This document shows, one piece after another, positions 1 through 42,308 of a stretch of 42,308 nucleotides of DNA. Every line of letters begins with the position of its first letter. The first letter of the stretch is position 1. Under the pieces are notes generated by a model. It worked only from the letters and a program-made list of their open reading frames with translations. It made no database searches and was not told the origin of the DNA. The position numbers and the translations under genes are program-made. The DNA comes from Nitrospinota bacterium (lineage in GTDB: Bacteria > JADFOP01), in contig JADFOP010000015.1 in assembly GCA_022562795.1 (NCBI GenBank), positions 1-42,308 on the forward strand, in the 5' to 3' direction.

Positions 1-494
1 TGCTCCCCGCTCTTGATGGTCGCGACCTTGAGCCCCACCTTCGCCGCAAGCTCCTGAACGTTTGGAAATTGCGCTATCACGCCGATTGAGCCGGTAATAG
101 TCCCAGGGTTGGCGTAGATCTTTTCGGCCGCGCAGGCGATGTAGTAAGCCCCGCTGGCTGCGATGCTGCCCATGGAGGCGACCACCGGCTTGCCCGCTTT
201 TCGGATGGTTCGAATCTGGCCGTAAATCTCCTGGGACGGGGCCACCTCGCCGCCTGGGCTGTCGAGGCGCACGATGATGGCCTTGATGCGGTCGTCCTTA
301 GCGTATGTTTTTAGGAGCTCGATGGTGTGGTCGGAGTCGAGAATCGGACCTTTAATGTCTACGCGGGCGATCCGGCCGCCACCCGGGAGGAAGCCCTCTC
401 CTCTGGCGAGCCATACGAGAAGACCGAACAGGAGGAGGGCGCAGAAAAGCCCGCCCAATACGGTTACCACCGTGAGGAGAGGCCGCTTGGCCAT
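1..494 (-). CDS. sppA: Signal peptide peptidase SppA (S49, short form); 3' end runs off the window
   Basis: Not in the ORF track. Hand translation from ATG 494 gives MAKRPLLTVV, an N-terminal TM helix, then IKAIIVRLDSPGGEVAPSQEIY, KPVVASMGSIAASGAYYIACAAEKIYANPGTITGSIGV. AAGGAG lies upstream. It follows rpsA, a common arrangement. Confidence 0.95.
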   Translation of the reverse strand, partial: MAKRPLLTVVTVLGGLFCALLLFGLLVWLARGEGFLPGGGRIARVDIKGPILDSDHTIELLKTYAKDDRIKAIIVRLDSPGGEVAPSQEIYGQIRTIRKAGKPVVASMGSIAASGAYYIACAAEKIYANPGTITGSIGVIAQFPNVQELAAKVGLKVATIKSGE

Positions 495-580
495 GCGCTT
501 AGATGACTCCTTTGAGAAGGTGGGGTTGGCGGGATTCATCAGGGAAGAGGTCCGCTGCTGGGCAGGCCAACACCTCAGGC

Positions 581-2404
581 TTAGAGATCGGTCTTGGCGT
601 CCTCGGCGGAGGGCTCTCGGACTTCCTCCTCAACCTCAGTTGCTTCGACGGCGACCTCCGGCTCTTCCACCACGGCCGCGACCTCAACCTCCGGGACGTC
701 GGGCTCCTTAGCGGGCTCGGCCCTGATGATGCCCTCGGAGTCTGTTTCGACGATATATCCCTTGACGCTCAGCCCAATTTTCCGGTTTTCGAGATCGATC
801 TTGATAATCTTCGCGCGGACGGTGTCTCTCTCATCGACGATATCCTTGGGGTTGGCTACTTTGGAGGTGGCCAGCTCCGAGACGTGGACGAGACCCTCGA
901 TACCCTCCTCCAACTCCGCGAAGGCCCCGAAGTTGGTCACCTTGACCACCCGGCCTTCGACGTAGTCCCCGAGATTATAGCGATCGGTGACGGTCTCCCA
1001 GGGGTCTGGGGTAAGCTGTTTCAGGCCGAGAGAGAGTCGCTCTTGATCCTTATCGACGCTGAGCACTTTGACCTCGACCTTCTGGCCCTTCCGGAGCACT
1101 TCGGTGGGGTCCTTGACCTGCGTCCAGGAAAGGTCGGAGACGTGGATCAGCCCGTCGATCCCTTCTTCGATGCTTACGAAGGCCCCGAAATCGGTCAGAT
1201 TGCGCACCCGCCCCTCGACCAATTCGCCGACCGGATACCGCTCTTCGATGGTCTCCCATGGATTGGGCTCGGTCTGCTTGATGCCGAGGGATATGCGCCG
1301 CCCCTCCCTATCGACGTTGAGAACTACGGCTTCGATAATCTCCCCTACCGATACGACCTTGGAGGCGTGGCGGATGCGTTTGTTCCAGCTCATCTCGCTG
1401 ACGTGGACGAGCCCTTCGACCCCCTGCTCCAGCTCCACAAAGGCCCCGTAATCGGTGATGGAGACCACCTTGCCATTGACCCGGTCGCCCACGGGGTACT
1501 TGGTGTCGACGTCATCCCAGGGGTCAGGCTTAAGCTGCTTATAGCCAAGGCTGACACGCTCCCGTTCCGGGTCGAACTTAAGCACCACCACCTCGACCGT
1601 GTCCCCGATTGCGAATAGCTCGGAGGGGTGGCTGATACGGCCCCAGGCCATATCGGTGATATGGAGAAGGCCGTCGATGCCCCCCAGGTCGATGAAGGCG
1701 CCGTAGTCTGTGATGTTCTTGAGGACGCCCTCCATCTGGAGGCCATCCTCCAGGACCTCCATGGTCCGCTTCTTGGCCTCCTCACGCACCTCCTCCAAGA
1801 GCACCCGCCGCGAGAGCACGATGTTGCTCCGCTTGCGGTTGAGCTTGATGATCTTCATCTCGATCTCCTGGCCTATGAGACCCTCGAGATTCCGTACGGG
1901 CCTAAGATCAATCTGGCTGCCCGGCAGGAAGCCCCGCAACCCTCCCACATCGACGGTCAGCCCACCCTTGATGCGCGAGAGGACCCGGCCCTTAACGGGG
2001 TCTCCCCCATCGTATGCCTTGGCCAGGTCATCCCATATCCGAATTCGGTCGGCCTTCTCCTTGGAGAGCACGATCATCCCGTCTATGTCTTCGGTCCTCT
2101 CCAAGAAGACATCGATCTCTTCGCCCACCTTGAGGTCGCGGCCACGGTTGGGGAACTCGTCGAGCCGAATGTACCCTTCGGACTTATAGCCTACATCCAC
2201 CAAGACGGCATCACGCTCAATTTGCATGATGTGGCCGGATAAAATCTCGCCTTGCTGGATGTGCTTAAAGGTCTCCTCGTAGAGCTCTTCCATTGAGCGA
2301 TCTTCAGGCGTAGGCGGCGCCTCAGCGGTCATCGCTTCTACGTCTGAGGAGGCTTCTCGCTCGGAGGCTGTAGCGTCTTTGCTAGCCTCGTCCTCAAGTT
2401 CCAT
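581..2404 (-). CDS. rpsA: 30S ribosomal protein S1, with acidic N- and C-terminal extensions
   Basis: Six S1 repeats (VDVGYKSEG, FLPGSQID, KNITDYGAFIDLGGIDGLLHITDM, TDYGAFVELEQGVEGLVHVSEMSW, etc.). Confidence 0.98.
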   Translation of the reverse strand: MELEDEASKDATASEREASSDVEAMTAEAPPTPEDRSMEELYEETFKHIQQGEILSGHIMQIERDAVLVDVGYKSEGYIRLDEFPNRGRDLKVGEEIDVFLERTEDIDGMIVLSKEKADRIRIWDDLAKAYDGGDPVKGRVLSRIKGGLTVDVGGLRGFLPGSQIDLRPVRNLEGLIGQEIEMKIIKLNRKRSNIVLSRRVLLEEVREEAKKRTMEVLEDGLQMEGVLKNITDYGAFIDLGGIDGLLHITDMAWGRISHPSELFAIGDTVEVVVLKFDPERERVSLGYKQLKPDPWDDVDTKYPVGDRVNGKVVSITDYGAFVELEQGVEGLVHVSEMSWNKRIRHASKVVSVGEIIEAVVLNVDREGRRISLGIKQTEPNPWETIEERYPVGELVEGRVRNLTDFGAFVSIEEGIDGLIHVSDLSWTQVKDPTEVLRKGQKVEVKVLSVDKDQERLSLGLKQLTPDPWETVTDRYNLGDYVEGRVVKVTNFGAFAELEEGIEGLVHVSELATSKVANPKDIVDERDTVRAKIIKIDLENRKIGLSVKGYIVETDSEGIIRAEPAKEPDVPEVEVAAVVEEPEVAVEATEVEEEVREPSAEDAKTDL

Positions 2405-2470
2405 ATTTTCACCTATACCTTCTCGTGGTGGTGAAAGTTATGGCGGCCCCTAGGGCCGCCGACAAAACGT

Positions 2471-2498
2471 ATTGTACACCGGGCCGTCGCCCTGTCAA
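2471..2498 (-). promoter_or_regulatory. Putative sigma70 promoter for rpsA-sppA
   Basis: TTGACA-16 nt-TACAAT on the minus strand, between tyrA and rpsA. Confidence 0.7.
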
Positions 2499-2510
2499 CG
2501 TCTTTTTCCG

Positions 2511-3371
2511 CTACAACCCCTCTCGAATCCTGCGCGCGGCGGCGAAGAGCTCCTGCATAGCCTCCCCGTCGGCCCCTTCGATGGCCTCTCGGAGCTCGGC
2601 CAGGGAGCCGGAGAACCGGTCGATCATGGCCAAGAGGGGCTCGCGGTTTGTGAGGCAGATGTCGCGCCACATGGTTGGGTCGCTGGCGGCAATCCTGGTG
2701 AAATCGCGAAACCCGCCGGCCGAGTAGGCCACGGCATCATGGTCGTTAGAGGAGAGGCCCGTAACGGTATTAATCAGGGCGTAGGCCACCATGTGGGGCA
2801 GGTGGCTAACTCCGGCCATGAGCGTATCATGCGTGTCCGGGTCCATGCAAACCACCGACATCCCGCAGGCCTCCCAGAGCGACTGGACCCGGGCCAAGGC
2901 TTCGGTGTCGGTCCGATCCGTTGGAGTAAGAATGCAAGGGAAGCCCTCGAACAAGGTCTCGAAGGATGCCTCGACCCCGCTCTTTTCTGTTCCGGCGATG
3001 GGGTGTCCGCCCACGAATGCCGCCGACGGCTGAAGGAGGCGCTCCAGTGGTTCTACAACGGAGGCCTTGGTCGAGCCGACGTCGGTCACTAAGCAGCCAG
3101 CTTCGATATGAGGCGCCATACGTTTGGCCAGGGGGATGATAGTTCCCATGGGGGTGGCCAGCACGACGCCGTCGGCCCCATCCACACCCTCTTCCACCTC
3201 GTGGCTCCATCGGTCGATGACCCCTAGCTCAACGGCCAACTCCAGGTTTTTCCGGCCTCGGCCGACGCCGACCAGCTCATCAGCAAGGCCCTTTTTGCGG
3301 CACACCCGAGCCAGGGAGCCACCGATAAGTCCCACACCGATGATGGTCAGTCGGCGAAAGTGGACCTCCAT
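2511..3371 (-). CDS. tyrA: Prephenate/arogenate dehydrogenase
   Basis: GVGLIGGS Rossmann motif, TDVGSTK, GGHPIAGTEKSG, SHLPH, GGFRDFTRIAASDPTMWRDI. Confidence 0.95.
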   Translation of the reverse strand: MEVHFRRLTIIGVGLIGGSLARVCRKKGLADELVGVGRGRKNLELAVELGVIDRWSHEVEEGVDGADGVVLATPMGTIIPLAKRMAPHIEAGCLVTDVGSTKASVVEPLERLLQPSAAFVGGHPIAGTEKSGVEASFETLFEGFPCILTPTDRTDTEALARVQSLWEACGMSVVCMDPDTHDTLMAGVSHLPHMVAYALINTVTGLSSNDHDAVAYSAGGFRDFTRIAASDPTMWRDICLTNREPLLAMIDRFSGSLAELREAIEGADGEAMQELFAAARRIREGL

Positions 3372-3388
3372 TAAATCCTCCAGGTGAC

Positions 3389-4402
3389 CTAAATCGTCCG
3401 GCCAACGGCCTGAGCTATGTCTCGCAGCTCGTTCATCAAGTCCTTGAACCTCGACGGGACGAGTGCCTGAGGCCCGTCGCTCTTGGCTTCCTCCGGACGG
3501 GGGTGGACCTCAATCATCAGGGCGTCCGCCCCGACAGCCACCCCCCCCCTCGCCATCGGGGCCACGTACTTCCACACACCGGTACCGTGGCTCGGGTCCA
3601 CCACCACGGGCAAGTGGGAGAGGGCTTGGAGGACGGGAACGGCCGAGAGATCGAGGGTGTTGCGGGTCTCGGTCTCGAAGGTCCGGATGCCCCGCTCGCA
3701 GAGCAAGACCTGGTGGTTTCCATGAGCCATAACGTATTCGGCGCTCATCAGTAGGTCCTTAATGGTGGCGCTCATTCCCCGCTTGAGCATGACGGGCTTT
3801 TCCTGAGCGCCGACCTCTTTTAGCAGTGTGAAGTTCTGCATGTTGCGCGCGCCGATCTGGAAGATGTCGGTATAGCGGTGGACGAGCTCGGTGTCCCGAG
3901 CGTCCATGCATTCGGTGATAATGAGCATCCCTGTGGCCTCCCGGGCTTCGGCCAGGATTTGGAGGCCCTCTTCGCCCAGGCCCTGGAAGGAATACGGGCT
4001 CGTGCGGGGCTTGAAGGCCCCGCCCCTAAGGATGGTCGCCCCGGCAGCCTTGCACTCCTGGGCCGTCTCGAGCATAATCTCACGCCCCTCTACCGAGCAC
4101 GGGCCGGCCATGACGTGTACCCGCTCACCCCCAATGGTGACCGGCCCCATGTCGATGAGAGTGTCATTTGGGTGAAACTCCCTGCCAGCGAGCTTGAAGG
4201 GCTGCATGATGGGCTGGACCGTGTCCACGCCCGGGTAGACCTCTATAGGCTCCTCCCGCAAGATGGCGGTGTCGCCGATGGCCCCTATGATGATCCGGTC
4301 AACGCCTTTGGAGATATGGACCGCGAGGCCCAATCCCTCAAGCTTCCCTGTGAGTGTTTCGAGGTTCTCCTCCGTGGCGTCGGGCTTCATTATGATAATC
4401 AT
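3389..4402 (-). CDS. aroF: DAHP synthase, type I-beta, with N-terminal ACT-like regulatory domain
   Basis: [52 protein letters not shown]; Thermotoga-type N-terminus. Confidence 0.96.
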
Positions 4403-4420
4403 GCCGTTACTCCCTTTACG

Positions 4421-5524
4421 TTATTCTGCGCCGCCCCTGTTGGCTCGCCACGCTTCCACGGCCTTCAGGAAGCGGGTGTTCTCATCGGCCGTGCCCACCG
4501 TCACCCTTACGTATGTCGCAAGCCCATAGCCCCCCATGGGGCGCACAACTACCCCCCTCCGAAGGAGAGCCTCGTAAGCGGCCCGTCCGTCACCTACCTC
4601 CACCAGGAGGAAGTTCGCCACGCTCGGCAGGTAGTCCACCCCGAGGGCCTCGAGGCCCCCGGTGAGATAGGCCATGCCGGCCCGATTTGCCTCACGGCTG
4701 GCCCGAACGTGGGCCTCATCGTCAAGGGCCGCCAGTGCCGCTGCCTGGGCCACCCGGCTTACGTTGAACGGGGGCCGGACCTGGTTGATCGCCGCCGCCA
4801 GCGGCTCCGGCGCCACGGCGTAGCCCACCCGCAGACCCGCAAGGCCGTAAATCTTCGAGAAGGTCCGGCAGACGACCACGGGCCTGCCTGCCCTGACGGC
4901 GGCCAGGCAGTCGGGAAAGTCCTCCCCCTCGATATACTCCACGTAAGCCTCGTCCATGACGACCACCACGTGCTCAGGCATCTCGGAGATAAGAGTTTCG
5001 ACCTCCTTGGCTCGAACCATGGTCCCGGTCGGGTTGTTGGGGTTGGCCACAAATAGGAGCCTCGTGCGCTCCGTCACCGCCCGGGCCATCGCGGGGAGGT
5101 CGTGGGTGAAGTTGACCAGAGGAACGGCGACGGCACGGCCGCCCATGGCTTCGACGGCGAGACGGTAGACGACGAAGGCCTGCTCCCCGACGACCGCCTC
5201 ATCGCCAGGGGTGAGCAGGGCCTGGGTGAGAAGCACAAGCAGGTCGTTGGAGCCGTTGCCCACCACCACCTGGTCGGGCGAGACGCCCAGTCTCTCGGCC
5301 AAGGCGTTACGGAGATAGTACGCGCTCCCGTCGGGGTAGCGGTGGACGTCGAGCAGAGCGCTCCGGGCCGCCTCCATTGCCTTGGGCGAGGGGCCGAGGG
5401 GGTTTTCGTTGCTGGCCAGCTTGACCGCCTCGGCGATCCCCAGCTCCCGCTCGACCTCTTCGATGGGCTTGCCCGGCTGGTAGGGCTGGAGCGCGGCAAT
5501 GTGGGCCGGCACCAAGTTCCTCAT
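4421..5524 (-). CDS. hisC: Histidinol-phosphate / aromatic aminotransferase
   Basis: KLASNENPLGPSP, NPNNPTG, DEAY, RTFSKIYGLAGLRVGY. Start set at ATG 5524, which overlaps the pheA stop (ATGA). Confidence 0.93.
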   Translation of the reverse strand: MRNLVPAHIAALQPYQPGKPIEEVERELGIAEAVKLASNENPLGPSPKAMEAARSALLDVHRYPDGSAYYLRNALAERLGVSPDQVVVGNGSNDLLVLLTQALLTPGDEAVVGEQAFVVYRLAVEAMGGRAVAVPLVNFTHDLPAMARAVTERTRLLFVANPNNPTGTMVRAKEVETLISEMPEHVVVVMDEAYVEYIEGEDFPDCLAAVRAGRPVVVCRTFSKIYGLAGLRVGYAVAPEPLAAAINQVRPPFNVSRVAQAAALAALDDEAHVRASREANRAGMAYLTGGLEALGVDYLPSVANFLLVEVGDGRAAYEALLRRGVVVRPMGGYGLATYVRVTVGTADENTRFLKAVEAWRANRGGAE

Positions 5525-6594
5525 TGGGTCACACTCCTGGGATAGGAGCCCAAGACCTTGAGGAACAAACACTTCTCGGCAAGCTGGTCGAGGGCTTCGC
5601 CAACCTCCTTATCGTCGATGTGGCCCTCCAGGTCGACAAAGAAAACGTACTCCCAGACCTTCGTCCGGGAGGGACGGGACTCAATCTTCGTGAGGTTGAT
5701 ACCATGGCTGGCGAATGGCTCGAGCATGGCGTGAAGGGCCCCGACTCGATCCTTGATGGAAAAAAGGACGGAGGTTTTGTCGCCACCCGAGCGCCCGGCA
5801 GACGTCTTGCCGATGACGAGAAATCTGGTGAAGTTGTGGAGGTGGTCCTCAATCCGCTTCTTAAGAATCTTGAGCCCGTAAATGTGGGCCGCCGCCTCGC
5901 TCGCAACGGCCGCCGCCGTGGGCTCTTCTAAGGCCAGCTCGGCCGCCTTGCCCGTTGAGGAGACCTCGTAGATGGGCACTGAGGGGAGATGGTTCTCAAG
6001 CCACCCCCTGCACTGGGCGATTGCATGGGGGTGGGAGTATATCTTTGTCACCGCGCCTATGTCATCGGCCTGGGCCAGGAGATTGTGACTGATTTCCATC
6101 GAGACCTCGCCGCAGATTAACAGGTTCGAGTCGACGAACATATCGAGGGTATGGTTGACTACCCCCTCGATGGTGTTCTCGATGGGAATGACGCCGTACT
6201 GCACGCGGTCGCGCTCTACCTCCTCGAAAACCTCCTGGATGCTATGGAAGGGCAGAAATCGGGCCGAGAGCCCAAACTGCTCTAGGCAGGCCTGGTGCGT
6301 GAAGGTGGCCCGTGGCCCGAGGTAGGCCACCGTGAGGGGCTCCTCCAGCGAAAGGGTTGCCGAGAAAATCTCCCGGAAGACAGCCCTCAGGGACTCGTTG
6401 TTAAATGGACCCTCGTTGAGGCGCTCCAGGCGCTCGTAAATCTCTCGCTCCCGCTCGGGCACATGGTAGGGGACCTGGCGCTTGGATTTCTCCTTCCCTA
6501 TGTCGACGGCAAGCTCGGCCCTTTGGTTAAGGAGCTTGAGAATCTCCGCATCGATTTCGTCTATATTCCGGCGTAGTTTGTCTATCGCATCCAC
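5521..6594 (-). CDS. pheA: Bifunctional chorismate mutase / prephenate dehydratase (P-protein)
   Basis: AroQ domain (LRRNIDEID), YLGPRATFT, PIENTIEG, NFTRF, and a C-terminal ACT with LTKIESRP. GTG 6594 is preceded by AGGAG. Confidence 0.96.
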   Translation of the reverse strand: MDAIDKLRRNIDEIDAEILKLLNQRAELAVDIGKEKSKRQVPYHVPEREREIYERLERLNEGPFNNESLRAVFREIFSATLSLEEPLTVAYLGPRATFTHQACLEQFGLSARFLPFHSIQEVFEEVERDRVQYGVIPIENTIEGVVNHTLDMFVDSNLLICGEVSMEISHNLLAQADDIGAVTKIYSHPHAIAQCRGWLENHLPSVPIYEVSSTGKAAELALEEPTAAAVASEAAAHIYGLKILKKRIEDHLHNFTRFLVIGKTSAGRSGGDKTSVLFSIKDRVGALHAMLEPFASHGINLTKIESRPSRTKVWEYVFFVDLEGHIDDKEVGEALDQLAEKCLFLKVLGSYPRSVTQ

Positions 6595-6628
6595 TGCTAA
6601 CTCCTGGCCGTGGGGATAAAGAACGCTC

Positions 6629-6657
6629 ATTATACTTAGGAAGACCTCTGAATTCAA
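6629..6657 (-). promoter_or_regulatory. Putative sigma70 promoter for the pheA operon
   Basis: TTGAAT-17 nt-TATAAT. Confidence 0.75.
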
Positions 6658-6694
6658 CCTCTTCGTAGCTATCTTCTTGGATTAAGTCTGCGCC

Positions 6695-6811
6695 TTGACA
6701 TGGAGTATGACCTATCCTACCCTCGATTGACGCATACAGGGCTTGGTCGGTCTTGACCGAAGCTCCGCCTACGGATTTTGCTTGAACCAATTGGCGCATT
6801 TCGCATAGAAT
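6695..6811 (+). promoter_or_regulatory. Candidate promoter(s) for the skp operon
   Basis: TTGACA-17-TACCCT (6695-6723) and TTGAAC-18-TAGAAT (6782-6811). Confidence 0.45.
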
Positions 6812-6842
6812 ATTCTTGTTATCCACTGCAGAGGAGACCCCC

Positions 6843-7400
6843 ATGAAACGCCACAGAGGGCCGGATCAGATACGAAATTTACTGGTTCCGATCGCCTTGT
6901 CCTGCGCCCTCCTTCTTTTTCTAGCAGGGCCCGTCGCCGCCGAGCCCGTCAAGATCGGTTACGTCGACATTCAACTAGTCATTGATGAGTCTACTCTAGG
7001 CCAGCAGGCCAATGCCAAGCTCCGAAAGGATTTTGAGCGTCGGGCCGCTGAGTTGAAGAATCTGGATAAAGAACTCGAAAAGGTGCGAAAGGAGCTGGAT
7101 TCCAAAGGTTCGGTGATGAGCGTTGAGCGAAGACGGCAGATGGAAGAGGAATTCCGTAGAGACCGACGGGACTTCAAGCGGGCTGACCGGGACAACAGGG
7201 AAGAGTTCAACATCAAGCGCAAGCAGCTCTTAGTCGATATATTGCCTAAGATTGTCAAAGCAGTCCAGGCTATCGGGAAGGAACGGGGCTACACCCTCAT
7301 CCTCCAGAATAAGCCAGATATTCTATTATACCTGGCCGACCGCGTGGATGTGACCAGCGAGGTCATCGCGCGGCTCAACGCCGAAGCCCCCGCCCAGTGA
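6843..7400 (+). CDS. skp: OmpH/Skp periplasmic outer-membrane-protein chaperone
   Basis: Signal peptide, KIGYVDIQ, a long coiled coil, IGKERGYTLIL and VDVTSEVIARLN. GAGGAG precedes ATG 6843. Confidence 0.9.
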   Translation: MKRHRGPDQIRNLLVPIALSCALLLFLAGPVAAEPVKIGYVDIQLVIDESTLGQQANAKLRKDFERRAAELKNLDKELEKVRKELDSKGSVMSVERRRQMEEEFRRDRRDFKRADRDNREEFNIKRKQLLVDILPKIVKAVQAIGKERGYTLILQNKPDILLYLADRVDVTSEVIARLNAEAPAQ

Positions 7401-8083
7401 GGAGCCGGAGGGTGACCTCCAGCAAGATGACCCCACACGGATGCCCCTCCTCCGAGATGCGCACCATCCCTCCGCCTTCTTCGGCTCCCTTGAACACAGT
7501 ATGCGCTTGTCTTGTGGTCGCCCTCTTGGTGATAACGGGATGCGCTGGCAAGAAGAAGGCCGTTTCAGCCCCGGCCCAGGACCCGGCGCCCCAGGCCGCA
7601 GTCAAAACCTCTCCGCCCGCTTCAGCCAGCGTAGAAGCGGAAGCCAAACCAAGCATGCTGGCCCGGCTGAACCCGTTCGGCAAGCGAAAAGCGAAGGTTG
7701 CCGAGCCCTCTCAACCTACCCAAGAGGAACCAGAGCCCCAGGCCAAGATAAAGCGAAAGCAAGGGATGCTCAGCCGGTGGTTCAGACGTAGGCCCAAAAC
7801 ACTGCCGCGGGCGACTCCCAAGGTCCTTGAGAGGCGGAGCGCAACGACCGCCAAAGGCGAGGTCTCCCCGCCCCCCTTCGAGTACAAAGATCTTGAGCTA
7901 TCCCTTGGGGAGACGACGAAAGCCCACATCATCGCCATCTTCGGCAAACCCGAACACACCTTCTTCAGCGAGGGTGCCGAGGAAATCCTAATCTACCGCC
8001 GCCTCCGCAGAATCGACTCCCTATACATCTTCCTCGACAGCCAGGGGTTGGTTAAAGACTACATTATTACCAAGAGACAGTGA
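7397..8083 (+). CDS. Putative lipoprotein with Pro/Ala/Lys-rich linker and C-terminal SmpA/BamE-like domain; start uncertain
   Basis: A hydrophobic stretch ends in the lipobox ITGC. The C-terminal LSLGETTKAHIIAIFGKP...LIY...LYIFLDSQGLVKDY resembles the SmpA/OmlA pattern. Confidence 0.6.
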   Translation: MRSRRVTSSKMTPHGCPSSEMRTIPPPSSAPLNTVCACLVVALLVITGCAGKKKAVSAPAQDPAPQAAVKTSPPASASVEAEAKPSMLARLNPFGKRKAKVAEPSQPTQEEPEPQAKIKRKQGMLSRWFRRRPKTLPRATPKVLERRSATTAKGEVSPPPFEYKDLELSLGETTKAHIIAIFGKPEHTFFSEGAEEILIYRRLRRIDSLYIFLDSQGLVKDYIITKRQ

Positions 8084-8092
8084 GGGCCTTAC

Positions 8093-8962
8093 GTGAAGAG
8101 AATAAACCTGCTCACCGAAGGCCACGGCCTGCGCTACGCCCCGGCTCAACCAATCTCAGATGAGACAACCCCTCATTCTGCCTGGCGTCGAGGACCAAGG
8201 TCGCCACGCAGAGGGGCTGGTAAGCCTCTCGTGGCTCTCGCCTTGATTGTTCTCTTGGCCGGAGGGGGGTGGTGGGTCTATCAAGAATTCGGCCCGTGGG
8301 GTCTTCGTCTTAAGTCTCTCCGCCAGAGCCTGGTTGGACTGATGCCCTCTAAGCCCCCAGGCGCCCCACCCTCGGCGCCTACGCCTAAGCCACCTGAAGC
8401 GAAAGCGCCACAACCGCCGGCCGCCGCCGCACCCTCCCATCCCCCGCCGGGTGTCAAGGCGGCCCAGGTGGGCCGATGGTATCGTTCAGACCGGGCGTAT
8501 CCCTTCTCCATTCTCGTGGCCTCATTCCGCAAGGAGGCTTCAGCGGCGGCCTTCGCCGGGAGCTTGGCCTCGGCCGGCCACCCGGTCACCGTTGCCCCAA
8601 CGAACCTCGGCGCGCGGGGACGATGGCATCGGGTAGTCCTCGTCCGGTACGGGGCCAGTAGCGATGCTAGGAAAGCCGCCGCCCTTCTCAAGGGCAAGCA
8701 ACCAATTACCGACACGCTCGTCCTCCAGTTGCCCTATTCTGTCGAGGTAGGACGGGAGCGGGAAAAAGCGGCCGCTGAGGCTGCCCGTGCCGCACTCGCC
8801 TCAAAAGGGTTTCTGGCCCATATCTTTCCCGAAGCGGCGGGCCCTGACGAGCCGGTGACCTTCCTCCTACTGGCGGGAGCCTTTTCCTCCAAGGGTCAAG
8901 CAGAGGCCTTCGCCACCACCCTCAAGCAAGCCGGCCTTGAGGCCAAAGTCGTAATCCCGTAG
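8093..8962 (+). CDS. Membrane-anchored SPOR-domain (peptidoglycan-binding) protein
   Basis: One TM helix, a Pro-rich linker, then two SPOR-like repeats (FSILVASFRKEASA...WHRVVLVRY and FLLLAGAFSSKGQAEAFATTLKQAG). Confidence 0.8.
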   Translation: MKRINLLTEGHGLRYAPAQPISDETTPHSAWRRGPRSPRRGAGKPLVALALIVLLAGGGWWVYQEFGPWGLRLKSLRQSLVGLMPSKPPGAPPSAPTPKPPEAKAPQPPAAAAPSHPPPGVKAAQVGRWYRSDRAYPFSILVASFRKEASAAAFAGSLASAGHPVTVAPTNLGARGRWHRVVLVRYGASSDARKAAALLKGKQPITDTLVLQLPYSVEVGREREKAAAEAARAALASKGFLAHIFPEAAGPDEPVTFLLLAGAFSSKGQAEAFATTLKQAGLEAKVVIP

Positions 8963-8970
8963 CCGAGCAG

Positions 8971-9009
8971 AAAAAAAACCCCACCGGGCCCGCACGGAGC
9001 CCGGCGGGG
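8971..9009 (-). terminator. Intrinsic terminator of the 9067-9399 gene; possibly bidirectional
   Basis: Minus strand: CCCCGCCGGGC pairs with GCCCGGTGGGG (11 bp, one G-U) and is followed by T8. Confidence 0.85.
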
Positions 9010-9066
9010 ATAATTGCAGGAATGTGACAGAGCCAGTCTAGCTATCGGGGCTCGGCTGGCTACTGG

Positions 9067-9399
9067 TTACTGTGACTTGCTGAGGTCGACCCCATCTACC
9101 GGGCTGCTCAGCCAGCCAAAGGGGAAGGTCAGAATCTGGAAGATCCCGACGAAGAAGCGTCCTGGCAGCATGAATATGCCCTTAATCAGCCCCTCGACGA
9201 GCGAGTCCATAAAGGGCCTGGGCTGCTCGGCCAGTCGTTCACCAGCGCCTTCCTCCAACGACATGCCGGAAATTGTGAGGTTCTTGATCCCCAACTCCAG
9301 CTTTTTAAGCGAGTGACCTATATCGATCTGTGCTAAGGCGACGGTCGGGACGGCGAGCATTGATAAAACCACGGTCATTGCAATCAGCTTCTTTATCAT
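9067..9399 (-). CDS. Small exported/membrane protein resembling the TIGR04073 (exosortase-system-associated) family
   Basis: AAAGGAGGAGG RBS and a signal peptide ending ALA. KKLELGIKNL...GLIKGIFMLPGRFFVGIFQILTFPF matches the family pattern as I recall it. Confidence 0.65.
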   Translation of the reverse strand: MIKKLIAMTVVLSMLAVPTVALAQIDIGHSLKKLELGIKNLTISGMSLEEGAGERLAEQPRPFMDSLVEGLIKGIFMLPGRFFVGIFQILTFPFGWLSSPVDGVDLSKSQ

Positions 9400-9779
9400 C
9401 TTTTGTCCTCCTCCTTTCACCCTATTATTACCTAAGGCATACAAGTGCCTTTCAATCACCCCGCGCCCTTGGCCCACCGGCAACGGGGATCAACAAGATA
9501 ATATGAGGGGGATTGGGTAGCCCCCTCCGACGGTCGTCCCTATTTCAGGCCGCCATCGTCAACTATGGATGTTTGGTGTGTGGCTTTCGTTCGGGAGTAA
9601 TTCTGACCTTGGAGATGTCAACATCGCGGGGTGTAGCGCCCGCGGTGACGCTCCCTGGCCTTTTCTCCCACGTCAACGCCCTGCGATGTCCCCATGGTGT
9701 CCACCACCCACACGAGGGCGTTGCCCCATCCATTCCTCCACCTACTAACAGGTCACCAGTTGGAAGGCGAAGGACTTAA
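9400..9779 (-). ncRNA. Candidate long structured 5' leader or ncRNA; no family recognised
   Basis: At least 8 complementary stem pairs, including nested long-range helices, between a clear promoter and the ATG at 9399. Confidence 0.5.
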
Positions 9780-9784
9780 GTGGC

Positions 9785-9813
9785 CTTATAACACACCCTG
9801 GAAAACCATGCAA
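9785..9813 (-). promoter_or_regulatory. Putative sigma70 promoter driving the long leader and small protein
   Basis: TTGCAT-17 nt-TATAAG with a TGn extension. Confidence 0.6.
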
Positions 9814-9873
9814 GCGTTTTTTCGTAGTATCGAGAGCCAAGCGCAAAAAGGGGAACCGGCGGTCTGTATTCGC

Positions 9874-11334
9874 TCAGGGGTTAGACATCGCCCGATAGAG
9901 CTGCTCCTCTCTTGCGGCCTCTCGAACGAAGCCCAGGCGGTTGTAAATGACCGAGAGGTTGAAATGGGCATCGGGCAGGTTGGCGTCGTGGGCCAAGGAT
10001 TTTTTAAGCGCCGCAACGGCCTCTTCGAGCCTTCCTGCGTGGGCCAGGGCCGCCCCGAGGTTGAGGTGAGCCTCAGCGAGAGACGGGTCGATGGCGACCG
10101 CCTTATTGTAGGCGTCAATTTCCTCGGCCCGGCGCCCCATCTCACCGTATACGATACCCAAGTTGACGTAGGCCCTGGTGTGACGGGGGTTTTGGGCCAA
10201 GGCGGCGCGCAAGTCGGCCACCGCTTCCTTATAACGCTTAAGGCCATGGAGAGCCACCCCTCGGTTGACAAGCGCTTTGATGTGGCCGGGCTGCTGGGCT
10301 AGAACCGCATCGACGGTCTGTCGGGCTTCCTCATACGATTCGCGCCTAAGGAGGTTGACACCCAGGTTGTATCGGGCCTCTAAGTCGTCGGGATCGAGGG
10401 TCAGGGTACGCCGGTAGGTCGCTATGGCCTCATCGATACGGTAGCCAGGCCCGTAACGGACCCCCTCGGCGTTATGCTCGTAGGCCACGGCCAGATTGTA
10501 TGCGGCATCGGAGTATGTGGGGTCAATGGCCAGAGCCTGCTGGTAGGCGGCCACGGCCTCATCAACCTTCCCTTGTCGGCGCAGCGCCAGCCCCAGATTG
10601 TTGGCAGCCGCCGCGTTTCGGGGGTTGAGCTCCAGGGCACGGCGGTTGGATGCGATGGCCTCTTCGTAGCGGCCCAGGTGGGCCAGCGCCCGGCCCCGAT
10701 GAAAGTGGATGAGAGCCTGGCTCGGCTCGATGGCCGCCGCCCTGTCGTATGACTCCAATGCCGTGGACCATTGCGCCTTGGCTGCGTAAGCGGCTCCCAA
10801 GTTGACGTAGGCCTCCACCAGCTCCGGCTTGATCTCAATCGCCCGCTGAAGTCTTGCGATGGCTTCATCCAGCTTGCCCTGATTGGCGGCCACCGCCCCC
10901 AGGTTGAGGTAGGCCTCGGCCATGTAGGGGTTCTGAGAAAGGGCTTGCTGAAAAGCGGCCTCGGCCTCGGTGGAGCGGCCCTGTCGGGCCAAGACCGAGC
11001 CCAGGTTGACGTAGCCCCGGGCGAGGGAAGGGTCGGCCTTAACGGCCCTTCGGTAGGCGGCTTCCGCCTCTGGAAGCCGGCCCTCCCGGTCGTTGATCAC
11101 CCCAAGGCTGAAGAGCGCCTGTACGTGGGACGGGTCGGCGGCGACAGCCGCCTCGAAGGCCTTCCTGGCATCTTTACCCCGGCCTTCTGCGGCCAGCGCT
11201 ACCCCCTGGCGGTAGAGGCTCTCGGCCGACGGCGCCTCGGCTCCCGCGACGGATCCCCAAGCAAGCACCAAGATGAACAGGCATGCGAGAGATCTGCGCA
11301 AAGCAGCCTCCTTTGAAGCGGCACGCTCACTCAC
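9874..11334 (-). CDS. Exported all-TPR protein (about 12-13 repeats)
   Basis: Signal peptide followed by repeated 34-aa AY.NLG...G...EA...Y..AL...P units. Confidence 0.92.
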   Translation of the reverse strand: MSERAASKEAALRRSLACLFILVLAWGSVAGAEAPSAESLYRQGVALAAEGRGKDARKAFEAAVAADPSHVQALFSLGVINDREGRLPEAEAAYRRAVKADPSLARGYVNLGSVLARQGRSTEAEAAFQQALSQNPYMAEAYLNLGAVAANQGKLDEAIARLQRAIEIKPELVEAYVNLGAAYAAKAQWSTALESYDRAAAIEPSQALIHFHRGRALAHLGRYEEAIASNRRALELNPRNAAAANNLGLALRRQGKVDEAVAAYQQALAIDPTYSDAAYNLAVAYEHNAEGVRYGPGYRIDEAIATYRRTLTLDPDDLEARYNLGVNLLRRESYEEARQTVDAVLAQQPGHIKALVNRGVALHGLKRYKEAVADLRAALAQNPRHTRAYVNLGIVYGEMGRRAEEIDAYNKAVAIDPSLAEAHLNLGAALAHAGRLEEAVAALKKSLAHDANLPDAHFNLSVIYNRLGFVREAAREEQLYRAMSNP

Positions 11335-11371
11335 CCGCAGCGACTGAGAAGTCGGGCTCCCCCGGTCTCAT

Positions 11372-11380
11372 ATTATACCA
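11372..11380 (-). promoter_or_regulatory. Extended -10 element upstream of the TPR gene
   Basis: TGGTATAAT about 38 nt before the start; no properly spaced -35. Confidence 0.5.
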
Positions 11381-11407
11381 GTCCGGTCAAGGGAAGGCTG
11401 AGCGGCC

Positions 11408-11782
11408 CTAAGGGGTGGGAATGTAGCTGGCCACATACCGATCCTGCTCGCCCACATCGACCCGTGCGATGGTCACCCCGTCGCGTTCGATAACCGACGC
11501 CAAGCGGCCATAAATCCACCGGGCCAGGTTTTCGCTGGTGGGATTGAGTCCACCCAGGGCCGGGTTGTCATTGAGATTCGTGTAGGTAAGCTCCTCAAGG
11601 CACGCCTCCAGGGCCCGGTGGGCCTCGACAAAATCGATACCCATCCCGGCCTCATCGAGAGTCTGGCAAGCCATCACCACCTCTACCTGCCAGTTGTGGC
11701 CGTGGAGCGACTCCAACTCACCGTCGGCATAGCGCACCTGGTGGGCGGCGTTAAAGCCGCCGCGGACGCGAACTTCGTACAT
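11408..11782 (-). CDS. 6-pyruvoyl-tetrahydropterin synthase (COG0720/QueD family), PTPS-III-type active site
   Basis: FNAAH...ELESLHGHNWQVEV...GIDF...NPTSENLARWIY. GGAGG precedes ATG 11782. Confidence 0.9.
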   Translation of the reverse strand: MYEVRVRGGFNAAHQVRYADGELESLHGHNWQVEVVMACQTLDEAGMGIDFVEAHRALEACLEELTYTNLNDNPALGGLNPTSENLARWIYGRLASVIERDGVTIARVDVGEQDRYVASYIPTP

Positions 11783-11852
11783 GGGGTGCCTCCATCCATC
11801 CATCACGATAGGCTGCCTCAAGGGAGAAGTCAATGCAGCCTGCCAGCCACCG

Positions 11853-11881
11853 TTGCATTCACCTAGACCCTCGGATATGAT
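11853..11881 (+). promoter_or_regulatory. Putative sigma70 promoter giving a leaderless nfeD transcript
   Basis: TTGCAT-17 nt-TATGAT, then 6 nt, then ATG. Confidence 0.6.
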
Positions 11882-11887
11882 GATTTT

Positions 11888-13213
11888 ATGATGTTTTCGC
11901 TCCACACCGGACCGTGGCGAGCTGCGCTGTTAGGCACTTTCGTGGTGGGGCTCGCTCTTTCATCCGCTTCAGCCGCAACCCCCACTCCCAGGCCCGTCGC
12001 CTTGCTGCCTTACAGTGGGGTAATCAACCCCGTCGCAAGTGAATACGTCGACAAGGGTCTAGAAAAAGCCCGCGCCTTGGGCGCCCAAGCCCTCGTACTA
12101 CAACTCGACACTCCCGGCGGCCTCGATAAATCCATGCGTCTGATCATTAAGTCCATGCTGGCAAGCCCCATCCCGGTGGTGGTTTACGTCGCGCCCGCAG
12201 GGAGCAGGGCAGCCAGCGCCGGGGTCTTCATCACCATGGCGGCCCACGTTGCGGCTATGGCGCCGGGCACCAACATCGGCGCGGCCCACCCAGTGGCCCT
12301 GGGCGGGGGTAAGATGGACAAGACCATGATCGAGAAGGTGGAGAACGACGCGGCGGCTTACATTCGCTCCCTGGCCGAACGATGGGGCCGGAACGCCGAC
12401 TGGGCCGAGGAGGCCGTCCGCAAGAGTGTGTCCATCCAGGCCTCCGAAGCCGTCGAGAAAGGGGTGGTCGACCTCCTGGCGCCGAGCCTCGAGGAGCTGC
12501 TGGCTAAGATCGACGGCCGCGCGATCCAGGCGGGCGGCCGGACCGTTACCCTGGCCACAGCCGGGGCGCCGGTCGTGACCGTCTCCATGACGCTCAAGCA
12601 ACGCATCCTCTCGTTCCTGTCCCACCCCAACGTTGCCTACCTCCTCATGCTGCTCGGCTTCTACGGCATTTTCTTCGAACTCTCATCGCCGGGGGCTCTC
12701 TTTCCTGGCATTATCGGGGGGATTGCCATCATTCTGGCGGCCTACGCCCTCCAGCTGCTCCCGGTCAACTGGGCCGGGCTGGCGCTGATGGCCCTAGCCC
12801 TCGTCCTCTTCCTCCTAGAGATTAAGGTTCCCAGCCACGGGGCGCTGACCATAGGCGGAGTAGTCGCCCTTACGCTCGGCAGCCTCATGCTCTTTGACTC
12901 CCCTGACCCCCTCCTTCGGGTCTCGCTCAAAGTTATCATCCCGGCGGTGGTTGTCACCAGCGGGTTCTTTATTTTCCTCGTTGGCAAGACGGCCCAGGCC
13001 CACCGGGCGCGGGTAACCACAGGCCGCGAGGGCCTCGTGGGGGCAGAAGGGATAGTACGGAAGTGGGCCGACGGCCAGGGCACTATCCTGCTTAGGGGTG
13101 AGCTCTGGAAGGCCGAGAGCCAGTCGGCCCTCGTATCAGGCCAGGAGGTGACCGTGACCGAGACAGACGGCCTGACGCTCACCGTCACTCCTCCAGAAGG
13201 AGAACTCAAATGA
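11888..13213 (+). CDS. nfeD: NfeD (long form): ClpP-class membrane serine protease, TM region and C-terminal OB fold
   Basis: [33 protein letters not shown], a TM bundle, GELWKA. Confidence 0.93.
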
Positions 13214-14016
13214 TCTCGTTGCTCAGCGCACCGCTCATCATCCTCCTCGTCATCATGTTTTTGTTCTCGGCCATCCGGGTGCTCCGGGAGTACGAGCGTG
13301 GCGTGATCTTCAGGCTCGGACGCCTGCTCAAGGCCAAAGGGCCGGGCCTCATCATCGTGCTTCCTGTCATTGATAAGATGGTGCGCGTGTCTCTTAGGCT
13401 CGTGACCATGGATGTGCCGTCCCAGGACGTAATAACCAAGGACAACGTCTCGCTGAAGGTCAACGCCGTTATCTACTTCCGTGTGATGGACCCAGTGAAG
13501 GCCATCATCGAGGTCGAGGACTTCCTTTACGCCACGACCCAGCTCGCCCAGACGACTCTCCGGAGCGTGTTGGGCCAGAGCGAGCTCGATGAGCTGTTGA
13601 GCGAGCGCGATAAGATCAACACGAGCCTCCAGTCGATCCTAGACGAGCACACCGACTCGTGGGGTATCAAGGTGACCCAAGTGGAGGTCAAACACATCGA
13701 CCTGCCGAGCGATATGCAGCGGGCCATCGCCCGGCAGGCGGAGGCGGAGCGGGAAAGGCGGGCCAAGATCATTCACGCCGAGGGTGAGTTCCAGGCCGCC
13801 GGCAAGCTCGCCGAGGCCTCAAAGATCATCGGCCAGCACCCGGCGGCCATTCAGCTTCGCTTTCTCCAGACCCTCACCGAGGTGGCGGCCGAGAACAACT
13901 CCACTGTGATCTTCCCCGTACCCATCGACCTGCTGGGGGCGATATTTCACTCGACCCAGCGTAGCGATGACCAGGCCGGCGGCCAGCCCGAAGCGCCGGA
14001 GGACGCCCAGGGATAA
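13210..14016 (+). CDS. Stomatin/slipin SPFH (band 7) protein
   Basis: [45 protein letters not shown] overlap with nfeD. Confidence 0.95.
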
Positions 14017-14025
14017 GACGCACAG

Positions 14026-14994
14026 CTATGATGATGTGGGCTCCTGCGGGGGCGGAGCGTCGGCTGAGCGCTGAAGCGCGGCGTCTGGAGACAGGAGCGC
14101 CACCTCAGCCAACATGCGCTCCTCTTCAATCCCGATCGCCGTTGCGAGGATTCCGATCATCTCTATGTCGCCTTCGGCTAATGCGACCTCGTCCTGGTAC
14201 GCAACGACGAGAGCACCCAAGAGATAGCTAAAACAGCTCACCGCCTGCCCCACGTAAGTCTTAAACTCATTTGCAGCCACGTTCGGGTCGGTGCGCGCAT
14301 AGGGTGTGGCCTGCAGATTGCTGATGATGACAATGCCGTCTTTACCTCCCCGTTTGACCACGTCATAGCAAATGTGCCCAGGCCGGGCCTCGGCAGGATT
14401 ATAGTCGCCGAAGGTCTGCCAGCCGCCTGCCGAATAAACCCGTCCGTCCACGAGCCTTCCGTACAGTGCGCCGTCGGCCCCCAGTATTTCCCCACACGCC
14501 TCAACCAGACGTTGAATGTTGCTGTGAAAATCGGGGGTGAGATCGAGGAAGGCCTCATTCAGCGCGCGATATTGCGCCCCCGTCCTTTTTTTTTCATCTT
14601 CGAGCCGATGCTGGAGGAGAGCCCGCTCAATGGCGGCGGGCAACAGTTCTAGATACCTCCCATCCGTGTCTTTGACGATGTATTCGACCGCCCCTAGCTT
14701 CATCGCCTCGACGGCGACTTCCACGTTGCGGTGGCCGGTGACAATGATGGCGGGCGGCAGGGACTTTCGGGCGGCCAGTCGACGAATCACCTCGAGCCCA
14801 TCGGTACCCGGCATATGGAGGCCAAGAGCCACCACATCGTAATCCCCCGCCTCGAACATCTCCAGCCCCTCTTTCCCGTCGCGCGCAAGCGTTACGGCGT
14901 AGCCCTCCCCCTCCAAGACCGTCTGAACCAGCCGGGCCATCCCGGGGTCGTCCTCCATGTAAAGGATGTGGATGGGTCGGCGCAGCGCCATCAT
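14026..14994 (-). CDS. Receiver (REC) + GAF domain protein; phospho-acceptor Asp replaced by Gly, no output domain
   Basis: ILYMEDD...VVALGLHMPG...IIVTG...AMKLGAVEYIVKD, then a GAF-like region (GHICYDV, TYVGQAV, LGALVV). AAAGGAG precedes ATG 14994. Confidence 0.8.
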   Translation of the reverse strand: MMALRRPIHILYMEDDPGMARLVQTVLEGEGYAVTLARDGKEGLEMFEAGDYDVVALGLHMPGTDGLEVIRRLAARKSLPPAIIVTGHRNVEVAVEAMKLGAVEYIVKDTDGRYLELLPAAIERALLQHRLEDEKKRTGAQYRALNEAFLDLTPDFHSNIQRLVEACGEILGADGALYGRLVDGRVYSAGGWQTFGDYNPAEARPGHICYDVVKRGGKDGIVIISNLQATPYARTDPNVAANEFKTYVGQAVSCFSYLLGALVVAYQDEVALAEGDIEMIGILATAIGIEEERMLAEVALLSPDAALQRSADAPPPQEPTSS

Positions 14995-15260
14995 GCCCGC
15001 TCTCCTTTCCAGGGCGGTTGTGCCGGAGTATGCTGGGGCAAAACATATGTTCACCCATATATATCGGCTTTCGTGGGGGAGACGTTAAGGGGAGGGACGA
15101 AGCGGCCGGCCTCATCGCATGGGTGTCAAAATCTTGACGGTGAGATGTTCCCCTGCTCGAAGGACGGTGTGGGGGCATAGGGAAGGGCTAAATGGGACGG
15201 AAGTAGGAGTTATGGAGCAACAGCCCTAAAGTCTTTTACTAAAAATAGATACGGCTAGGC

Positions 15261-16087
15261 TCACCCCTCCCCTCGCACTATCCGGTCGATGGCGAGGACG
15301 GGCTCGAGCAGGGCGGGGAGCTCTTCGAGGGGCCACTGGTTGGGCCCGTCGCAGAGGGCTTTCTCCGGGTTGGGGTGGACCTCGAGGAAGAGGGCGTCGC
15401 AGCCGGCGGCCGCGGCGGCCCGGGCGAGATGAGGGATGAAGCGGCGCTCGCCGCCGCTAGAGCTCCCCTGCGCACCGGGAAGCTGCACGGCGTGTGTGAC
15501 ATCGAAGACGACCGGGTAGCCGAGAGAGCGCATGATGGCCAACCCCCGCATGTCGGCCACGAGGTTGGAGTAGCCAAAGGCGGTCCCCCGCTCGGTGAGC
15601 AAGATATCTTCGTTACCCTGAGAGCGGATTTTCTCCACCACGTGTTCGACGTCCCACGGGGCGAGAAACTGGCCCTTTTTGATATTGACCGGTTTGCCCG
15701 TCGCTGCGGCGGATGTAACGAGATCGGTCTGGCGGCAGAGGAAAGCGGGAATCTGAATGCAGTCAAGAACCTGGGCGGCGGGCTCGACCTCTTCGAGCGA
15801 GTGGACGTCAGAGAGGATCGGCAGGCCGGTCTCTTCTTTAACCCGGCGGAGGATTTCCAGGCCCTCGGCAAGCCCCGGGCCTCGGAAGCTCTCGAAGCTC
15901 GTGCGGTTGGCTTTGTCGTAGGACGACTTGTAGATGACCCCGACCCCCAGGCTCTCTCCCACGGCTTTGAGCCTTAGGGCTACCTCGATGGCGAGCTCCG
16001 CGCTTTCGATAACACAGGGCCCGGCGATGAGGGCAAGCGGCTCGTCGCCGCCGACAGCCACCCGGCCTACAGTGACGGTACGTCCCA

Positions 16088-16088
<1 letters not shown>
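15261..16088 (-). CDS. kdsA: KDO 8-phosphate synthase (metal-dependent type, AGPC Cys)
   Basis: IAGPCVIES, KSSYDKANRT, QIPAFLCRQTDL, KKGQFLAP, ALCDGP. Confidence 0.97.
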
Positions 16089-18522
<2,434 letters not shown>

Positions 18523-18533
18523 CCCTCCCCCCG

Positions 18534-20315
18534 TCAGCCCACCGGCTCGCGGTCGGCTCCCTCGATATACTGCAGGTCGTAGAGTTTTCGGTAGAGCCCG
18601 CCCTTGGCGTAGAGGGCCTCGTGGGTGCCCTGCTCCAGCACCTCATCTTCGTCAAGGACGATTATGGTGTCGGCGTTAATGATTGTTGAGAATCGGTGGG
18701 CGATGACGCAGACCGTCCGGTTTTCCATGAGGCGGTTCAGGGCCTTCTGGACAAGTTTTTCGCTCTCGGAATCGAGGGCGCTCGTGGCCTCGTCGAGGAT
18801 GAGAATGGGCGGATCCTTGATGAGGGCCCGGGCGATGGCGAGCCGCTGGCGCTCGCCTCCGGAGAGCTTCACCCCTCGGTCGCCGATGACGGATTCGTAG
18901 CCCTCGGGCATCTGGACGATGAAGTCGTGGGCGTAAGCGGCCCGGGCGGCGGCCTCCACCTGGGCGTCCGTCGCGTCCTGGCGGCCGTAGCAGATGTTGT
19001 TGCGAACCGTGTCATTGAAAAGGAAGGTATCTTGGGCCACAATGCCGATTTGATCCCGCAGGCTCTGGAGGCTCGCCTCGGCGATGTCCACCCCGTCGAT
19101 GGTGATCCGCCCCTTCGTGACCTCGAAGAAACGGGGAATGAGGTCCACGAGGGTTGACTTTCCCACCCCGCTCATGCCGGCGATGGCGACGATCTGGCCC
19201 TTGGGCACCCGGAGCGTGATGTCCTTCAAGACCCAGTCGCCCTTGGGGTAGCGGAACCATACGTGCTCGAAGGCGAGCTCCCGCTGGATGGGCGCCAGGG
19301 CCACTTCTCCTGTCACCTCCATGGGCTCGGGCTCAGAATCGAGAATCTCATAGGCCCGCTGGGAAGCGGCCATGGCCTGCTGAATTTTATTGTAGGAGCG
19401 CGACAGCTTGCGGATGGGACCGTAGAGCATGAAGAGGGCCACCATGAACGAGGAGAACTCGCCTGCCGTGAGCGCCCCGGTTATGACCCGCATGCCGCCG
19501 ATCCATACGAGGGAGGCCAAAGCGAAGGCCCCGAAAAACTCCATTGCAGGGCTGGTCATCTCCACGTACTTTAAGGACTTTCGCATCACATCGAAAAACC
19601 GCAGGTTTTCCTCCGCGTAGCGGTCTGCCTCGTAATCTTCCATCCCAAATGCCTTGATAATGCGTGCGCCCGTGATGGTCTCCTGCAGGATGGCGTTCAT
19701 GTCAGCCATCTTTTCCTGGCTGCGTCTCGACAGGTTCTTGAGCTTTTCGCCTACGCCGTATAGGAATACAACACACAGCGGCAGGACCAGAACACTGATG
19801 GCGGCCAGCTGCCAGTCGCGCCAGAAGAGGACCACCAGAAGGGCAACGATGGAGAGGTTCTCCCGGACGAGGTCGGCTAGGAGGTTGCTGACCGCGCCCT
19901 CCATGAGGGAGATGTCGTTGGAGATGCGGCTCATCAGCTCTCCGGTTCGTCGCTCGTGGAAGAAGGTCAAAGGAAGCGTCTGAATGTGGGCGTACATATC
20001 GTTTCTAAGCTGCATGACCACGTGGACGCCTATGATGTTCATAGTGTAGCCGGCGATGAACCGGGAAGCCCCTCGCACACCGTAGAGGATGATGACGATG
20101 AACGGCAATAGCTTAAGCCATACCATGTTCTTTTCTAGAAAGATTTTGTCTAGCACGGGCTGGACAATCCAGGCCGTGGCCCCGGTGGTGACGCTCACCA
20201 CCACCATGCAACCCATAGCGGCGAAGAGCTTGGGGTAGTGGGGCCTGGCGTAGCCCATCAACCGACGGTACAACTTAATGGAGAACTTCGTCCTATCGAT
20301 CACCGGCATAGCCAT
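18534..20315 (-). CDS. msbA: Lipid A export ABC transporter (permease + ATPase)
   Basis: Six-TM domain plus GMSGVGKST, LSGGERQR, LILDEATSALD and IAHR; LPS cluster context. Confidence 0.9.
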   Translation of the reverse strand: MAMPVIDRTKFSIKLYRRLMGYARPHYPKLFAAMGCMVVVSVTTGATAWIVQPVLDKIFLEKNMVWLKLLPFIVIILYGVRGASRFIAGYTMNIIGVHVVMQLRNDMYAHIQTLPLTFFHERRTGELMSRISNDISLMEGAVSNLLADLVRENLSIVALLVVLFWRDWQLAAISVLVLPLCVVFLYGVGEKLKNLSRRSQEKMADMNAILQETITGARIIKAFGMEDYEADRYAEENLRFFDVMRKSLKYVEMTSPAMEFFGAFALASLVWIGGMRVITGALTAGEFSSFMVALFMLYGPIRKLSRSYNKIQQAMAASQRAYEILDSEPEPMEVTGEVALAPIQRELAFEHVWFRYPKGDWVLKDITLRVPKGQIVAIAGMSGVGKSTLVDLIPRFFEVTKGRITIDGVDIAEASLQSLRDQIGIVAQDTFLFNDTVRNNICYGRQDATDAQVEAAARAAYAHDFIVQMPEGYESVIGDRGVKLSGGERQRLAIARALIKDPPILILDEATSALDSESEKLVQKALNRLMENRTVCVIAHRFSTIINADTIIVLDEDEVLEQGTHEALYAKGGLYRKLYDLQYIEGADREPVG

Positions 20316-20332
20316 AGCGGTCTCTCGTAAGG

Positions 20333-20518
20333 TTAGGAGCTCTCGCCACCCTCCAGCGGCTTGGCCTCGTCAATGAGCATGATGGGAATGCCTTCTTTAA
20401 TCTCATACAGGAGCTTGCAGGCATCGCAGATGAGGCCATCTTCAGTCTCGTTGAGGCGAATCTCCCCCTTGCACTTGGGGCAAGCCAGAATCTCCAGAAG
20501 CTTCTTATCGATGCTCAT
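20333..20518 (-). CDS. Trm112-like / UPF0434 (YcaR) protein
   Basis: LLEILACPKCKG...LICDACKLLYEIKEGIPIMLIDEA. Confidence 0.92.
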   Translation of the reverse strand: MSIDKKLLEILACPKCKGEIRLNETEDGLICDACKLLYEIKEGIPIMLIDEAKPLEGGESS

Positions 20519-20521
20519 GTC

Positions 20522-21466
20522 TTACCATCCTCCCTTCAGCCAGCTAACCTGGCGGGCCAGGCCTTCTTCGAGCTCGAAAGTGGGCTTCCAGCCCAACTCC
20601 TCGCGGGCCCGCGTGGTTTCGGCGACCGTGTGACGCATATCCCCGAGCTGAACCGCTTCGTATTGCAGGGTGGGGGTTACGCCGGACGCTCGGGCCAGGA
20701 TCTCAATGGTGTCGTTGATGGTTACCCGGGCTCCTCCCCCCACGTTATAGACCATCCCGGGCCTGCCCCGCTCGACCGCTGCCAGCGTGGCCTCCACAGC
20801 ATCGGTCACATAGGTGAAATCTCGGGTCTGCTCGCCGTCGCCGAAGATGTGAATCGGCGCGCCGTCGAGCATAGCCCGTATGAAGCGGTGGAAGGCCATA
20901 TCGGGCCGCTGGCGGGGGCCGAAGACCGTGAAGTACCGAAGGGCCACAGTGGGCACCCCGTACGACTTCTCGTACAGGTAACAGAGGGCTTCGCAGGCGA
21001 GCTTCGTCACCCCGTAGGGAGAGATGGGCCGGGTGGGGCCGTCCTCCCGCATGGGGAGAGTCTCCACATCGCCGTAGACCGAGGAGGAGGAGGCAACGAT
21101 AAAGGCCTTCAGGGGATGCGGGCTGAGGGCTGCTGCCTCCAGCAGGCGCTGGGTGGCATCGATGTTGTTCGCCGTGTAGAGGTGAAAATCCTCCCCCCAG
21201 CTTGCGCGCACTCCAGCCTGGGCCGCCAGGTGGAATACCACGTCTACGCCCTCAAGGAGCCGCCCGCCGTCTGCTTCCACTAGGTCCGCCTCGAGGAAGG
21301 TGAAGGCGGGATGGTCGAGGGGCCCCTCGATGTTCTTTTCCTTAACGCTCCGGGGGTAGTAGTCGAGGAAGTTATCGACGCCCCGGACGGTCCAGCCCCG
21401 CTGAAGGAGCCGTTCAGTGAGGTGAGAGCCTATGAAGCCGGCTGCACCGGTCACAAGCGCGTGCAT
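20522..21466 (-). CDS. NAD-dependent nucleotide-sugar epimerase, UDP-glucuronate 4-epimerase-like
   Basis: GAAGFIG, HLAAQAGVR, ASSSSVYG, YGVTK, RYFTVFGPRQRPDMA. AAGGAG precedes ATG 21466. Confidence 0.85.
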   Translation of the reverse strand: MHALVTGAAGFIGSHLTERLLQRGWTVRGVDNFLDYYPRSVKEKNIEGPLDHPAFTFLEADLVEADGGRLLEGVDVVFHLAAQAGVRASWGEDFHLYTANNIDATQRLLEAAALSPHPLKAFIVASSSSVYGDVETLPMREDGPTRPISPYGVTKLACEALCYLYEKSYGVPTVALRYFTVFGPRQRPDMAFHRFIRAMLDGAPIHIFGDGEQTRDFTYVTDAVEATLAAVERGRPGMVYNVGGGARVTINDTIEILARASGVTPTLQYEAVQLGDMRHTVAETTRAREELGWKPTFELEEGLARQVSWLKGGW

Positions 21467-21647
21467 GATCTCCCGCTCCTTAATGTGGGCAGGCCTGGGG
21501 CAAACCGCCGTCTTTCTACCACACCAATCAAGTCCTGTAAAGGCATGCGACCAAAGGGCCTCAGCCGCCTGGACTCTCGTCAAGTTCCCTAATCACGCCC
21601 GGGCTGCATCTCCGAACTACAATCGGAGGCTCCACGCTCAACACCCC

Positions 21648-22487
21648 CTAGAGCCGCCGAACGTTGAGCACCGTCTGGATCATACCGACCTCGCCCATCA
21701 CCTGCTCCAGCTGCTTCAGGTCTCCGACCTCAATGGCCAAGTGGATATGGGCCCGCTGGTCGCCGCTCGTCAGTACACTGCATTCGGCGATGTTGACCTT
21801 GGAGTCGGCGATGGCGTTTGTGACAGTGGCGAGCACCCCCGGCCGGTTGAGCGTCTCCACGAGGATACGAACAGTTTGAGGGTGCCTCCGCACCACGAAT
21901 CCCTCGACATCGATTTTCCGCTCGGTAAGCCACCAGCTAACGGCATCAGCGAGGTCTAGAGCTACATAGTTGGGCACCGGATTCCACGTCAGGCCCTTTT
22001 GCTCCTGTTCGCCCCGCCCGTAGCCGGTCAGCACGAGGATGCCCTCCATCTGCTCGGCCTTGGCCATGGCGACATCCTGATAGCGGTCGCTCACAAGTAC
22101 CGACCGGGTGAGATCTAGCTCGAGGTCGGCCGCCGCCTTGTGGAGCATCCCAGGCCGAGGTTTCCTCGCGTCGCACTCGACCCGATATTTTTCCACTTTC
22201 GCCTCTGGGTGGTGGGGGCAATAGTAAATTCGGTCGATTCGGGCACCGCTGGTGGCGATGGACTCCCTCAACTTCCTCTGGACGGACCGCAGGGTCTCCT
22301 CAGAAAAAATCCCATGGGCTAGGCCTGCCTGGTTGCTCACCACCACCACGGGGATGCGCGCTTCGTTGAGCCGACGGATGGCCTCCGCCGCGCCGGGAAG
22401 GATCCGGAAGCGGTCCACATGGTTGATGTAGCCCATCTCTTCGTTGATGACCCCATCGCGATCTATGAAAAAGGCCGGTCGGGTCAC
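21648..22487 (-). CDS. gmhB: D-glycero-D-manno-heptose 1,7-bisphosphate phosphatase (HAD IIIA) fused to a C-terminal ACT domain
   Basis: FIDRDGVIN, VSNQAG, YYCPHHP, RKPRPGM, VLTGYG; the last ~75 aa are ACT-like (NRPGVLATVTNAIADSKVNI). Confidence 0.88.
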   Translation of the reverse strand: MTRPAFFIDRDGVINEEMGYINHVDRFRILPGAAEAIRRLNEARIPVVVVSNQAGLAHGIFSEETLRSVQRKLRESIATSGARIDRIYYCPHHPEAKVEKYRVECDARKPRPGMLHKAAADLELDLTRSVLVSDRYQDVAMAKAEQMEGILVLTGYGRGEQEQKGLTWNPVPNYVALDLADAVSWWLTERKIDVEGFVVRRHPQTVRILVETLNRPGVLATVTNAIADSKVNIAECSVLTSGDQRAHIHLAIEVGDLKQLEQVMGEVGMIQTVLNVRRL

Positions 22488-23554
22488 GATCGCACCTCCC
22501 CTGATGCGGCCCGCCCCACCAGCACCTCTTCGGCGGCCGCGACCACCGCCTCAACCGAGACGCCCACGAGGCAGTCGTGCCCGATGGGACAGGTTTTAAG
22601 AAAACAGGGGGAGCAGTCCACCGGGTGGGTTACCACCTGATGACCCGCCCCGTAAGGGCCGGTCAGCCGAGGGTCGGTCGGGCCGAAGAGGGCCACGACG
22701 GGACAGCCGGCTGCGGCGGCCAGATGCATCGCACCAGAATCATTGGTCACGGCGATGCGGGCGCGGGCAAAGAGGGCGGCCACCGCCCGCAGCGACGGGA
22801 AGAAGGCCGCCGGCGCAGCCTCGTCCATGGCCCGCCGAACCGAATCGACGATCCCCTCCTCCCCTGGCCCGCCGACGATGACCGGCTCGAGGCCTAGGCG
22901 CGTCCTGAGCTCCCCACCGAGGGCGGCGAACCGCTCAGGCGCCCAGCGCTTGGTCGACCAGCGTCCTCCAGGGCTGAGGAGCGCCACGGGCCGGTGGGGA
23001 CCGAGGCCCGCCGCGTCGAGAAACCGGTCGGCCTCCTCGTAGTCGGCGGAAACGAGGCCCAGGGGGAAGGTCACCTCATGGGTCCTACCGGTGATCGCCT
23101 CAGCCACGAGCATGTAGCGGTCCACGGCGTGCATCGGCCCGTCGGGCACGGCAACCCGTCGGGTATAAAACCTGGGGGCTTGCTCCCGCCCGCTGGCGAA
23201 GCCGACCCGCTCAGCAGCGCCTGAGGCGAAGCCCAGCAGAGCGCTTCGCAACAGCCCCTGGAGGTCGACGACGAGCTCGAAGCGCCGACTTCTCAAGGTT
23301 CGAACGAGGCCTGCCACTTCTACGGCCGAGCGGGGCAGGCGTCGCAGGCGGCCCCAGGCGGCGCGGTCGAACAGTAACACCTCATCAAGCTGGGGGTGGC
23401 CGCCCAGAAGCGAGGCGTAAGCTGGAGCTACGACCCAGCTGATGAAGGCATCTGGGTAGGCCCGGCGCAGGGCCGCCAGCACCGGCAGGCTGTGGACGAC
23501 ATCGCCCAAGCTGGACGGCTTAATGATGCAGATGCGCTGGGGTCGTCGGGCCAT
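22484..23554 (-). CDS. waaC: GT9 heptosyltransferase, HepI (WaaC)-like
   Basis: IIKPSSLGDVVH...ISWVV, DLQGLLRSA, NDSGAMHLAAA, LFGPT. Confidence 0.7.
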   Translation of the reverse strand: MARRPQRICIIKPSSLGDVVHSLPVLAALRRAYPDAFISWVVAPAYASLLGGHPQLDEVLLFDRAAWGRLRRLPRSAVEVAGLVRTLRSRRFELVVDLQGLLRSALLGFASGAAERVGFASGREQAPRFYTRRVAVPDGPMHAVDRYMLVAEAITGRTHEVTFPLGLVSADYEEADRFLDAAGLGPHRPVALLSPGGRWSTKRWAPERFAALGGELRTRLGLEPVIVGGPGEEGIVDSVRRAMDEAAPAAFFPSLRAVAALFARARIAVTNDSGAMHLAAAAGCPVVALFGPTDPRLTGPYGAGHQVVTHPVDCSPCFLKTCPIGHDCLVGVSVEAVVAAAEEVLVGRAASGEVRS

Positions 23555-23564
23555 GGCGATGAAC

Positions 23565-24716
23565 TCAGGCCTCCTTGGCAGGGACGGGGGGAGTCGCTTG
23601 GGCCGCCCACAATAGGGGCGCCTCCATGCCGTCTACGGCGGCCAAAACATCCTCCACGGTCGTGTTAATGGCCTCTGGTCCACGCCGCAGGGCGACGTTC
23701 CCATCGCCCCAAGGGCGCCACTCCTCGGGCTCGGGCACCCCGAAGATGGCGATGGTCGGCACCCCCACGGCGCTCGCCGTGTGGACGGGGCCCCCCTCGG
23801 TGGTGATGAAGAGGCTACAGGCGGCCTGGACGGCGGCGAAGCGCTTTAGGGTCGAAGTGGGGTAGGCCAGCGACGGGGCGGCCATCGCCTGCCGGACCGC
23901 CTCCAGCCGCCACTCCTCTCCTGGCGGACATGTGAAGAGGACCTGGACTCCGTAGCGCTCCACGAGGCGGTCGGCGAGCTCGGCGAACCGCTCAGGCGGC
24001 CACCGGCTCTCCGGGATGCGTGAAAAGGTGTTGAGGCCCACCAGGGGCTTGTCCGCCTCGGCGTGCTCTACCAAAAAGGCGTCCACTGCGGCGCGGTCGG
24101 CCTCCGGTACGACGAAGGTGAGCCGCTTCTGCTGGCTATCGACGCCGATGGCTCGGACCACATCGAGGGTCCTCTCGACCTCGTGGCGCATGGTCCAGTC
24201 GGTCTTCACCGGAAGATTGTAATAGAAGGCGAGCTTTTGGTGCTTGGCGCCGTGGGGCGCGTTGCCCAGGCGAAAGGGGGCGCCGGAGGAGAAGACGAGC
24301 CAGCCAAGGGAGGGGGAGAAATAGGAGCGCAAGCCTACGGCCAGGTCAAATCCTTGGGCCCGGATGGCCTGAAGCACCCTCCACTGACGCCACCACGAGA
24401 CCGGCTTCGGAGTCTGCGGGTGGTGGCGCGCCTTCTCGTAGCAGTAAATCTCGTCCACGTGGGGGTTGCCCTCGATGGCCTCCCTGCTGTAGCCGGCCAC
24501 GAGGATCGCCACATAGGCTTCCGGGAACGCGAGGCGGACGGCCTCGATTGCGGGGGTCGAGCAGATGACATCGCCGATGTTGTCGTTTCTAACGAGGAGA
24601 ATCTTCTTAACGTCGGTGGGGTCGAAGATCCGTCGGCGCTCCCAGGGGCGGCGATGCACCACCAGTCCGAAAAGAACCGACAGCCAAGTGTTGGTAGGTT
24701 GCGTCTCCACGGTCAC
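23565..24716 (-). CDS. GT9 family glycosyltransferase
   Basis: LLVRNDNIGDVICSTP, RWPPERF, TEGGPVHTASAVG; no C-terminal Cys cluster. Confidence 0.88.
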   Translation of the reverse strand: MTVETQPTNTWLSVLFGLVVHRRPWERRRIFDPTDVKKILLVRNDNIGDVICSTPAIEAVRLAFPEAYVAILVAGYSREAIEGNPHVDEIYCYEKARHHPQTPKPVSWWRQWRVLQAIRAQGFDLAVGLRSYFSPSLGWLVFSSGAPFRLGNAPHGAKHQKLAFYYNLPVKTDWTMRHEVERTLDVVRAIGVDSQQKRLTFVVPEADRAAVDAFLVEHAEADKPLVGLNTFSRIPESRWPPERFAELADRLVERYGVQVLFTCPPGEEWRLEAVRQAMAAPSLAYPTSTLKRFAAVQAACSLFITTEGGPVHTASAVGVPTIAIFGVPEPEEWRPWGDGNVALRRGPEAINTTVEDVLAAVDGMEAPLLWAAQATPPVPAKEA

Positions 24717-24720
24717 TCCC

Positions 24721-25833
24721 TCACCGGTGGCTCTGAAGCGCCTGGAGGCGTTCCTCGACGGTGGCCATCACCATCTCGGGGGTTAGGGACGTCATGCATG
24801 TGTGTGGCACGCGGACCGCGCCCTCGGCGCACTCGGGGCAGGCCACGGAGGCCTTCAAGACGGTATGCCGCTCAAGGTCCTGATGGGGGCCGGTCACGCT
24901 TGGCTGGGTCGGACCCACCAGCATAATGGTGGGGATGCCGAGAGCCACCGCCAGGTGAAATGGGCCGCTATCGGTGGTTATGAATATGTCGCACCGCTCC
25001 ACGAGGGCCGCCGAGTGGGTGATGGAGCCCGCCCCAACGGCCATCGGGATCCGCGCAGGAAGCTTCGCCCGCCAGGCCTCGGCTTGGTCCCGCCTCTCGC
25101 TCCCCCCTACGACAAGCGGCCGTAGGCCCGGCTTCGCATCCAGCCGCGTAAGCAGATCGAGGGCGTGGCTCTCGGGCCACGCCTTCTCGGAACGGCTGGC
25201 GAATGGGTGGACGCCGATGACCATCTCCTGGGCCGGATCGATCTGATAATCGCGGAAGAGGCGCTCGGCGAAGTCCTGCTCCTCCGAGCCGAAGTGTATC
25301 TCCATGGCCACCCCGTCGGGGGGGATGCCCACGGCGGCGAGAATCCCCAACCGGCTCTCGATGGTATGGACGGGCGGGTCGGTGGGCCTCCGGTAGGTGT
25401 GGGTCAGCAAGAAGCCCATCTGGCTCTCGGCCCATCCGGCCCGAATGGGGGCCCCACTTAAGTAGACCAGGGGCACGATATCCGGGTCGTTGGCGTGGAG
25501 AATGATTACGAGGTCGAATCGCTCGGCCCTGAGCCTGCGCAGCAGCCCCCAGACGCCCTTGTACTTTCCAGGGTACTCGATGAGCTCATCCAGGTGGGGA
25601 TTGTGGCGGAGCACTTCAAGGCATCGGCGGTGTACGAGCGATACTAGGCGAGCCCTTGGATATGCGTTTCGGACTGCCCGGATGGCCGGGGTGGACAGCA
25701 TGGTATCGCCCAAAGCCGTCGTATTGACGAGGCAGATGTTGTTAACCTCCACCGTAGCCGCCTCAACGGGTGGACGCCGGTCCAAGGCCGCTATCAGCCT
25801 CATGACGGTACGATGGACCCTATAGCTAGGCAT
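24721..25833 (-). CDS. GT9 family glycosyltransferase
   Basis: TTALGDTMLSTPA, KAWP, TDSGPFHLAVALG. GAGGA precedes ATG 25833. Confidence 0.88.
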   Translation of the reverse strand: MPSYRVHRTVMRLIAALDRRPPVEAATVEVNNICLVNTTALGDTMLSTPAIRAVRNAYPRARLVSLVHRRCLEVLRHNPHLDELIEYPGKYKGVWGLLRRLRAERFDLVIILHANDPDIVPLVYLSGAPIRAGWAESQMGFLLTHTYRRPTDPPVHTIESRLGILAAVGIPPDGVAMEIHFGSEEQDFAERLFRDYQIDPAQEMVIGVHPFASRSEKAWPESHALDLLTRLDAKPGLRPLVVGGSERRDQAEAWRAKLPARIPMAVGAGSITHSAALVERCDIFITTDSGPFHLAVALGIPTIMLVGPTQPSVTGPHQDLERHTVLKASVACPECAEGAVRVPHTCMTSLTPEMVMATVEERLQALQSHR

Positions 25834-26263
25834 CGTTTCCTCGATCAGGCTGGGGTGTGGGCGGGTCGACCCGTCTAACGGCACTCCGAAGGACCACGAC
25901 TCCAACTAAGGCAATCCAGACCGCCTCGAGCCACACGCCGACCGCCAGCAGGATCAGCGCCGGGAGGGTCCACAGGGGCTTAGTCATGCTCCGCTTAAGG
26001 ACGCTCCAGGCCGGAGGGAAAATACTCCGCTCGCCCGCCCGCCGCTTCTCTTCGAGCAGCCAGGCTGCCGCCGTAAACGCCGCGCCCAACCCGAAGAAGG
26101 GGAAATATCGATATATAAGAGCCCCCAGATAGAAGGGCAGCGCCGTCACGAGACAGACCATCTCGATCGTCCGATCAGGCCAGTCACCTGCCCTTTGCAG
26201 CCACCCCCAAAGTCTCTCCTGCCAGTCCATCGCTTCTCCAGCGGCGTATGCTTCAGCGGTCAC
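25826..26263 (-). CDS. Hypothetical small membrane protein (about 4 TM); alternative start at 26230
   Basis: Fills the gap between two operon genes and overlaps both; hydrophobic, Trp-rich segments. Confidence 0.7.
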   Translation of the reverse strand: MTAEAYAAGEAMDWQERLWGWLQRAGDWPDRTIEMVCLVTALPFYLGALIYRYFPFFGLGAAFTAAAWLLEEKRRAGERSIFPPAWSVLKRSMTKPLWTLPALILLAVGVWLEAVWIALVGVVVLRSAVRRVDPPTPQPDRGNDA

Positions 26264-26880
26264 GGTTGACCATCCTCATCGAGGATACGGGTCTCCCCCG
26301 TAAAAGACTGGGCGAACCGCTCGGCGTCCTGACGGGTTCCAACGATATCGCCAAAATGGTAAGGGATCGCCACACGTGGCCGGAAGGTGTTGGCCGCCTC
26401 AGCCGCCTCCTCAGCGTCCATAGTGTAACGGCCGCCGACGGGCAACAACGCCACATCAATGGCCCCCAGCGCGGCCATCTCTTGGGTGAAGTCGGTATCG
26501 CCAGCGTAGTATAGCCTTTGGCCGTCCAGGGTGAGGACGAAGCCGACCATTAGGTCGCTTCGGGGGTGATGGGGGCGGGTTATGTTGTAAGCCGGCAGCA
26601 CTTCGATGGGGACACCCCGGACCGAGACCCGTGAGCCGGGGGCTACAGTCGTGACTTTGCCTGCAAGCTGATCGGCCACGTCGCGAGGGCAGACGACCTC
26701 AGTGGCCTCGCCCTGAATCGCGGCCACATCCTCGGCTGAGAAATGGTCGTAGTGGCTGTGGCTAATCAGGATAATGTCGGCCTCCTCGGTTGTCGTGAGC
26801 TTCCACGGGTCGATGTAGATGCGGGGCTCGCCGGAAATGAGAAAACTCGCGTGGCCGAGCCACCGTATCCGCTCCAGCAT
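26260..26880 (-). CDS. Metallo-beta-lactamase-fold hydrolase
   Basis: WLGHASF, YIDPW, SHSHYDH, YYAGDT, LPVGGRYTM, IPYH; GGAGGAGG RBS. Confidence 0.9.
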   Translation of the reverse strand: MLERIRWLGHASFLISGEPRIYIDPWKLTTTEEADIILISHSHYDHFSAEDVAAIQGEATEVVCPRDVADQLAGKVTTVAPGSRVSVRGVPIEVLPAYNITRPHHPRSDLMVGFVLTLDGQRLYYAGDTDFTQEMAALGAIDVALLPVGGRYTMDAEEAAEAANTFRPRVAIPYHFGDIVGTRQDAERFAQSFTGETRILDEDGQP

Positions 26881-26905
26881 TTCTCCTCCTCCGGCTCTGC
26901 CAGGC

Positions 26906-28066
26906 TCAGGCCGCCACCCGCCTGCCGTCTTTCCGTGCGATGACCTCCTCGTAGCAGACCAGCATCGCCCGGCGGTGCTGCTCCCAGTCGTAGGGTCCGA
27001 GCGTCCGGTCGGAGACCTTGAAGACGGACGCAGGCTCTAGGGCCAGGGCGCGCTCAACGGCATTAGCCACCTCAGCCCGGTCCAGGGGGTCGCGGACCAC
27101 CAGGCCGTTACCCCCCTCGACAATCGCCTCGATGGCCCCGTTGGCCGCGCTCGTCACCACCGGCAGCCCGCTTGAGAGCGCCTCTAGACAAGCGTTGCTG
27201 CATGGATCGTATAGTGTCGGCAGGCAGAAGAGATCGGCGGCTCCGTAGAGCGCCTCGACATCAGGCCGCTCGCCGAGAAACGCGACCCGCCCGGCTACGC
27301 CTCTCTCGGAGGCCACCCGTTGGTATGGTCCCGTCTCGCCGCGGCCGGCCACAGCCAGCCAGGCCTCAACGGCGCCGAGGTCGGCCACCGCGTGGATGGC
27401 AGCGGCGAGCCCCTTGCGCTTGAACCCGCCTCCAACGAATAGCACCAGGGGTGAGGAGGCTGGAACCCCAAGCTCCCGCCGGACCCGAGCTCTGAACCGC
27501 TCGCGGTTCGCCGGTTGAAATCGGTGGCGGTCCACACCTGTGTATATGACCCGCACGCGCTCGGGCGACACGCCGTAGTGGCGGAGAATCTCCTGGCGGC
27601 CCAGCTCGGCGTTGGCGATAATCATCGGGGTGGTCTTAAAGAGCTTCCGCTCGATGCTCAGGTAGTAGCGGTGGAGCGGGTTGGCGGCGATGCATAAATT
27701 TTTCAAGGGAGTCTCGGCCTTTGCCCGCTGGGCAAGCCACTCCCGGTGGCACCCATCGCCGGCCCGGTATATGTCCTGGCCGAGGGTGCGCTCGAAGCTG
27801 TGGACGATGTCGAACCTTTCGCGGTGCTTGAGCAAAAACCAGGAGACCGCACGGGCGAACCCCGCGGCGCGGATCAAAGAAAGCCCGCCAGGGCTTCGGA
27901 GCCGATAGGCGACGGCGCCGGGCGGCAGATCGGCCTCCTCGATGGTCCGGCCGATGAGGTGGACCTCGTGGCCCGCCTCCAGCAGTATTCGGGCCCATCC
28001 GAGGACCGTCCCTTCGGCGCCGCCTGCGCCTGCGCGGATGGTCTGGCGGATGAGGGCGACCTTCAT
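26906..28066 (-). CDS. GT4 LPS core glycosyltransferase, WabG/RfaG-like
   Basis: KVALIRQ...GGAEG, HSFERTLGQDIYRAGDGCHREWL, FKRKGL, PTLYDPCSNACLEAL. Confidence 0.85.
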   Translation of the reverse strand: MKVALIRQTIRAGAGGAEGTVLGWARILLEAGHEVHLIGRTIEEADLPPGAVAYRLRSPGGLSLIRAAGFARAVSWFLLKHRERFDIVHSFERTLGQDIYRAGDGCHREWLAQRAKAETPLKNLCIAANPLHRYYLSIERKLFKTTPMIIANAELGRQEILRHYGVSPERVRVIYTGVDRHRFQPANRERFRARVRRELGVPASSPLVLFVGGGFKRKGLAAAIHAVADLGAVEAWLAVAGRGETGPYQRVASERGVAGRVAFLGERPDVEALYGAADLFCLPTLYDPCSNACLEALSSGLPVVTSAANGAIEAIVEGGNGLVVRDPLDRAEVANAVERALALEPASVFKVSDRTLGPYDWEQHRRAMLVCYEEVIARKDGRRVAA

Positions 28067-28085
28067 GGACGTGTCTCCGGCGGTC

Positions 28086-29186
28086 TTAGGCAAGCGACCG
28101 GTCATGTCGGAGGACCTGGTCCAAGGCCTCGTCAACCTGCGGGATGACCTCCTCGGGGGTCAGGTCCTCGAGACAGTCGCTCCGCTTCGAGCCCCCACAG
28201 CCGTCCTGGCCGCAGGGCTGGCAGGCGTAGCCCTTGGTGATGACCCGGTGGCCCCTGCCCCATGGGGCCGTGTTGAGAGGCCCGGTGGGCCCGAAGATGG
28301 CGACCACGGGTGTACCCACGGCCGCCGCGATGTGCATCGGAGCCGTATCCCCGCTTACGAATAGCGTCGCCCTGGCGCTGATGGCGGCGAGCTGCTTAAG
28401 GGTCGTCCGGCCGACGAAGGATACGGGGCTCGTGTTGGTCCGGGCAAGAATCTGAGCGCAAAGGACCTTCTCGCGGTCGGCCGGCCCGCAGGTTACGGCC
28501 ACGGCGCAGCCCCGCCCGGCCTGGAGGTGGTCGATGAGCCGGGCCATCCCTTCGACCGTCCAGCATTTGAATATCCAGCTACAGGTGGTGTGAACATGGA
28601 CCAGGGGGACCTCACCGTCGACCCCGGCCTTGGCCAAGAAGCTATCTACGGCGGCGACGTCTTCGTGGCCGTAGGGTATCTCGAGAGCCAGATTGGACGT
28701 CTTCATTCCGAGGGCTCGGACGATGGAGAGGTTGTGCTCCACGTAGTGATCCTGCGGGTGGGGCGAAGGGGCCAGGTGGGTGAAAAGGAAGCGCTTGCCG
28801 GGAAACCCGCGGCCCTCGGGGTCTACTCCGGCCCTAAAGCGCGCCCCGCTGAGGAGCGCCGCAATAGCCCCCCGGTCGCCCTTGGTCATCTGAATAACCA
28901 AGTCGAATCGCCTCCTCCGCAGCTCCTTGAGGAAGGCGAGCTGGCGGGCGGCCCGCTGCCACAAACGCCCCCGCTTGGAGCGGCGGTCGAAGACGATAAC
29001 CTCATCAATCCAGTCGAGGCCTTCCAGCACGGCCTCGGTGCCGCTGTTGACGAGCACAGCTAGGTAGGCCTCGGGGTAGGTGTCCCGAATGGCCCGCAGG
29101 GCCGGCACGGTCATCACCACGTCCCCGATTTTTTTTAACTTAACGGCCAGAATGCGCCGGATTCGCTCGGTGGGCAGTGGCTTCAT
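28086..29186 (-). CDS. waaQ: GT9 heptosyltransferase III-like
   Basis: KLKKIGDVVMTVP, SWIFKCW, GDTAPMHIAAAVGTP, CQPCGQDGCGGSKRSDCL. Confidence 0.75.
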   Translation of the reverse strand: MKPLPTERIRRILAVKLKKIGDVVMTVPALRAIRDTYPEAYLAVLVNSGTEAVLEGLDWIDEVIVFDRRSKRGRLWQRAARQLAFLKELRRRRFDLVIQMTKGDRGAIAALLSGARFRAGVDPEGRGFPGKRFLFTHLAPSPHPQDHYVEHNLSIVRALGMKTSNLALEIPYGHEDVAAVDSFLAKAGVDGEVPLVHVHTTCSWIFKCWTVEGMARLIDHLQAGRGCAVAVTCGPADREKVLCAQILARTNTSPVSFVGRTTLKQLAAISARATLFVSGDTAPMHIAAAVGTPVVAIFGPTGPLNTAPWGRGHRVITKGYACQPCGQDGCGGSKRSDCLEDLTPEEVIPQVDEALDQVLRHDRSLA

Positions 29187-29938
29187 CGCTGGTTCATCTC
29201 CCGGAGCTTGGCGTACTTGACGTACGTGTAGATGGCGTAGAGCCCGGAGAGGGTAAGGCCGAAGGAGCCCTCCAGGAAGCCCTTCCTAAGCAGGTACATC
29301 TTGAAGAACGTGAACGGGGGCCGAAAGGCCAGGTCGGCGAGACTGCCCCGCCGGCCGGCCCGGAAGTCCTCCTCTGCGGCCAGGGTGGTGTAGCGGTCGA
29401 GCCGCTCCATGAAGTCGCCGATCGAGGCGTAGGTGTAGTGCTCGATGGGGTGCTGCAGGCGCTCCGACCGGGCGTGGCCTGTGAGCTCCACCGCCTCGTG
29501 GACGGCCCGCTCGTTGAACCAGCCCGCCCCTTTCCGAAATAGACGGAGGGTGTAGTCTGGATACCATCCGCAATGGCGCACCCAGCGGTCGCCAAAGTAA
29601 TTGCGCCTGGCCACGTAGTAGCCGGCCGGTTGAGGCTCATCGGCGGCCGTGATGGCCTCGATCTCGGCCCTTAGAGCCGGCGTGATGCGCTCGTCGGCGT
29701 CGAGGTTGAAGATCCACGGCCCCTTGGCCTGCTCGATGGCGAAATTCTTCTGCCGACCGAACCCCCGCCACGACTCCTGGATAACCCGGCCGGTGTGCTC
29801 CCGACAGATCTCCACCGTCCGGTCGGTGCTGAATGAATCCACGACCACAATCTCGTCGGCGAAGGCGCAGCTCGCAAGACAGTCGTGGATGTTGGCTTCC
29901 TCGTTCCGGGTAATAATTACAACCGAGAGGGACGCCAC
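29183..29938 (-). CDS. GT2 LPS core beta-1,4-glucosyltransferase (WaaE/KdtX/LgtF-like)
   Basis: SVVIITRNEE, VVDSFSTDRT, WRGFGRQKNFA, LDADE, GWYPDYTLRLF, VHE. Confidence 0.87.
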   Translation of the reverse strand: MASLSVVIITRNEEANIHDCLASCAFADEIVVVDSFSTDRTVEICREHTGRVIQESWRGFGRQKNFAIEQAKGPWIFNLDADERITPALRAEIEAITAADEPQPAGYYVARRNYFGDRWVRHCGWYPDYTLRLFRKGAGWFNERAVHEAVELTGHARSERLQHPIEHYTYASIGDFMERLDRYTTLAAEEDFRAGRRGSLADLAFRPPFTFFKMYLLRKGFLEGSFGLTLSGLYAIYTYVKYAKLREMNQR

Positions 29939-29949
29939 GGGGGGTCTCC

Positions 29950-31143
29950 TCAGACCTGCGCCGCGACCTTGGTCTTGGCGGTTAGGACCTCTCGGTAGAG
30001 CCGTTCGAGCCGCTCCACCATTATCTCGCAGGTGTATCGCTCCTCGATGAGGCGCCGGCCGGCCCTGCCCATATCCTCAGCCTTGGCGGGGTCGTTTAGG
30101 AGCGCGAGAATCCTGTCGGCCAGGATGTCCGGATCTTCGGGAGGGATGAGGTAGCCCGTCACCCCATCGACGATGAGCTCTGGTATGCCGCCCACGTTGG
30201 TGCCGATCACCGCCTTGCCCATGGCGAGCGATTGGGTCACCGTCTGGGGGACCCCCTCTGCGGAGTCGCTCACCAGGCAGGAGACGTCAGTGATGGAAAG
30301 GATCGCTGGCACATCGGTTCGGTGTCCGGTCATGATGACGGCCCGCTCCAAGCCCAGCTCTTTGACCTTGCGCTCCAAATTCTCGCGCTGAGGCCCGTCG
30401 CCAACGATGAGGAATCGGGCCTCCGGCTCGCGCTCCAACACCCGGCGCGCCGCCAGCAGGAATACGTCGTGGCGCTTCCAGCTTCTAAGGACTGCGACCT
30501 TGGCGATGACCGGGGCATCCTCGGAAAGGCCTAGCTCCCCCTTTAGGTGGGAGGCCCGGTAGCTCGGGTCGAACCGCTCGAGGACAGCGCCCGTTGGGAT
30601 AGAGACGACTGAACCCTCGTCGATCTGATTGCGCTCGATTAGGAAATTGCGGGTGGCCTCGGAGGTGGTGACGATGACATCGGGCAGGCGGTAGACGATG
30701 TTGAGCGGGTGGGTGGAGATTGGCACCGACAGGTGGCGGGTCCGAATGAGGGCCGGCACGCCCGCGAGCTTCGAGGCGAAGGAGGCGACCCAGCTGTCGC
30801 GGGAGCTGTGGGTGTTGACGATCTGAAAGTTGTTCAAGCGCATGAGTTTGCGCAGCTTCCAGATGGCGAGGAGGTCGAAGTGGCTTCGCATCTTGACGTG
30901 GAGAACGGGCACCCCGGCGGCCCGGGCTTCACGCGAGAGGCCGCTCTGCTCTTGACAAGCCAGCACCACATTGTAGCCCCGCTTGCGAAGCTCCTTCGCC
31001 TCCAGGAGGATACGGATCTCCTGCCCACCCCAGCCGTCGGAGCTTTCCGTGTGGAGAACGGAGGGCTTGTCAGGCACCGTCTGCTTGTCCTTGGCCGCTC
31101 GCTCCGGGGGCTTCTCCAAAATCTTGCGGAAGTTGACCTTCAT
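29950..31143 (-). CDS. GT4 glycosyltransferase (LPS core)
   Basis: LHTESSDGWGGQEIRIL, NTHSSRDSW, RTRH, LRSWKRH, EGVPQ, VGGIPE. Start set at ATG 31143. Confidence 0.88.
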   Translation of the reverse strand: MKVNFRKILEKPPERAAKDKQTVPDKPSVLHTESSDGWGGQEIRILLEAKELRKRGYNVVLACQEQSGLSREARAAGVPVLHVKMRSHFDLLAIWKLRKLMRLNNFQIVNTHSSRDSWVASFASKLAGVPALIRTRHLSVPISTHPLNIVYRLPDVIVTTSEATRNFLIERNQIDEGSVVSIPTGAVLERFDPSYRASHLKGELGLSEDAPVIAKVAVLRSWKRHDVFLLAARRVLEREPEARFLIVGDGPQRENLERKVKELGLERAVIMTGHRTDVPAILSITDVSCLVSDSAEGVPQTVTQSLAMGKAVIGTNVGGIPELIVDGVTGYLIPPEDPDILADRILALLNDPAKAEDMGRAGRRLIEERYTCEIMVERLERLYREVLTAKTKVAAQV

Positions 31144-31151
31144 GGGCGACC

Positions 31152-32231
31152 TCACAGGGGCTGACCCGACTCTGCGTAGCTCACATCCAGGCGTTCCACC
31201 ACCGCCTCTAGGACCCGCTCCACCCCGATGGGCTCGAAGCAGACATACTTGGAGTCCTGGAGGGGGCAGGTCCGGGCGAAGCAGGGGCTGCACTCAACAT
31301 GCTCCCGCACCACAACGTGGCCTGGTCCCACGGGGCCCGTCCGCGCCGGGTCGGAGGAGCCGAAGAGCGCCACAACGGGTGTGCCCACGGCGGCGGCCAC
31401 GTGCATGGGACCTGAGTCGTTACAGACTACGACGTCGCACCGGGCGAGCAGGGCGGACAGGGAGGCCACGTCGGTTCGGCCCGTCCAATCCAGCAACCGG
31501 CCCGGTCGGGTAGCCGCAGCACCTGCGGCCCAGGGCGCCTCACCCGACCCGCCGCAGACGAGCACGAGGGCCCCTAGCTCATTGGTGACGGCCTCAGCCC
31601 AGGCCGCGAACCGCTCCGGGAACCAACGCTTGGCTGGGCCGTAGGTCGCCCCCGGGTGGATGCCCACAACGGGACAGCGCCCCCCCGCCAGCTTATGGCG
31701 CTCAAGTAGCGCATCGGCCCACCGGAGCCGCTCGGGCTCTACGGTTAAGCGCACCGGCGGCTTTGGACCATCGTAGCCCAAAGCCCTGACAAGTCTAAGG
31801 TATTGGTCCATCTGATGGTCCGCCCGAAGCTCCTCGTTCTTGGAGGGCCGGTCGGTGAGCAGCCACCGCCTGGCGTCGGTAGCAAAGCCGACCCGCCGCG
31901 GCACACCCGCCATGGCCGGCAGGAGGGCGGAGCGAAAACTGTTCGGGAAGGCCACCGCCAGATCCCAACGCTCTTTCCGAATGCGCCCCGCCAGGCGGAG
32001 GTCGTCCCAGAGCCGGGCGAGCCCCCGGGTGGGGCCGAACGCCTCCACCGTATCGACCATCGGTTGCATGGCCCAAAGGGGCGCAAGACCCTCGGGTGAG
32101 AGGACCCCGATGGTCGCCTCGGGATAGAGCCGCCGGATGGCCTCGACGGCCGGCATGCTCAATACAGCATCTCCAAGCCAGTTGGGGCTGCGCACCAGCA
32201 CCGCCCGTAGCTCCTCAGCCCGGCGCGTCAC
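31152..32231 (-). CDS. waaF: ADP-heptose:LPS heptosyltransferase II
   Basis: SPNWLGDAV, FPNSFRSA, HPGATYGPAKRW, NDSGPMHVAAA, CSPCFARTCP. Confidence 0.88.
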   Translation of the reverse strand: MTRRAEELRAVLVRSPNWLGDAVLSMPAVEAIRRLYPEATIGVLSPEGLAPLWAMQPMVDTVEAFGPTRGLARLWDDLRLAGRIRKERWDLAVAFPNSFRSALLPAMAGVPRRVGFATDARRWLLTDRPSKNEELRADHQMDQYLRLVRALGYDGPKPPVRLTVEPERLRWADALLERHKLAGGRCPVVGIHPGATYGPAKRWFPERFAAWAEAVTNELGALVLVCGGSGEAPWAAGAAATRPGRLLDWTGRTDVASLSALLARCDVVVCNDSGPMHVAAAVGTPVVALFGSSDPARTGPVGPGHVVVREHVECSPCFARTCPLQDSKYVCFEPIGVERVLEAVVERLDVSYAESGQPL

Positions 32232-33160
32232 TCTCTGACCTCCACCGCCGCTCGTTCGGGCTGAGGCCTGGTCTTCCAGCGCCGGTGCATCCAGAGCCAG
32301 TGGTCCGGATACCGGCGCACGTAGCGCTCGACGATGTCCGTGAATCGCTGGGTGTTGACAAGGACGTCCCGTTCAAGGTCCCCGGTCCGTTCTAACTGCA
32401 CCGGCGGCTCGACGAACACCCGGTGGGAACCATCGGCCATCCTCACACAGAAGGTAGGTACGACGGCCGCATCGGTCTTCAAGGCCAGCAAGGCCATGGT
32501 GGGTGTGGTACAGGCGGGCCGTCCGAAGAACTCTACGAAGACGCCCTCCCGGTCGGCAACGTTTTGGTCGATGAGGATGGCTACGGCCCCCCCAGCCCTT
32601 AATATCCGTAAGCTCTCGCGCAACGCCTCGGGCTTGGGGATGACCCGATTGCCGAAGCGGCAGCGCATACGGGTTAGCTCTCGCTCGATGGCCGGATTGT
32701 CGGCGGTGCGGGCCACCACCCCGACTGGGTGGCCATTGAACGACGGCACCAGCCCCAGCAACTCCCAGTTGCCGAAGTGGGCCGCCATAATGAGTACCCC
32801 CTTGCCCGCCTCGAGAGCATTCCAGTAATGGTCCTGCCCCTCCACCGATACCCTCTCAAAGAACCACTCTTTGGGAAGGGAGCCGAGCAGGCAGGTCTCG
32901 CTCGCCGTGACGCCGAGCTGCTCGAAGGCCTCCCGGGCTAAGGACTCGACCTCTGACTTCGATTTCTGCCCGTCGAAGGCCATTGTGAGGTTGTCCAGCG
33001 CCACCCGCCTGCGGCGGGCATCGAGCCCGTACCAGAGCCGCCCCATACGCCTCCCTGCAGCTTGGGCGCGCTCGACCGACAGAAGCCGCACCCCAGCCGA
33101 CAGTCCAACCAGGGTGCAATATTCCATCATGTGACGTATGGGCCGCGCCACCATGTTCAT
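32228..33160 (-). CDS. lpxL: Lipid A late (secondary) acyltransferase, HtrB/MsbB family
   Basis: AHFGNWE, ILIDQN, FVEFFG, YPDHWLWMHRRWK. GGAG precedes ATG 33160. Confidence 0.88.
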   Translation of the reverse strand: MNMVARPIRHMMEYCTLVGLSAGVRLLSVERAQAAGRRMGRLWYGLDARRRRVALDNLTMAFDGQKSKSEVESLAREAFEQLGVTASETCLLGSLPKEWFFERVSVEGQDHYWNALEAGKGVLIMAAHFGNWELLGLVPSFNGHPVGVVARTADNPAIERELTRMRCRFGNRVIPKPEALRESLRILRAGGAVAILIDQNVADREGVFVEFFGRPACTTPTMALLALKTDAAVVPTFCVRMADGSHRVFVEPPVQLERTGDLERDVLVNTQRFTDIVERYVRRYPDHWLWMHRRWKTRPQPERAAVEVRE

Positions 33161-33196
33161 AATCGCTCCAAGACCGTTAAAGCTATTAAATTTGTT

Positions 33197-33225
33197 AGAG
33201 TAATGAAGTTTTAAAGGGATGTCAA
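33197..33225 (-). promoter_or_regulatory. Putative sigma70 promoter for the lpxL/core operon
   Basis: TTGACA-17 nt-TACTCT in an AT-rich patch. Confidence 0.65.
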
Positions 33226-33253
33226 CGTCTTTCGTCTCCTCCCCCTGTCGGAC

Positions 33254-33282
33254 TTGCCTTGAAGCCGGGGCAACGCTATACT
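33254..33282 (+). promoter_or_regulatory. Putative sigma70 promoter for lptFG
   Basis: TTGCCT-17 nt-TATACT. Confidence 0.65.
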
Positions 33283-33325
33283 CGCTTCCGTCAATTCTCA
33301 CGGACGAGCGCTTGGAGGTCTTAAG

Positions 33326-34516
33326 ATGCGGCTGCTCAGCCGATACATCTTCAAGGAGCTGGTGAGTGTCTTCGCTCTGGCCCTTTTCATCTTCACCCTG
33401 GTGCTGTTGCTAAGCCGGATGCTGCGCTTAACCGACCTGGTGCTCAACAAAGGTGTGCCCCTCTTGGTGGTGCTGAAGCTCTTGGTCTACCTCTCGCCCT
33501 CCTTTCTCATTCTCATTATACCAATCTCTCTGCTTGTCAGCGCCATCACGGTGTTCAGCAAGCTTTCAACAGACAGCGAGATCGTCGCCATGAAGGCTAC
33601 GGGCATGAGCTTCCTCCACATGCTGGGGCCGGTTTTAGTGCTGTCGGTGGCAGCATATATAGCGACCAGCTACCTAATCTTCGTTGCGTTCCCGACTGGC
33701 AACCTGGCCTTCCAGCAGGTGATGTTCAACCTCGTTAGGTCCAAAGCCGCTCTGGAGATAAAGCCCCGTGTCTTCAACGACACCTTCTCCGGCTTGGTCC
33801 TCTACGCTCAGGAGGTGCCGGCCAACGACAACGTCGTCAGAGGCGTTTTCATCGCAGACCGGCGCCAGCGAGACCAGTCGCAGACCATCGTGGCTCAGGA
33901 GGGACGCCTGATCCCCGATCCGGCCCGACGCAGGGTAGTCCTGCAGTTGCGCAACGGCACCATCCACAAGCTCCTGCCCGGAAGGGAGCGCTACCAGATT
34001 CTGCACTTCCGCCAACACGAGCTTGCCCTCAACCTGAGAGGACTCCTGGAGGCGGGCCAGCCCAAGAAGGGGGTCAAGCAGATGACGGCGGCCGAGCTTC
34101 GCCTCTTGGTCGCTCAAACCCCCCCAGGGAGCCGGGAGGGCGCCATCGCCCTGGTGGAGTACTATAAGAAGTTCTCCCTGCCGGTAGCCGCCCTATTGCT
34201 CGGATTTGTCGGGGCGCCACTGGGGATGTTCAACCGCCGCAGCGGGCGCCCGGGTGGCTTTGTCATCAGCGCAGCGGTGGTGCTCTTATATTATCTCCTT
34301 TACACAATGGGGGAGGGCCTTGGTGACGAGGGGCGCATCCCGGCGCTCTTGGCCATGTGGATGCCCAACGTCGTCATAGCGCTGCTGGCCGTCTATCTCG
34401 TTTCGAAAACGGCCATGGAGCGGCCCTTCACCTATGCCGAGTCAGCGATGCGGCGTCTCGGCATAGTCGGCCGTGCCGCCAGACGGCTTGTGATGGGCCG
34501 GATCGAAGGCCCGTAA
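33326..34516 (+). CDS. lptF: LPS export ABC permease LptF
   Basis: LSRYIFKEL, LSTDSEIVAMKATG, a periplasmic domain with LQLRNG, AMWMPN; first gene of the pair. Confidence 0.92.
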   Translation: MRLLSRYIFKELVSVFALALFIFTLVLLLSRMLRLTDLVLNKGVPLLVVLKLLVYLSPSFLILIIPISLLVSAITVFSKLSTDSEIVAMKATGMSFLHMLGPVLVLSVAAYIATSYLIFVAFPTGNLAFQQVMFNLVRSKAALEIKPRVFNDTFSGLVLYAQEVPANDNVVRGVFIADRRQRDQSQTIVAQEGRLIPDPARRRVVLQLRNGTIHKLLPGRERYQILHFRQHELALNLRGLLEAGQPKKGVKQMTAAELRLLVAQTPPGSREGAIALVEYYKKFSLPVAALLLGFVGAPLGMFNRRSGRPGGFVISAAVVLLYYLLYTMGEGLGDEGRIPALLAMWMPNVVIALLAVYLVSKTAMERPFTYAESAMRRLGIVGRAARRLVMGRIEGP

Positions 34517-34529
34517 GGAGGCCTCCCCG

Positions 34530-35612
34530 ATGCGGATTCTAAGAGCGTATCTGCGCCGCGAGTTCCTCAAGTTTTTCAGCCTCATACTGGTGAGCTTCGT
34601 CGGCCTCTACCTCATTGTGGAGTTCTTCGAGCGGGTGGACGACTTTGTGGAGCACCACGCAACATGGGTGGCCGTCGCTCAATACTTCGCCTACAAGCTC
34701 CCTTTCATCGTCTTCCAGGTCGTCCCCTTCGCCGTGCTCCTGGCGACCATACTAACCTTCTCCATCCTCTCCAAGAACAATGAAATTACCGCCATGAAAG
34801 CGAGCGGCGTTGCCCTTATCGCCATCGCCAGCCCCATCATGGTGGCGTCGCTGCTGATAAGCGGGGTTACGTTCGCCGCCAACGAGTACTTCCTGCCCCA
34901 TACAAACCGAAAACACCGCCAAATCTTCGAGGTCACCGTCCGCAAGCGGCACTTGTCTGGACTCGTCCGGTCTAAGAATATCTGGTACCAGAGCGCCGAC
35001 AACATCATCTGGAACATCCACCACTTGGATAAAGCAAGCGGCAAGCTAAACGGTATCGCCCTCTACCGCCTCAATTCGGCCAACCGCCTCTTCCAGCGGA
35101 TTGACGCAGACAGCGCCCGATGGGACGGGGAGCTGTGGCGCTTCGAGAACGTCTACATCCGGGACTTCCACTCCGATGGCTCCTTCCGCACCGAGTACTT
35201 CCCGACAATAAACCTCCCGTTTTCCGAAAAGCCGGGGGACTTTGGAGAAATACAGAAGGAACCCAATGAAATGAGTTACAAAGAAATCCGCCGGCTCGTC
35301 AAGGAGATTCGCGCCAGCGGCTACGATGATACCCACTACGCCGTGGAGATGAACTCAAAGCTGGCCACCCCCCTTACCGCATTCATTATGGCGCTGTTCG
35401 GCGTGCCCTTCAGCCTGCGGACCGGCCGTCGCGGGGGACTCCTCTTCGGCATCGTGCTGTCGATCGCCGTCGGCTTCTCCTACTGGGTCCTCACAAGCGT
35501 GACGCTGGCCCTGGGCCACGCCGGGCATCTGCCCCCCGCTCTAAGCGCATGGAGCCCAAACCTGCTCTTCAGCTCCTCGGGCCTATACCTATTGCTATCA
35601 GTGCAGCAGTAA
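34530..35612 (+). CDS. lptG: LPS export ABC permease LptG
   Basis: ILRAYLRREF, LSKNNEITAMKASG, ADSARWDGELW, LPPALSAWSPN. Confidence 0.92.
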   Translation: MRILRAYLRREFLKFFSLILVSFVGLYLIVEFFERVDDFVEHHATWVAVAQYFAYKLPFIVFQVVPFAVLLATILTFSILSKNNEITAMKASGVALIAIASPIMVASLLISGVTFAANEYFLPHTNRKHRQIFEVTVRKRHLSGLVRSKNIWYQSADNIIWNIHHLDKASGKLNGIALYRLNSANRLFQRIDADSARWDGELWRFENVYIRDFHSDGSFRTEYFPTINLPFSEKPGDFGEIQKEPNEMSYKEIRRLVKEIRASGYDDTHYAVEMNSKLATPLTAFIMALFGVPFSLRTGRRGGLLFGIVLSIAVGFSYWVLTSVTLALGHAGHLPPALSAWSPNLLFSSSGLYLLLSVQQ

Positions 35613-35637
35613 TGAGGGAATGATAGTCGGTGCTCTC

Positions 35638-36687
35638 TTAGCCCCGCTTGCCACGGGCGGCGGCGATGATGGCTTCGTGCCATGTCTCGGCGCCCTCGAC
35701 AATCCTAAATTCGATGGCCAGAGCGTAGGTGGGATAGGGCAGCGCCCCGATCCCTGAGAGGCGTACGGCATCCTTCTCGGTGGTAGCGAACCAGGAGGCC
35801 CCGAGCGCGCGGGCCCAGGTAGCGAGGAACGCCCCGTCGCTCGCTCGATAGAGGTGATGGTCCCGATAGGCGGCGAACCCCGCAACGGGGACGCGTAAGT
35901 CCGCCAGGCTCCGCCGGAAAGACTCCGGAGCGGCCAGCCCGCAGAAGGCGATGGCCGTCCCTTTGGGCCGTTCGCTAAGGGGCATAGGCCTGCCTCCAGG
36001 GAGGGACCTCCAGCCGACCGGCGCATGCTGGGCCCTAACGACCGGCACCCGTCCCCAAGCCCACTGGCCCACCACAATGGCGTCCTCCGGTTTTGCGCTC
36101 TTGGTGGCGACAATCAGATTGGCCCGCCTTAGAGACGAAGGGGGCTCCCGCAGGCGTCCCAGCGGAAGGAGGGCATCGGAAGACGGAGGACGACCGGCGT
36201 CCACAAGGACGATGTCGAGGTCCCGTCCGCAGGCCCGATGCTGGAAGCCGTCGTCTAGGACGATGACGTTGGCCCCGAACCGCTCGACGGCGGCCCGGCC
36301 AACGAGGGGCCTGCGGGCCCCGGTGAGGACCGGGACACCGGGAAGCTGATCGGCGAGCATTGCGGCCTCGTCTGCCACCGCGGGGGGCATTTCCAGCATT
36401 CGGGCGCCGTCGCTCACCACCACGATGCCCTTCCGGCGGCCTTTGTAGCCCCGGCTCACCACCGCGGGCCGGAAGCCCTCGCCAAGAAGGCGCCTGACCA
36501 CATCCGCCACACAGGGAGTCTTGCCCGCGCCCCCCGCGGTCAGGTTGCCCACACTGATGACGGGGACTGGAAGCTCTTCGGCGCGCGCCCAACGTCGGTC
36601 GTAGGCGAGACGACGGGACCTGACGGCCACCCCGTAGATGCCCGCAGCCAACGCCAGAGCCGGTCGGAGCAATTCGCTGGCCTTCAC
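35638..36687 (-). CDS. lpxK: Tetraacyldisaccharide 4'-kinase
   Basis: VISVGNLTAGGAGKTP, SRGY, LDDGFQH, LLPLGRLRE, DHH, TTEKDAV. Confidence 0.95.
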   Translation of the reverse strand: MKASELLRPALALAAGIYGVAVRSRRLAYDRRWARAEELPVPVISVGNLTAGGAGKTPCVADVVRRLLGEGFRPAVVSRGYKGRRKGIVVVSDGARMLEMPPAVADEAAMLADQLPGVPVLTGARRPLVGRAAVERFGANVIVLDDGFQHRACGRDLDIVLVDAGRPPSSDALLPLGRLREPPSSLRRANLIVATKSAKPEDAIVVGQWAWGRVPVVRAQHAPVGWRSLPGGRPMPLSERPKGTAIAFCGLAAPESFRRSLADLRVPVAGFAAYRDHHLYRASDGAFLATWARALGASWFATTEKDAVRLSGIGALPYPTYALAIEFRIVEGAETWHEAIIAAARGKRG

Positions 36688-37988
36688 CGCTTGGCCTCGA
36701 TCTCGAGATATGGCTCCAGCAGAGCGAGGTTCTTGTCCGCTGCACCCCGACCCGCCTCCGCGACCTCCAAAGCCGCCCGGCCCATGGCGTCGAGTGCGTC
36801 GGGGTCGGCGAGCAGCGCGCGGCAGGCCACCGCCAGGGAGTTGGCGTCCTCCACTTGGCGGGCGCCTCCAGCGGCCAGAAGGTCTGAGGCCTCCTGCTGG
36901 AAGTTGCTCATGTGGGGGCCGAAGAGGATCGCCTTACCCGCCGCTGCCGCCTCTAAGGCGTTGTGGCCCCCTATGGGCACGAGGCTTCCGCCGATAAAGA
37001 CCAGGGTCGCCAAAGGGTAGGCCGCGGTGAGCTCGCCCATGGTGTCTAGCAGGAGCACCGGCGGTGGGGGCTCTGCGCCGCTCGACGGCGGGGCGCTCCA
37101 TTTACGGTAGGCCATCCCGCATTTGGCGATGATCGATTCGGCCTCGGCGAACCGCTCAGGGTGTCGGGGCACGAGGAGGAGTCGGAGCTTTGGGTAGTGC
37201 TCAAGGAGGTCTGCGAAGGCCTCCAAGACCATATTTTCCTCTCCCTGGTGGGTGGAGGCGGCGACCAGCAACGGTTCGCCTACGGCAATTCCGAGGGCCT
37301 GGCGCAGCCCCTCGGCCCGCGCGCCGTTGCCCTCGGTCACGGCCTGGTCGTACTTGAGGTTGCCCGTCACCACGACCCGCTCGGCCGGGGCCCCTATCGC
37401 ACGGATGCGCTCGGCGTCCCGAGGCGTCCGCATGCCGAACGCCGCCACATTAGCCAGTACTCGGCGGAAAAAAGGGCGTAACCTACGGTAGCGGGGATAG
37501 GAGCGGTCGGAGATGCGGCCGTTTAGCACGAGCACCGGGATGTCCCGCTCACCGCAGGCCCTAAGGAAGTTCGGCCAAAGCTCAGTCTCCACGATGCACA
37601 CGCACCGGGGATTGAGTGTATCGAGGGCCCGGGCGACGGTCCATGGGAAATCAAGAGGGAAGTAGACGACCCCCTCTGCTCGGGGCAGCTCGCGTAGCGC
37701 CGTTCGGTGGCCGGTGAGGGTTACCGCGCTGACGACGATGGGTAGATCGGGCCGGGTGGCCTTAATCAGCTTAATTAGTGGCAGGGAGGCCATGACCTCC
37801 CCCACGCTGACGGCGTGCACCCACAGGGGTCGTTGGCCGGCGAGCCCTTCGACGACCTCAGACGGGACGCGGCCCAGCCGCTGAGACAGTCCGTGGCGGT
37901 ACTTCTCCGTGGTGCAAGCCTTGTATAAGAAGTACGGGCTTGCCAGGAGGGTACCCGCTCCAAGGAGCGTGGTATAGAGCCAGTACAT
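36684..37988 (-). CDS. waaA: Kdo transferase
   Basis: WVHAVSVGE, ETELWPN, GNLKYD, ASTHQGEE, PRHPER, DTMGEL, GGHNALE. Confidence 0.96.
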   Translation of the reverse strand: MYWLYTTLLGAGTLLASPYFLYKACTTEKYRHGLSQRLGRVPSEVVEGLAGQRPLWVHAVSVGEVMASLPLIKLIKATRPDLPIVVSAVTLTGHRTALRELPRAEGVVYFPLDFPWTVARALDTLNPRCVCIVETELWPNFLRACGERDIPVLVLNGRISDRSYPRYRRLRPFFRRVLANVAAFGMRTPRDAERIRAIGAPAERVVVTGNLKYDQAVTEGNGARAEGLRQALGIAVGEPLLVAASTHQGEENMVLEAFADLLEHYPKLRLLLVPRHPERFAEAESIIAKCGMAYRKWSAPPSSGAEPPPPVLLLDTMGELTAAYPLATLVFIGGSLVPIGGHNALEAAAAGKAILFGPHMSNFQQEASDLLAAGGARQVEDANSLAVACRALLADPDALDAMGRAALEVAEAGRGAADKNLALLEPYLEIEAKR

Positions 37989-37995
37989 GGTCGCC

Positions 37996-38631
37996 TCAGC
38001 GGCTCCAGGTGGCTTCGGCCCGTCGGGTGATGGCGATGAGCTGCTCCTCGAGGGCGAGGCGGGCGGCTTCGCCGTCGTCGTCGGGCCGCACTTCCAAGGG
38101 CTCTCCGTAAATTACCACCACACGGCTGAAGGGAAGGGGCAGGACGAAGCGGTCCCAGCTGTTGAAGACCACCCGGCGGCGGGCGGCGAAGCTGGCCGGA
38201 AGGATGGGCCTCCCCGAGGCGCGGGCCAGCTCAATGATCCCCGGCTGGACCAGGCAGCGCGGCCCCCGGGGTCCGTCGGGGGCAAAGCCCGTGCCCCTGC
38301 CCTCCTTCAACAAGCGCACGACCTCACGGAACGCCGCCATCCCACCACGCGAGGACGAGCCCCTAACGGGAAAAAACCCAAGGGAGTTGACCAGGCGGGC
38401 GAGGATCTCCCCATCGGCGCTGCGGCTCATCATGACCGGGATGGCCTGATCGCGGTAGTAATAGACGAAGAAGAAGAGCTGGCTGTGCCAGATGGCCAGG
38501 ATGGGCTCGCCCGTCCGGCGCAGCCTCTGCTCGGTCTCGTAGTTGATGAAGGCGCACCGCAGACTCCGGCCGAGCAGCCGGGTGAGCACGGCCCCCGCAG
38601 GCAGGAGCGACATCCACCAGGGATGCTCCAC
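37996..38631 (-). CDS. DUF374 lysophospholipid acyltransferase (LpxJ-like lipid A acyltransferase candidate)
   Basis: AIWH, SRSADGE, VRGSSSRGG, PDGPRGP, SWDRFVLPLPF. GGAGG precedes GTG 38631. Confidence 0.85.
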   Translation of the reverse strand: MEHPWWMSLLPAGAVLTRLLGRSLRCAFINYETEQRLRRTGEPILAIWHSQLFFFVYYYRDQAIPVMMSRSADGEILARLVNSLGFFPVRGSSSRGGMAAFREVVRLLKEGRGTGFAPDGPRGPRCLVQPGIIELARASGRPILPASFAARRRVVFNSWDRFVLPLPFSRVVVIYGEPLEVRPDDDGEAARLALEEQLIAITRRAEATWSR

Positions 38632-38670
38632 GGCCCATCCTCCCAAACAGTTGCAGAATTGGCGGGGCTG

Positions 38671-38700
38671 ATTATATCACCGGCCCCTGTGAGGTTTCAA
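38671..38700 (-). promoter_or_regulatory. Internal sigma70 promoter for DUF374-waaA-lpxK
   Basis: TTGAAA-18 nt-TATAAT with a TGn extension, immediately after the lpxB stop. Confidence 0.6.
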
Positions 38701-38703
38701 CGG

Positions 38704-39843
38704 CTAGAGGAATTCGAGAATTCTCCGGGCGGCCCGCTCGGTGGCACCACCATCGCCCAGGAGGCTTCGGACCTTATCGAGCTCGGCCACCATGGTCTGG
38801 CGGACGACCGGCTCATCGAGGATGGACAGGGCCTCGCGGGCAATCGCCTCGGGGGAAGCCTCTTTCTGGGATAGCTCCGGCACAATGGTCCGGCCGGCCA
38901 CGATGTTGGGCAGGCCAAAGGTGGGGATCCGGAGCAGCAGCTTCGCAACAAGCCCTGAAGAATAGCTGCCCTGGTAGATGATGACCATTGGGGTCCCGAG
39001 GATGGCGGCCTCCAGGGTCGCCGTGCCGGAGACGACCAGGCAGATGTCGGCCGAAGACATAACGTCGTGGGCTCGACCCTCTACGAGGGCCAGGTCCAGG
39101 CTATGGCCGTCGAGGTAATGCTCCACCTGCCCCCGGCGGACGGTCGGGGCCACTGGCAGGAGGAACTGAAGATTGGGTCGCGCCCGGGAGAGCTTTTCGG
39201 CAGCCTTCCGCAGGGTCGAGAGCATGTAGCGGATCTCAGCCCGCCGGCTGCCGGGCAGCAAGCCGATCACGGGCCGGGAAGGATCGAGGCCCACCTCGCG
39301 TAAGAAGCCGGCCCTGTCGGGGGCGGGTTTCACCAGGTCCAGCAGCGGGTGGCCCACGAACTCGGCCTTGACTTTGCGGGCCCGGTAGAAGTCGGCCTCG
39401 AAGGGCAGGACCACGAGGCAGAGGTCCGCGTACCTCCGTAGGAGCCGCACCCGCCACCTTCTCCAGGCCCAAATCTGCGGGGTCACGTAATAGATGACCC
39501 GGTGGCCGCGCCGCTTGGCCGAGCGGGCAAGGCGGAGGTTGAACTCGGGAAAATCTATACAGACGACGGCGTCGTAGCGGGTCTTGGCGAGGTGGGAGGA
39601 CATGCGGCGGTAGGCCCGGACGATACCCCCAAGCTTGTTGTGGGCTTCGACGATCCCCATCGCCCCGAGGTTCCGGCTGTCGACGACGATCTTGACTCCG
39701 GCCGCCTCCATCCTGGAGCCGCCCATTCCTTCCACGACAGTCTCGGGCGCCAGGGCGCGGAGCGCCACGGCGAGCTCGGCCCCGTATGTGTCGCCAGACT
39801 CCTCTCCGGCGACGATGCAAAGCCGGGGGGGATGGCCGCTCAC
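38704..39843 (-). CDS. lpxB: Lipid A disaccharide synthase
   Basis: VAGEESGD, IDFPEFN, PQIWAWR, LPFE, FVGHPL, LLPGSR, SGTATLE, LPNIVAG. Confidence 0.96.
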   Translation of the reverse strand: MSGHPPRLCIVAGEESGDTYGAELAVALRALAPETVVEGMGGSRMEAAGVKIVVDSRNLGAMGIVEAHNKLGGIVRAYRRMSSHLAKTRYDAVVCIDFPEFNLRLARSAKRRGHRVIYYVTPQIWAWRRWRVRLLRRYADLCLVVLPFEADFYRARKVKAEFVGHPLLDLVKPAPDRAGFLREVGLDPSRPVIGLLPGSRRAEIRYMLSTLRKAAEKLSRARPNLQFLLPVAPTVRRGQVEHYLDGHSLDLALVEGRAHDVMSSADICLVVSGTATLEAAILGTPMVIIYQGSYSSGLVAKLLLRIPTFGLPNIVAGRTIVPELSQKEASPEAIAREALSILDEPVVRQTMVAELDKVRSLLGDGGATERAARRILEFL

Positions 39844-40733
39844 CGCTCCTCTCCCTGGGAGGGTGTCGGCGGAGGGACGAATTCCGTTCCGTCGCAGGCC
39901 ACGATGGCGAGGTCTCCTTTTTTCGCGATTTTACGAATTTTCTCTTTTTCGAGGACGTAGATGTGCCCGGCCTCCAGTGCCAGCACTGACGCCCCTCCCT
40001 TAACGAGGAGCTCCACCGTCGAGGGGCCGATGGCGGGAACGTCGAGGCGGAAGTCCTGGCGGCGTCGGGTGACCTTGACCACCACGGCGCCATCCACCTC
40101 TCGGCAGCCCCGCTCGATGCACGCGTTGGTCCCCTCGATAGCCTCCACCGCCACCACGGACCGGTCCTTGACCACCACCGTCTCACCGATATCGAGGGAT
40201 GCGATGTCCCGTGCCTTCTGGAACCCGAAGAGCACGTCTTCCCACTCCTCGGCGGTCGGCTCCCTATCGGTAATGAGCCCGGGGTCTGCCAGGCAGGCCT
40301 CCAGAAAATCCTTTTGGTCTCGTACGACGAAGCCCTCGGCCTCGAAAAGCTCAATGAGACCCTCCATGAGGGTGCGGTCTGCCTTGCTGACGATCCTGCG
40401 GAGGAATCTGAGGGAGACGTCGTCGAACCCCTTCGGGTTGAAGAGGACCCGCTTGTTGAATCGTCCGAGGAAGAGGACGTCCTGTACGCCTTCGGCCTGT
40501 AACGTGGCCCAGGTTTTACGAAGCTGGCCGTAGCCGTAATGGAAGACGGCCTCGACGTGAGGCGCCATTGCCCTGGCGATGCGGCGGCTTAATCCAATGG
40601 CCACAACCCGATAGCCCTGGCTGCGGGCCGACTGAGCCGCTAGTATGGGCAGCTCCCCGTCGCCAGCGATGATACAGATCGTGGAAGGGGTCGTCACAGG
40701 AGGGCCCCCAGGGGCGGGAGGCTCATTGTCCAC
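39840..40733 (-). CDS. lpxI: UDP-2,3-diacylglucosamine pyrophosphatase LpxI (DUF1009)
   Basis: IIAGDGELP, LDIGETVVV, AVEAIEGT, QDFRLDVPAIG, LEAG. Confidence 0.9.
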   Translation of the reverse strand: MDNEPPAPGGPPVTTPSTICIIAGDGELPILAAQSARSQGYRVVAIGLSRRIARAMAPHVEAVFHYGYGQLRKTWATLQAEGVQDVLFLGRFNKRVLFNPKGFDDVSLRFLRRIVSKADRTLMEGLIELFEAEGFVVRDQKDFLEACLADPGLITDREPTAEEWEDVLFGFQKARDIASLDIGETVVVKDRSVVAVEAIEGTNACIERGCREVDGAVVVKVTRRRQDFRLDVPAIGPSTVELLVKGGASVLALEAGHIYVLEKEKIRKIAKKGDLAIVACDGTEFVPPPTPSQGEER

Positions 40734-41718
40734 TTGATTCTACCACGCTCCGATGGGCCCGGCGGTTGGCGTGGATCAGCTCCAGAACTTCGAGGGCCAC
40801 TGTCAGGCTTTTGAGCTCATCCTCCACGCTGACGGCCCGCTTGGCTCCATCGAGGGCGCATTCGATGAGGTGGAGAATCTCACTCTTCAAGGGGTTGTCC
40901 TTGTAGACGAACACCCGCTCGATGAGCGACTCTTGCTTGTAGCGGAGCTGCTCGCGGGTGAGGAGGTGCTCGGTTGAGGCCTGGCGGTGGATGTGGATAT
41001 CTTGATCGGTGAAGTCGAGAAAAACGTAGGCGTCCTGTTGTGTCACCGCCATGGTGCGGACCTTGTTATGGGTAGCCCGGCTTGCGGTAAGGGTGGCCAC
41101 GCATCCGCCCTCGAAAGTCATCTGCACGTTCGCCACATCCTCGTGGGGCGAGAAGACGCTCACCCCTTGGGCGGCGAGGTGGGCAATGGGCTCGGCCACG
41201 AGGCCCAGGACGATATCGATGTCGTGGATCATGAGGTCGAGCACCACCCCATCGTCCTCGACCCGGGGCTGGAAGGGCCCCAGGCGGCGAGCCTCGATGA
41301 GAATGGGTTTCTCGACGATCTTCTTCAGCTCTTGGACGGCGCCGTTGAAGCGCTCCACATGGCCTATGTGGAGGACGACTTCATGCTCCGCCGCTAAGGC
41401 GAAGAGCTCGTGGGCCTGCTCCAGGTCTTTCGTAATCGGCTTCTCTAAAAGGACGTGAATGCCGTTTCGAAGGAACTCCTTGGCAACGGAGTGGTGGAGA
41501 CTGGTCGGCACCGCGATGGAGACCAGGTCCACCCGACCGAAGATTTCCCGGTAGTCGGTATAGGGGGTGGTGTTGTACTGTGCGGCCAGGCCCCGGACGA
41601 GCTCCTCGTTGGTGTCGACTATGCCAGCAAGCTCCACGTCGGGGAACTCCGAGTAGATGGCCACGTGGTAGCGGCCCATGTGGCCGGTGCCGACAACTCC
41701 CGCACGGACTGCGGTCAT
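40723..41718 (-). CDS. Gfo/Idh/MocA oxidoreductase, GnnA-like (UDP-GlcNAc 3-dehydrogenase)
   Basis: GVVGTGHMGRYH, LLEKP, GHVERFN, VVLDLMIHDID, TASR; located between lpxA and lpxI/lpxB. Confidence 0.85.
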   Translation of the reverse strand: MTAVRAGVVGTGHMGRYHVAIYSEFPDVELAGIVDTNEELVRGLAAQYNTTPYTDYREIFGRVDLVSIAVPTSLHHSVAKEFLRNGIHVLLEKPITKDLEQAHELFALAAEHEVVLHIGHVERFNGAVQELKKIVEKPILIEARRLGPFQPRVEDDGVVLDLMIHDIDIVLGLVAEPIAHLAAQGVSVFSPHEDVANVQMTFEGGCVATLTASRATHNKVRTMAVTQQDAYVFLDFTDQDIHIHRQASTEHLLTREQLRYKQESLIERVFVYKDNPLKSEILHLIECALDGAKRAVSVEDELKSLTVALEVLELIHANRRAHRSVVESSGQ

Positions 41719-42308
41719 TCCTCCTCCCCCCCTTTGTGCTCAACGCCGGGGACGATACCCCGTTCGCTGGCCTCGACGAATGCCACTAGATGGTCTACGG
41801 CGTCATGGGGCGTGAGCTCGGCCCTGATGGCCTCAAGGGCCTGGGTCGTATTGAGGCCGCTTCGGTACATGAGCCTGAAGGCCCGCTTGAGTTTGTCTCG
41901 AGTCTCTCCGGCCACCCCTGCCCGGCGCAGCCCCACCACGTTGAGGGCTCTGGCGCGGCACGGATTGCCCTCGGCAATGAAGTAAGGCGGCACGTCCTTG
42001 ACGGTCCGTGAGGTGCCCCCTACCATGGCGAGCTGGCCCACCCGGACGAATTGATGGAAGGCCGAGTGGCCGCCCACCACCACCCGGTCGCCCATGATGA
42101 CATGACCGCCTAAGGCCACAAAGCTCGTTAGGATGACCCCGTCGCCGATCTGGCAGTCGTGGGCAACGTGGACGAGCGCCATAAGGAAGCAGCCGCGGCC
42201 GACAAGGGTTTCGCCTCCCTCCTCGATGGAGCGATGGACCGTCACATACTCACGGATGACCGTCCCGTCGCCGATGGACATCCCCGAAGGTTTTTCCATG
42301 TAGTCGAG
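41715..42308 (-). CDS. lpxA: Acyl-ACP:UDP-GlcNAc(3N) acyltransferase; 5' end is outside the window
   Basis: IREYVTVHR, HVAHDC, HQF, DVPPY, LNVVGLRR; the frame is open to the window edge. Confidence 0.95.
   Translation of the reverse strand, partial: LDYMEKPSGMSIGDGTVIREYVTVHRSIEEGGETLVGRGCFLMALVHVAHDCQIGDGVILTSFVALGGHVIMGDRVVVGGHSAFHQFVRVGQLAMVGGTSRTVKDVPPYFIAEGNPCRARALNVVGLRRAGVAGETRDKLKRAFRLMYRSGLNTTQALEAIRAELTPHDAVDHLVAFVEASERGIVPGVEHKGGEEE

Follow-up and report, generated by a model that had tools for sequence, protein, structure and literature searches.

The RNAs OLE, GOLLD, ROOL and raiA are widespread, strongly covarying and mostly independent transcripts. They are several hundred nucleotides long, have several helices and have no known function, and the leader described here is like them in these respects. 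In contrast, this leader is continuous with a coding sequence (CDS), is narrowly distributed and covaries weakly, and none of the models of these RNAs matched it. A different likeness is to the 5' UTR stabilisers of the ompA type, in which a long leader with a 5'-proximal stem-loop, more hairpins and a strong ribosome-binding site (RBS) precedes the gene of a small envelope protein; the protein encoded here is likewise small, apparently abundant and destined for the envelope or for secretion, and its gene is monocistronic with a strong terminator. However, the present leader is about three times longer, contains a branched domain of 170 nt and has no sequence relation to the ompA type. Riboswitch and attenuator leaders (cobalamin, lysine, M-box and T-box) share with it the size and the junction architecture of one domain (domain II below), the position in a 5' UTR and the presence of alternative pairings that involve an anti-Shine-Dalgarno-like tract. 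Unlike them, this leader has no Rfam match, no terminator-type platform and no recurrent gene association, and it is found in one genus. It would belong to the broad kind of long structured bacterial 5' UTRs, as an apparently uncatalogued member.

The window, which is the whole stretch of DNA that was analysed, comprises 42,308 nt of a Nitrospinota bacterium contig (JADFOP010000015.1), and the assembly to which it belongs (G000) has a size of 2.15 Mb. The leader is single-copy in this assembly and has a G+C content of 56%. The best reading of the locus is a monocistronic mRNA of ~800 nt, with a promoter at 9813–9785, a leader of ~380 nt, a small gene and a terminator at 9009–8979. The features of the locus, in the direction of transcription, are as follows.

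9874, minus strand: stop codon of a gene for a TPR-repeat protein of 486 aa, the 5' neighbour of the leader
Between the stop at 9874 and the ATG at 9399, minus strand: intergenic gap of 474 nt
9781..9814, minus strand: promoter block of 34 nt, identical at 34/34 nt in the alignment of G000 with the same-genus genome G001
9813–9808, minus strand: –35 element TTGCAT, followed by a 17-nt spacer
9790–9785, minus strand: –10 element TATAAG, with TG two bases upstream (extended –10)
9734..9774, minus strand: P1, the 5'-proximal hairpin, in which the pyrimidine tract UCCUUCGCCU (9774–9765) pairs with AGGUGGAGGA (9743–9734)
9565..9733, minus strand: domain II, Y-shaped, ~170 nt, made of a closing helix (9731–9725/9576–9567), hairpin A and arm B
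9674..9723, minus strand: hairpin A, with the basal stem CAACGCCCU/AGGGCGUUG
9592..9670, minus strand: arm B, closed by UGGGAG/CUCCCG, with nested helices and a hairpin
9572..9591, minus strand: C/A-rich joining strand GAACGAAAGCCACACACCAAAC, predicted to be single-stranded, identity 0.75 between G000 and G001
9505..9558, minus strand: hairpins D (9558–9528) and E (9527–9505), with the block GACCGUCGGAGGGG (9535–9522) spanning their junction
9434..9490, minus strand: hairpins G (CCCCG/CGGGG core, 9488–9459) and H (9451–9434)
9400..9417, minus strand: A-rich linker with the Shine-Dalgarno sequence GGAGGAGG (9414–9407), before the ATG at 9399–9397
9067..9399, minus strand: ORF of 110 aa with a signal peptide, the gene of a small secreted or envelope protein
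8979..9009, minus strand: intrinsic terminator of the 110-aa gene, a 13-bp stem followed by eight U

An earlier reading of this DNA from its letters (the sequence-only reading) had described a TTGCAT-17-TATAAG promoter, a leader of ~380 nt and a strong RBS, and we found each of them where that reading had put it, with an ORF-poor stretch of about 380 bases between the promoter-like site and the RBS. The promoter pattern has a single match in the window, with 0 mismatches, as compared to a chance expectation of 0.02 per window and to matches in 2 of 100 shuffles. A generic sigma-70 scan called 0 sites at this position, because TATAAG does not end in T and the –35 element agrees with the consensus only at TTG. 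When we inspected the region by eye for sigma-54 and sigma-32 promoters and for a second, proximal promoter, we found nothing convincing or conserved. From the promoter-like site we infer a +1 at about 9781–9776, which would place the beginning of P1 4–7 nt into the transcript. A terminator scan of the minus strand from 8800 to 10200 gave the 110-aa gene's own terminator as its sole call, with none inside the leader.

The 110-aa protein scores 29.1 bits against TIGR04073 (exosortase system-associated), below the NCBIfam membership cut-off of 50, and a true member of that family (51.2 bits) is encoded elsewhere in the G000 genome (C7:123168-123386). The protein matched no Pfam family, and a search of 5.8 billion clustered proteins turned up only 11 relatives, with 65–96% identity. 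In a language-model search, the nearest Atlas clusters were small Omnitrophota proteins annotated as hypothetical or as 'Exosortase family protein'. The AlphaFold model has three helices and a mean pLDDT of 56.7, which is too poor for a structure search. A literature search under the TIGR04073 name found nothing, and a search on Nitrospinae metatranscriptomes in sediment gave nothing relevant among the papers listed.

The sequence-only reading had noted no signature of tmRNA, RNase P, T-box, cobalamin or c-di-GMP riboswitches, and our searches gave no known RNA: a cmscan of the whole window with Rfam 15 at gathering thresholds gave 0 matches, and a permissive scan of 9000–10000 (4227 models, E up to 10) gave only a spurious 13-bit match to Yar_1 on the plus strand. 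The RNase P RNA and the 6S RNA of this genome are on other contigs (C50:22269-22686, 309 bits, and C43:6771-6952, 107 bits, respectively), so that the leader is not the copy of either in this genome. We found no second copy of the leader and no target-like match to it in the G000 genome, where a short-word BLAST returned only chance matches of 12–24 nt and nhmmer returned only the leader itself. An upstream ORF or a pseudogene was rejected, as the two largest ORFs (56 aa on the minus strand and 88 aa on the plus strand) have no Pfam match and their frames are not kept between the species; the G000 and G001 leaders differ by seven indels of 1–3 nt (2, 2, 2, 2, 2, 1 and 3), and therefore there is no conserved reading frame. 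By eye, a short ORF that starts at the AUG at 9729 has its first five residues, and six of its first seven, in common with G001 and then diverges. A sponge for CsrA was also rejected: by eye there are ~11 GGA motifs where roughly 9 are expected, which is no enrichment.

Among 150 reference relatives, G001 is the only genome of the same genus, G002 is of the same class and the rest share only the domain; the lineage has three species-level genomes in the reference set. G001 carries the 110-aa gene, split across two short contigs, together with a leader (L002). If the count starts with the base that follows the –10 region and stops at the ATG, each species has a leader of 382 nt, and 262 of 389 alignment columns are identical (67%). 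Upstream of the promoter block the alignment is poor, with about 46% identity over ~65 nt (columns counted by hand). Within the leader, the identity of the P1 region is lowest (0.54) and that of domain II highest (0.73), with 0.65 for the 3' half, and four-fold-degenerate sites of three flanking genes are 0.55–0.64 identical. Thus, by this comparison, the leader as a whole (0.67) is only slightly more conserved than near-neutral sites and much of its 3' half may therefore be near neutral. Domain II is the best conserved of these three parts of the leader.

Outside the genus, in G002 or any other genome, we found no homologue. A BLAST search with the leader in 40 relatives returned G001 and two chance matches of 23–26 nt, a protein-guided scan of the genome contigs of all reference species gave the G001 contig alone, and when a covariance model of domain II (R1) was run over 151 genomes, the hits were its two training sequences, G000 and G001, and nothing else. 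The sole metagenome contig locus among the matches listed for a protein alignment query (L007) was a spurious match of 15 residues and was discarded. The sequence-only reading had pointed to genes like TIGR04073 as the place to look for homologues, and no such leader stands there: nhmmer with the leader found no match at 9 TIGR04073 loci from 6 genomes, and these genes, which include this genome's own member, have upstream gaps of 12–142 nt, except at one locus, where a divergent gene lies about 230 nt away. As far as these genomes tell, only this gene, in this genus, has the long leader. The designation of the leader as a new system is too strong for the evidence, because no homologue was found outside the genus; the comparison covers two species and one near-identical lineage.

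To determine how well the interval folds, we calculated z-scores against dinucleotide-preserving shuffles. The minus strand of the leader (9400–9780) folds at –148.1 kcal/mol with a z-score of –1.98, and 2 of 100 shuffles were as good; a separate run with 40 shuffles gave –2.46. The plus strand gave a better z-score than the minus strand, –3.35. Eight coding control segments of 381 nt from neighbouring genes ranged from –1.62 to +1.13, and as benchmarks from the same genome, RNase P RNA had a z-score of –3.32 and 6S RNA of –6.30. By this comparison the leader is more structured than coding sequence and less structured than bona fide structured RNA, and the interval folds better than chance only moderately, not strikingly. 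The sequence-only description of a multi-junction, mostly paired RNA thus stands in part: the interval folds better than shuffles and coding sequence and several of its helices are kept in G001, but the thermodynamics exceed shuffles by only about two standard deviations.

The comparison of the two leaders favours the minus strand. With RNAalifold, the minus-strand consensus has an energy of –89.5 kcal/mol (z –3.51; 0 of 150 column shuffles as good) and a structure conservation index (SCI) of 0.584, as compared to 0.491 ± 0.041 in shuffles, 4 of 150 of which reached it. The plus-strand consensus has an energy of –73.9 kcal/mol (z –2.79), and its SCI of 0.524 was reached by 13 of 150 shuffles. 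Of the 88 consensus pairs, G000 and G001 have 65 in common, while 16 differ at one base and 7 at both, and most of the one-base differences create or remove a G-U pair and so fit the minus strand only. The suggestion that G-U pairs mark the minus strand is supported by both of these results, and an A-U to G-U change in hairpin A would be a C·A mismatch on the plus strand. To measure fold retention, we redistributed the substitutions among like bases in 2000 replicates. The minimum-energy fold of G000 keeps 90 of its 121 pairs in G001, as compared to 77.7 ± 3.8 in this null (reached in 4/2000). In the reciprocal test, the G001 fold keeps 78 of 128 pairs in G000 with 79.8 expected, which is a null result, as were the plus-strand tests in both directions, and double compensatory changes in the G000 fold are not enriched (4 observed, 4.4 expected).

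All ten stems listed in the sequence-only reading are present in G000 at the positions that it gave. Three of them are fully kept in G001 (hairpin A, 9/9 pairs; GAUGG/CCGUC, 5/5; CCCCG/CGGGG, 5/5), and so is the UGAC/GUCA stem (4/4), in which by eye an A-U pair has changed to G-U. The long-range stem 9733–9727/9571–9565 loses its two outer pairs in G001, and CGCGGG/CCCGCG, GAGGGGG/CCCCCUC and AAGGCA/UGCCUU lose one pair each. The GGGAG/CUCCC stem (9655–9651 with 9597–9593) also loses a pair, whereas the same 3' strand pairs as UGGGAG/CUCCCG (9670–9665 with 9597–9592) with 6/6 pairs kept, and the register that had been proposed is probably wrong. The two species have in common 22 possible helices of 6 bp or more without interruption, as compared to 10.4 ± 4.0 for shuffled alignments. 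Many of these helices draw on tracts rich in G or in pyrimidines. Such tracts are promiscuous pairers, and the excess may come from their low complexity.

When we examined the parts of the leader in turn, we found that they differ in how well they are kept. The P1 region (bases 1–52) has a local fold of –18.4 kcal/mol in G000 and –22.2 in G001, where the register is shifted, so that 4 of 10 pairs are broken column by column; by these predicted folds both species retain P1 as a stable hairpin, although its sequence is only 54% identical. Domain II (9735–9563) has a z-score of –2.85 in G000, with 1 of 200 shuffles as good (plus strand, –1.62), and its counterpart in G001 is no better than chance (z –1.19, 20 of 200 shuffles as good). 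Two of the nine basal pairs of hairpin A are kept in G001 via wobble changes that fit only the minus strand, and its apex differs between the species and has two double changes. In arm B, the hairpin loop GCGCUACACCC is identical in G001 and there is one double change, from G-C to C-G at 9655/9611. The joining strand GAACGAAAGCCACACACCAAAC is unpaired in both the minimum-energy and the consensus folds. Further 3', no base differs between G000 and G001 in the 14-nt block GACCGUCGGAGGGG. Hairpin E has a G+C-rich stem and a U-rich tail in G000 (4 U in the first 8 nt); in G001 the stem has 5–6 bp, and about 7 nt lie between it and the U run. Hairpin E is not convincing as a terminator, since no scan called it and the U run is displaced in G001. 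Hairpin H is kept in G001 only through G-U wobbles, with one pair lost.

Public sequencing runs provided a third comparison. Fourteen DNA runs, which come from seven or more studies on sediments, marine and other, contained 80–94% of the sampled words of 9067–9873, and six metatranscriptome runs contained 10–28%. We placed the contigs of four RNA runs from four studies (X15, X16, X17 and X19) on 8900–10050; such contigs say nothing of strand, RNA ends or level, and RNA libraries may contain DNA. A 690-nt contig of X15 (9031–9710) and a 630-nt contig of X16 (9080–9706) each reach across the boundary between leader and CDS by hundreds of bases. From X17 there is a 256-nt contig of the same lineage (9507–9762) that ends in the 3' strand of hairpin E, and X19 has a 358-nt contig (9050–9404). 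The interval 9797–9874 is a hole in the contigs of all four runs, and holes prove nothing. The leader and the CDS are contiguous in RNA-library material, and the contigs show nothing beyond that. Contig ends at ~9401–9408 coincide with the first variable sites (9405 and 9407), and we take them for points at which the assembly broke between strains, with transcript start or cleavage as a possible alternative.

The lineage of these contigs is about 96–97% identical to the window. The X16 contig has 19 differences: the CDS has 7 in 320 nt, the 3' half of the leader (9400–9589) has 12 in 190 nt, and the stretch of domain II at 9590–9706 has 0 in 117 nt. Domain II thus has fewer substitutions than the 3' half (Fisher p 0.004), and the 3' half has more than the CDS (p 0.03). 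There are 13 listed leader substitutions in the X15/X16 lineage, the 12 of X16 and one at 9521 that is found only in X15, and six of the 13 are at positions unpaired in the consensus. Those at 9510 (G-C to G-U) and 9555 (U-G to C-G) leave their pairs intact, which holds for the minus strand only, and the one at 9464 changes U-G to U-A and fits the CCCCG/CGGGG register of the sequence-only reading. Four of the 13 break consensus pairs (9407, 9521, 9528 and 9535). Two of these, at 9535 and 9528, are within the block GACCGUCGGAGGGG, so this block is not invariant. A loose end of the X16 material runs into a leader that is like that of G001 but distinct from it, and thus further relatives exist in nature.

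The 5'-proximal pyrimidine tract is UCCUUCGCCUUCC in G000 and CCCUUCAUCCUCC in G001, and transitions are the only differences between the two. In addition to the local P1 strand (–18.4/–19.7 kcal/mol in G000, –22.2 in G001), it can pair with the mid-leader block CCGUCGGAGG, where hairpins D and E meet (–13.7 in G000; –24.2 in G001, with ten perfect pairs) and with the RBS (–18.8 in G000, –11.9 in G001). In the full-length ensemble of G000, the RBS is paired with the CU-rich 5' tract with a probability of about 0.95, and in the G001 ensemble its partners are mixed and weaker. The RBS had been described as very strong and unpaired; it is strong, but in the predicted G000 ensemble it is not free.

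We favour a reading in which this is a lineage-restricted, cis-acting and partly structured 5' UTR of one abundant small mRNA, with a role in its stability or its translation, and we consider this reading somewhat probable. A stabilising leader whose tract is kept occupied is favoured because P1 is the feature that is stable in both species. According to this model, P1 would form first during transcription, so that the A-rich linker and the strong RBS stay free. P1 and the compact, Y-shaped domain II (9733–9565) would protect the transcript, and they would keep the 5' pyrimidine tract off the purine-rich RBS, which would allow high translation. If P1 opened, the tract could cover the RBS, which is a strong alternative in G000 and a weak one in G001. 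What the data show is the anatomy, the conservation in one congener, the continuity of leader and CDS in RNA-library contigs and a moderate conservation of structure on the minus strand; an effect on stability or translation, and any switching, are inferred.

The pairing alternatives of the tract also suit a leader that acts as a sensor, in which domain II binds a small molecule or a protein and in this way sets the partner of the tract (P1, the CCGUCGGAGG block or the RBS). Domain II has the size of an aptamer, is three-way shaped and is the most constrained part, with 0 substitutions in 117 nt in the X16 lineage; the 3' strand of P1 adjoins its closing helix, G000 and G001 have the same loop GCGCUACACCC, and the three purine-rich partners of the tract are comparable in energy. 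However, the favoured alternative partner differs between G000 and G001, pyrimidine and purine tracts pair promiscuously and the excess of shared helices may reflect low complexity. Moreover, there is no match to known riboswitch families, no canonical expression platform follows domain II (hairpin E has no terminator call), and no gene-class association points to a ligand, because the TIGR04073-type genes of six genomes have no such leader. On this evidence we regard a sensor as unlikely. The more specific proposal that domain II, stacked on P1, gates the tract between a locked state, a state that opens D/E via CCGUCGGAGG and a state over the RBS, which would be an undescribed class of riboregulator, is quite doubtful. 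The X17 contig, which lies wholly on 9507–9762 and ends in the 3' strand of hairpin E, and the U-rich stretch that follows this G+C-rich hairpin in G000, would fit a 5' part that is a separate or processed small RNA of ~270 nt (~9778 to near 9505), produced by early termination or by cleavage and trans-acting or a decoy. Against this, the end of a contig does not mark where an RNA ends, the contigs of X15 and X16 continue through 9505 into the CDS, and the genome has neither a second copy nor a target-like match. Hairpin E is also unconvincing as a terminator, with no call, a stem of 5–6 bp in G001 and a U run displaced there by ~7 nt. We rate attenuation low, and we consider a separate RNA of 270 nt very unlikely.

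A simpler explanation is that the leader is mostly functionless transcribed spacer, in which only the promoter and the RBS are selected, the structure comes from the composition (56% G+C, with many G and pyrimidine tracts) and the conservation comes from the short distance between two congeners. The identity of 0.67, set beside 0.55–0.64 at four-fold sites, is in line with such a spacer, as are the z-score of only about –2, the lack of an excess of double compensatory changes and the 3' half that substitutes faster than the CDS in the close lineage (12/190 vs 7/320, p 0.03). In contrast, a spacer does not account well for a length of exactly 382 nt in both species, for the poor alignment (about 46%) of the ~65 nt upstream of the promoter block, or for the difference between domain II (0/117) and the 3' half (12/190, p 0.004). 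The G000 fold is also retained better than under random placement of substitutions (4/2000), and the consensus z-score is –3.5. We consider a mere spacer rather unlikely, and prefer the stabilising, cis-acting leader. The uncatalogued, lineage-restricted 5' leader is real and its core structure is moderately supported, and for an elaborate new RNA machine there is moderate evidence only.

As it stands, the leader is a candidate, and it opens or closes no standing question. If it is functional, it would be an uncatalogued cis-acting RNA from a thinly sampled, uncultured marine-sediment lineage, and it would control a gene whose message assembles in sediment metatranscriptomes of several studies. 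It would also be a very long, branched 5' UTR in a small genome of 2.15 Mb, where 474 nt of intergenic DNA is costly. If the sensor reading were true, the leader would gate the synthesis of an abundant small envelope protein.

In the leader of the small gene, we found a short open reading frame (9729-9673) of 18 codons in G000, the genome of the window, whose AUG at 9729 is placed 5 nt past a GGAGG. G001, a genome of the same genus and the only reference relative with the small gene and its leader, has an open reading frame of 82 codons; the first five residues are the same in the two genomes (six of the first seven), and the frames diverge afterwards. Conservation of the RNA hairpin accounts for the bases common to both genomes equally well as coding does.

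At the other end of the leader, contigs of two RNA libraries (X19 and, from a divergent relative, X17) stop at 9401-9408, a few bases from the ribosome-binding site. We read these ends as assembly breaks at the strain-variable sites 9405 and 9407; they may instead mark a processing site or a transcript start. Within the small gene, the lineage represented in libraries X15, X16 and X19 carries one extra nucleotide after 9312 and lacks one at 9317, so that the frame is shifted across about 5 nt, and in the protein alignment this shifted stretch coincides with variable residues right after the signal peptide.

Both G001 contigs at the small gene look like assembly joins (C7, 1-1020; C230, 1-54). 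On C7, the small gene is represented by its 3' part, which is joined to DNA matching window positions 7188-8064 with the order not kept, and the first 33 nt of C230 match 12311-12343, the middle of an NfeD-like gene. The gene upstream in the window (9874-11334) encodes a 486-aa TPR protein that scores over the NCBIfam cut-offs for MamA (204 vs 200 bits) and PilW (163 vs 154) and under the cut-off for the PEP-CTERM TPR lipoprotein PrsT, probably through generic TPR cross-matching. G000 has another TIGR04073 gene (C7:123168-123386; 51 bits, over the cut-off), where the upstream gap is only 142 nt and similarity to the leader is absent.

Although about 38% of four-fold sites differ between the two species, the promoter block is identical in both at all 34 nt (9781-9814), the whole 17-nt spacer included. 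A small palindrome, TGGTTTTCCA, is present within the spacer. Because the identity extends through the spacer despite this divergence, these sequence data suggest a putative regulator-binding site that would overlap the promoter.
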